Source of the DNA: Marsupella aquatica
Lineage: Eukaryota > Plantae > Marchantiophyta
Length of the DNA stretch: 64,000 nt
Direction of reading: 5' to 3'
NCBI GenBank assembly: GCA_973895155.1
Contig: OZ316898.1
Location: 13,233,659-13,297,658 of the forward strand
The stretch's first letter is position 1. Each line of letters starts with the position of its first letter. A program made the translations under genes and the position numbers. Of the stretch, positions 1 through 64,000 are shown one piece after another. The notes under the pieces are model-generated. The model searched no databases, was not told the origin of the DNA, and saw nothing but the letters and a program-made list of their open reading frames with translations.

Positions 1-1562
1 TTTTACCATAGTAAGTACTAAGAGAAGAGAAGCAATGCTTCAAAATGCTATTGTTGTCATTAGTAATGTGCTCCATAGCATGTTTTGCTCCTTATTTTTC
101 CTTTATTGCATTCATATCTTGTTTTTGTAAGCAATTCAAGTTCTTGTCTAAAAGACGGCAGAAACAATCAATGCTAGATTGTTTTGTTGCTACTGGATTA
201 AAATCATTCTCCAATCCTGGTGTTGTTATATAGTATTGACAAATGCGTCAATGAGCTGCCTTCAAATCAGCCAGGTTACCATAAGAAAGACATTATTCTG
301 TAATTTCAGTTCTCTGCTCTTTCATTGAGCCCTTACAATTCTTTTTATGATTCTCTTGTTCATTCAACTAAAACATAGCCTCAATCATCTAGTACTGATG
401 GTAAGCATAATTCTCAATTGGCAAGTGACTTTGTAGCTTAGGCAAACAATTCAGTTAACCAACACAAGATGTCTAAGGCACAAAAGTCATGATTGATCAG
501 AACATATGGTCCGTGGATCAACTGAAGCCTGAACTCAATACACTATTTTCGGCATTGCCCAAAACTTGCTAACCAGGGAAACTAGAATGTGTGAGTAAAT
601 GCTGTGACGAGTGTCAGTATTGCTCAAACCATAATCTAAGTAAGATCTATGTTTGAATAAACACTTTCAAAGAAATCCTAAAACAGGCATCATTATGTAG
701 GACACCAGTTTGTTGTTCAGTAGATCATTTCTAGTTGTTGCGGACCCTCTGGCTTTTTGGGGTACAGCTTTTTACTATCCTGTCCCCCAAACTAGCCGAA
801 TTTCATAATTAACCTGCCCCCCAAACAAATTAAATTGCTAAGTTGCCCCCCATTCCGTAGATCCGTTTAGGCATACCCAGCGGGATACCCAGTACATGGT
901 CCCCGGTGCCACATGGCAAGTCGCCACTGGTCTGGGCTAAGCCCCGCCCCCCTCCCCCTTCCCCATCGAGGCGCTCTGGTCAAGGCGCTCCCATCACCGG
1001 CCCGAACAGGGTTATTCGTGGCCATGTAGGCCCTCCCGCAAATGACCCATTTTTGGAGGAGAAAGCCTTTACTCAGAAGAAAGCCGCCCATGCTGCCGAG
1101 CCCTCGTTTTCTACTCCAAAGATGATGCACATTTGCTTCAAACTGTTAGGCACCATCTTCGCTGCGGGGTCGGGCTTCAGCCTTTTGCCTTTGCAGTGTC
1201 ACCTTCCATGAATCCAATCAGATGGGCCACGCAGAATCCAATAGCCTAAATAGACTGTACAGGGGTTTACGAAGACAGCAGCCAACACTTTCAATGTAGA
1301 CATGGGACTTGCGCTTGCAATCTCATCCCAATTGTCGTGAGTGCAAGGAGGAAGGGTGAACATTGCAGAGGTCCATACTCAATTGCAAAGCTAGTGTGTT
1401 GCTATTGCTGACGTGCAAGTAAGTTTTGACATTGGGGGCTCGTTTCCATTTCTTGTGAGAAACGAATGTGAAATTCTGACTGCGAGCCTACAGTACAAAT
1501 TGATTCAATTTGTCCTCTTCATTAGTGGGAATTTATAAGGATTTTGTGTGTTTTCAGGAACC

Positions 1563-3653
1563 ATGGATCCCCAGGAAGACCTTTGAGAATTGGGAGGATT
1601 TAAAGAAAGTGATTGTCAGTGGATGAGGGAGTGAAAATTGAGAGAGTCCTTGTCACCCAAAAGAAGGACCACATGAAGTGGAGGTAAGGTGCAGAATGAA
1701 TCATCCAAGCAATGAAAGGCAGTGTCTCTGGAAACTGTCAAGGGCAACAAAGAAGTCAAGAACTAAAAGTATAACCATTACTGTTGCAAACTTGGACCAC
1801 TCTTGTGAAGCTACAGATCACTACCAGCGTAGGATGCATTCCAATCCGTACAGGCTTGCTGATCTAATATTGGACATTATTGGTAAGAATCACCAGACCA
1901 GAGCTTCATTCTTGAGAGATTCTGCCCAAGCATTAGTCCATCCAAACATAAAATACTGGCACACTGCATATTCTGCAAAGCAAAGATGTTTGAGACGTTT
2001 AGACGGAGACCAAACAAAGTCCTTTAAGTTCATCCTTGCCCATTGCCACCATATCCTTGAACGTGATCCAGGGGCATTTGCTAAGTATAGGGCTCCCAAC
2101 GGTCAATTGAATATGTTGTTTGTTTAGGGTTTAGGGTTTAGGGTTTAGGGTAAACCCCTTCCGCTTCCAATGAAGCATATTGTCATTGCAGGCCCATGGT
2201 GGCCTTGGATGGCACCCGCACACGCTGTATGTACCCTAGCATTTTACTTTTCGCTACCACACTTGATGCTAACAACACTGTGACTATACTTGCTAACTCT
2301 TGGGTGCCATCAGAAAATCAGGAGAATTGGATGTTCTTTTTGAATATGATAAGAGATGTCATTCCAGACTTGAGCAAGGGAGGCACTGTGTTTATTTCAT
2401 TCAGGGAGAAAGGGCTGACTGATGGGGTGCCAACAATTTTTCCCTATGCCTATCCTGCATACTGTACATGGCACCTTGCAGAAAATGTGCATAAACACTT
2501 TGGCAAAGATATACAAAAATTGTTTGAGGCATTTATTACCTTATGCATTAACTCCAACAAAGTACAATATGAGATTGGAGAAGATTGAGGCTAAAGGCCA
2601 GCCTGCTGCTGAGTACATTTGGAAGACAATAGACCCCAAATTCTACTCGAGAGCCTCTTCCCTGGTCGAAGACAAGTTTTTCCTATGTTTAAATTCATGT
2701 CTTGTGTAGAGTTTTGTGATGCTGGTTGTGTTCTCATTTCAGACCCTGAGCATTATGTCATTGATTTGTGACAGGTGGGGCCATGAGACGTCACAGCAAG
2801 CGGAAAGTAGTAACCATGCGGGTAACCATGCTTTCAAACCTCAACGACAGGAGGTAACATATTGAATATTTCCTGTCAGATTTGGGATTATATCATGGTC
2901 AAGTATTTTGAAAAGGGGGAGTTGGCTGCAGCCATGACAACTGCATTCCCACCCAACATTATGGCTTACTTAAGGGAGATTGAAGAGAAAACAACTCACC
3001 TTACTACCCACCCTTCCAGTGCAATGGAGGTCCGAATTTCTGATGATAGAAATATTCAGTAGTACCTTGTTATATTTGAACCTGAATGGTTCTGTAGCTG
3101 TGGTGATTTTCAGGATAGGTTACTACCTTGCATACATGCTTGGCGAGCTTGACCAGGTTGTGTAAAAGGCATTATTTATGATTATGTTTCCCCACAGTAT
3201 ACAACAGAGACATTACGGGCAACATCTGAAGCTCATCTCCCTGCCTTAGTGAGGAATGACTTGTTGCTAGATCCCAATTGCAGACCACCATTGAAGAAGC
3301 GGAGGAAAGGGCGTCCGACAGAGTGATTGAGGATGCAATTTGTGGGTGAGGAAGTGTGTAGGCTACCTAGGAATTGTGGCGTGTGTGGTGAGCAAGGCCA
3401 CGACAAGAGGAGCTGCCCAGAGCGAGAGGCAGCAAGAGAAGTTGTTAGAATGAATGCCGAGAAGAACCTTCACAGTGTGGACCAGGGTGTGGGATTGAAT
3501 CACAATGAAAGCAATCAGGAAAGCTTTGACATAGGGAGCTTCTCTCAGTTTCTTGACAGTCTCATCATTCACATGAGGAAAGCTTCGGATAGTCTGGTGA
3601 TCAGCTTGAGCATAGCTGGGAGTGGAATATGTGACATTGGAAGGGAACAATAA
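1563..3653 (+). pseudogene. MuDR/MULE transposase, degenerate
   Basis: Motifs in the expected order across ORF fragments: VALDGT (first catalytic D), VFISFREKGL (usually SDR.KGL, D lost), YCTWHLAEN (CxxH), TSQQAESSNH (catalytic E), SWIM finger GSCSCGDFQDRLLPCIHA (about 3088-3140), Zn knuckle CGVCGEQGHDKRSC. Several stops and frameshifts. Confidence 0.9.
2123..2157 (+). repeat. Interstitial telomeric repeat (TTTAGGG)x4 + TAAACCC inside the MULE transposase
   Basis: Directly visible. It creates the stop at 2125-2127 and shifts the frame. Confidence 0.9.
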
Positions 3654-3902
3654 CCTTCACATTGCATTAATTTTCTGTGATAGATGACAACAGCCTGTAC
3701 TCAGGCCTTTTTGTAACTGACTTTTTGCAATCCAAAAGTGACAAAAATTGAAGTGAATGATTACAATGTTGCATTCATTTGCTGGATGTCCAGAAACTCA
3801 CAGAGTCACACAAAACTCAATTTTGTTCAATTTTGATCATTACATATTGCGTCACACCTGAAATCAGTCCAATTGAACTGGGAACTTCAATGATTTGGCA
3901 TT

Positions 3903-4429
3903 CTACTTATGAGGCATTCCCCAGGTGCTTCTTGGCCTCAACCCATTGCACATGTACTCTATTGCCTTGGCCCTAGTCTTAAATGATTTAAACTTGCAGT
4001 CACTATATCCCCAGACTTGCTGATTACATTCATCCCATGTCTCATAAATCCCAGGCTGGAATCCACAAACAATAGCATAGAATTTTCGCTTATGCCCTGC
4101 TGTCCACACTGTTGCTGGTCCATTCACGTACTCCAATGGCTCCCCAGGGCCCATCCCAGCTGACATTGTCCTTGCTTTAAATACCAATTTCACCAATTAA
4201 TGAAGGTTGTTCCCATTGGTGCTGAAGGCAGGGCCGAAGGTAATGGTGCAACAGCTTCAACACCTAAGGCTGCAGTAGCTTCTCGCTCTTCCTTCAACAA
4301 GTCAGGTCTCTTTACTACTTGCTTCCTCAACTCACTCTGGATTTCTGCAGGCAATTCAGGTGCAGAAGGAGTAGGGTCGCACGGGCAATCCATTGGTGAA
4401 ATCAAAACTATGGACACACATGTGCACAT
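3903..4429 (-). pseudogene. MULE accessory ORF (convergent with transposase) ending in an RNase H1 N-terminal hybrid-binding (Cauli_VI-type) domain; frameshifted upstream
   Basis: KFYAIVCGFQPGIYETWDECNQQVWGYSDCKFKSFKTRAKAIEYM fits the family pattern KxYAVxxGxxPGIYxxWxECxxQVxGYxxxxYKxFxxxxEAxxY. Confidence 0.8.
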
Positions 4430-5382
4430 GGTCTCTCAAAGTGTCCAGCAAGTTTGAAATGAAACTAAATATAGAAGGAAGTAGCCCCACAACTAGCCAA
4501 ATGCATATTGCAAAGGCCTTGAGGACAATGCTCCACTTTGCCATAGGCACTGCGCCCCTGGTCACCTCCGAAAACTTGCACGTCGAAGGTTAGAACAAAA
4601 AATTCCTGACTCTCGATTTGGAATGCCCAGCTATCTTTTGAATGCACTAAGAGCTCCACAGTAACCTAGCTATGGCTTCTGCGTAATCCCCTGGGCAGAT
4701 TTCAATTGTTACAGGCTGAAGCACACTGATGCAATAATGGGAAATGCTTTGGATGCCCGACAGTTTTTGGTCAAACCTAACAAGGGCGAATGTATAAACA
4801 TTCGTGTTGTTTTTGCAGGAAAAACTGTGGGCTTGGGAGCGTGGACAGCGTTCTCACGAGTACAGGCGAGGGGCCAAAAACGGGCCATTTGCAGGAGGGC
4901 TTTTTTGGGCCAGCGACGGGATCAGGATGGCTCTGTTCGGGGCGGCGACGGGAGCTCCTTGACGGGGGAGAGGGGCGGGGCTTAGCCCGGACCAGTGGCG
5001 ACTTGCCATGTGTCACCCGGGATCATGTACTTGGGCATGTACTGGGTATGCCTAAACAGATCTACGGAATGCGGTGCAACTTAGCAATTTAATTTGTTTG
5101 GGGGCAGGTTATGAAATTGGGCTAGTTTGGAAGACAGGATAGTAAATTTAAGTTGTTTTGGGGTAAGCATAATATGCCAGCAAACAGGAAAAAATTACTC
5201 TTAGGAGGAAACACATTTTCAGTTAATAAGAAGAAAAGACCCTACTTCCCTAGCAAACGTACTCCCTACCTAGCCACAACCTGGTTTGTAAAACACAATT
5301 TTGGGACAACTCTTTTGGCTGGCAAACTGGCCAGCCATTTAAAGTCTTAAAAATGCATTAGAAACACAAAAGCCAGCTATAA

Positions 5383-5823
5383 TCTTACTATAAAAGCGCC
5401 AAGTGAAGTCTACTTTTAAGAGGCTAGGTCTAGAGTGAAGCCTCTAGACCTTAACTCTATGGCCATCATGTGCATGGGAGACTCATGACGACTATGATGT
5501 ATGTACATGTCATTTTTTTAATAATTTCTAAGTATTTACATTAAAAAAATATAAGCACTATGGCCCCACCACAACATATGTGCATAGAAGATGGATGTGG
5601 ATACAAAAAGACTGATGTGCACATAAAGGAGAATGATATATTATATATGACTATTAAAATGATTTTTTTTATCATGTCATTAATCTTCAAAGAATATGAA
5701 TAGATAATATATTTTGACAATTTTTTAATTGTCCTCTTCACTATTCAATAGAGAATATATTTTGATAATTTTTTTATTGTCCTCTCCACTATTCACGTTC
5801 AAAGAACGGGTAGTCGGGACTAG
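5383..5823 (+). mobile_element. Short non-autonomous Helitron
   Basis: 5' A|TC at 5382/5383. 3' hairpin cgttc-aaa-gaacg followed by CTAG|T at 5820-5824. Related sequence recurs at about 5972-6040 and, inverted, at about 57590-57955. Confidence 0.65.
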
Positions 5824-7155
5824 TAAAAACTAATTAAGAACCACTTGCAAACTCCATTACATTACACTCGGGGCTATAACAAATTCTGGACTTCTTGCAT
5901 CGATCATATATAATATAATAAATCATTGTATTTTGGCATCATGTTTGGCTTTGCACTTTTGTTCATGGCAATCTTACTTATAAAATGCAAACAGATGCTA
6001 GAGTTGGAGTTTGGCTTCTAGAGTGAATGACTCTAGGGCCGCACCAAAATGTATGTGTCTGAATGAAAAATGATTGAGATGTTATGTATTAGAAATTATA
6101 TTGGAGGGTTGCGCCTTTTTTTATAAAGTGGTTGTGGTTCAAATTTGACAAGACTCTTTGAGTGAAAGAAAAGGGAAATTGAATAAAAGAAAGGAAGAAG
6201 AAGAAAATAATTATGTTTGGTGAGAACACATTTCTCCAAACAAGAAAAGTACAAAGTATTCACTTTTAAGCTTTTGATTACTTTGTCACTAAAGATGTTA
6301 TAATTCATACTACTGCCATTAAGGTTTTTTTATATATTTAAAAAAATGTCAATGTTTTGTATATGGATAACAAGCTTACCAAGGTAACTAGGGGAACTAT
6401 GTATGGAAACCCAGATGGAAATTGTGATATTTTTGTAAATACTAAAAAAATAGTGGTAATATTGTAAATTCAAACATCTTTACTAATAATGTAGTTAAAA
6501 GTTGATTCCCTTTTACCCTCCATGCTAAATCATGATACAAAGTGCTCCTCCCTCTACCATCCATGCATAGGAAGTGTTACATCATGAGAAGAGTTTAATT
6601 ACAAATATTATATAGTCATCATGGGGCGCCAATCAAACACGTTAATGGGAATCAAACACGTTAATGAGAACAGGGGTCATCCACCAGTGGAGATACAACC
6701 CCCGCCCTCACTGTGACATAATCTAGGCAGACCATCAATCCATTATGTTATCATAAACATTCAATGAATATCGGTTATGTATATCAAATGAAGATATGGA
6801 TGATGATCATCATAAATATTCAAAGAATCGGCAGTCAGGTCTATAATGGTATGGTAGGGATTGACATTCGAAGAATTGTAGTTAGGCTCGTGTTTCATAT
6901 AGGAGAGGTCCTATGGTGTGAAGTGAGGACGTCTGGGCAGATCTACTGTAGTGATGCCGTATGCACATGGTCAAATGTAACCTGTAGCCTTCTCGACGAA
7001 TGACGCGAGTTAATGCTAGGAGACCTGCTGTTACCTCGTGAAGTACCCTGAGTTACCTCAAAAATTGAAGGACCAGGTCTTCTCATTGCGGACTGCACGC
7101 GTTGTCAATGAGGACTTTTTCCGGCCCGATTCCAACCTTGTAGAATCCATCGCGC

Positions 7156-7162
7156 TATTAAA
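7156..7162 (+). promoter_or_regulatory. Candidate TATA box of PPO copy 1
   Basis: gcTATTAAAgg is conserved as gcTATTTAAgg at the paralogous position upstream of copy 2 (50719-50713, - strand) while the surrounding flank has diverged. Confidence 0.4.
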
Positions 7163-7781
7163 GGCGCGCTCAGACCTCTGCTGAGAACCGTATCAGCCAG
7201 CCTTGATCACTCGCACAATCGTCTCAATGCAGCTTTCATGTTCGACCTGCTCACTAGCTACATGCACTAGATTCATCCAGGCGATCGCCTGGTCTACCTG
7301 GGGTTTTAATTGTCAGGGTGTTTAATTAGTACTTAGCGTACCTAGATTCATACGTACGTACAGTGCTCATTGAATCGATTCGAGGCTTTCTCGTTTGGCC
7401 ATTCTTGAGTAATGTATCTTTGGATCGAATGATTTCTGTGATCCATCACAACAAAAATCGAAAGGCTACGTGACCAGTGTGTTTCTGTAGTCTACCTCTT
7501 AGCAGACAACGAAGAGTCGTAAATCGTGGGTTCCTTCATGATTTTGATAGCGAATTAACCGAATCTGAAGTGAAGAGGCTCACGTCAGGCTTCCTCTATT
7601 AGGCAACAGTCGAATATTGGTGCTTCGAGCAATTTGCTTACCCGAGAAAGCATCACTTTAAGCTCAACGATCTCTTCACTGCAGATTCATCCCGCTCGAC
7701 GTACGTAGCAGCTGTGAGTTACTTAGAAGTCTATCAAGTGGACCACAACCTGCACTAACCTTGGCCAAGGTGGAGCGGACA

Positions 7782-10103
7782 ATGGAGATCCCTTTGTTTT
7801 GTATAGTGGTGTGGTGTACAATCTCCATGGCTTTCATGTTCCCGGCAGCTGTGGACGGCGACCCGATCAAGGTAACCTTCGATCATTGCCGGAATTCAAC
7901 GTACTTCCTTGATCCACAGCACAACAATTCCTCAGAATCCATCCAGTGCTGTCCCCTCATGCCAACTAGACCAATCGTCAATGGGCCGCCTCCTGTATTG
8001 ACGAAACACATCAGAGTTAGAAAAGCTGCACAATGCACGGATGCAGCTTACGCTGCAAAGCTCAACAAGGCGTATGAGTTGATGCGGGCACTGCCAGAAG
8101 ATGACCCACGTTCCTTCGCTCAGCAATGGCAACTTCACTGCTCTTACTGCGGGGGTGCATTCTTGACCGTCAACAGCAGTGGATCTCCACAGGGAATTGA
8201 CATCCACTGGAGCTGGCTATTCTTTCCATGGCACAGGTACGTCAAATCATTAGCTGCAGGACTACACCAATGTGATACTTTCCAGACAAGTCCAATCCTT
8301 GAAACATTCAGCAGTTGTCACGAATGTGCTGTTTCAATTCAAGGATTTATCAGACAGTTTCGCAGATGTTTGCCTCTAGTCGCTACAATGATGTTTCCTG
8401 ACAGGGTTACGATTCTCAAGGAAGTTTGAATTCGATCTCGATCACTGAGAAGCTGATTAGTGTTGCAACCCAATGTATATATGCGCGCAGGTGGTACTTG
8501 TACTTCCACGAGAGGATCCTGCAGTCGCTCCTGGGAGACCCCGACTTCAGCCTCAATTACTGGAACTGGGATGCTCCCTACAGTGTAGGAGATGGCTCTT
8601 CCAAACATCGGGCTTGCCTGAAACAGGGGGATGACTTCCCAGCCTTCTACGCCGACACTTCCTCCGCCGCATACGATGTCAATCGATCTGAGAATGCGAA
8701 GGGATATGGCCGTCTGCACTTCCCCGATATCAGTTACACCCCTGTCACACCTGCAATAACACAGGTTCTCTTCAACGCATCTGCAGAAGACATCATTGAA
8801 AGTAATCTGAACATATTGTACCAAGCATTGGTGAGCGGCGGAACATCGAAAGAAACTTTCATGGGTCGGCCTTATCACGCAGGAAACCCGTCAGGTGTGT
8901 ATAAACCGCTCCATCTGACTGAGAAAACTCTTCAAATAAGCTACTTTGAGCCAGCCATCGAGAAAGCATGACTTTCTACCATCCGGCCCTAGCTAGCGTT
9001 ACAAACAATTTGACTCTTTCCTGAAGAGCTATATTCGAATCATATCTTGAGCGCTTGCAATCCCAACGATGTCGGCTAAGTATTGATTGGTTTTTGAATT
9101 CACAGGCACTGGAGGCCCAAATGGAGGTGCTGGAACGCTAGAACTTGGAGCTCACTCTGGTGTTCATTCCTGGATCGGAACAGACCCGCCAGGCAACGAC
9201 ATGGGCCAGCTTTCACGCGCAGCCCGTGACCCTGCCTTCTTCGCTCATCACTCCAACATCGACCGTATGTGGCAGGTACGTCAGTTAATTAGCTCGAGAT
9301 AATTGATTATCGAATAACAGATCGATGTAATTAATTTCTATGGTCAAGGACAGGTAAATTTTGCAGATTGAAGTTGATTACTCAGCTCGTGAAAGCTGAT
9401 ATATTTCCATGGTTGGCTAAAACAGGTATGGAAAGATATCGGGCCAGTACTAGGTCAGACTCATGAGGACTACTCGGACCCTGACTTTCTGAATGCTGAG
9501 TTTCTGTTCTACGATGAAAACAAGGATTTGAGAAGAGTGACGGTAGGAGACTCGTTAGACTCGAAAAAGATGGGATATGTTTATCAACGTGCTAATGATG
9601 CACCATGGGTTTTCTTCAACACTACCAAGTGCAATAAGCTGAGCTACTACGAACTTATTGCCCAAGCCGAAAGCTTGCCAGAGCCAAGCAAAGACTCGAG
9701 GGGATACTACCATCTGGAAGGCGGTAAGACGTTCACTATAGTATTGGACAGACCAGAGAATCCACACGACCTTGAAGAGTTCCTCACCATTGACGGAATC
9801 AAACTGGACAGATCTTGGAACACAGGGTTTGACGTGTTTGTGGATTGGGTGAACCCGACTGAGTATTCAGTGCGAACTAAATGCGCAGAATTTTCGGGGA
9901 GATTCACCAACATGGTCCAGAGCCGATCCGCTACTGAAGGGAAACCGGATTTGGACTGGAAGCAAAGTATTTCCAGAACACTGGATGATATTGAAGCGCC
10001 AGCAGGCCCTTCAAAGGTCGTCATCACTCTCGTGCCTATGTACCGAGAGGACGACTCGGAGAAGACCATGATCAAATTCAAATGCATCCGGATTGACATT
10101 TGA
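7782..10103 (+). CDS. PPO: Polyphenol oxidase (type-III copper, tyrosinase/catechol oxidase family), 4 exons, 568 aa, predicted signal peptide
   Basis: Exons 7782-8236, 8491-8894, 9106-9275, 9426-10103, all GT-AG and frame-consistent. CuA HCSYC...[22 protein letters not shown]. CuB ELGAHSGVH...RDPAFFAHHSNIDRMW. DWL-type region DPDFLNAEFLFYDENK. C-terminal KFDV-type domain (TGFDVFV, AEFSGRF). Confidence 0.96.
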
Positions 10104-10794
10104 GGCTAGGGAGGAGGCGGCTTCGGCGATGATCTATATATACCCAACTATCGAACTTCATCATACAATCGTACGGTCAACAACGTTTGGCCGTTTGCCC
10201 TCGTGAATATTTATTTGACAAAATTCGAGTCAGTCAGATTGGCTCACAGAAGTAGACCTTTGATATCTAACGTGGCCATTTTTTTAAATCCTGATCAATT
10301 CGGCCTCATCAACTAACTGGGCGAAATTTCGATCACAAGAGCAGGAACAGCTGGAAGTCAGAACAATTGACAGATCATCTTCGACCGCTAGATTGGCGAA
10401 AGAAGTCGGTGCTTGGCTAGAGCGTCTAAGTTTTTCTATATTATTATTTGCGGGTTACTTTGTGCGTATATATGACGTATCAGACTGGGCTAGCAATTAC
10501 AGCATATCAGACGGGGCTAGCGAGAATAAGCTTGCGGAATTATTGGCAAGAAATTGATATAGCATAACAAGACTTCAAAAAAGTAAAGAATTGATTGCAA
10601 GAGTTTCTCAATGATCACCGAAATTGACTGGTATCATAAGACAGTCCGCGCTGTTAAGTACGAGACTAACTGCATGAGATAAGTGAGACCTCAGTGCTGA
10701 AATTACATTTACGCCAGCCAGTGTTTTCCGATCTCCACTGAACAAGTTCATACACGAACTGAATTCACGGAAGGCGTACTGGTGTGAGTCCTGA

Positions 10795-11433
10795 TGCTCT
10801 AAGCTGTCACATGCCCCTTAGGAAATCAAATTTATCCTACCTTATGTGTGACTTTTACCTAGCTTGATATTGGTGGTCTTAAATCCAACTTACCAAAAAG
10901 ACAATCCTAAAGGATTTGTATTTTCCTTTAGTAGTAAGTGGGTTTTTTCTAATTCTCGTGTTCTCAAAGGAATATTTGTGAACTTACCCACAAACACTAA
11001 AACTGCCCACAAATGTTCAACCAGAGCACCAGTTTGGGCTACAAAAATTGTGTCAATGAATTCTATTTAATGGGTAATGATGCATGAATAATTGCCTAAC
11101 AGTTTCTGCAATACAAGTTCCTTGTTCCTCTTTGAAGTACTTAAAAGGCAGCCTCAGGAATTACTACATAACATAGTTACTGGTAAATTCAATTTCCCTG
11201 CAGTAACATGGGGGTTCCACTTCAAATCAGAACTAGGAGATTGAAGCTCCTGTTAAAAGTGGGGATGCATCCAATTCTACCACTTTGCGCATTGAACTCC
11301 AGCCTTCTTCTTTGTTACAATGATAGGAGAAACCTCAACAATATGGGAGTATGTCACACATGGGAAGCGCAGAGGGTAGATTGATCTGCCTTGGGAGTGG
11401 CTAAATCATTGCTGTGAGTTGGAAGCAATGGAT
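10795..11433 (-). mobile_element. L1-type ORF1 fragment inserted after the duplication
   Basis: Absent from the paralogous arm (gagtcctga|agagactcc). Flanked by TCCTGA at 10789-10794 and 11434-11439. The minus strand reads WNPHVTAGKLNLPVTMLCSKFLRLPFKYFKEEQGTCIAETV, similar to the DUF4283 region of L1 ORF1. Confidence 0.55.
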
Positions 11434-11527
11434 TCCTGAAGAGAATCCTTGCACAGAATGATGATCTACCATTCGACATATGGGAGCGAAATGGGAGCGA
11501 AATCGTAACTAGTCAGAGCACAAGTCC

Positions 11528-11820
11528 TGTTAGAAACTGCGCTGTACTCGTGACATTAAGGGAGTAATAGACCACTCGCTGTCGTTAGTACTATGAGCTT
11601 GACAGGAGCGCATTATGCGCTCCCCACTTACGGTAGTAAATACAGTAGGTGCGCCCCATGCGCACCCCACTCTGCTTAGTTAGCAGTGTCTCTTATTACT
11701 AGTAGGTCTAGGTTAGTATCCCAGTCCGTCGATCTCCCTTGATCTGCGATCTCCTCTCTCTACTTATATGGCCATCCGCTGCATCTTCAGTATTCAGTCT
11801 ACTTACGATAGATTCCAACA
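11528..11820. mobile_element. Solo LTR (293 bp)
   Basis: TGTT...AACA termini. 5-bp TSD AGTCC at 11523-11527 and 11821-11825. The empty site is present in the paralogous arm near 47135-47145. Confidence 0.9.
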
Positions 11821-12899
11821 AGTCCCCCTAAATTTCAAGAATAGGGTAACCGATCGGCATCCGTGGATCAGAGTAGTCTAGCCAAGGAGTCAAACTTTAG
11901 CCTATAATAAGTAGTCTTGGATCATGGTGAAAGCCTTCCTGAAACCTACGTAAGGGTTGTCTGATTGATTTACAGCTCGGCATAACCTGTAAATCAACAG
12001 AATTTGTTGTGGATTTGTGGGATGCTTGGTGGTGAGAAATTCTTAAACGCCATTCGCGTTCTCTCCAGAAGTGAACTAAGAAGAATTCATGGAATTGACA
12101 TACATGTCCCCCTCCTACCCACCTCAAAATCATAACCAGATTCTTGTCTTGGTAGCAATACTGGATAGGATAGACAACGAACAGTCTCATCGGTAGTGAA
12201 ATTCCTCCCAGTTCAGTGGCTGGGTTGCCCGGGGCGTGTTGCCCTTCCACTTTTTCAAACAGATTAAAAACTTGAAAGAACATATTATAATTATCTACTT
12301 AATGGCCTTCACTTTATCTACTTAATGGCATTAGTGAAGTTTTTCTTTGTATTTTGAATAGGATAATGTACTAGGTAGAGTGTATTGTGAGATATGATGC
12401 CCCCAAAAACGAGGGCAATAGCCCAAGTTTTGAGTGCATTCTGAGATATAATATTAGGAAGTAAGACATTAATGTACTTAAACGTTCAAGAGTGGTTATT
12501 TGATAACAAGTGAAAGTGAACTTCTCAAATATAAAATCAAGTTAAAGGGCTATGCAAGAATTGGTTGCTACGCAATTGGCCAAATAAACAAATTTAAAAG
12601 CAATTCTTGTTGTCTTAGTTTTGATACATTTTCATTATTTTAGTTTATATGGTAACACTATATTTGGGATTTACCTTTTCCACATTTATGTTGATTCACA
12701 TAATCCCCTCCTCAAAAGAAGGGAGGTTTGTTAGTATGGAAAATCAATGCACTAAAAACCACAAAGGGAAAAATCACAAAATATGTATGTAGTGATAGTG
12801 TTTTAAGAACAAGAATGCACAGTTCAGATTTGGATCTCAATATTATGAAGCTTCTGGGATACTTTTATTAAAAACAGGAACACACTCCAGATTTGGATT

Positions 12900-13680
12900 C
12901 CATCATTATATATATAAAAGCGCGAATGAACAAAAATGCCAAACCAAGAGATAGGGTCCCAAAGGCAAAGCAACCCAAAAAGGGGAAGGGAGGGGAAACA
13001 GCCCAGAGTAGATTGAAGAGGCCCAACAAGCCAAGGGGTCCTCTACAAAACAAATGGAAGCAACCAACCAAAGAGTCCACTGAGTGGCCTAGAAGACAAA
13101 CACCCTACCGTGCAGAGAATTGAAAAGTGTGGACAGTTAGAGCTTCAAGAGTGAAGGGTATAGGAGGGTCACAAAGTGAAGTCTACCTCGATCAAGGCCC
13201 TAAATCCAATTGTCTAGGCTCTACAAAGGATAGTGAATGCCTGAGCCTTCTGAAGTGTCATGGACACCCTCTGTCTAAGGAAGGTACTGGTGAGGACAGA
13301 GACAGGGGGATAAGGCCTCCGCTCAATGCAAAAAATTGCACAAGCCCTAAGGAACTGGTCAAAGGTAGGGTGCAATGCACCAAAGACCTCAAGAGCAAAA
13401 AGGTAGAACAAATCCCCAGGGTAATGAACAACATAGGCCTTGGCTGCTGCATGGCCAGGTACATGGGGGGCAACTGCAACATGGCTCCCTCGTGTAGGAT
13501 CAGCAATATTAACCACATCACCAAGAGAGCAAACTCCAGCCAGAGAATAGACCAGATCAATCCGCCACTGGTCAGGCACCCCAGCACGAGGGGGAAGAAT
13601 GTACATGTCGTTTCTCCAGGGGTTGCTCCATACTCCATCGTTTACAATAAGCTCCACATTTTTTGGTCAGCCTACAAGCA
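12900..13680 (-). mobile_element. 5'-truncated RLE-type (CRE-like) non-LTR retrotransposon 3' end
   Basis: ORF 13657-13214 reads RIDLV...GDVVNIADPT...YPGDLFYLFALEVFGALHPTFDQFLR...FLRQRVSMTLQKAQAFTI, a restriction-like endonuclease C-terminus. A pyrimidine-rich 3' UTR follows. Confidence 0.7.
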
Positions 13681-13839
13681 ATGACCTACAAGCATGACAC
13701 AAAGTATTAATAGTAGCCAGACACAAAGGGGGGCCCTTTTATATGGGGCACGTTAAAGCCATTCCGGGTGCAATATGGGCAAAAGAAAAGCTTAGATGCT
13801 ATGTTCAAAGAAACATTTACCAACGGTCCCTCCTGGGTG

Positions 13840-13940
13840 TATCAAATCTATTTATAACCACTCCTGCTAGCTCACAGGCCATCCAGCCCCAGGGTCTGTC
13901 AAATCTATTTATAACCACTCCTGCTAGCTCACAGGCCAAT
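13840..13940. repeat. Short direct duplication (60-bp period)
   Basis: tcaaatctatttataaccactcctgctagctcacaggcca occurs twice. Confidence 0.85.
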
Positions 13941-16900
13941 AGGTCTATCTAATCTATTCAAAATGGCCCCCTATTAGATCAAAGGCATCGTGTGATGTTA
14001 TGTTTAGAAAATGGGAACCCTGGGCCCCAAATTTGAGAGTACATTAGGGTCCACAATTCTCTTCACTGACGCAAACCTTAGTGACTGTTTTGGAAAGAAA
14101 AACAGAAAAATAACATACTTGAAAAAACTTGGGTGAGATTCATAAGAAACCAAAAAAACAGTAAAATCGTTATGGGTCCAGTTAGAGACTCTTGCAATTT
14201 TTAAAATTCAGAGAAAATTCCACGTCAACAATTAATTCATATCCGTTGGATTTTACTTATCAATGGTGGAGATTGTGCAACGTGCCTTAACACTCGTGTG
14301 CCGGTTGAAGACACTCATGTGGCAAGCGTGAATAAAATGTCTAGTTCATTTGCAGGAATGATACACATTCTTTGATACCAAATTTAAACAGAAACTTGCA
14401 TACTACTTTGGGAAATAAAATAAGACAACAAGTCAATCTTAACCATTGATGTTTATTAATCAATGATGAGAATTGTGAAACGTGAATTGATACACAATAA
14501 ACTCACTTGTGTAAGAATTGTCATGCGTGTGAGAATGAAAACACGTGCAAGAATGGTGACGCGTGTGAGAGTTGTAACGCATGTCAAATATGTGCTAGTT
14601 GCGGGTCAGTCAAAACTAATAAAAAGTAATTAGATATGTGTCAGTATAATGTGGCAACTAAGTTGAAGCCAAAATCAACTTGGATCTCTAAAACAATTCA
14701 AATTTTTTGGTTGTACTCAACCAAATGGGCTGAAAATTCTCTACATTATAGAGGAAAGCTAGCTAGGGGAATCTATAGGGGAAGCTAAAGTTTGAGCTCC
14801 CCAATTTGTGAATTAAAAATAAATTGAGATTCCAAATTTGTCTTAAACCCATCTTAGTTACTTTACGCCTACTTTGACTAAGCCGACTAAATCAACGTCA
14901 AGAGACCAAAATCTATCTGAAGCTTTGTAATTCTGCATTTTCTCCTTACCTAACCAAATGTGCCAAAAATTTGTTGAGAGATAGAAGGAAGCTAGGAGAA
15001 TATGTACTTAAAGTTTGAGCTCAAACTGAGATTAAATTTGTGAGTTCAAAATAAAACTGTACCTATACTAGAAATTAGCCCAATGTTACACTAAAACAAC
15101 TTTCCTTTAGAAGCCGACTAAGCTTCAGTTAGGGCCAAAACAATCCAATAGGTGGGATTTATCATTTTTCTTTTACTCAATTAAATTGGTTGAAAATGTT
15201 CAAAGACATAGACTAAACTAGGGGAAATGTGTGGCTACACATTTGAGCTCAAACAAATTTCACAATAGTGAGTTAAAAAATTTAAAATATAAACTGACTT
15301 CACCTTACTTAATGAAATGAGTTGAAATTTTGTTGAGAGAAGAAGAGCTAGTAAGGGGATACCTCCACTATATGCTACGCCAACCTTACCCTAAGCCAAC
15401 TTTACCTAAGTTGAGTAAGCCAAAGTCACGTTTATAATTTAGGTCATGTCTGTACATTTTTAATTTTGAAAAAATGGTGATGATAAAATATGTTCAGATG
15501 ATGTTAATTTAGTGTTGAATTGAGAATTTTGAAATGTTTCATGTACCTTATCAAATGATTTTAAAGTTACAATTGGGGTCAAACATTACACCAGCCCTTA
15601 AGGATGTGTTCACTGAAGAATTTTAATTTGCAACCTTATCAATTTAAAGTTACAAATGGGGTCAAACAGTACACTGACCCTTGCGGATGTGTGCACCTGC
15701 AGAATGCCTTAACTTGTAACCTTATTAATTTTAAAATTACAATTGGGGTCAAAAAGTACACTTGCGAAACGAATGTGTGCACATGATGCCTTAACTTGTA
15801 ATCTTCTTGATTTTTAAGGTAATGGCTTGTTATGTTAAGAGTAGTATCAAATGTTGATCTTGCTTCTGCTATTTCTATTGGAAAATGAACAAAAGGAAAT
15901 AACTCTCAAGCTTAAGTTTTATTATGCTTTTCTTTGTAGCAAAGCTTCTTAGATAGGGTATTAGTGTTTACATTTTCTTTATTTGTTAAGATTTGAGAAA
16001 ACATTTACAAGTCAAAAATGAAGCTCCAATTTTCTAGTCAAATAGTACACTAAGTTTGGATCTCAATATCAGAATGTTGAAAATTAGAACTTTATACTTT
16101 CTTTTATTCACAAATAATTACCACAAATCAATATACTAGAGGTGAAATCTTGGAACTGCGTAAATGTTTGATATTGTTCCCGATATTGTTTTATCACACA
16201 AAAATATTAGCAATCACAGCTGTTAACCATATAAAGAGAAGAAAAAAATCAAACCTGTATTTCAAGTGTTGTAATAAAGTTGAGTTTGCTATTGATTGCC
16301 AAATAACCTGTAAACTCTCCCAAGCTTCTCTAGCAACCAAGAAGAAAATGTTCATCTCAAGAAAGGGTCAAGAGTGGGCTCAAGAATTGAATTGAAAGGA
16401 CATTGGGCCACTTCACAACTAATAAAATCCATACAAATTGTAATCATCAAACAAAACATGCAATCATACAAACCTACCTGGTCACCCGATGAGAGCCCTA
16501 CAAAAAATATTCTACCATTTGATGTCCGCCTCCAAGCTTGAATGTCTCCTGTAAACTCTCCTCACACCTAGTGTGAAGTATGTTGTAAATCTCACTATAA
16601 TTCTCCCTAGGCACACCAAAATAGTCATGAGTCAAACCTCCAATCAATCTGCAAAAGTGCAACATTGAATACAACATCACTATCTTCTATCCAACCTTAT
16701 TTTGTTCAGTTTATTAGAGTTATTAATCTCTAAATAATGAAAAAAGCTACATTTAATAATAAGACAAATAACATCATAATATACAATTTATTACACTATC
16801 TATATCATGCAAGGAAATAAGTATTCATACTCCCATGAAAGTTGGTCTATATATATAACCTCTCTCTCCACAACACTTGTGATGATTCTACACTTATGGT

Positions 16901-18661
16901 TTTTGTCTTTGTTTCCACTTGCCATGATATTAGGCTAATGATGAGAATTTTCTTTTACTAGTATAATTATATATTAACAAAATTGAATCTTCAAACTAAG
17001 TTGCCCAAGATAGTATTACATATGATTATAACTAATGGCTCAATCGAAGCCATCATTTTTCTTGTGACATACTCTTGTTATTGTAGATGAGCTTTTGATG
17101 TCATTCTTATAAATAAATTAAATTTAATGCACAAAAAATCAATACAAATTTACAACACTCCTCTGAATGTACTTTGGCTATATAATTTACCTGGAAGAAT
17201 TGAGCTGGACCCACATACTAGTTGAAATAGTCACGTCAGGCATGTGTGTAAAGAAAGTCGTGAGGGTACATGAGAACAAGTTGATACCATGATTTGAGGG
17301 CCTGCTGTTTTATTTTACTTTTTGTTCCCTTCAATAAGACTGTTGGACTGTTCACAACATATTCCTAAATTAATCATGATTCCCTCAAGACAAACGTGTG
17401 TACTCGGAAAGAAAAAGCCAAAAGTCCCAAAGTCTATATATTGGGCTCCCTATACAGACGCATTTTAGGCTAGAACTGACCATGGCCATTGGATGGTGAG
17501 CTGGTCAAATGAGGTACTTAAGGGGTGACCATCCTGGGGACAGACACGTGTGCAACCTTTGAACCCCAACCCAATCTCAAGGCACCACAAAATGGGTGTG
17601 GAGTTGCCAAGCTGAGGTTGTAGGGTGGGTGGAATTGATGTGGGGAGCCAATGGAGCACCCAAGGGTATCCCACATCCATACTAAGTCTAACCATTTGTT
17701 TTTAGAGTTTAATAAGAATGATAAAATATGAAGTACATTTAGGTCCTTATATAAATACCTTATCTAGTTTTCATGGTAGATGAAAGTTTGAGTAAATTGA
17801 TTGAGTAAATCTAACACTATCACTACTACACTATTGGCCCCTTTTGCGAACCCATACACATCGCAATCAACAAAGGCCCGATAAACAGAATTCCGGCACT
17901 TGCGAACTAACACGCATCGCTACACCATCCCAAATTGCGAAGTTAAAACCTTCGCACGTGGACCATCGCAACGCCATCACAACACCATCACAATTTCCTA
18001 ACCAAATTCCCTCGCAACTTGTCGAACACTTCCGAGTTCAAAATCGTCGCAAACGCTTCGCATTATGCCGCACGGTCCTTTGTTACCGACGTTGGTTTTT
18101 GTGAAGCTGGAAGGTTCGCTACGTGTTTGTGATGGGAATGAGTTTGATATTTGCGATGTCGTGGGGTTGGCAACTAGCGAGCCTTATAAGATCACTCTTA
18201 TGCGAAATAAATTTGATGGGGACTTCCGATCTAAATTGGATCGGAACTTGTGAGTTGGTTTAGGCCAGAAGTTGGGAACCATTTGACTTCGCAACTTGTG
18301 ATGTTACTTGGTTCTATAATAGCGATCCGAGTCATTTTAGAACACAAAGCCTTAAAGGATGGGTCTAAGGCCTTAATTCCTTTTTCAAAATAATCATGAT
18401 TTTGAGAAATAGAGTCCTAAAACAGGCACTAAAATCAGCATATTTTATTGACATTCATCCTTTGCATTTTTAAACTAGAGTTTACAGCAATGTTTGAGAC
18501 AAAATATATTCAAAACCTGATTTTAATAGAATAGACCTCTCAAAACAAGTATAAATATCATAGTCTAGGCTCAAAGGCCATTTACATCTCAAAACTTGCC
18601 ATTAAAGTCTAGTTCTTTGTAGCTAAAACAACAGTAAAAAGTCTTACAAAAATATCCTCAT

Positions 18662-21600
18662 CTAAGCATCTCTTGTTTCCTCAACACTTGCTACAACTCC
18701 TGAAGAGTCAAGTCCAATGATTTCCTCCTCTTCAACTCCTATCTCTGGTATTGGTAGAATGGTCTCTTCAACATCAACATCTGAATCCACCATGCCCTTG
18801 CCGTCATCTTCCTCAATGTTGTCCACCAGGTTTAGAATCCTCCCTTTCAAGACACTGCTCTGGCGCTCATCAATCGCTACAGCAACACAATGTCTTCCTT
18901 GTGCCAAAGAGGAAGACAATCCTGTGCCTGACCCTGAACAAATATCTAGCACCCAGTCTCCAACCTGGCTAAAATGGGTAACTTCCCAATCCAATAATAC
19001 TCTTGGCTTCTGGTAAAAGTTCACCATCTTATTGTCCCCATTGTGTTTCAACTTATTGGTCACAGCTGGACACACAACCACATTATTTCGAGACTCATTA
19101 GTCTCAAAATTGAAATGCTCCAAAGATCGTTTCCCATCCTGATTGTGAAAGCCGATGGTAAAACACTCAAAATTGTTGTTAAGCCTTGCACCTCCTGCAT
19201 TCTTAACATTGTCTTTCACCCTGCAAAAACCAAAACTTTCATTATGAATTTATTTCAAAATCCAACATCATGAAATCATGAATACCAAAAAAATATATTC
19301 ATGTTTTGAAATATTTCTTACCAAATGCAATTCTGGAAACCACTATTACACTCAGCTTTCAAGACAATCTTGATAGCATCGTACTGGTCAATACTATGAT
19401 GAATGATAATTCGCCAAAGATTGGCCTTGGTGACAACCTTGAAACACTGAACCATCTTGGTCACCTCTTCCACACCCCATCCAACATTGTCTTCATGAAG
19501 ACAAGCAGTCATTCCAAACCCATAAGGAATATCTGCCAAAGCCAATGTGTAAGCTCGTGATGAGACTACCTCGTGCAACCGTTGAGCATCATGTGTAAAG
19601 ATATCATAGTATACATCCCCAAACTATGGATGCTCAAAAGCATTAGGGTGGAGTTCACTTCCCTGGGTCTCTCGGCAAGATGTCTTCATTGCCCACCAGT
19701 TCTGTGCTTGTGCAATATGCGCATTGAACTTATCTGGGAAGGACTTCAACTCTTTGCTTTCTTCACTCTCTCCTTTCTTTTTCCGGGAGCTGCTGTCTTT
19801 CTGAGAGAAACAATTTGGGTATTAGATTCCTACATACTCAAGAATAAAATTGTAAAACAAATGCACAATAAATTATCTCAAATAAACATGCACAATCAAT
19901 TATCTCAAATAAACTTACCCAAGTCTGGAAGACAGGAACAAAGTTCTTCAGCACATTATCAGTGCAGTGTTCTGGGTACTTGGTTTTGCAATTCTTCCAA
20001 CTCTCTTCATGAAGGCAGGTAAGAAATGCTTTTTGCACTTGCATTTGGAATTTGTGTCGTTGAAATTCCTGTCCCATCTCTTGAAGAGATAGTTCCTTTG
20101 CCAAAACCCTTTGTAACACTGGACAAATCATGTCTGGATCTTTCAATGCCTGCATGTGTCTCCACTCAGTCAACTTCATATCCTCACACAACATTCTAGC
20201 ATCTCCAGACTTGGATATCTTTTTCTTGGTCTTATCTCCTTTCTGTCCTTTTATTTCACAATTCTCCCATCTGTCAAAGATCTGTCGTATGAAAGACCAA
20301 ACAAGATCCTTACGAAATGCCAACTGAAATAAATTATCATTGGCATTCAGAACCTCAGAATCTTTACGTACACCCCAGTCCTTTAGATTGATTTCAGTGG
20401 CACACTCCTTCTTGAAATCAACATTTGATGAAGATCCATTCTCCACAAATCGCATGTGAATGTAATTCACTCTTTGGATGGTGCTCATCTGTTGACGAAA
20501 TTCAGAGTCTATATTATGACTCCAAGCTAAGTTCCTTGCTTCCTGGATAGATAAGCCTGCAAAGATCCAAGATTGCACTCTCCTGTAGGACTTGTTGTTG
20601 GGAAATTGTAATGCCAGGTCTGCCTTTGCACAAGCAGAATGATTTCCCCCAATCACATAATAGTGGTACTCATTCTTTTTTGAGAATTCAAAATCACCTC
20701 GAGTTGGGCACTCCTTGGGATCAACCAAGAGAACAAAAGGTGTTGCTAGTGGACTAGCTCCAGTTGCTTTCATCCTTGTGGTCAATTGTGTAAGAAAGTA
20801 GGGCTGGATATGCCTTACTTGGTACACTGGCAACTCCAAAGATTTCTCACGGACAGGTGGGTGAAGTTGTCCAATGTCAATAGTGACTGTCTCCTCTTGA
20901 ACTCCACACCTCATCAAAATCCCTTCCTGGTAGATCACCCGAGCATCCATGGACATAGATTGAGCCTTCTGCTCCAAATGAGTGGGGACTTTTTCCAATG
21001 TCTGCTTCTTGGATTTTGGTGGAGTTGGTCCTGCACCTTGAGAACCCTCTGGTCCACGTTTCTTTGATGAAGTCCGAGTACCGGCAGTGCCCTGTGCTGA
21101 TCCTCCAGTCACGGTTGTCCCCTCTTGCGATATTACATTTTGTGAACCACCACCAGATATTGGAGATGTAACAACCATCTTTCTTGCCGGGACAGAGCTC
21201 GGACGAGATCCAGAAGGAGCAGAAGAAGGACCAGACTTTGGTGGACGGGCACTGGCACTCTTCTCTGCTGCTTTTCGAAGAATCTCCCTAGACTTTCGAA
21301 TTGCACTCTTCAGTGTGCTGGCGTGATGTTCAAACACATAACCAGCAATGAGCTGTGCAATCTCATCATAGCTTTCTTCTGCCGACAGATTCTTCACCTT
21401 CTCAATAATCATCTCAATGTCATCAGCCAAGTAACAATGTGCAGCTCTTCCAGAAAATCTCTCAATGTCAACTGCAATCAGTGTAGACGTCTCCTTTGTT
21501 GTGATAAGCATATTGAGTACATCGCCCCCTCGTCGAAAGACATCAATCCGGCCATAATTCACCCAACCAAGACCTCCAGAAGGCAAGGTCTCGTAGATGC

Positions 21601-21733
21601 ACAACATCAAAAAAGGTTTCTTCCATGATTCTGTCCCCAATGATATTGTCCAAGAAGAGTTTCCAAAATCTGTCAAAGGATGCTCAACAAAAATTGAGTC
21701 TAACACCTTCTCCTGTGATTTTGGTTCAACCAT
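18662..21733 (-). pseudogene. ParB/Srx-like domain fused to a beta-class N6-adenine/N4-cytosine DNA methyltransferase (about 950 aa, 3 coding exons, one premature TAG)
   Basis: Exons 21733-19919, 19800-19322, 19220-18662, GT-AG with consistent phases. ParB-like YQVR...PFVLLVDP...YYVIGGNHSACA. MTase motif IV LALADIPYG, then CIW|VKDN..RLNNNFECF, motif X NFYQKPRVLL, motif I VLDICSGSGT and VAIDERQ. In-frame TAG at 19626-19624. Confidence 0.87.
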
Positions 21734-22164
21734 CTTGACTTCCTGAAATCAAGTCCAACATTTCAAAGTTAGCCCTGTTCGTTTGGCAAGTTCAGTTGTA
21801 GAATTTACGTTCATGATTTCATGAAGCAAGGTTCTTACCTTAATAGTGGAGTCAGAAGTTGAATTTGCAGCGCCCGAGCCTAGATGGTTATTCCCGCTCA
21901 GAAGTGTGTCTTAGGTATTTTTCTCCCTGGTTTGGCTTAGCTTATCTCCTCCACCTCCCTGGCCGATGCCCGAGCCGATCGATCCCTCCCAACTTAATGT
22001 AGTTTGTCCCTCTCTTGGTCCCGATTCCAAAGGCCTCCCGATCGTCTCTCCCCCTTCTAATTCTCCTTTCTCTGCACGCCTCCCTTCTGTCGGCGGCTCT
22101 TCCCTTCCACCTGCGTTGGTCGCTCCCTCGGCCGGCGACTCTTGCTCCCTCCCCCGACCTTCAC

Positions 22165-22625
22165 CAATTTCTCCTCCCTGCGCCTTCTACTATTTCTCCT
22201 CCCTGCGCCTTCGACTATTTCTCTCCCCTGGCCTTCGACTATTTCTCTCCCCCTGGCCTTCGACTATTTCTCTCCCCCTAGCATTCGACTGTTTCTCTCC
22301 CCCGGCCTTTGATAATTGATTCTCCCTTGGCGCTTCGACAATTTCTCCCCGGGCGCCTTCGACAATTTCCGCTCACTCCCCCGGCCTTTGACAATTTCCG
22401 CTCACTCCTTGGCCTTCGAAAATTTTGCCTCCCTCCCCAGCCTTCGACAATTTTGCCTCCCTCCCCAGCCTTCAAAAATTTCTCTTCCCCGAAAACAATT
22501 GCTTCTCCCAGGCTTTCGCCAATCCCTCACTCCCCCGACCTTCGACAATTTTGCCTCACTCCTTGGCCTTCGACAATTTTGCCTCCCTCCCCAGCTTGAC
22601 AATTTCTCTTCCCCGAAAACAATTG
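22165..22625. repeat. GC-rich minisatellite (about 24-28-bp units, core CCTTCGAC(T/A)ATTT) upstream of the MTase gene
   Basis: More than 15 diverged tandem units visible. Non-triplet unit lengths argue against coding. Confidence 0.85.
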
Positions 22626-23026
22626 CCGGCTGCCTGGCCTGCTGCGCTCACTCAAAACTCTCCCCAACTCGCAAGCCAACTCTTCCCCTCCCTTCCACGA
22701 TTGATGTGCGCCTGAACAGTCACGCTATTCCAGTCCACTGCAAGCTTCCATTCGAGCTTCCATTCCACTCCGAGATTAGATAGCTGCACCAGATGTTGGT
22801 CCGGCCCTGATTTTCGGTTCCAGTTTAGGGATTCAATCAAAGACTCAATTCAATTCCTATTCAGAACGTACCAATCACTGAGGGAAGCGCTTTCCACAGC
22901 ACCAAACATCAGGCCACCATAGCTCTTTGCCGAGCTTCCTTTCCCGTCACGCTTTGCAGATGCACGCCCATACTCCCAACAGCTGACAGTCCAATTTGTC
23001 CCAAACTTAGCAATTTCCAATTTTTG

Positions 23027-23104
23027 GGTTCATGAATTCATGAACCTTTTGCCACCTCCACTTCACGAATCCAGGAAGGTCGTAACCCTTCATGAATTCA
23101 TGAA
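23027..23104. promoter_or_regulatory. Two TTCATGAATTCATGAA palindromes in the divergent promoter (candidate protein-binding sites)
   Basis: Perfect 20-bp palindrome GGTTCATGAATTCATGAACC at 23027-23046 and a 16-bp copy at 23089-23104. The motif recurs elsewhere in the element. The function is inferred. Confidence 0.5.
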
Positions 23105-23707
23105 AGGGAATCAAGTATCATTTTGAAAGAATCTAGTAAAAAGTCAAAATTTGTGCCCAAAATAACCAATACAACGGGGAAAAGAAATACAAGTAAAAAC
23201 CAAGAAAATGCCTAAAACAGGGGTCATCTAAGACATTTTTGCTTGCAATTGAATAGTATGCAAAAACATGAACAAAAAAGTGGGGTAAAAATGACCAATG
23301 CATTACTGATACACTATCTTAAGATGTTGGCATGAAAACATATGCTTTTAGTAAAAAATAAAATTATGACACCTTTGCTGACAATATTTGAGGAGAAGAC
23401 TTCAGCAATGAGTTATCCAAGTCTCCAAGAACTCTAATGAGTATTAGAAACCTGAAAACATAAGTTAACCTGTGAGATTTGGAGAAACAATAAATTATTT
23501 TCTCATGAAAGATTTCTTTCCTTGTCACTACTTCCTAATAAACGGTGTGGCACATTTCTTAATTTTATTGCTAATTAATATTTTGAGTTATTTTCAAAAA
23601 CCTATAAAAGGGGCTTCTTATTCATGACTCTATCTCATTTCAATTTTTCAGTTTGAGTTCATTTAGTGTTTTAGGTGTTCCCTTGTGAGTTTTGTGCATA
23701 TTTTGAA

Positions 23708-26700
23708 ATGGCAGCCTGTTATGAGTCGGATGATTATTCGGATGGTATTTCGGATGATGTTTCCTTCCCGGACTGTCCTTGTCCTGTTACTTCTCCAGAT
23801 GCTCCTAGCAAAACCACTATTTTGGAGATGCCTCCCCCAACTCCAATGAGTAAGCTGAAAGTCAAGGCTCTTAGTGTACCAAATATGAAGCAAAAATTAT
23901 TTGGTCCTTGTGTGAGTGATCATTCTGAGTCTTCACACTCATCTGAGAGTACAAGTCCCCCTGGCCGTCAAGTATTATCGAATCCTTCTCAAAAGGGGGT
24001 TAATTTGGGGGTGCATTCTGTAGGCCCTCAACATAGTGGAGATGTGAAAAAGAGGACTCATGAATTCATGAAGGCCAGATCTGGAGATGTGCCAAACAGG
24101 CCCAGTCAAACCCTGAAAGTGGATTTTTGTGCACTACGGGAAAGTCGTGGTGTGCAACATGCACCAATGAAAGAGATTGAGTATTCTCGTCCTACATCTT
24201 TCAGATTTCAAGGAGGAGTGAGAGTGGAAACAAGGAGGCCTCTTGGAAATGAGATGAATTCGAACAAGGAGAGGATCAATTTGAGAAGATCTCCAGGGAA
24301 CTTTGATCGTTTGGCTGAGGTTGGAAGCGGATCTAAGTTAGGATACAACAAGGGCAAGAAGAAGATCTTTGAAGAGATTCCAAACAAGAGGGCAAGAGAG
24401 TCAACCCAAGGTGGTTTCTTTGGGGATTCAAATGGAAATCGATCAAACTCACTCCTTTTGAGAGTGAAGGAGGAGCCATTGAGTCCTCGCGGGCGGGTGA
24501 GGAGGGGCTTGTCTGCATACCAACTCGATAAACTTGTGGAGATATCATCTTCAATCGAAGAATCTTCGTCTGAGAGTGAAGGAGAGCATGCAGAGAGACC
24601 TATGATGGCTAAAAAACGACCGTCAAATCTCCGCTTGTGTGAAACAAAGATGACAGATGAGGATATCAAGAAGACAAATCATAAGTACTGTTGTCAACGT
24701 CATTGTCTCCTGAGTCTTTCACCAAAACAAATTCGTGAAGCACGCTCAAAGTTTTTGAGGGAAAAATCTCAGGATCGATCTTTATCGTTGTAGTGGCTCG
24801 TCAAGCAAGACGGAAATGAAGAGGGGAGGTCCAATGTCACATACATGATTGGACAAAGAGACGTGTGTCGAAAAGCTTTCAAGATGGTCTTTTGTGTAGG
24901 AAATGAAAGATTGAATAGGATCAAGAAGCTAGGAAATCAAGATCTTGCTTATCCTAGACCGGTTGGTCGACCTCAATCTGTGAGAACATTAGTGTTGAGT
25001 TCTTGGTTGAAGTCATTTTTTGAGACTCGTGTGGAGACTCTACCAAATAAAGATGTTTCACATTTGCCTGATAATTATTCCAAGCTAGAAGTTTGGAAAA
25101 TATATGATTCAAGCTATGTGATCACTGACGAGTCATCCAAAATATCATATCGGCAATTTTTGAAAGTATGGTCACAAGACTTTGGGCACGTGAAGATTCC
25201 TCTTGTGAATCGTTTTAGTGCTTGTGCGGACTGTGAAGAATTCAAAACCATTCGAGACAAAGGAGTCTCCGAAACTGAAAAACGTAAGTCATTTTTATTT
25301 TGTTGTTTTGAACATGTCTTTGTATTAGATAATTGTCAGGAAATCAATTGAGGAATGGCTAAACATTAGGAATGAATTTCAAGTTAACAACTTTGCTCGA
25401 CCATTTTTGGATTGATTGCAGGGAGAGGAGAAATAATGTTACAAAAACATCGAGAGCAACAATCAAAAGAGCGGGAAAAACTGGCAAAGCATCGAAAGAA
25501 GTGTTTCACAAACCCAGAAAAATATTTGGGAGTTGTGATTGATGGAATGGATCAAAAAAAGACTAGATTACCCCATTGGCCACGTCCTCCAAAATCCGTC
25601 GATGAGTCCTGCTTAATCCAAATGCATGTGGTTGGTTGTCTTCTTTTCCACGGAGCACTATTTTCTAGGGTTTTCCTTAATTATCCAATTCTCCATAATG
25701 ATGGAAATCTTACCATTACTATTTTACAAAGAGTATTCCTAGAATATCAAGAGAAGTATGGGGGCCTTCCACCTGTTTTTTACCTTCAGCTTGACAATAC
25801 AAGTAGGGAAAACAAAAACAATTTACTTTTCACATATCTTCACATGCTGGTACAAAAAAAGGTATTTCGAAAAATCAAACTTGGATTCCTCTTAGTTGGA
25901 CATACCCATGATCAAATAGATCAGATGTTCAGTAGGTTTTCAAAAAGGCTTGGAAGATTTAAGGCCTTTACCTATGATAGTTTATGTAAGATTATTCGAG
26001 AGTCTTACCAACCTCACCCTGAAATTACCCTTTTAAATGAGACATACGATTTCCGAAAATTTGCTTTCTCAGAGCCTGCTATGATCAGAGAAAGGATACG
26101 AAATGTTACGTTCCATCACCAGTACAAAATTTCTTTTGCTTGTGAAGATGATCAAGTTCCAACACAATGGGGGAAGAAATTTTCCACCGACACTATTTGG
26201 AAACCAGAAGGAGGTGTTAAATTGTTGAAAGAAGACTTGCCACTAAAGGTGATTGGTTGCTCGGATGGGATGCCACTTGTGAAGAAAGGAGACAAGAAAC
26301 AAGATGAAGGAAGGGTTGGAAATCAAGCTCACATATCATCTTCGGGAAAAATGACCCTGTCCGAAATGGATGATTGTTTGAATGAAATTCAAAAAGGTAT
26401 ATTTGCAGCTCAGATATTATTCTCTGAAGAAGAAGTTGTTTGGTGGACTTCTTTTTTTGAGGAACAAAGAGAATTCAATCAATCTCTCTTGCTTGAAGAA
26501 AGACCTTTGATCTCTCCATTTGAATGGCCCAAGGCGCAAGGGGATACAAATGTTGAAGCTGATCTTGGAGCTGAACCTCTTACAACTATATTGAATGAGG
26601 AAGAAATTGAAGAGAGAGTGTACGGTCCAACTAGAGATATTTATGTTGGTCCATATCGAAATCAAGAAAAGATTGATGCAGAGAAGGAGAATATGGAAGG

Positions 26701-27169
26701 TGATTTTTCGGATTTGGAAATCAACACATTTATTTCTGTGGCCGGAGAAAAGTCTCAATTATTTTGGGTGGCTAAAGTGGAAAAAATTGTTCTTCGCGAT
26801 GAGGCTCACATCCCAAAGATTATCTCAGTTTTGTGGCATGCAGCAAAGAAAGGATCTGACCCTTGGAAAGGAAAATATCTGCCAGAAGTATTGAGTTACG
26901 AGAAGAAAAAAAGTGGACGAGGCAAGGGAACCTTGAAACCAGTTTGGTTTCATCAAGACCTTGATCTGTCTTCAACTACGGTGTTTGCATATAATTTTAT
27001 GCTAACAAGGTCTGATACTCTTTACAAGAAAACAATAGATCGTATTAAAATCCGACTCTCAGAATTTCTCAAGGAGGAGAAAGACCAAGAAGGTGAAGGT
27101 AGCATAGTAAGAAATTATCAAGAAGAAACTTCAATGGAAGTTACTCTAGAAATGAATGGTAGGAATTGA
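23708..27169 (+). pseudogene. DDD-type transposase (Sola1-related; resembles the family I recall as DUF7869), about 1107 aa, one premature TAG
   Basis: Exons 23708-25283 and 25422-27169 (phase-1 intron). In-frame TAG at 24791-24793. Cys motifs KYCCQRHC, VCRKAF, FSACADC. Catalytic-type motifs VIDGMDQKK, YLQLDNTSRENKNN and FLLVGHTHDQIDQMFS. Confidence 0.85.
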
Positions 27170-28151
27170 GATTTACCAATCTTTGGCGATTTTGTCAAAC
27201 ATTAGTATTTGCAATTTATTATTATTTGAGTTCCTGGCAAACCATAAATGTTGTGAATGATGAATTCATGAATCATATTGAAAGAAGTTTGGCATTTTGA
27301 GAATGTCCCTAGTGTGAGTGGTCTTGTTTGGGAATTTCAAAAAACAAAATATCAACTAAAAGAGTTACCTTGTAGAATCTCATATATTTTGAAGTGCTTT
27401 ATAAATTCATCATTCCCTTATTGTGAAGAATAGTTTTACTTAGCAAATGAGCCAGAGGATCCAACAAATTGCAAAATCCTTAGGAAATCTTGCCCATCTT
27501 TTAAAAACTTTACATACGTGGGATTTCAATGAAGTTTAGGGTGGTATTTCAGGGGTGAATGTGTTATTGAGCCAATTGAAGGTGTGCAAGTACAAATTGC
27601 AACTTTGAAATATGTGTTATTTAATAATTAAATGTTTCCCACAACCAGTTTTGTGATTTTGAATAGTCAAAATGATAGCCTATATTGTGCTTTTTGGCAA
27701 GTTTTGAGTTCTTGTAAAAAAAAGAGCTTGTTTTTAGATGCATTTTTTGCCTTTTTCCATATTTTTAAGGTTTTTTATCAATAGTTCTTATAGATTGGGC
27801 TTATTACCCATCCTTTAAGGCTTCGTGTTTTAGTATTTCCTAGTTATCCAAGTTCGCAATGGGTTCGCACTTTCATGGGAACACGACTTTCAATCAATGT
27901 TTTGCAAGGGATTTCTCTTGGCAGTGGACCCAATGTGGAAGGCAAATGTTTTTTATAAGATCCATGCAAGTATATAGGTGGATATACCAAAATGTTAGGG
28001 CTTGAATTAAGGAACCCAATACACAAGAGGGGTGGCATATCTGATGCCGGCCAAGTCACCCTACTCAACATATGCTATCCTAGCTAAGCTCCAACACGGC
28101 TAGTCAGTGACATGTATCTCATGAGCCCGGTCATGAGATTCTACAAGCTAA

Positions 28152-30198
28152 CTAAAATGGACTCTTCCGACCCCGCTTTGTCGGCTTCTTTGCCGGCTTC
28201 TTGCCCTTATCCTTCTGTGGATGTACAGCCTGGTGCTGACGGGTGCGCGGTGCCTTTCGGCGCTGCTGCTGCTCCTCCTCCTCCACCTGCCCATCCTCCC
28301 CCTCGTCACCTCCCTCCTGCTCCCCCTCATCATCAACCTGTCTTGATGATGCACGACTACTACCACTACCGCGATGGGATGAACCTACCTCCCGGCTACT
28401 GCCCCTCTCCCTAGAACCGCTGGTAAGAGGAGTAGCCCCCTCATCCTCATCATCACTACTACTTGCGTCAGCACCCGACCCCTCAGGCTCATCCGAATCC
28501 TGCATCCGTACACTTAATCAGTTTCTACAAATTAAAAAGGGTCATCCACAATGTTGGCATCACAATTAATTAAACCTTGAACACCTAGATACTTACAGTA
28601 GCCAACTCGGCATCCACCATCTGAAAGAGGTACTTTCTCCCATGCTCCATCCCTATCTCAATATGTTTCTTGGATATCTTCCTCTTATATTTCCGGTACT
28701 GCCATGCACCATAAAACCAAAAAGTAAACCCATAGGCTAAACCAAAATTCACAATAAGAGAGGCCTTAGGCCTAGAAAAGTTAAACTACTTTGAAAACAA
28801 CTCAAATTCACATTTGCGAAGCTAATGCGTTCACAAAATGCGAAGCCCTAATTTTTGCGAAGGCATTGCGATGGCTTTTGCGATGCGCGTACCTTCGCAA
28901 CAGCATCAGAAAATCCAAAAAGAAAAAAGTGCATAATAGAGTTTGCGAGGCTCTTGCGAACGAATACGCATCGCAATGGGATCGCAAACTGTGATCCCGA
29001 GAGGTTTTTAAAAATGCGCAAATTTCTAAGTGTCAGTCGTGACCTAAAACAATGCACAAGCAAGCACATGAGAGCATGGACATTCATGACATTCCATTCA
29101 CTTGCATTACCTCAACTGAGAAAGTAAGGAGGAAAGAGCTTAGGGAGGAGAGGAGACACTCACAAAGTGGGCCTTGAGACCGGGGAGCCCGCCTTGACCC
29201 AGCTTGTGGACTGGATTGGGGGTGGCTTTCACTCGCTTGGCTGCATCCATGAAACGTTTGGGTGGTCTTCCTTCTTCGTCGACCACCTTTTGTACATCAG
29301 CTACCTTCTGCTCGAGTCCCTTCAGGTCATGGTCAAGGGGGAGCTTCCCGGTCTCCTTTGCTTTCAGGGATCGAGCTAGTGTATCCTTCCATTGTTCCAA
29401 CTCGCGAGCTGCTTTGATTTGCACCTCAATCTTGTAAAATGCATTCCAGATGTCCTCAGTGAATTGGAGGGGCCTGCGCAAATTCCTGTACGATCTCAAG
29501 TCTCTCAGGTGGGCTCTAATCTTCATCCTATCATGGTATCTCATTTGAGACATGGAATTATAAATCTTGTCTGCCAGCCATTGCTCATCTATGTCAGCTC
29601 CATTCCGAAATGCATCCTTGATCTGATTCATCACTCTCTTTCGCTCTGCCTTCTCAACCTTTCCCCATTGCATGCCTCGTGAGAAATTGCTTGTGATGAT
29701 CTGTTTGATGGTGCTCTTAGCCCCTGCATAGGCTAGCTCAGTTGGAGTCCCAGTTGTCTCCAAGGCAATGAATGGAAGCTTTTTCCTTGCATCCTCTTTC
29801 TGACATTGCTCATTTCGTTGTTTTCGAATTGCATCCCTCTCCTCTCTTCTCTTCTGTTTTTCTATGGCTTGAGGAGAGGCAACTCCCGACTTAGCCCTCT
29901 CCTCCCTCTTCCTTCTTTTCTCTCTAGCCTTCTCCTCAGCTGCGACCCTCTCTTCCTCGTCTCTAGTAGCTTGCCCTGCCACAATTCCTGTTTGCAAAAC
30001 CTGGCCTAAAATGGCACTCAAGGAGGCAAGCCCTGCTGGAGTATTCAAATTTACTTCACCCAACTGTGCAGCACTGAGATGTTGGGCTACTAAGTCGCTC
30101 CATGCATTCTGTTGCTTCTCCTGATTTGCCCCATTGCCACTACCACCAGCACCATGTCCTCCACTCCCACCGTGCTCTCCACTCCCACCGGTAGCCAT
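28152..30198 (-). CDS. CACTA accessory (TnpA/Transposase_24-like) protein, 3 exons, about 494 aa
   Basis: Exons 30198-29164, 28698-28597, 28499-28152, all phase 0; the last acceptor is less certain. WGKVEKAERKRVMNQIKDAF, RPLQFTEDIWNAF and HKLGQGGL resemble TnpA-type proteins. Acidic/basic tail. Confidence 0.65.
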
Positions 30199-30619
30199 AG
30201 CTCAATCCCTCTCAGGTCTCTCTCGATCTTCTCCCCGCGGCCCCTTCTCCTCTCGCTCTCCCGATCAAACAAGGAATGAGCTTGATGCGAGCTCCCGCCG
30301 ACACTTACGCATTTCAAAAAAACCTCTTTGCGATCACATTCGCATCACAAACTGCCACCCTATTACCTTCGCAAATGGTCTCGCAACTTGCGATACTTTT
30401 GTGAAGAATATACCCTCAGCCTCTGTATTTGCGAAGATGTTGCGAACCCGGGAGGTTCGCAAAATGCATCTCTAATTTGTGAAACAATTTGCGAGGCAGG
30501 TGATCTCGGTTTAGGGTGGGAAACTATCCCAGGTGTTTAAACGGCTTTACAAGGGTATGGCCTATTTAAACCCTTTTAACTCAACATGGATTTGTGAATG
30601 GCCAATTAGTTTGAAGAAG

Positions 30620-31490
30620 AGGATTTTAGGTTGTAGTTGGGCTTTGTGTTTTTGTTTTTGAATCTTAATTGGGTTCTAATTTAACAAAGGGTTTGAGTTT
30701 TAATTTGGGGTTTGGATTTAGAAAGGGTTTAGTTTAGGGAGGGTTGTGTTTCAATTGAAGGGGTTAATTTGGGTTTAGGTTTTAATGTAAGGGTTGGGTT
30801 TGACTTTTCACTGATTTCATATTTTTTGCTCTATACATATTTCAGTTTAGGGACATGGTTTTAATAGAGGGCTTTAAGTTAGGGTCTAAGGTAGGGGTAA
30901 GGTTGTAATTGAGAAGTTTGGGTTAGGGTTTAGGGTAGGGGCTTGATTTTGGTTTAAGTTTAGGGGTTTGGGTTAGGTTTAGGGTAGGGGCTTGATTTTG
31001 GTTTAAGTTTAGGGGTTTGGGTTAGGTTTTAAGTATAGGGGTTGGGTTCCATTTTAATTCTAAGTTGTGTTTCATTTTTAATTGTGGGGTTTGGGTTAGG
31101 ATTTTTGGGTAAGGGTTTGATACGTAATGAGGGAATATGGATAGGTAACTTAGGATGGAGTTTGAGTTAGGGTTTAAGGTAGGGGTTTGAGTAAGGCTTT
31201 AGCTGAGGGGTTTGGGTTAGGTATTGAATATAGGGGATCGATGGGTTCAATTATAATTCAGGCTTATGTTTAATTTTTAATTTAGGGATTTGGGTTAGGG
31301 TTTAGGGTAAAGGCTTCATAGGTAATGAGGGAGTTTGGGTTGTGGTTTTAGATGGGGTTTGAGTTAGGTTTTAGCTGAGGGATTTGGGTTAGGGTTTGAA
31401 TGTAGCAGTTGGGTTTTTAGCGTAGGGGTTTTGGTTAGCTAGGGCTTTGGGTAAGGGTTTTATATGTTCATGTTTAGGGTAGGTTTTTTT
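30620..31490 (+). repeat. Degenerate telomere-like (TTTAGGG/TTTGGG) G-rich tract between the divergent CACTA genes
   Basis: Many ttagggttt/tttgggtt units, plus an internal duplication of about 49 bp at 30920-31030. Confidence 0.8.
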
Positions 31491-31923
31491 TCTAATTGAG
31501 GGTATGCTTTCTTTATTTCATTAACATGAAGGGGTGGAACACTCTAGGAGTTACAGGGCACTTCCCCATCGTTTTGAGAGTTTTGGCTAATGCATATGCA
31601 TTGCGAGAGCTCGGGCATCTGAAAGGTAAAGCTTGTTTTCCTGGCATTTTTTATTTGTACTGTAACTTGAGGGTCTATCATCCCTTTCTATAGTTTACCA
31701 TAAGTCATTGCTTAATTCATTGTATATTTGCAGATTTCTCCCTCCTACTTCCAGATTGGGTTCATCAAGTTTGGACCAAAAGACCTATAGGCATTGCTGA
31801 GCCCGGGTCTCATAAAGGTATTTTTTCCTTTCATTTCAGTTTAATATGTCTACTTAGGGATTACAAATGATCGTTTTAGCTATTTGTTTACTAACTTGCT
31901 ATTCCAAATCTTCCACTTGCCAG

Positions 31924-33076
31924 ATGTCTTCATCCTCTACAACTTCCACCACATCAGACTCCTCCTCTGATGAGGACATAGATCCTCCTCCTCAGCCTGA
32001 AACAGCCGCTCGTCGACCTAGTGGTCCACCACGCCAACTTTGCAGTTGTAAAAAATGTGTGGGGATGGTTGTCCAGAAGTCATATGTATGTGCAGACCAT
32101 ATTTCTCGATATGGACAACATCGAGGTCTAACACCCGGAGCCTCTTCATCCCATACGGTGAGTTGTAAACTTACTATGGTTTATTTTTTATTCAATAAAT
32201 ATTGCTAGCATGATAAGTTGGGGAAGTTTACAATCACTTTGTTGGATTTGTTCCCTATAGGTATCTAATAGGCCTACACCCACGGCACCAGCACCCTATG
32301 TTCCCTCACAAGGAGTTCTAGATGCTATAGGCTCGGCCCTTTCACAAGCTTTCCGTTTAGTTGCAGCAGAGCGAAGTGGTGTTGGGACAGTTCAGGGTGA
32401 TGGTATTGTTACACGAGGGAAAAAAAGGTCTAAAAGGCAACCTAGAGGGGAAGTTGATCAGTACACCTGTAGGGTTGATGGTAGGTGGGGACCTTGTACA
32501 TTCACAGGGAAATGTGTTCCTATCATAAAGGATTGGAATCCTGATTGCCTTGGTTTGCCATGTGATATAACCTATGGTGAGGAAATAGAGGTTTGGGGAA
32601 GACATTGGATTGTCAAAAGTTCTACACTAGGGGAGAGACATGGGTATGGAATTTTTTCTTGCCAGGACATCATTGTGGATGATATGGGTGGAAAAGGGCG
32701 CTCTCAAGATGGACCAACGTTGTTCCCATATGGTGGACCCATTTACAAGCGAAGACATTGGAACATGCTCCTTGTACAACACCCTGAGTGGAAGACTTAT
32801 GCATTGGACATGGATACTTTTGATGGTTTCACTAGGAAGTATAGTGAACAACGTATAATTGATGGTGATCCCATCCGTAGTGGAAATATAGCCGGTTTCA
32901 TTAACAGTACTGTGGGGACCCGGCCTAAGCGTAGGAAAAACTGTGAATGGGTTTTTGTTGATGGTCCCCCTCTAGCACCATATGGGCAGAGATATCATCA
33001 TGACCATTGTCTAGTTGTAGCTACTAGGACCATCAAGGCCGGAGAGGAGTTGTTTACACATTATGAGTGGGATTAG
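31924..33076 (+). CDS. SET-domain protein with N-terminal CACTA transposase-associated Cys/His domain, 2 exons, 349 aa, intact
   Basis: Exon 31924-32157 (CSCKKC...VCADHISRYG; GTGAGT donor) splices in phase 0 to 32261-33076. SET motifs HGYGIFSCQDI, FPYGG, IIDG...GNIAGFINS...NCEW and VVATRTIKAGEELFTHY. Confidence 0.85.
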
Positions 33077-33272
33077 GCTTATTTTAGGGATATGTATTAT
33101 TTATATGTTCCTTCATGCTTTGTGAACATATATTTTGTAAGTTAGGGTTTACACCCTAAACCTATGATGTTCTTTCACATTGTATGTTAATAATATGTGT
33201 CGATATTGTTTTTGTCTTATGAGGGATTTAATTTGGAGTTTGATTGTGAATGCTTTATTGTATTATCCATAG

Positions 33273-36200
33273 AATGTGCGACCTAGCCAAGATATGTTGC
33301 CAAGGAGGTTGAGAGCTACATATGAAGAAATGGGCATGCCACAAGACGGAGTCACATCATCAACAGATTCTTCATCCAATGACAGTGACAATGAGGGTTT
33401 GGACGAAGGGGCACCTAGGACAGATTTTGAGGTCATGCAGGACCAGGAGACAGCCATGGATGACTTCATGACAGATTGGTTTGGTGTGGACGCCCGTGTG
33501 GACGTTGATGGTGAAGGACGTGGACCACCCAATGAAGGAGCTCCTCCACCAAATGTTGCACATGACCCCCGACCTCAACATACACCAGAAGGTCAACAAC
33601 AATGGGAAGAAGCGGAGGCACATGCTAGAACACCTTTTTATGGGGGTGCTCGTTTGAATAGACTCTCTGCCATCTTGGCATTGATGAATCTTCAGGCAAA
33701 ACACAAGGCAAGCAATGCCCTTCTATCGGATTTGTTTGCAATTTGCCATGACCTCATGTTACCTAGTGACAATGTATTGCCAGGAACTTGGAAGGAGGCA
33801 AAGAGAGTTCTATCATCCATTGGTATGGAATATCATATCATTCATGCTTGTGTGAATGACTGCATCCTATATCATGAGACCAATGCCAACATAACTGAGT
33901 GTCCAATTTGTCATGAGCCTCGATATGACAACAACATGTTGACGGAAAAGGTGCCCAGGAAAGCTGTCCGTTGGTTTCCCATTATTCCTCGATTGTTGCA
34001 TATGTATCGATATTCTGACTTGGCAGAATTGATGGTATGGCATAAGACACATTGATCATAGGCCGGTGTCATGCGGTTGCCAGTTGACTCCCCTGCTCAC
34101 AAGCATGTGGAGGCACAATGGCCAGAGTTTGCACATGACCCTCGTCATGTGAGGTTGGGGTTGGCATCGGATGGGGTCAGCCCACACTCCCTTGGTGGGA
34201 AAGGACGCCCAACATCAGTTTGGCCGGTGGTTGTTATGAATTACAATCTTCCACCATGGTTGTCCATGAAAAAGGGCTATCATTGATTATCATTGATTAT
34301 CCCAGGTCCATCTAAGGTAAAAAACATGGACACCTATTTGGCACTATTGGTTGGGGAACTCCAAAAATTATGGGACGGTGTGTGGGCCTATGATGGTCGA
34401 AAAACTACAAGGGGATTACCATGTGTCTTCAAATTGAAGGGAATCAATATGTGGACCATGCATGACTATCCTGGTAAGGGGTATGGATTGGTGTTTTTTT
34501 TATGTAATAGAGAGTTTGTTTTAAAAGAAGTCCCTCATATTTATGTATGTACATGAACTTTTTAAATCCTTTGACTCTAATTGAGAAAGTTATTTTGGTT
34601 TGGGTTTGTTGCAGGGTTTGGGTTTGTTTCAGGGTTACAAACTCAAGGGTATAAGGCATGCTCCACTTGTGGTCCAAGCCTTGAAGATATGGCCAAGTAC
34701 TCAAGATGGCTTCGCAAGATAATCTACCTTGGGCATACCAAGTTTCTTCCACTTGGACATGAGATGAGGTCTGACCCCCTTCTATTTTCAGACTTTGACA
34801 TGATCAATGGTGATGAGCGTGACATACCTGAGCGTACATCCTTTGCACATTGGAAATCCATAGCTGATAGGGTGGCAGACCCTAACGACCCCATGACATT
34901 TGATGGAAGTGGGTTGACGAGGTGGAGTATACTAGCCACATTGCCGTATTGGCCAGAATTGAAGATTCATCATTTGTTAGACCCCATGCATATAGAGAAC
35001 AAGGAGTTTTTATGGAGAAAAGGACCATAATTTTATGGAGAAAAGGACCATAATTTTAGGGAGGCATGTCAGGATCTAGAACGACATCCAGATGTATGGA
35101 TAACAGTTGATGCATCAACAGGGATGGAACACCGTCCTTTAGCTCCTTGGGTTTTGAGTGTTGGTGAAAGAAGAGAGTTTCGACAACGCATAGGTCAGAT
35201 GCGGTTTCCTACAGGCTATGGTGCCAATCTCCGGAAAGCTTTTGGGATGGAGGACAGTCATAAGTGGCCAATGTATTTGAAGACACATGACTATCACCGT
35301 TTACTACAACATATACTTCCTGTGGCAATCATAGGCTTGGGCAGTGAAGAAATGCAAGACGCCCTATGGTCATTGGGCACTTTGTTGAGATGGATATGCT
35401 CAAAGGAAATATATGAAGAAGAGATCCCACGGATGGAGGTATTGGCAGCAGAGGTAGTGTGCAAGTTACAGAAGGCCCTCCCTCCTTCCTTCTTTGATTG
35501 TCAAGTACATTTACTTGTTCATCTTGTGAGGGAGGTTGCCATTGCTGGTCCAGTGCGTTGTCGTTGGATGTATTGGTTGGAAAGGTATATGGCTGTGTTA
35601 AAGGCTTATGTACGGAATCGTGCACGAGTGGAGGGGAGCATGGCAACAGGATACTTGGCAGCTGAGAGTATGTTCTATTGCAGCAACATCTTAGCTACCA
35701 TTGATCCTAGTTGTCCACGCAGTTGGATGGAAGAGAGAGAAATGGAGGAGGATCGTTTAACAGGAGCCAAAAAAACACGCTTACTGACCGGAGTGGAGTT
35801 GACACAGATGACTACTTTCATGTTGAGTAATAGTACTGTGATGGAAGAATGGAAGAGTTTTATGAGGATGCAAAGAGGGAGAGTCGTCGTCCAAGGATTT
35901 TTCCAAAGTTCCTTGAGTATATGAGGGAGAAAGTACTTCAGTTGGATGCTATGGTGGCCCAAGGTGAGAGTGTATCACATTTTCCAGATATGACTCCTGA
36001 GGTTCGAACAATTGTTCATGGCCCTTTGAGACGTTTGTTCAGACCAGAACAGCAATGTGGACACAAGGGAGACATTTCAGGATTTCTGACCTTGATGAGA
36101 AGAGGGGTAGAACTTTTGACTGTGGAGTTCAAGGGCAGTTCATGTAGGATTCACAAAGTAGCCGCCATGACACCAATGTCATCCGAGATGTGGTGCCTCA

Positions 36201-36567
36201 TTATGGGAAGATAGAGGAGATCTTGATTGTATCCTATGATGCGGATACAAAATTTGAAGAGTATGTCTTCAAGTGTAAGTGGTTCAAAATTCACTTGGTT
36301 GGTGAGAATCGCACAGTACTTCTTGATGATTGTGGGTTTACTCGACTGAAGACATCAGCAACTAGCTTTCAACCATCTCATTGGCAAACATCTGAACCGT
36401 TTACATTCCCAAGTCACCTTGAGCAGTGTTTCTATATTCCGTACCCACCAGACCCAGAGGAGTGGTCAGTTGTTATACCGTATGTGCCACGATCTCGTTC
36501 CATTATCTCAGAAAAACCTGAAGTTATTATTGTGTCAAACGGAGGAGAGGATGAGGACCAAGTTTGA
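33273..36567 (+). pseudogene. CACTA TnpD transposase (Transposase_21/DUF4218/DUF4216-type), disrupted
   Basis: IHACVNDCILY...ECPICHEPRY, WFPIIPRL, LGLASDGVSP, WPVVVMNYNLPPW, WTMHDYPG, HLLDPMHIE, LKTHDYH, PPSFFDCQVHLLVHL, WMYWLERYM, VEGSMA, FKCKWF, EPFTFPS. Stops at 34053 and 34284 and frameshifts near 35000-35060, 35860 and 36030. Confidence 0.95.
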
Positions 36568-37554
36568 TGCATCACTAGTAGTAAAACTTGTTGTGAGCGT
36601 ATAATTGTGATTATATTAACTATCATGGTTTTATTTATATTTACCTATTTATTTTCTTCTTTTGTCTTACAAACACTTGGACTTTGAAATTTCATTTTAC
36701 TGCTATACACACAACCCTAGCCACTAGAAAAGTTCTCCTCATGCATGCCACCTTTTTTAAATCCCTAGCTTATAACCTAAACACATGCATTCTCCATCTT
36801 CTAAAGTTTTCTCTCAAAAATTTCCATTCTGAAAACTTTGCAAACAACTCTCTTTGTGAAACATTTTTTGAACCAAACAGGAAGGAATTTCTGAACCTCT
36901 TGTGAATCCAATTCCATCGGTACTTGTGATACAAATACGTTCTCAAACTTGCGACCAAATTGGCTTCGGTACTTTGCAACCCACCGTTCTTCACAACAAT
37001 TTCCGAACATAATAGGTTCACAAACCATTTATGATAGTATTAGTCTCGCTAAATTATGAACCAAAATGTATCTGAATACGGTCGCGATGGTCGCGGACTC
37101 ACAAAGTCGTTGCGAGACAACTAGTATCTAAACGTGTTGCGAAGTCAATAACATCAAAACTTAATTGCGATGTATGTAGCTTCGCAACGTGAATGTGCGA
37201 TGGTAAGAGCATGGGATATTGTGATGCGTGTTGCATCACAAAATATCTGAAGGTTCTAACATCGCAAGGCCTTTTCGACTTCAAAAAACACCTTTGCAAA
37301 AGGGGCCGATATGTAGTAGTGTATAATACTGGATGCCCCATTTTTTTTCCCTTGGTCCGTTTACAAAATGTGGTGAGGGCAGTAATTATCCATGATGGCC
37401 GCCAAATCTTTTCCCATTTTTTCTCACTGTTAGATGCCAAAACTAGTGCCTTCCTGAACCCTCTGCATGCCCTGCATGCCTTCAGCAGCCATGCTCATGC
37501 ATCCGCCTCCTTCCCTCCCCCCCCCTCGGGGGGTTAACTTAGTGTATATTTTGG

Positions 37555-37784
37555 GGTACCACGTGCGATCCTAGCCTAATATAAACACACCTATTTTATA
37601 ATGGGAATATTCTAAAAATATTCTATATTCTCAATACTAATGACCTATTTTATTTTATAAAAGGTATATATTAGAGAATAATCTACAAATATAATTTTAT
37701 AATACCTTCTTTTGTTTCCTACGCTTTTTAAAAATTTAGCTAATTTATATAAAAAAATACCTATTTTGGATCGCACGTGGTTCC
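37555..37784. mobile_element. Small AT-rich MITE
   Basis: 17-bp TIR ggtaccacgtgcgatcc / ggatcgcacgtggttcc (16/17 match). TSD not clear. Confidence 0.6.
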
Positions 37785-37939
37785 TAAGATTGTTGATAGT
37801 CAACCCCCCGAGCCCCCCCCCCCCCCCGCCCCCCCCCCACTCTCTCACCCTCATGCTGCCATCAGCCTGTTGTGCTGCTGACCCATACCATTCCCTGGCC
37901 TACCATGCCCTGGCCTGACATAATCCCTGAGTGACATCT

Positions 37940-38610
37940 TTCCTAGTGTTATGTCAGAATTAGTGTTATGCCAGAATTAGGGTTAGTCACACTAATTCAT
38001 GTGAACTTGATCCGGAAGCAAAAGTAACACTAATTGGTGTTGGTTTTCAAAATCTTTTGTTTGAGGTTTTGTTTAAATGTTTTGTTCAACATATTACTGT
38101 AGAGCATCTGAAGGTGAAAGCTCTATAGTCATGGAGGGCTAGAGTATTACTAAGGGTTTGAGGGCTCCGCAACATTTACTCCCGTGTGCAATCATTTTTG
38201 GAGGTTTTATTTCACATCCAACAGTAGAGCATTTGGTTGTGCGGAGAGCTCTATAGTAGTGGAGCAAGAGCATCTATTAGGGATCTTTTTCTGTCAAGTC
38301 ACATTGAACTACAGCTCACATTGTGCTCATCAAACAATGTTAGCCTGAATGAGAATGACAACTGAATACCCTAACAACGAGCATGTGATGAGAGGCCTGG
38401 TTGCCAAAAACACTTGAAGTCCCGCCATTCTGGCGCTGTGCGATACAAGTCAAAAAGTCACGTGAATTAGTGTTACGTAGCACTATTTAGCTCGCGCAAA
38501 ATTAGTGTTTCCTCGGAATTAGTGTGACTAACACTAATTCGCAAGTATACCCCAAAAATGGGCACTCTCGAATTAGTGTTACTCACACTAATTACGATGA
38601 ACAGTGTAGG
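37940..38610. repeat. Probable non-autonomous DNA transposon relic with AATTAGTGT subterminal repeats
   Basis: Clusters of aattagtgt/acactaatt at 37945-38040 and 38460-38600. Only one possible terminus seen (gatgaacagtgta). Confidence 0.45.
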
Positions 38611-41600
38611 TTCGAAAGCCCTGGCTTTGCATGCATGCCCCTCCCCACCTCACACTTTAATTTGCCCTGCTCCACACTGTTGCCATCAGCTGCCATGCTC
38701 TTTCCATTCCATTGCCATTCTTGCCAAAAAATGAAATTTTCCCTGGCTTCGCATGACCCCATGACAGATACTCACACCAAAATGGACCCGGCTTGCTTTT
38801 TGGGCCCTTCTCAGTTGTTGCAACCAAGGGAATGGATGATGGCCTCATCCCATGGGTGACGGTCATGACAATGGGTGACCCTCACATGGAAAACATATGT
38901 GGTTGGCATGCAAATATTTGGGGTCTCTCACAATTTTTTGATGCAACCACCATGGCACTTGGATGGCCACAGGGATGGGTGCCCCTCACACAAACCAGGA
39001 CACAAACATGGATAGTGGTCAAAACTGCGGATTTTTTGGGGGCCCTCTCAATTTTTTCATGCGCAGGCCATGGCACTACATTGGACGCCCACATGATTGG
39101 AAAGAATAAATTTGTAGGTGACTTGGTATTTTACATCAAATGAATGCTTATTCCTTTACAAAGTGTTTGGGCCCACTTCTATTTGCAGATGCCATTGTTC
39201 TAGTAGACGACTCTATAGCTTCTAAACTATTGTGAATCCCTTTCAAAAAACATGGTAAGCAAACATGGTGGGCCTCTCATGTTTCTCTCATAATGACTCT
39301 GGCGTCACTTAAGTTAATCAAAACCATAAATCTGGGAAACAGAACTGAGCTCTAGTTAAGAGGGGAGGGGTGAATCACACTTGAGAATAGAAAGCTTAAA
39401 TAAATAAATTGGGTCTAGCTATCTATAGTGTTCAAAATATTCATTTTAATATAACGTGAATAGCAGGATCTAAAATAACATATGAATCTAACACAGGATG
39501 GGCAAGATTGAGAAATAAATATAGAACTAAAGAGGGGCTCTCAAACAAGAGAATAGAAAACATTAAAGGGGGCTTAAAATAATTCCAAAGTCCAAAGATA
39601 CAAAGGATACAACTTGTCTAAGATAAATCAAAACAGAAATACATCTAAAAATCTCAATAAGACAAAATAATATAGCCTATATAACTCTTACCTTGTTTGG
39701 GAACCTACTCAGGCTATTAAGTAAAAAGTGGCAACCCTAGTAACCAACTCTGCATTTGGTACTAGGCAAACAAAGTATTGGAAGTTCATTGCCTATGAAG
39801 CCAAGGTTGCATGGAGAATGGATCACTTGCCATGTTCCAAACTCCATTGGTAATGTACAGCCCCCTGTTTCAGATTGAGTTCCAGTAAAGGGTCATTGGA
39901 GATTCTGTCCAATTAGCTTCAAGAACTTGCAGCAAGTGATCGATCTTTTTATTGCTATCGAACACAGTGCAAAAAATTTCATGAGAGGCATTGTAAGCTA
40001 GGCTGGCTGTGCCATTGATTGTCTTGTTTCGATCAAAATCCGTATTGCGTTGCATTCGCAATTTACGTTGGCTTCACTTCCTAATCATACTTCTCTCTTT
40101 TCAACGCTTGAGCTATGCCCTTGAGTTCTCCATTTGGTGAATAGTTGCATCAAGGTCACAAGGCTATTAACCTCTAATTCAAAACTCGGCAAAGTCAGAC
40201 TTTACTGAAATCTCCAAAATTTCCAATTATCTGAAAGTCCATTGACAAATCTGGCCAAAAATCTTTTACAGACACAATTCAGCTACTAGAAAACTTAATT
40301 AGGGTTCATTATTGAGACAAGCAGACTTCTCAATTATGGATCTTGAGAAAGTAAACATCTCAACTCAAATTGAGTTCCCATGGCACTTTAGTGGTTGAAT
40401 ATAGTGTCATCCAATTCCCAACTCAAATAATGTAAAAAAAAAACAGTGCCTTGGGTTTATTAATGTTCTAAAGTTAGTTCAAATATCTCATAGATCTTAA
40501 GTGTTTTAATGCCTACTAGCAGAGCATTATGGACCATATTAGCCTCTCAAAACTCAAATTAAAAGCCCTCATTTTCCTGGTCATTATGAGGAAAGATGAT
40601 TACAGAATCACCTTCGGATGATCTTGTTATGTAATTTCTCCTATAGTTTCACTAAAAATTGTAAAACCATCTCATCAGAATAATGTGTGAACATTTTGCA
40701 CCCTTGTTTGCACCATAATAGCCTCTCACAGCTTGAGCTAAAGCTAATCTAAAATATGTTATTTTTACTAAAAAAAAAGCCTAAAAAATGTAGCCAGGGG
40801 GTACACAAACTGATTTGACCCCTTTAAAGTTGTTATGTTCTAAAAATTTGATTAAAAGGACCCTAACGGACTTATAAGTCTCAAAATTGGATTTAAAGAC
40901 CCTATTGTTCTTCTGACAAAACTCTTAAGTTTTCCCTTAGAACAAATAAAACAATCCTATCATTCATCGCCTGTGATGTGCCAAAAAACATTGTGGAAGT
41001 GAAACCCCCATAAGTGAATAACATAATTAGAATAACCCATTGGGTTGAGTTTTTTGTTCAACGTTTGTGGGTTTCCTCAACATAACTTTACAGTAGCTAG
41101 ACCAACCCAGTAACCCTTGGAGATGCTCTAAGGACATGAAGTAGATATACGTCTCTTCTTTAACAGTTTTAGGGTGTTTGGAAAAAGCTGGCTCCTTCAT
41201 GTTTGAATACATTAGCCACATTGGAGGTTTATCCTTCATTTGTAGTTTGAATACATTAGCCACATTGTATTTGACCAAGTTGGGAGGCCTTGCTACTTTG
41301 CTTGAGTGCTCCAATTCGACCATAAGACCATTCATCTTTAGTTTGAAGACAATAGTCACAATGTATTTAACCAAGCAGGGAGGCCGTTGCACTTTGGCAC
41401 TTGGGTGCTCTATTGTGACCAAAGGCTATGGCCTTTGGTATTCATGAACTACACATTTACCTTTTAATGTTACTATACTTGACTAACCACAATTGAACTG
41501 TGTGGTAATCACTTTCACAAGAACATCACAGTATGGAATGGGCCCAGCTAGAGGTCCATTTGGAGAGAATCTAAAACTTTGGGTCCATCGGGATAATCAA

Positions 41601-41739
41601 GACATATTTTAGTCCATTAAGAGAAAGAGTTTGGTTTGGAAATCCACTAAGTATGTCTCTTAGAGACATATATCTTTTAGAGTTCACAACTGCACTTTTA
41701 AGAGTTCGAACTCTCATTACAAAGTATAAAGGTTCAGTT

Positions 41740-44700
41740 TTTTGGGTTTTTTTGCCTCAAAAAACCAATTGAATTTCATTCAAAAAGCTAGCATACAACA
41801 GGGGTGGCCCACAAATGGGCGTTGGCACCCAGAATTAGGACCAAAGGTCATGGAGCCAAAAAATCCGGGGAGGCCGGAAAACAAGAGGGAAGGAGACCCC
41901 AAAGAAAGGATGCTAAGCCAGAAATTTAACTCCAAAAGACTGGCCACTCAAAAGGAACTGGTAGGCTACCTAACAATGGGTCCACAATAATAACCACTAC
42001 TATCAGTCTAGCCTGTAGTGTCACTTCAACTCCTCAAAGGTTAGGATGCTCATGGGGACCCCCACGGGAAGGGGAGGGGATGGCAGGGCAGGTGGAACTA
42101 ACTTGCAGAATTCCCTCATGCACTTCTCACAGTCTAGCCCATGTACTGTAGTCAAATGACATGTTACTAAGAGCCTCCTTAGAAGTGGATTTACCAGCCC
42201 TTATCCTCGACCGATGTCGGGCCCAATGAATCCTTTCGAAGGTACATTCCAAGCATAGGCCAAGACTTGTGAATGACTACTGGTGCTAACGATCTGGTGA
42301 GCTCCAAGAAGTGCAAGCTGTGATCTTTCCATAGATTCCAGCAACAATTTCTCTAGCTAAGGGTGTGCCATAATTTCACCTCAAGTAGAGGAGCCCCAAC
42401 AAAAATGTGAGCTGGCTGAAGATGAATAGAGTTGCTCCTAGTGACAGCTGTGTTCCACAATATGAAGTGCACCCACAGCCAGACTGATACCAAGACCGGG
42501 CAGCTCCATATGGAGTGTAGCAGGTCTTCTTGTTGGTGGTGGTACGTCACATCAGGTGCACCGGGTAAGGGGGCTGGTTGATGGCAAGGTTGGGAGTCTC
42601 CAATGCTGAGTAGCTGGAATCCTGTAAACAAGCTGCCATATATATCTAGGTGGTAGTCCAGAGCATCTTCAAATTGGGTTGCCAGTTCAAGCAGGTTGCC
42701 CACTTCCTACCAGCCCATACTATCAACATATACCAAACTCGGGGGTCTCACCATATGATGCCTCCCCCATCACCTGCGACGTTTTTAGACCTCGGACCCT
42801 TAAAATGTAAGAAAAATAATAATTTTCAACCCCCATAAAGTTAAAATATTTCAAAAATTTGGTTAGAAAGACCCTAATGTTAAGTCTCAAAATTGTTTTT
42901 AAAAGATCCTATTTGTTCTTTAGAGAAAATGATTAAGTTTTCCTTTTGAACCAATAAAATGACCATATTCTTCATCATCGCACATGATATGTCATTTTTG
43001 TGAAAATGAAACTCCCAAGATACCAAAGTGTTCTTTGTGAAAATGAAACTCCAAAGATACCAAAGTGTGATCCTGATAAGGTGGTTGACCATAGTGACCC
43101 AAGAAATAAGTGATCCAGGACTCTTGCATACCTTTTCCAGACCCAAATGAAGGTTGCAATCTTCTTTTGGAAAGCATCGAATGTGCATTGTTGCCCTGCC
43201 CATAGTGTCACCATATACCAAAGTGTGCTCCTAACAAGGTGGTTGACTATAGTGACCTGAGCAATAAGTGATCCACGACTCATGCATATCTTATCCAGAC
43301 GTGACTCCAATTTTTCAGTCATCTGACACCAATTTTTCAGTCATCTGACATCTCAGACAAGATCATCTGTTGTTAGGAGATGCCGCACACAAAAAGGGAT
43401 CCCAAGGAGTTTGGTGGAACTTGTGGCATCTTCCCATTTCGAAGGAATACGTTGAAATTAGATGGGGACTCGTAGAGGGGAGATGAAGACTGCCTTTATT
43501 TTCTCCGAAATGCAAAAAAAAAACTGATGCCATGCCAAACAGGATTTGCTTGCAAGCCTCGATCATATCCATTGCACAAATTATCATGGCAAGATCATCA
43601 GCAAATAAATTGTGAGTGCAATGCACATTCTCCAAATGAAAATGTACTCCCTGGATTGTGCCCCGATCTGCCTCCCACTGAATCATTCTACTAAGGGCGT
43701 CCATTGCTATCAAGAAGAGCAGCGTCTACAGGGGACATCCCTGTCTGACAGATCGATCCCTGACCCAGGCAGTGCATGATAATCTTATTAGCTGGCAAAC
43801 CTCTTTCAATGCAACGAGCGTCTTCCCGTTCCCACATCATGGCAATAGGATGTTGCTAAGCCCTCTGGCTTTGATGACTAGTGTTCATCCGATGCTGTGA
43901 AGGGTCAGCCTGCACAAATCAAAGTGGTAGTGGACAGGGTGGCCACTACAGGGGCATGGTCTGAAGCAATGCCGGGTAGAATAGTTGCGGTGATTTTGAA
44001 TTTGCTATTGTGATCCCCGGCAGAAGCATAGATTTGGTCCAGCCTGCGTAGGACCTGATCTCCCAAAAATGTGCCAGATTGAATCCAGGGGCATGCCGAA
44101 ACATTTGTTTGTTGTCCCAGATGAACCTCAAGTGACCCGGCTGCTGTTGAAAGGACTCTTCCAGATGAAGCCGTCGCTTGAGGTGTCACCAAGCCCGCAT
44201 TTCACATCCACAAATAATAGAGCCCACCCCTCCCCTCTGATCCTCTTCCGCTTCAAAGATGTTGAAGTCGCCCATAAAAATCCACCGAAAGGACGGGTAG
44301 ATGATGTTCAACAATGCACACCAAAGATCAGGTCTCGCCCTTGCTGAGTTAGGTGCATGGATTCCGAGAAAACCCACCCGCCCAAGCTTACCACGCACCA
44401 AGCAGCCCCATGTTGCCCGCCCACCGGGGAGGACCCCTTCCAAAACCACGAAGGGAAGTAATTTACAATTCATAGCAATGGGCATGCCTCCGTCCCAGCA
44501 GTGACGCAACGATTTCTGATTGAATGTACATCAGCGGCAGGAGCAAACACCCAATGTGCAGAACGCCAAATTTCCTGTTGAAGTTTCAGCACTCTGCCCA
44601 CCCTGAGCTTGTGCTCCTGAAGGCATAAAATGTCAAGGTTGTGGTGTAGTCCCTCCAGGATGAATCGCACACGAAGCCAGGACCCCCCTAGATTGTAGGA

Positions 44701-46070
44701 GACGATGGTGAAAGTGGACATTGCGATCGGGTAGTGCTTGACTCCTGTGCAACGTCGACGCAGGAGCCACAGAACCTAGGGCGCTTGGTATGAGGGGTTG
44801 AATCCTCAACAATTGTAGCACGCGCCGGGTCAGAGTCGGTATCAGAGGAATCCTTGATGCGTGGTCGTTTACGGATGGTGACGTTTTCACTAGATAGTGG
44901 GGGTTGTGGAGATGCCTCGGCAGCCAGATGTGTCTCCTTATCCTTGGAAGATGTTGTCACATCAACCACCACAGCTTGCGTTAAGCCAATTAAGGGCCCA
45001 GCTAGCCTCTCCTCCTTCCTGAGGGATGATAGGCCACACTCGCTTAGGTGAGCGCCGGGAGTTCAAGGCGGATCCCTTGGGAGGGATGCAGGCGAACGGT
45101 ACCGACGAAGTATTTTCTGTGGCTAAATTGTGGTTCGATCCTTCTCCCACCCCCGCTCCCGATGTTGAAGGAATCTGCTTACTCAAATGTGGTACTGTGC
45201 CCGGTCCAGGGAGAGTGGTCGGCTGCAAATTGGTTTAACTATTAGAGGGGGTTCTGGATGCCTTCCGTTTCCCCCTCCTTAACTTGCTTGAGGCTTGGGG
45301 TCCGCTGGAGTGATGCTCAGTAGCCAAGGGCGGGTGAGATGCCCTTTCCGCTTCGAAGGCTGCAGCTCGTAAGGCCAGGTGCTGAAATTCCGCATCTTCC
45401 CCATGCTGCTGTTCCTCCGCACGGTCTTGCCAGAATTTAGCTTCCTCCCTCGCCTTGTGGGCCTCCCTGCTGGTATTGTTGAAATACGTTGTGGTCCAAC
45501 CTGACCCTTTTTTGAGTCGTCGGTGTTGATATACTCTGGTTGCGGGCCTCTCCTTTGTGAGCGTTGAATTTAATGACTCGGTTGGCAAAGTACTGGGGAC
45601 ATGGATGTGGACACTCCGCCGCCAAGTGTTTGTAAGAGAAGCACAAGCAACAGCGTAGATTTCTGCCAACTCTGTATCTTGGCGTCGGTTCGATGTTATA
45701 GATCATTGATGATGAAGGTCGGGATGTCCTTCGAGAATGCAAACCTGCCATATCCATATCGCTGGGGAAGGAAAGTTGAAAGGCAATCCGAATTGTATGC
45801 CGTTTCAGGAGTTAACACGACGCAGAATGTGTGGTAATTTCACTGTGGATTCTGGTACGTCTTCAACGTGATGGCAAGAACTGATGCAAAAACAGAGGGG
45901 GACGAGAATCCCAGAGGATCCGTGGTGTATGCCGAGCCGCCCGAAAACAAACAGCTTCGTAAGGAGCAGAAATTTCAAAAGACGCAGCCCGAAGTGGCAG
46001 AGACGCAAAACCACAACAATGTGGTCACGGATGTCATTTTCTTAGTAAAAGCGCTAGATTTGTCATATGA
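41740..46070 (-). mobile_element. Degenerate L1-clade LINE (ORF1 + APE endonuclease + RT)
   Basis: ORF1 knuckle CCLCFSYKHLAAEC. APE motifs IVSYNL, LCLQEHK, IHAPNS, MGDFN, RLDQIY and SDHAPV. RT motifs SVRQGCPL and NLFADDL. Many deletions, stops and frameshifts. Confidence 0.88.
42738..43019. mobile_element. MITE with 8-bp TSD (hAT-like), inserted in the LINE
   Basis: ctcgggggtctcac...gaaactcccaag, with TSD ATACCAAA at 42730-42737 and 43020-43027. Same family as 61158-61454; a partial copy lies at about 40820-41010. Confidence 0.85.
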
Positions 46071-47821
46071 GGGAATTGTCTAGCTTACGTTGATGCGGGC
46101 TGAGGGTGTGTAAAATGCGTGGTTACCCGTAGTGAACCCAATCAGACTGCTAATAAAGGACAAACCCCGAGATGCTTAATATAACCCCAAATTTGAAAGA
46201 AGTAATCCCGAACGGTAGACTGCCGGGTAGGGTAGTTAAAATTAATGCACCGTTGAGATTTCAAATTCGGAAATCACTGCTACATCGCGTCGTGCTTCCA
46301 CATTGAGCCGCAGCTGCTACTACAGTTGTGGGGAATGGCAGGAGCTATCGGTGTCCAGGCATTACATGATCAAATGCCACGCTTGTACATTTTTGCCACA
46401 TCAACTCGTCACAGGTCTCGGGGGAATTGATTCTAAGAGTCACATGTCATCAACTTCACTTGAGTAGATTTCATTCAAATTGATCCAAAGGTTGAATTTT
46501 CACCTAGGATCGAGCACCGATGTGGTGAGTGCTCAACCTTTTATGGTGAGTAGGCGGATCGAGCACCAATGTGGCGAGTGCTCCACTTTTTATGGTGAGT
46601 AGGCTGTTCACCATCCGATACGAACTACCAGGAAGCGAGCTAACTAGTAGCTCTCTGTATAATGTCAGAGGTACACTTTTCACCTGGGATTGGGCTCCAC
46701 CTTTTATGGTGAGTAAGCTGTTTACCACGCGACACAAACTAGCACTAGAGGCAAGGAATGGGGCTTTCATATGGGCAGGTGTGATTTGTGTTTAGAAAAA
46801 GTGGAAAGGAAACCGCCCGATGCAGCCAGCCACTCAGCTGGGAGGAAGAAAGAGATAAGCTGTTCATTGTCTATCCAGCAGTGCTGCCAAGACAATAATC
46901 TGGTTATGATTTTGAGATGGTCCGGACGGGGCATGCATGGCAATTCCATGAATCCGTCTTAGTTCACTTCTCGAGAGAACACGACAGACGTTTCTGAATT
47001 TCTCAACAGACAACGCTTATTGTAGGTTACGGAAAGGATTCACCATGATCCAAGGGTCACTTATATAAGGCTAATGTTTGGCTAGGTTTTCTGATCCACG
47101 GATGCCGACCGGTTATCCTACTCTTGAAAACTAGTGGGACTTCGCTCTGACAAATTATCAATTCGATCCCATATCTCGAGTGGTAGTCCGATCCGTAAAC
47201 TGTTCGGCAATCCATGATCATCAATTCTGTGCAAGGAGTCTCTTCAGGACTCACTCCAGTAAGCCACCGTTACTTTAGTTTTCGTGTATGAATGCGTGTA
47301 TGTAATTTCGGCACTGAGGTTTAGTCGACTTATCTCATGCAGTTAATTAGTCTCTTATGGACAACGCTGACAGTCTTTTCCTATCAAGCCATTTTGGTGA
47401 CCAGTGAGAAGCTCTTGCGTGAAATTCTTTCATGTATTTAAGTCGTATTCCATGCTATATCAATGTGTGGCCAATACTTCTGCAAGCAAAGTCGGGCTAT
47501 GCCAGGTCGCGTCTGCTATGCTCTAATTGCTAGCCCAGTCTGGTAAGTCATTCGCACAAATTCTAGCCGAGTACTAACTTTGTTCGCCAATTTCACGTTT
47601 ATATTTAGGATCTGTCAAATCTTCTGAGCTTCCACCTTTTCCTGCTCTGGTGACAGTTCACCATTTTAGTGATGTAGCCGAATTAAAAAATGGTGATGTG
47701 AGCCATTCTGACTCACAGGAAATTTCTACACAACTTTTTGCCGATAGAGGGAAAGTGAACGAACATTGTTCATCGTACAATCCTATGATGAAAGTATAGA
47801 TCATAGCTGAAGTTCCCTTCT

Positions 47822-50124
47822 TCAAATGTAAATCGCGATGGATTTGAATTTGATAAAGGCCGATTCTTCCTTGCCGTACATAGGCACGAGACTGATGACG
47901 ACCTTTGAAGGGCCTGCTGGAGCTTCAACATCGTCCAGTGATCTGGAGATACTTTCCTTCCAGTCCAAATCGGGTTTCCCTGCAGTAGCAGATCGGCTTT
48001 GAGCCAAGTTGGCGAATCGCCCAGAGAATTCTGCGCATTTGGTTCGCGCTGGATTCTCGATCGGGTTCAGCCAATCCACAAACACGTTAAACCCTGTGTT
48101 CCATGATCTGTCGAGTTTGATTCCGTCAATGGTGAGGAACTCTTCAAAGCCGTGTGGATTGTCTGGTCTGTCCACCACTAAAGTGAATGTCTTACCGCCT
48201 TCCAGATGGTAGTATCCTCCCGAGTCTTTGCTTGGCACTGGCAAGCTTTCGGCTTTGGCAATAAGTTCGGAGTAGCTCAGGTTACTGCACTTGGTAGTGT
48301 TGAAGAAGACCCATGGTGCATCATTAGCGGGTTGAGCAACATATCCCAACTTTTTCGTGTCTAACGATTCTGCTACCGTCACTCTTCTTAGATCCTTGTT
48401 TTCATCGTAGAACAGAAACTCAGCATTCAGAAAGTCAGGGTCCGAGTAGTCCTCATGAGTCTGACCTACTAATGGCCCGATATCTTTCCATACCTGTTTT
48501 AGCCAACCACGGACATGTATCAGCTTTCACATATGGAACAATCGTAATTTTTGCAAAATTTGTGAAGTCGTTGACCGTAGAAATTAACCACATCAGGTAT
48601 TCAGTAATTAACTATTTCGACCGGACTTCTGTACGTACCTGCCACATACGATCGATGTTGCAGTGATGAGCGAAGAAGACAGGGTCACGGGCTGCGCGCG
48701 AAAGCTGGCCCATGTCGTTGCCTGGCGGGTCTTGTCCGACCCAGGAATGAATACCACCATGAGCACCAAGTTCTAGAGTCCCAGCACCTCCATTTGGGCC
48801 TCCATTACCTGTGAAATCAAAACCAATCAATACTTAGCCGACATCAATCGTTGGGATGGCAAGCCTTCAAGATATGATTCGAATAAAGCTCGTCAGGAAA
48901 GAGTCGAATTGCTTGTAACGCGATCTAGGGTATAGTAGAGTTGGTCGTTCAATCTAATTCGATTTTAAAAGTCTTGCTTTCTTCATATATAGCTGACTTA
49001 TAGCAGCTAGAGTCACACCGGTAGATACACACACCTGACACGTCCCCTGCGCGATAAGCCCGGCCAATGAACGTTTCTTTCGTTGTTCCGCCGCTCACAA
49101 ACTCTTGGTACAGTATGTTCAGATTACTTTCAATAACGTCTTCTGCAGATGCGTTGTAGAGGGCCTGTGTTATTGCAGCTTGGACAGGCGCGTAACTGAC
49201 ATCGGGGAACTTCAGACGGCCATATCCCTTCGCATTCGCAGATCGATTGACATCGTATAAGGCGGAGGAAGTGTCGTCGTAGATGGCTGGGAAAATATGT
49301 CCCTGTTTCAGGCAAGCTCCATTATTGGAAGAGCCATCTCCTACAGTGTAGGGAGCATCCCAGTTCCAGTAACTGAGGGTGAAGTGGGGGTCTCCCAGGA
49401 GCGACTGCAGGATCCTCTCGTGGAAGTACACGTACCATCTGCATTTATCGGTTTCCACACTAGTCAGCTTCTCATTGATCGAGCATTCATAATCCCTCTA
49501 GACTCGTAACCCTGTCACGAACAATTGTAGCTAGCGACTACACCGCGAAACAGTATAAGCCTTGAATTGAAACTTACAGTACATTTTGTGACAGCTGCTG
49601 AATGTTTCAAGGATTAGACTGGTCTGGAAATTATCACATTAGTGTAGTTCTGCACATGATTTGACGTACCTGTGCCACGGAAAGAATAGCCAGCTCCAGT
49701 GGACGTCAATTCCCTGGGGAATTCCACTGCTGTTCACAGTTAAGAATGCACCCCCGCAGTAAGAGCAGTGAAGTTGCCATTGCTGAAAGAAGGAACGTGG
49801 ATCATCGTCTGGGAGCGCCCGCATCAACGTGTACGCCTTCTCGAGCTTTGCAGCGTAAGCTGCATCCGTGCATTGCAAAGCTTTTCTTACTCTGATGTAA
49901 TTTGTCGATAGAGGAGGTGGCCCATTGATGATCGGCCCAGTTGGCTTGACAGGACAGCACTGGATGGATTCTTGTGCACCGCCGGGACGTGGTTCAACTA
50001 AGTAGGTTGAATTCTGGCAGTTATCGAAGGTTACCTTGATCGGGTCGCCGTCCACAGCTGCCGGGAACATGAAAACCATGGAGACTGTACACAACACCGT
50101 TATCCACACCAAGGGGATCTCCAT
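47822..50124 (-). CDS. PPO: Polyphenol oxidase paralogue, 4 exons, 566 aa, predicted signal peptide
   Basis: Exons 50124-49670, 49438-49035, 48808-48639, 48493-47822. The first three exons are the same lengths as in copy 1 (455/404/170). HCSYC, VHWSWLFFPWHRWYVYFHERIL and ELGAHGGIH...RDPVFFAHHCNIDRMW. Confidence 0.96.
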
Positions 50125-51561
50125 GGCTCCTCACCACCCCTGGGCCAAGGTTACTGCAGGACGTGGACCTCTCGATTCCTAAGTAGCTCACAACTGCTCC
50201 GGAGAGCCAGATGAAGCTGCGGTTGAGAAAATAGTTGAGCTTAAAGGGATGCTATCTTCTGTAAGCAATGTCTCGCACTACGTACCAATAGTTACTAGTG
50301 ACTACGAGTAAGCCTGACCTTGGCCCGGTCACTCCAGATGCGGTTCGGATTCATGAAGGGACGAAGTATTCACGGCTCTTCCTTGGTGTCCTGCATGAGA
50401 GGCAGGCTAGAAAGAGACACGACTCAGCCTGAAGATTTTTGTTGTGATTGACCACACAAATCAGTAGCTCAATGAGAAGCCACTTTAGTTAAAATGGCCA
50501 ACGAGAAATCTGTAGTTCAATTCAATGAGCACTCAGTCTACGTGTCGATCTCTATATCTACGCTAATACTAAACACCCTGAAAAAGCAATGTACACAAGT
50601 CGTCTATCTGCATCCAGTGTATTGAGCAGCTCAACAATGAAAGCTGCATTATCGCTATTGTGTAAACGACCAAGGCAGAAGGATCGATACCATCTCAGTA
50701 GTGGGCTGGGCCTTAAATAGCGGATTCCAGAAGGTAGTGGATTCAGGATTCGAGCTGGGAAAAAGTTACCTTGAAAAGAAGCGCGTTTCATAGAGAGTAT
50801 ACTCGGTGCTTCAATAATTGAGGTAACTTGGGGTCCTTCACAGGAGTCAGAGTGTCAATTAGCTGGGGTCCACAATGTCCGCCGATACGTCTGCTACAGG
50901 TCTGACCAACTACCAGACACAATTTACTGCATGTCTACTAACATCACCATTTGAGGTTCAGCGCTTGCCTACGGGAACAATAGATCTGCCCATGCTGATC
51001 CACTCAATTCGCACCATCGGACCCTCTCCTTCTCTTACACATGTTTTTAATGAATTGTTTTAAGTATTTCTATATGTCTTTTTTCTATGTAGCATAGATC
51101 TTAGGAAATATACTTAGGGCAGAAGATCACCCCCTATGTAGAGCAAATGAGGTGACAATAATATTCAAAATTTCACTAGAATACAATATGCTCTGACTTT
51201 CATATATGCTTCTACTATGTGTACAATGAATACTACAGGGTACTAGTATACTTTTACAACACCGTGTGATGGAAATTCCCAACATGCCTCCTACTGGCCA
51301 CGAATTAGACTAGAAGGGAATCAGCCTAGAAGTGTTCAGTTGGCCAGGAAATTAGGCTAGAAGTAGTCAGTTGGTCAGGAAATTAGGCTAGAAGTGAAAG
51401 ATCCCAGGTTAAATTCCCCCTCCACATGCAAGGGGTAGGGAGAGCATGTGTGTGTGTATGTGTGGGTGGGGTGCAATGGTGGTAGTCCTGGTTTCTCCTC
51501 AACCCAGGCTGCTCTGCTTTGGGGCCCTGGTTCAACCCTCTCTCCCTCCTTGTCTGGGTCC

Positions 51562-51713
51562 TGTTCGATCCCTGATACTAACCTTTTGTGGTTACCTTAC
51601 ATAAAATTGCATGTTCGATCCCTGATACTAACCTTTTGTGGTTACCTTACATAAAATTGCATGTTCGATCCCTGATACTAACCTTTTGTGGTTACCTTAC
51701 ATAAAATTGCATG
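51562..51713. repeat. Tandem repeat, 50 bp x3
   Basis: tgttcgatccctgatactaaccttttgtggttaccttacataaaattgca occurs three times. Confidence 0.9.
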
Positions 51714-51789
51714 CTCCGGAGCCAGACATCTGTTGTCATTATGTCTTGCCACTTGATTCTGCACTTAAAGACGCATGGGTTGGGAATGG

Positions 51790-52268
51790 GCAACAACATT
51801 GTTTACTTGATAACTTTTTTCACCTCAACAACATTTTTTACTTAACAACTTCTTCTACTTGGAAATATCTTTTGGTTTAACAACATCTTGTACGAATAAA
51901 CATTTGGTAATTTATAACATGATTATTAATAACATGTATTAATAACCTGTTACTTCAAACAAAACAAACAAACAAACAACAAACAAACAAAAAACCTGTT
52001 ACTTCACAACATTTGTTACTAACTACATCCCCTACTTATCAACATCTTTTTATTTAACAACAACTTTGCACTTGATGACATCTTTGCACTTGACGACATC
52101 TTTGACATATAAGGACATAGTTTTACCCAACAACACGTTTTCATTTCCTGCCATCTTTGAGATAACAACATTTTTAACATAAAGATATCTTTGGCACCAC
52201 AATATTGTTTTACTAAACTACATTTTTTATGGAATGTCTTTTGTGCGCTGCACGGGGTATTGAGCTAG
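51790..52268 (+). mobile_element. Helitron 3' portion
   Basis: Degenerate acaacatcttt-type repeats, then hairpin gtgcgctgcac and ggggtattgagCTAG|T at 52265-52269. A related end lies inverted at 62971-62996. Confidence 0.6.
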
Positions 52269-53353
52269 TGCAAACATAGTTCCATATTTTACTCTAGACA
52301 AAGTAACTATTGAAGGAGGGTGCAGGAGTACCTGTGATGGTGGTAATAGTAATAAAAGCTACTCCACCGGCCAATTCAAGTAGCATAGTTTGCAAGAAAT
52401 GTGTCTCTACATATTTGGAAATGACTTAATTGGAAATCTCTTATAAAATTATACTCCGTACATTCTCAATCTGGAAAGGGATAAGCCCAGATGTAAGTGT
52501 AGCTGTTTGATGTGACGCCTGGATGGTTTTTCGAAATCAGGATGGACTGCCGCAGAAGGTCTTAAAATAATTGGGAAACAAGTTACACATTTTTAATTAT
52601 TATTTATTTTATTTCAGTCAGGTGGGCAGCTGTGGGCTGGGTTATGGATGAGTCTGACGCTGCAAAACAATAAGTTTTGGACAGGATTGATTCCACCTTT
52701 TTCCTGACTTCCTAACGGCGATCTACTTTTTGGCGATCCACCTTTTTTGGTGTAGCTCAGTCTTAGTAGCTTCTCTCCGTGCTCACGTAATTTGGGATAG
52801 AAAACTCACACGAGATAAAATCCTAGTGCATCGGAGCCCAACGGGACTGCTCTCCTAATAGAAATATCTCAGGCCGGGCAAGCTCTGCGCTTTACAGAGA
52901 ATTCAATTGGGTCGAGTCCCTACTCACTCAGCTTTTGCAGTTGTCACGACCAATTATATCTGCTGCAGTACAAGCAATGAAGAACTGGTTGACGTCAAGC
53001 TGAACGTCAAGCCTCTGAGTCACATGTCGTTCTCGATACCTGGTGTTGTTTCGACAGGCTTGGAGTAGGTCGGCCTCGAAACAAGTTTCGTGATAATATA
53101 AAGTACATCATGCCACAGCCAGGCAGCCAGCCCTGCCAGCATGTTGCCGAGCTCTTACGCTACCAGCTAGCACGTCAGTTTACCAGAACTTTCTTTGCGT
53201 TTTTCTAATTTAGTAGCGAAGGAACCCATGCCCGAGTGACAGGTCTGGACGTGAACTATCATTGTTTCTTCAGCGCAAAGGCGTCTTGTGAGCTACGAAT
53301 CGCTCCGGTCCGGTTAACTTTAAAAGTTACTAGCTCTCAGTGTTCATGGCCGA

Positions 53354-53795
53354 ATGGGTCCCACTGGACCCCCGCTTTCTATTTTGACCACACACTTTCG
53401 CCAACGTATTTTAGTCACCTTACAGCGTGCTCAAGCTCGGGCCATCTATCGTCGATCTCTTACAGTGGGTGCTAGTGTGCCTCCGCAGCGGCTAGCTCCC
53501 CTTGAGGATGTTCCAATCCCACTTGCCGATCTAGTTTTGACTCTTGATGTGGACCATTAGCTTTTTGCCACACTCGGTAGGAATGATGAGGACCTCGGTC
53601 CGCTTGGGTTAATTTTAGTCTCTCTCTCTTTCTTGGTTTTTAGAGGTTCCCTATTGTTCATTTCTTACTTTTAGTTTCTCTTTCTTGGTGTTTAGTGGTT
53701 CCCTTTTGCTCACTTCTTTTTCGATTGGTTTTGTTCACTTGGGCTCTCTTTTGTTTGTTCATTTGTACTCTGTTTGGTCACTTTGTATATAAAAA
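53354..53795 (+). mobile_element. Second, shorter CRE-like non-LTR 3' fragment
   Basis: PPLSILTTHFRQRILVTLQRAQARAI is homologous to PPVSVLTSTFLRQRVSMTLQKAQAFTI at 13214-13330. T-rich 3' UTR. Confidence 0.65.
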
Positions 53796-54588
53796 GTGTG
53801 TATATTTCTATTTCTTCTCAGTAACCATTCCTTTGGTTACTTTACTTGGCGTTCTTTGCAAAATGTATTATGTTGATCGAGAAGTCTGATTTTAGCCCGT
53901 GTGGCAGGCCATCGACATGCTGGCTCACGTGGCCCGTCAAACTGGATCCAATGCGCCGTATTCCTTTGTTCCCAGGTTGCGGATATCAAGCTCGAACTAT
54001 GATCTCGAGTGTAATAGTATATATTTGATTATTTGTGCGTTTGTCTTGTGCACTCGGGAACGGGGTCAATCTGATGCGAACAGGGCATCAAGGCATGAAT
54101 CGATCTGTCATCCCCACGATGTTCTGACATGTAGCCAACCCAAGACTTGGTCTCCAGAACACAAGTGCATGCTTCTGCAGTCCTCCTGTTCCACTAGGAG
54201 ATACCAATTATGATAGTCCAATTTGCCACAATCATGCTCTAAAGTCATGATAGATTATTACTTTTCCTTGTCACGGGCAGTCTGTAAACTACTGTACATA
54301 AATCTGCAAAACTGGAAGAACAGACGAACAGTAATTTCTAAATTACTTGTGAGGCTCAACTCTCCCCTAGCACAGGCTTCACGGGGTTTTTAGCACCTCG
54401 ACCTTCGATCCTCTGGGGTGATGCCTTTTGGGGGCTCCCCCTACTTTTGTAAATTTGCTTTTTGAATGGTGTTTTCAAGGCAAAACTTACAGTAAGAACA
54501 GTCAGCCGAGAGGATCAATGGGGGCATCAAAGTAAGCTGGGAGGATCAAGGGGGCATCGCAATGACCTGACTGTTGGATTCATGTTGC

Positions 54589-54708
54589 TTTTTTGTTGAT
54601 CAGTTAAATTGATGATTCAAAAGGTCTCATAGCTCACTGACAATTTGGGTTTTTGTTGATCAGTTAAATTGATGATTCAAAAGGTCTCATAGCTCACTGA
54701 CAATTTGG
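54589..54708. repeat. Tandem duplication, 60 bp x2
   Basis: Lines 54601 and 54661 begin with the identical sequence cagttaaattgatgattcaaaaggtctcatagctcactgacaatttgg. Confidence 0.9.
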
Positions 54709-57700
54709 TGGACCTAACTCCCCAGTTACTGGTTATAGACACACAATGTTACTGACTAGAAAATTCATAGTTCAGGACCTTGGCTGGTGCATGTCCATTT
54801 GTTGCACTGATTTGATCACCCGGGCATTCCCCCACTGTATATATCAATGTCTATATCTACATAAAACCATTTTTGGCAATACGGGTATATTTGTTAAATT
54901 CCAGTTATTGCTCACTGTAATCTAGTTTAATTTTTTAATGAAGATAATTAAATTAAATGATAATTTAAAAATATATAGAACATCATAAGGCATTATTCCA
55001 AGAATAATTTTAGATCTTTTAGGGGTATTGCTTTTTGCATAGTAAGGCAAAGTCACATAAAAACAAATTATGAACTGAAAAACAAAATTGTACAAATGAA
55101 TCATTTATATTTTGACATGACCATGAATGGAATAATCCTAGGGGTAATCCATATTTACATTAATTTGTGTACAAAGTGACACTGACTTAGAACTAGAAGA
55201 AATTATTGAAACCTTCCCATGCAAAATCAACCTAAGTAAGTTCTCTGCAATACTTGTGTGCATCTGATTTGTCGCCAATTGTCACCCTAAACCATTTATA
55301 AGTAAATAATTAAAATTATTTTTTCATTGATCCCCGCATTGGTCCTCATCATTTGTGAACCACACCTGCCTCTACTTGTTTACATCTCTCAAGATTGTCT
55401 TGTGCTTCTCAACTTTGAACTCATTTAGTAATTGAAACCAAACCAGTTTTAGTGTTTTGAGACTTGAAGCACCACAAAACACTATTCACAGATTTTTTGT
55501 GAAACATTTATTGGATATTCTTGTTCATCCCACTCCTATATTTTACTCCAACAAATTTCCCATCTTTCTTTTTGCCCAACTCTTGCCCATATGAGGCCAA
55601 AACCAATCCACTAAACACACATGCTCAAACTTATTCTCATCATTCAGCTCTCCTCCTTCCACATGACTCACTACTCGTCTCAACCGAACAGCACACGTAG
55701 TTCTCTATATATATCCTCAGTTGCTGGTCTTTGCAAAATAAAATGACCTTTCACAATATCTACTCTTGGTTGAAAGGCTTCCGGGAAGGCTTCTTGTGGT
55801 CGACTCTTGACAGGTCCAGCATATTAGTCTTCTCACGCATCCAACTCACATGCAACGTTCCAAAAATTGAGACCTCAGCACATTGTCTCTCCAATTTGTT
55901 TAAGGCCAAAATCCACCTTTCAAGTCTTCTCCATTTTCTGGCCTATTTGGACAACCTCTGTTTCCAATGTAACTAGGACAACCTTCCAATATTGTCTAGA
56001 TGAGATCATCATGGGCAAGATTCCCTTAATTCCTCTCTCTTGCTTCTATCCACAATCAATTGAAAGAACTTTAAATGTTTCCTAGTATCCCTAGACAGCC
56101 AACATGCCTATTTCCATCATAGGAAGTTTTTCTGGTATCCCATTTGGAAAGTTTCGACATCCATCCCTTTCCCAAGACAAAATTTCAATACCTTCCTTTG
56201 GCACCTACGACACACTATCATTTGACTTGAGCTTATATATACTGAAAGAATGGCATCCCGTTTTCTAGAACATAAAATTGAAATAGGTAGGGGTTTCCAT
56301 ACCCAAACAACAAGACTCTATACTGACATAATTATCCATTGAAGTTGGGTACCCCTTGTACAAAATATGGAATCGGAGTCAGCCTTCTCACTTTCATGAA
56401 CAAGCTCATCAAATTGGGTCATTTCCGTGTTGGATTGTTTCAAATTTGGAGTGGCTTTTTGGGTGAAAAAAACAGGATATGCAAGAAGTGGATCTACAAG
56501 AAGTGGATTGAAGGAATAAAGAACTTAATACAAGTGAATTATATTTGGTGTGAATGATAAAGTAAATGATTGCACACTTCTCCAAGCTAGATCTAAAAAG
56601 AAAGTATTCCTTAATTATCATCCATGTATACAAAGTGCTCCTCTCTCTACCATCGGGCGTGCTGCACCATAGTCTTCTCCCTTCGATCATCCATGCAATT
56701 GCATGCTACTTTCTCTACCATCCATGCATACAGGTGCTACATAATGACAGAAGTTTAATTGCAAATATTACATACTAGGCAATAAAGTAGTGCACAATCT
56801 AATCAATGAGAGAAAGACGTCCGATAAAGTTTTTTTTTAATAAAACAGAGAACCAGAAGAAGGGGGGATGGGGACACGGAAGGGGGTTGGTTGGGGGTGG
56901 GGGGAGCTGGTAAGCTTTAAAAGGAAAACAATGAAGGAAAAAAATACGGGAAAATCATTCTTGTTTTTTTATATTATGGTGGTCAATCTTGCCTCTCCTT
57001 AATTTGAGTCATGATATCTTTTACTCATCTGCATTTTTTATGCAATGCAATATGATTCCAATAAACTTTACTCATCAAGCTATCTTTTGCACCAAGATAA
57101 TTGCTCTCATATGTTTAGCACAAAGTCATCTATTCCGTATGGACAGGAGCATTCACATCTTTTGACAAATAATATATTTTAATAAATCACATGTTTTGTG
57201 CAGTCGTACATTTTACTTAGTTAATGATATCTTTTGCTTAACTGCATCTTTTGCTTAAAAACAGCTTTTGCCCAATGACATTTTAATCACGACATTTTTT
57301 GCGCAACCATATATTTTACTTACCGATATATTTTTGTAATGACATCTTTAATGCAACAATATGTTTACAAAACAACATCGTCTCTGCAATGCACAGTCGG
57401 GGATTGAACTGTCTACTAGTACTCTAATGAAGAAACCTTAATTATTTAAATTATAATTACCCATGATTGAAGTGACAAACTAAGAATACATTCAATAAAA
57501 TTAGCATACATTCAATAAAATTAAAATTAGTTGCCCAGACTACCCCCTCTTTGAACATGAATAGAGGAGAGGAAAATAAAATGGTCACCAAAGTATATTC
57601 CATATTCACATTCTTTGAAGATTAATGAATTGAAAAAAAAACCATCATGCGTGTCATCATTTAATAATCACACAAAAAATACCATGATCCTCCTTTCTAT

Positions 57701-58244
57701 GCATATCATTTTTTCTATACACATCCCTCTTTCTATGCACATAATACATATGTTATAGTGGGGCCCATACAACCCATTTTTTGAGTGTAAATAGAAATCA
57801 TGACAAAAAGCAACTATGCATTATTATCATTTGACAATAATTATAGTCATGAGTTTTCTCATCCACATGGTGGGCCATGGAGTTAGGGTCTTGAGGCTTC
57901 ACTCTAGAAGCCTAAGCCCCAACTCTAGTTTGTAGTTGGCGCTTTATAAGTAAAATCTCCATTCACTAGCCAGGGTAATTAATTTGAGTATTTCTTGGTT
58001 ATGTAAGTTTGATTTTATTCAACAACTAAATTAGAACACATGAAGAGTTGCACATTAAAATAGGTTTGAATATGGAGATGAGAGGAAAAAACAAGTAGAT
58101 CGATTAGTCATGGAAAAAGTGCATGCACAATGGTTTGCCTAGCTTGGAACTCCTATGTCCGTATGGTCCATGCAAAATGCTATAAAAGCCAAAGAGTTTC
58201 TTAAGTGTATTCCTGTGGTATTCTTTTATATCCATTATTAGTAG

Positions 58245-58453
58245 TCAAAGGGTTTCTTATGCTAGTTTTGGTGTTCCTTTTTTCCATAGTAACCAAAGGG
58301 TTTCTTATGTTCGTTTTGGTGTTCCTTTGTCCATAGTAACCAAAGGGTTTCTTATGTTAGTTTTGGTGTTCCTTTGTCCATAGTAACCAAAGGGTTTCTT
58401 ATGTTAGTTTTGGTGTTTCTTTTTCCATAGTAACCAAATGGTTTCTTATGTTA
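58245..58453. repeat. Tandem repeat, about 47-48 bp x4+
   Basis: caaagggtttcttatgttagttttggtgttcctttgtccatagtaac units. Confidence 0.9.
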
Positions 58454-59139
58454 CCTTGGTAAATTAACAGTAGTTGAAGAATTTATAATTAAATAGAAAC
58501 CTCATACAATCTACTGGAAAAACACTGATACATGAATCACAACCCATCCAAAGGTTACTTATTTTACCCCCTTTTCACCTCTTTATTTGTTTATTTGAAA
58601 TGTTATTTTCCAGTTTTCAATTGTTTTTAAGTTACAAGGTCTAACTGTTTTTCTTTGACTTGTTCAAACATGCATGATCTTGTTTGGTGCTTTTTGCATT
58701 ATAAACAGTTCTTGTTTGTGACCAATAGTGCTGATGTGGCTGCACATGCTTCCAGGAATTTTGGAAGGAACTTCCTACGCGGGTCCCTAACCATCTGTCA
58801 CTTAAATATTAGTTCATCTTAGTTTTTGCAAGGAACCATTAAATATGAGTTCATCTTTTGCAAGGAACACAGTGAAGAAGAAAATCAGATTCAATCAGCT
58901 TGATTATCCCATTGGCTCTGTTCTATAATGGTCTATCCTAGATTCCAATTTACTTTTATTTGGGGATGGACTAGCTGCAAATGTCACCTCTTGGTTCGTG
59001 ATTTATGTTTTAGATCTTGATTGTTTGGGTGACAGTGCAATTCAGTGGTTTACTAGGGTTTAGGGTTTAATTTTATAATAAATACATGCATTCATGTCAT
59101 GCATCATTGACATTGAGTTTATGACATATTGTGTAGACC

Positions 59140-59485
59140 TTCAGCGGGGGTCTACACACAGGAAATAAAGGAGGACAACAACAAATTTTAGAGCTATTTG
59201 AAAGGGTATGAATGAGAGCTACCTCCCATTAACTCTGACCATTTGGTGGGGGTTGAAGGGGGTCTACACACAGGAAATTAATGGAGGACAACAACAAACT
59301 CAAAATCCAATAATACAAAAGTTTAAGGTTATTTGAAAGGGTATGAATGCAAACTACCTCCCATGAACTCCGACCCTTTGGTGGCGGTTGAGGGGGGCCT
59401 ACACACAGGAAATTAAAGAGGACAACAACAAATTCAAAGTCCAATAATACAAAAGTTTAGGGTTATTTGAAAGGGTATGAATGAG
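59140..59485. repeat. Diverged tandem repeat, about 115-135 bp x3
   Basis: ggggtctacacacaggaaat...gaggacaacaacaaa...tatttgaaagggtatgaatg recurs three times. Confidence 0.8.
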
Positions 59486-60411
59486 GCTATAATAGTTCAA
59501 AAATGACCCCTAAATCAATTTGCTATGCATCGGACGCCTTTGGCAAAATGTTGCGGTTTTTATCGGTGGTCCAATTTTAGTCCAATTGCACTTTCCAATA
59601 CCCAAACAGTCGGGTAAGCGTGACTGGACCGAGATCAGCAAAGTCCAATTCTTTTGGTATTAGAAATCAGGTTTCAATTCAAAAACGATGGCAAAACCAT
59701 GTCCAATTCTATTAGTATGGCATCATGGGGTCCGAGCACTTTGGAATTGATATGCAATGTGCAATGTCGTAAATTGCAAAAGCTCTACCTGACGACCACA
59801 AAAAGTGTGGAGCCAATACTTTTTCTCAATCTAGTGGCGGGCTAATTAGTGTGTGTGCAAATTTGAACTCTATTGGTTGGCTAGAACACAGTGACGGACC
59901 AAACGAGAAGTATGACCACCAAACAAGAAGTGTGTTTTTGATTTCACGAAAAATGGCAAAAAATCACTAAAATTAAGATCAAAAATGCTATTTTGAGGAT
60001 GAATCCAAAATCGCATCCAACATCGGATTTCAAATTGAGATACTGTCAACACAAAAACAAAGAATTGTTACATTCCAGAATTCTAAGACACTTCATCTAA
60101 AAAAAGGGCAAATTCCAAAACCTAGAAAAACAATGCTTTTCACGTGATCCTTCTAAAAGCTAAATCCGAGCGTCAACAAAACTAGGAAAACACAAGATTT
60201 CATTTTCGCAATCAAAATGGCAAACTGAAAATGGGATACGGCGTATCCCATTTTGGATTCAACTGTTGAACGTGAACAAAAACCGCACCAAATCATTCTC
60301 TTGATGCTTCCATTTAACCTCGAGTTTAATTTTTAACTGCGATAAAACTGAAAACTGTGAAAAACTGACCGCGGACTACAGTCGACCCCACAGTTAGTAG
60401 GTTGTGTGTGC

Positions 60412-60464
60412 GGTCACCCATCCCAAGTGTTATTCCTCCAACATGGAGCTTAACTATGTGGTTT
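60412..60464 (-). other. Degenerate 5S rRNA-derived fragment (internal control region) within a repeat; not a 5S gene
   Basis: ggtcacccatcccaagtgttattcctccaacatggagcttaactatgtggtt resembles the reverse complement of plant 5S (ggtcacccatcctagtactactctcgcccaagcacgcttaactgcggagtt, recalled from memory). Confidence 0.55.
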
Positions 60465-61157
60465 TTTACTAGTGCATTGTATATAGAAGCTTGACAATTT
60501 TGGTGTTTGATATAGACTCTTTGGGACTTTTATACACTTCTAAATTTGTTAAGACGGCCACACTTTGGACCCCGTTTCCAATCTTAACTAACATGGATCA
60601 CTAAGTCCGTTTAACTCACAATTGGACCCCGATCCCATTCGTGTTGCATTGCAAATCACACATCCAATTTAATAACAATTGGACATGCTTCTCCAATCCT
60701 TGAGTGCTTGGAAAAATTTACTGATTATTTACGTCACGAGCACAAGTTTCCATTTCCAATTTAATCACTCATCAAAATTTCCAATTAAATCCGCATTGAA
60801 ACATCCAACTTTCATAGAATTGCAACTAGCAATTCCAGCTCCATCAGAAAAACGAGCTTGAGCTTTTCTTTGGGAAGACGTTTGCGATTCATTTAGAATT
60901 GAAACAAAATTGGACCATGTGGTCCAATGTTGACTGGCATGGGCAGTGGATCCGTTGTGTCCACAATTGGATACGGTGTCCGTTTGAAGTTTGAATGGAA
61001 TGGTGTTTGTCCAATTCAAGTAGAATGGCAAAGTTCAATTCGTGTTACATCGGAAAGTGCAGTCGGTGATCCAATTGGAATAGAATGACAACTCTTGGCA
61101 TAGTTGGAATGCGAGAATTGGACTAGGCCCCAAAACGGACCCCAAAATGTACTAGTG

Positions 61158-61454
61158 CTCGGGGGTCTCACTATACGGATGCCTCCCCATCACTTGCGAC
61201 GTTTTTAGGCCTTGGACCCCCTAAAATATAAGAAAAATTTTTATTTTTTCAACCCCTATAAAGTTGGAATATTCTTGAAATATTCCTGAATTTTGGTTAT
61301 AAGGACCCTAATGTTCTTATAAGTCTCAAAATTGGATTTAAAAGACCCTATTGTTCTTCTCAAAAAATTCTTAAGTCTTCCCTTTGAACCAATAAAATGA
61401 CCCTATACTTCGTCGCACGTGATATGCCATTTTTGTGGAAGTGAAACCCCCGAG
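61158..61454. mobile_element. MITE with 8-bp TSD (hAT-like)
   Basis: TIR ctcgggggtctcac / gtgaaacccccgag. TSD TACTAGTG at 61150-61157 and 61455-61462. Confidence 0.9.
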
Positions 61455-62971
61455 TACTAGTGCTACAATTTGAATGTGCACTGTAATACATTCATTCATT
61501 TGAGAGAACTAGGAATGTTACGGGTAGGTTGGAGGGTTTGGGATACCTCAGCAGACAAGGATCCTCCTCAAAACAAGGAAACTAAGCCACCACTGAGTGA
61601 AAATGGCAGATTTGGTTTAGGGTTTACTTCCCAATTTGTCAATCAGTTGTTGGTACTTAACTCGAGTGCCTAGTTAGACTAACTAGGGTTTAGGGTAGTT
61701 TCAGGAGAGAGATTGAGCGAGAGAGAAAATGATTCTTCTCTTGGCCGTGGACGTAGCCCGGATTGGTTCTTAGTGACGTTGCGCAATGGGATATTTCCCC
61801 AACATCAGTAAACCCTTAAACCCTACAATTGAGGTCACTAAGTTAGTCCTATATAATGACTACAAAGATCCAAGAGCTCAATATATTAATGACTTGGGCA
61901 AAGACTGGTTTACTAAAACTATTTAAGATATTATAAGAGACTAGCCAATTTAGGTCCACCATGGGTAGGATACTGCATCTTATATGCTTCACCAACAAGT
62001 TGCGACACTTCAATATGCCAAGCCTCGTGACTGCTGAAGCCCGCTTTGCAACTGCCGAGGCCCGGTTGGCTCCATGGTCCATGCAGTGCATGGACCAAGA
62101 TTGTGCACTCTATTTAAAGAGTCATGGAATTTAGGGTGGGTTGGCCCAAAGAATTTGACAACATCCCAAATCTGAGGGTTTAGGATTTCACCTGATTAAT
62201 TTCTAAAACATGATTAGGAGCTACTGTTATAAATATATGTGTACGGTTTACTAACTTTTGTAATCAATCTTTCACTTACTAGGCATTGTTAGGTATTTAC
62301 TCAAGGTCTAAGGTTATGATATGTAACCATAGTTAAACTAACCATAGTCGGAGACATGGTTAGGTTAACTAGGATGCACACTATATGCCAAGCGGTGTTT
62401 GCTTGAATAAGTGGAACTTAGGCTCATTGTTACGGAGCCACTTGAGAGATGAGGAGAGCTTACACTGTGGAGACTTGGTTTAGCCGACGGGCTTAGAGTT
62501 CAGTAAAGCTCTCTTACAATGTGTTCCCATGGACATAGCCTCAAGTAGGTGAACCATATATCTCTTGTGTTGACTACTTGGGAGTTGGATGTGTCATGTG
62601 CTTACCATTGCAATTGTCATCTATGCTCAACAGGCAGCCTGTTTAGGTGGCAAAATGGTCAACATTGGGTCAAGCCAAGCGTCAACCACAATTGCAAGCT
62701 GCTCCATAGAAGGAGAATGAATGTTTTCTTTCTTGGTAAACAGTTCCTCTTTGACCTCCTTTATTCCATAATCCTAAACCTTGGGAGTGGTCTCCTCCCT
62801 CCTGTTTCTCTTCTCCCCCTTTTGATTTGGAACCCTCTTTTCGATCTACACATTCAAGATTTTACAAGATTTATGAATGGTCTTGATGTAATTTATATTT
62901 AGCATACTTTTAGAATTTTGCTACTTTGGTTGAATGTAGACCCATCTATTAAAAGAGGTAATCATGTAATA

Positions 62972-63330
62972 CTAGCTCAATACTCGTGCGTTGCACAAAA
63001 GATGTCGTGACAGCCAAGATGTCGTTCCTGATATTGTTGAGAACAAAAGAGGTCATGTCGGCCAAGCGGTTGTCGAGAATAAAGATGTCGTGTCGGCCAA
63101 GATGTCGTTGCAAAAAAAGATGTTGTGTCGGCCAAGAGGTCGTTGAGAAGAAAGATGTCGTGTCAGCCAAGAGGTCGTTGAGAAGGAAGATGTCGTGTCT
63201 GCCAAGAAATCATTGAGAACAAACGATGTCATGTCACCCAAGATGTTATTAAGAAAAAAGTTGTCATGTCATCTAAGATGTCATTAAGAAAAACAGATGT
63301 TGTGTCACCCAAGATGTTGTTATTTAAGAA
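62972..63330 (-). mobile_element. Helitron 3' portion with about 36-bp subterminal tandem repeats
   Basis: The minus strand ends gtgcaacgcacgagtattgagCTAG|T. Units of gatgtcgtgtcggccaagatgtcgttgagaa. Confidence 0.65.
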
Positions 63331-64000
63331 AAAAGCTCACGCAAAAAGTGCTCAAAAAATGAGTAACAACAACTACAAAGTATCATCAATCAAGAATCAT
63401 GATTTTTGTCTTTGTATTTTTCATTTTTTAAATCCTTGAAAACCTTTAACTTCCCCCCCCCCCCCCTCTTTTAGGCCTTTTGTACTATTTTTGGTTTTAT
63501 TTTTTCTATTGCATTATGTAATATTTGTAATCAATTAAACTTCTCTTAGGACATAGATTATCATGGGTATAATGTCTAGGCATGGAGAGTACTATTTCTA
63601 TGCATGGGGCTTGGTATGCATGGATAGTACTATACATATATGGTCCATAAAGTATTTGATTATTGTGCATTGGCATTCCCTGACATTCCCCTTTACTTCT
63701 TGCTTGGAAAATGTGTCACCCTTTACTTCACACTAAATATAATTCAATTTTGTTTTATCCCTTCTCTTGGTCAGATTTTTTAATTTTTGTGCCCTGCAAA
63801 TTTGAATGACGACCACTCTAAAAAGTGGCGCAACTGTGTATTATAGGAGTTAATGATTTTGCCATTTTCATTCCACTGTCATGAATACATGGTTCTGTCC
63901 ATTTTTTAAGTTACATACCTGGGTTAATTGATTTCATTGAGAGGCGTCCCTAAGTATGATTATTTAATATGGTCAGACTGCCCTTATGGTTTTGTGGAGT

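Follow-up and report, generated by a model that had tools for sequence, protein, structure and literature searches.

Known systems

The closest described counterpart of the element analysed here is Sola1-1_Ec32 of the brown alga Ectocarpus, for which the available part of the published account (Genome Biol 2025, PMC12477816) reports a Sola1 transposase and, on the opposite strand, a ParB-like/N4C/N6A methyltransferase protein that is hypothesised to bind and modify its own transposon. Self-marking has also been proposed for algal counterparts in the parts available of two accounts (PMC12477816; bioRxiv 10.1101/2025.02.11.637652), and in the red alga Bostrychia the accessory genes PAG2 and PAG3 of Plavaka/CACTA transposons include an N6-adenine methylase with the same self-binding idea, but the transposons belong to another superfamily and the genes encode two separate proteins, a ParB-2OG oxygenase and a methylase-SET protein (bioRxiv 10.1101/2025.02.11.637652). 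Virus-borne Mariner elements are a precedent for a DNA transposon with its own DNA methyltransferase (Bao and Jurka 2013, PMC3627910), but these enzymes are of the C5 or Methyltransf_26 type, are paired with endonucleases, reside in giant-virus genomes and are without ParB. Fusions of ParB to a methyltransferase are known from phages and prophages, as are methylases of ParB-terminase loci (Iyer et al. 2015, PMC4738411), and in the fusions ParB is N-terminal to the amino-methyltransferase, as in the plant protein described below. Marchantia DN4MT1a/b and the bdelloid N4CMT have the beta-class PF01555 fold in common with that protein, but they contain TSPPY/SPPY where its family has D-x-P-Y; N4CMT has a chromodomain, and the available portions of the published accounts of these enzymes do not speak of a ParB domain or of a position inside a transposon.

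The initial annotation knew of no description of the arrangement in land plants and treated it as novel, and this does not stand, since the same pairing and the same hypothesis are published for Sola1-1_Ec32. The Marsupella element is therefore a new land-plant example of an arrangement already reported in a brown alga in 2025 and not a new kind of element; no published description of a Sola1 ParB-methyltransferase arrangement was found for land plants. As far as the published description extends, Sola1-1_Ec32 of the brown alga measures 21.5 kb, has terminal inverted repeats (TIRs) of 282 bp and encodes an accessory protein of 1,104 aa, whereas the present element, in a streptophyte of the land-plant type, has 9.5 kb, 24-bp TIRs and 950 codons, and the two accessory proteins are likened by description and not by sequence. 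Element-specific palindromes and co-divergence of the two genes are not mentioned in the available part of that account.

Element boundaries and copy number

The element covers 9,489 bp, positions 18341–27829 of the window, which is the whole 64-kb stretch of Marsupella aquatica DNA that was analysed. It is bounded by 24-bp TIRs at 18341–18364 (+ strand) and 27806–27829 (- strand) that match at 23 of 24 positions, the right one having one mismatch to the left one, which starts with AACAC and ends with GGGT. A TTAG target site duplication (TSD) is found on both sides, at 18337–18340 and 27830–27833, and the TIR has only these two matches in the window, against 0 expected. The cut-and-paste unit of about 9.5 kb proposed initially is thus confirmed, and so are its two head-to-head genes, a DDD-type transposase on the + strand and a spliced accessory gene of about 950 aa on the - strand, for both of which the gene models were recovered.

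Each gene has, as previously stated, a single nonsense codon, TAG at 24791–24793 in transposase exon 1, where the related element L001 has Q, and TAG at 19624–19626 in accessory exon 2, with no frameshift in the accessory gene. The SAM-binding motif II of the accessory gene (VAVAIDE, 18886–18866, - strand) has in addition an E-to-A change, and the window copy cannot make either protein and is a dead copy. Hundreds of pieces that are 90–99% alike are present in contigs from four public runs, indicating a multi-copy family; all four runs behave as DNA contigs, and no spliced contig is found in them. Related elements were obtained from Riccia (L004), Calypogeia, one sequencing-run assembly contig and two metagenome contigs, and are mostly intact; intact relatives had been considered plausible, and L001 and L002 have uninterrupted reading frames in all three accessory exons.

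The transposase gene

The transposase gene has two exons and 1,107 codons. Exon 1 (23708–25283, + strand) contains a CC-x3-C motif, and after an intron at 25284–25421 (GTAAGT...CAG) exon 2 (25422–27169) encodes the DUF7869 catalytic core (Pfam PF25273, 2.3e-50) with DGMDQ at 25541–25555, LDNTSRENKN at 25790–25819 and GHTHDQIDQ at 25898–25924. In the available part of its description the Sola1-1_Ec32 transposase has the catalytic motifs DG-x-x-Q, DNT-x-x-ENKNN and VGHTH-x-QIDQ-x-FS almost residue for residue, as well as the N-terminal CC-x3-C and VC-x2-AF, all in the same order, and the table entry for its family agrees with the AAC termini and 4-bp TSD found here. By the DUF7869 match, these motifs, the TSD and the termini, the element is assigned to the Sola1 superfamily.

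The accessory gene

The accessory gene consists of three exons on the - strand with 950 codons (951 with the terminal stop), and all its introns are GT-AG. Exon 1 (19919–21733) has 605 codons and is followed by intron 1 (19801–19918, GTAAGT...CAG), exon 2 (19322–19800), intron 2 (19221–19321), in which the palindrome TCATGAAATCATGA is located at 19268–19281, and exon 3 (18662–19220). The product is a four-part protein, in which exon 1 encodes, according to an AlphaFold model (pLDDT 77), a PH-like domain (aa 20–145), a disordered linker (aa 168–254), and a ParB/Srx N-domain (aa ~270–416) continuing into a predicted helical DNA-binding domain up to aa ~567, and the C-terminal part is a beta-class amino-methyltransferase. 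The ParB part is not recognized by Pfam, but Foldseek matches the ParB-like module to Noc/ParB (7e-6 across ~280 columns), and its structural matches are PadC (Z 9.5), KorB (Z 8.1), pNOB8 ParB-N (Z 7.7) and, with the HTH region included, Spo0J (Z 5.7), in agreement with the ParB/Srx-like segment that had been noticed upstream of the methyltransferase. The sequence VIGGNHS (20656–20636) belongs to a GG-x-H-[ST] motif standing in place of the ParB GERR arginine motif, and CTP-clamp behaviour is therefore unlikely.

Motif IV (LADIPYG, 19539–19519) in exon 2 precedes QKP (19015–19004) and motif I (VLDICSGSGT, 18952–18923) in exon 3, confirming the beta-class order IV, X, I. The predicted N6_N4_Mtase match was found, with exon 3 alone giving 4.6e-6 and 27.2 bits (cut-off 26.7 bits) and 1.2e-6 to the CcrM NCBIfam model, and natural relatives reach up to 65.7 bits with the Pfam methyltransferase model. 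The modelled fold of P0021, a natural contiguous relative, matches CcrM (2.8e-14) as well as MboIIA, RsrI and M1.HpyAVI (TM 0.81), and the methyltransferase model matches Adineta N4CMT (8s9m) with 6.8e-12. Motif IV reads D-[IVLFAP]-P-Y-G in 19 of the 21 aligned rows of the family, with Ile, Val, Leu or Phe for the first proline of canonical DPPY, and none of the members examined has TSPPY or SPPY of the DN4MT1 type. Against solved enzymes the family profile gives 6e-16 to 2e-12 for N6A and 5e-7 for N4C, with 5.6e-16 for DpnA/HpyAVI among the PDB sequences. The earlier preference for 6mA is thus supported, and the sequence leans towards N6-methyladenine as the modified base, with N4-methylcytosine less likely.

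It is rather unlikely that the domain does not methylate at all and is a SAM or DNA-binding reader, in which case the protein would be only a ParB-like DNA-binding or anti-silencing factor. DIPY is non-canonical compared to DPPY, the alignment shows DIPS or DIPH in a small number of sequences, and 6mA in land plants is contentious. However, N-[IL]-P-Y occurs in functional Erm/KsgA-type N6-adenine methyltransferases. Even at about 30% identity the family retains Asp, Pro, Tyr and Gly in motif IV together with QKP and the G-S-G-T of motif I, and DPPY in its canonical form is seen in members that are further removed. In the model the methyltransferase core reaches a pLDDT above 90 and shows the whole beta-class fold.

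Palindromes and proposed function

A 14–16-bp palindrome, own to each element, is present in most elements examined, L006 having no palindrome family by the criterion applied. The window has 6 sites, all within the element, against 0.12 expected, and the numbers are 13 against 0.04 in L001, 4 against 0.01 in L002 and 21 against 0.08 in L004, where all are inside the TIRs. In the window three sites (21811, 23030 and 23090) are in the divergent intergenic region (21734–23707), which also holds a 25–28-bp tandem array (22149–22592), and another is at 24058 in transposase exon 1.

The domain folds, the private palindromes, the conservation of motifs IV and I, and the pairing and selection described below together make it fairly probable that the window holds a dead Sola1 copy from a multi-copy family whose partner gene, with its ParB-like part and methyltransferase, marks the DNA of the element itself. 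By analogy with ParB-parS and KorB-operators, dimers of the ParB-like module would bind the element's own palindromes and bring the methyltransferase to the element DNA, on which it would write N6-methyladenine or, less likely, N4-methylcytosine. Such a non-5mC mark might identify element copies and either counter host silencing or gate transcription and transposition, and elements of this type might also be vehicles for host amino-methyltransferases.

The ParB-like module could instead be mainly a KorB-type regulator of the divergent promoter that sets transposase and accessory expression, with methylation secondary. This is unlikely: palindromes do cluster just upstream of the accessory start or between the genes in the window, L001 (4863–5201) and L002 (86–211), and KorB is the second-best structural match, but palindromes are also found in intron 2, there in L001 (7847) and L002 (2849) too, within the transposase-coding region and close to the ends of elements, and a regulatory role would not account for the conservation of catalytic motifs in the fused methyltransferase.

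Related elements and selection

A DUF7869 gene is head-to-head with the ParB-methyltransferase gene in L001, L003, L004 and L006, the pairing being kept wherever enough flank is present. Their joint occurrence within TIRs elsewhere, proposed initially as a check, is seen in Riccia, where the TIRs of L004 are similar to those in the window (AACAC start, TTTAAAG inside, GGGT end) and the TSD is TAGA (4 bp). Transposase and methyltransferase identities of 60/65, 38/41 and 30/34% indicate that the two diverge in parallel. The decay of catalytic motifs in all copies with dN/dS near 1, named beforehand as counter-evidence, is not what was found; the motifs are conserved and pN is 0.25–0.36 with a saturated pS of 0.74–0.90, pointing to purifying selection on both genes. 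The ParB-methyltransferase gene is a long-standing partner gene of the transposase family. That it was instead captured recently as Pack-type cargo, or is a host gene that happens to lie between TIRs, is very improbable; transposons often capture host fragments and no transposase lies closer than 10 kb to the homologue in Chara, but this reading is contradicted by head-to-head pairing in five independent elements with parallel divergence down to 30% identity, by the Riccia pair within TIRs, and by the pairing published for a brown alga (PMC12477816).

Among the phage matches of the methyltransferase domain is a gene annotated as 'ParB-like partition protein', but identities are only about 25%, with E values from 1e-6 to 3e-4. 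The plant protein differs from phage fusions in its introns, PH-like N-domain and long linker, and there is no sign of a recent transfer. Bacterial or phage contamination or mis-assembly, as the prokaryotic type of the domains and these phage matches might suggest, has a negligible probability, bacterial contamination having already been dismissed initially, and is contradicted by canonical GT-AG introns at conserved positions, the eukaryotic transposase as partner, the lack of any match of a full-length relative to 50,697 phage genomes, the many copies across four plant runs, and homologues in the Riccia, Calypogeia, Chara and Ginkgo assemblies.

Boundaries and setting of the element

The 9.5-kb element at 18341–27829 of the window is a decayed land-plant Sola1 transposon with a ParB-methyltransferase partner gene, and elements of this kind are already known. 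It is bounded by terminal inverted repeats (TIRs) of 24 nt with one mismatch, located at 18341–18364 and 27806–27829, which are the only two matches to the TIR in the 64-kb window (expected 0.00). The TIR begins with AACAC, and TTAG adjoins both element ends as a 4-bp target site duplication (TSD), so the TIR/TSD-bounded unit with two head-to-head genes proposed in the initial annotation is real. Contigs from four public sequencing runs, which represent two organisms, contain hundreds of pieces that are 90–99% alike, and in X1 260 of 878 pieces are at least 99% alike, indicating that the family is multi-copy with recent members. The left flank (17844–18303) has several inverted repeats of 31 nt, all imperfect, and the element is probably nested in another repeat.

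Transposase gene and assignment to Sola1

The transposase gene is located on the plus strand and consists of two exons, 23708–25283 and 25422–27169, with an intron of the form GTAAGT...CAG and 1,107 codons in total. A TAG is found at 24791–24793, where the related Logan contig L001 has a glutamine. The second exon matches Pfam DUF7869 at 2.3e-50 while the N-terminal exon has no match in Pfam or NCBIfam, and no mention of the term 'DUF7869' was found in the available literature.

The Ectocarpus transposon Sola1-1_Ec32 (Genome Biol 2025, PMC12477816) was put in Sola-1 by its authors, with Repbase Sola1-1_PPa as the best blastp match; the available parts of that article, the supplement of which prints the transposase, give it a 4-bp TSD and AACCG termini. 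A 4-bp TSD is likewise found in Sola2. Compared by eye with this one published Sola1 protein, at the level of motifs and with no alignment statistic, DGMDQ of the window transposase corresponds to MDGANQ, LDNTSRENKNN to VDNTVAENKNN, and VGHTHDQIDQMFS to VGHTHIQIDQIFS, and both proteins have CC-x3-C and VC-x2-AF in the N-terminal part and an identical order of these motifs. The element was filed under Sola1 because the motifs correspond, the TSD is 4 bp and the termini read AAC, and as judged from its sequence it is a DNA transposon of the Sola1 superfamily, with DDD transposase motifs, a 4-bp TSD and TIRs.

The nonsense codons of both genes (24791–24793 and 19624–19626) are TAG. The one in the transposase, at the position of the L001 glutamine, is consistent with a C-to-T change from CAG to TAG, as expected from deamination of methyl-cytosine.

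Structure of the accessory gene

The accessory gene is encoded on the minus strand by three exons, 21733–19919, 19800–19322 and 19220–18662, and both introns have canonical GT-AG borders. It comprises 951 codons including the terminal stop, with one internal TAG at 19624–19626, where the window copy reads HP*FGD and the relatives HPDHGD, and no frameshift; the earlier count of one nonsense codon per gene and no frameshift in this gene is thus borne out. All of the motifs named in the initial annotation were recovered on the minus strand, with motifs IV, X and I in the order given there: the ParB-like VIGGNHS at 20656–20636, motif IV (LADIPYG) at 19539–19519, QKP at 19015–19004, and motif I (VLDICSGSGT) at 18952–18923, all read from the sequence.

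The exons were joined by script for codon counts and motif coordinates only. In the searches the window exons were used one by one and with their stop codons left in place, and the whole protein was represented by relatives that occur naturally in one piece or as annotated proteins (P0021, P0042, P0065 and others). P0021 is a contiguous ORF of 416 aa with 50–56% identity that reads through the counterparts of exon 2 and exon 3, which supports the splice junction. No intron-skipping joints were present in the contigs of the four runs, where no run recorded as RNA covers the stretch, and expression is not thereby excluded.

The methyltransferase domain

Exon 3 alone matches the Pfam family N6_N4_Mtase (PF01555) with 27.2 bits, just over the gathering cut-off of 26.7, and natural relatives score 33–65.7 bits; it also resembles CcrM in NCBIfam. 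Exons 1 and 2 have no match in Pfam or NCBIfam. PDB sequence matches of the window exons alone were weak or spurious, for example scFv16 light chains matched through a GSGSG-like motif, and were discarded. A HMMER search with exon 3 against 1.84 billion representatives gave 222 relatives at E ≤1e-3, among them several metagenome ORFs and the whole natural proteins Gb_37443 of Ginkgo, GBG66685.1 and GBG86584.1 of Chara braunii, and KAL3696720.1 of Riccia sorocarpa. The plant relatives are annotated only as hypothetical or as 'DNA methylase N-4/N-6 domain-containing'.

The methyltransferase fold expected in the initial annotation was obtained with the relative P0021, whose AlphaFold model has a core pLDDT above 90 and matches the beta-class amino-methyltransferases CcrM (2.8e-14), MboIIA, M.BceJIV, RsrI and PvuII, and further M1.HpyAVI (TM 0.81) and the bdelloid 4mC methyltransferase N4CMT (6.8e-12). 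By the Pfam score, the permuted motif order and the modelled fold of this relative, the C-terminal part of the accessory protein is assigned to the beta-class N6_N4 DNA amino-methyltransferases.

Motif IV has the form D-[IVLFAP]-P-Y-G in 19 of the 21 aligned rows that reach it, the exceptions being DIPS and DIPH. The D-I-P-Y of the window thus departs from the canonical (D/N/S)-P-P-(Y/F), and canonical DPPY is restricted to the distant members P0108, P0091 and P0104. Only the first proline varies, whereas the D, the second P, the Y and the G are conserved, as are QKP and the G-S-G-T of motif I across the family. A catalytically dead methyltransferase is not the favoured reading for this Sola1-borne lineage. 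Active N6-adenine methyltransferases of the Erm/KsgA type use N-[IL]-P-Y. All three accessory exons are open in L001 and in a further contig, L002, and the intact relatives that had been thought plausible do occur. Non-synonymous divergence (pN 0.25–0.36) is far below synonymous divergence (pS 0.74–0.90), although pS is saturated and the values are no estimate of dN/dS.

In the window copy motif II reads VAVAIDE (18866–18886), with an alanine in place of the glutamate conserved in the V-x-V-E-x-D of close relatives, and this is likely to be a second inactivating change besides the TAG. With both changes the window copy of the gene is read as dead. Of the enzymes with solved structures, those for N6A match the family profile at 5.6e-16 to 1.7e-12 and those for N4C at about 5e-7, and the predicted base specificity leans to 6mA, which is a lean and not proof.

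The Chara protein GBG86584.1 (P0023, 1,825 aa) has a C-terminal methyltransferase domain at aa 1566–1733, with DLPY as motif IV and GGGHT as ParB-like motif, and weak matches upstream to other methyltransferase models.

The ParB-like module

The fold of exon 1 was predicted together with 19 relatives (pLDDT 77), and the model contains a PH-like domain (aa 20–145), a disordered linker, a ParB/Srx N-domain and a helical DNA-binding domain. Its Foldseek matches to Noc and ParB have values of 7e-6 to 1e-4, with a probability of 1.00 over about 280 columns, and in VIA-align the matches are PadC (Z 9.5), KorB (Z 8.1), pNOB8 ParB-N (Z 7.7, 210 residues), sulfiredoxin (Srx, Z 6.9) and Spo0J (Z 5.7). 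The ParB/Srx-like segment that had been read upstream of the methyltransferase is therefore matched by fold. The Pfam ParB model has no match in the window exons or the relatives, and only a weak match to DUF6551 (0.019) was found, in the Ginkgo relative. GERR, the CTP-binding arginine motif of chromosomal ParB, is replaced by GGNHS, the form in the family being GG-x-H-[ST]. The modelled fold of exon 1 is thus ParB-like, yet a CTP-clamp mechanism is doubtful.

The PH-like domain (21733–21300 of the window) is beta-rich with pLDDT above 90, and its best matches, to the PH domain of TFIIH p62/Tfb1, Rtt106 and SSRP1, are weak (Z 4–5). It is conserved in close relatives and missing from the Ginkgo and Chara proteins.

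Pairing of the two genes

A DUF7869 gene and a ParB-methyltransferase gene stand head to head in four further loci, namely L001, L003 (Calypogeia fissa), L004 (Riccia sorocarpa) and L006 (a JGI metagenome contig). The linkage looked for in other copies was thus found, and the Riccia pair is enclosed by TIRs like those of the window, with AACAC at the start, TTTAAAG inside and GGGT at the end, and with the TSD TAGA. The identities of transposase and methyltransferase to the window are 60 and 65% for L001, 38 and 41% for L004, and 30 and 34% for L006. The accessory gene is, on this comparison of sequences, a long-standing partner of the transposase, and its recent capture is ruled out by the recurrent pairing and by identities of the two proteins that fall together. 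No transposase was found within 10 kb of the Chara gene. A recent origin from a phage is not supported, the full-length relative P0108 having no match in 50,697 phage genomes.

A second DUF7869 transposase gene is present in Riccia sorocarpa CM100795.1 (L004, 18000–22200), at a distance of about 5 kb to the first element and with no methyltransferase match within the locus.

Relation to known systems

The arrangement was held to be new in the initial annotation, but the same pairing and the same hypothesis have already been published for Sola1-1_Ec32. According to the available text of PMC12477816 this element is 21.5 kb long and has an accessory gene opposite in strand to the transposase, and its authors suggest that accessory proteins of this class bind to the transposon that encodes them and modify it epigenetically. 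The window likewise has, on the strand opposite to a Sola1 transposase, a single protein with ParB-like and amino-methyltransferase domains, the accessory proteins being compared by the description in the same text. In Bostrychia, Plavaka elements have accessory genes beside inverted-repeat arrays, and the proteins encoded are an N6A-methylase-SET fusion and a ParB-2OG-oxygenase fusion (bioRxiv 10.1101/2025.02.11.637652), and ParB-linked methyltransferase clades are found in chlorophytes, chytrids and haptophytes (Iyer et al. 2015, PMC4738411). The arrangement and the hypothesis are already published for brown, red and green algae.

No land-plant description of a Sola1 element with a ParB-methyltransferase gene was found in the literature, and what is new here are the members from land plants and charophytes (liverworts, Ginkgo and Chara), the observation that the accessory gene has long diverged in step with the Sola1 transposase, the conserved non-canonical D-x-P-Y-G motif, and palindromes that differ between elements, one of which keeps its place in intron 2.

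A link to the Marchantia host 4mC methyltransferase DN4MT1 is not supported. Motif IV of DN4MT1 is TSPPY (bioRxiv 2021.02.12.428880) and N4CMT likewise has SPPY, whereas the window family has D-x-P-Y and no SPPY among the members examined; N4CMT further has a chromodomain, for which there is no match in the window exons or the relatives. The literature consulted on DN4MT1 and N4CMT mentions neither a ParB domain nor a location in a transposon.

Palindromes and possible self-marking

Most of the elements examined carry palindromes of 14–16 bp. In the window TCATGA-WW-TCATGA has six sites, all within the element (0.12 expected). They are spread over the region upstream of the accessory gene, the space between the two genes, intron 2, transposase exon 1 and the part that follows the transposase. 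L001 has 13 sites of TCAAGC-NN-GCTTGA (0.04 expected), L002 has four of TCATAC-NN-GTATGA (0.01 expected), and the Riccia element has 21 of TGTATG-N4-CATACA, all inside the TIRs (0.08 expected). Nine sites of CCATGA-N3-TCATGG are found in the second DUF7869 element of L004, and L006 has no palindrome family by the criterion used. The site in intron 2 is common to the window, L001 and L002. Neither the window palindrome nor the window TIR core was found in L001–L003, and by sequence comparison the palindrome and the TIR core are private to each element in this set. The palindromes are plausible candidates for parS- or operator-like targets of the ParB-like module.

A self-marking mechanism is plausible and in line with the published hypothesis. 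It is possible, though in our estimate rather unlikely, that land-plant Sola1 elements carry out an active and element-private self-marking, in which the ParB-like module, co-evolving with the TCA...TGA-type palindromes of its element, would recruit the fused, non-canonical D-x-P-Y amino-methyltransferase and place 6mA or 4mC on the copies of the element, as a shield from host 5mC/H3K9 silencing or for the timing of transposition; the module would then be an ancestral core component of Sola1 that brown algae have as well, and host amino-methyltransferases might have arisen from it. If active, such a system would mean that a land-plant transposon encodes a writer of a non-5mC DNA mark and directs it through recognition sites of its own, which would give the dispute over eukaryotic 6mA and 4mC a concrete case that can be tested.

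Three of the six window palindromes (23030–23103 and 24058–24071) have an AATT centre and contain GAATTC, the site of M.RsrI, a beta-class enzyme among the structural matches. Since GAATTC is absent from the palindromes of the relatives, this overlap is probably a coincidence. Between the divergent genes there is also a tandem array (22149–22592), which is covered far more thinly than the genes by contigs from the four runs and may therefore be specific to the window copy or to few copies. It consists of about 18 units of 25–28 bp, with a consensus that contains GCCTTCGAC.
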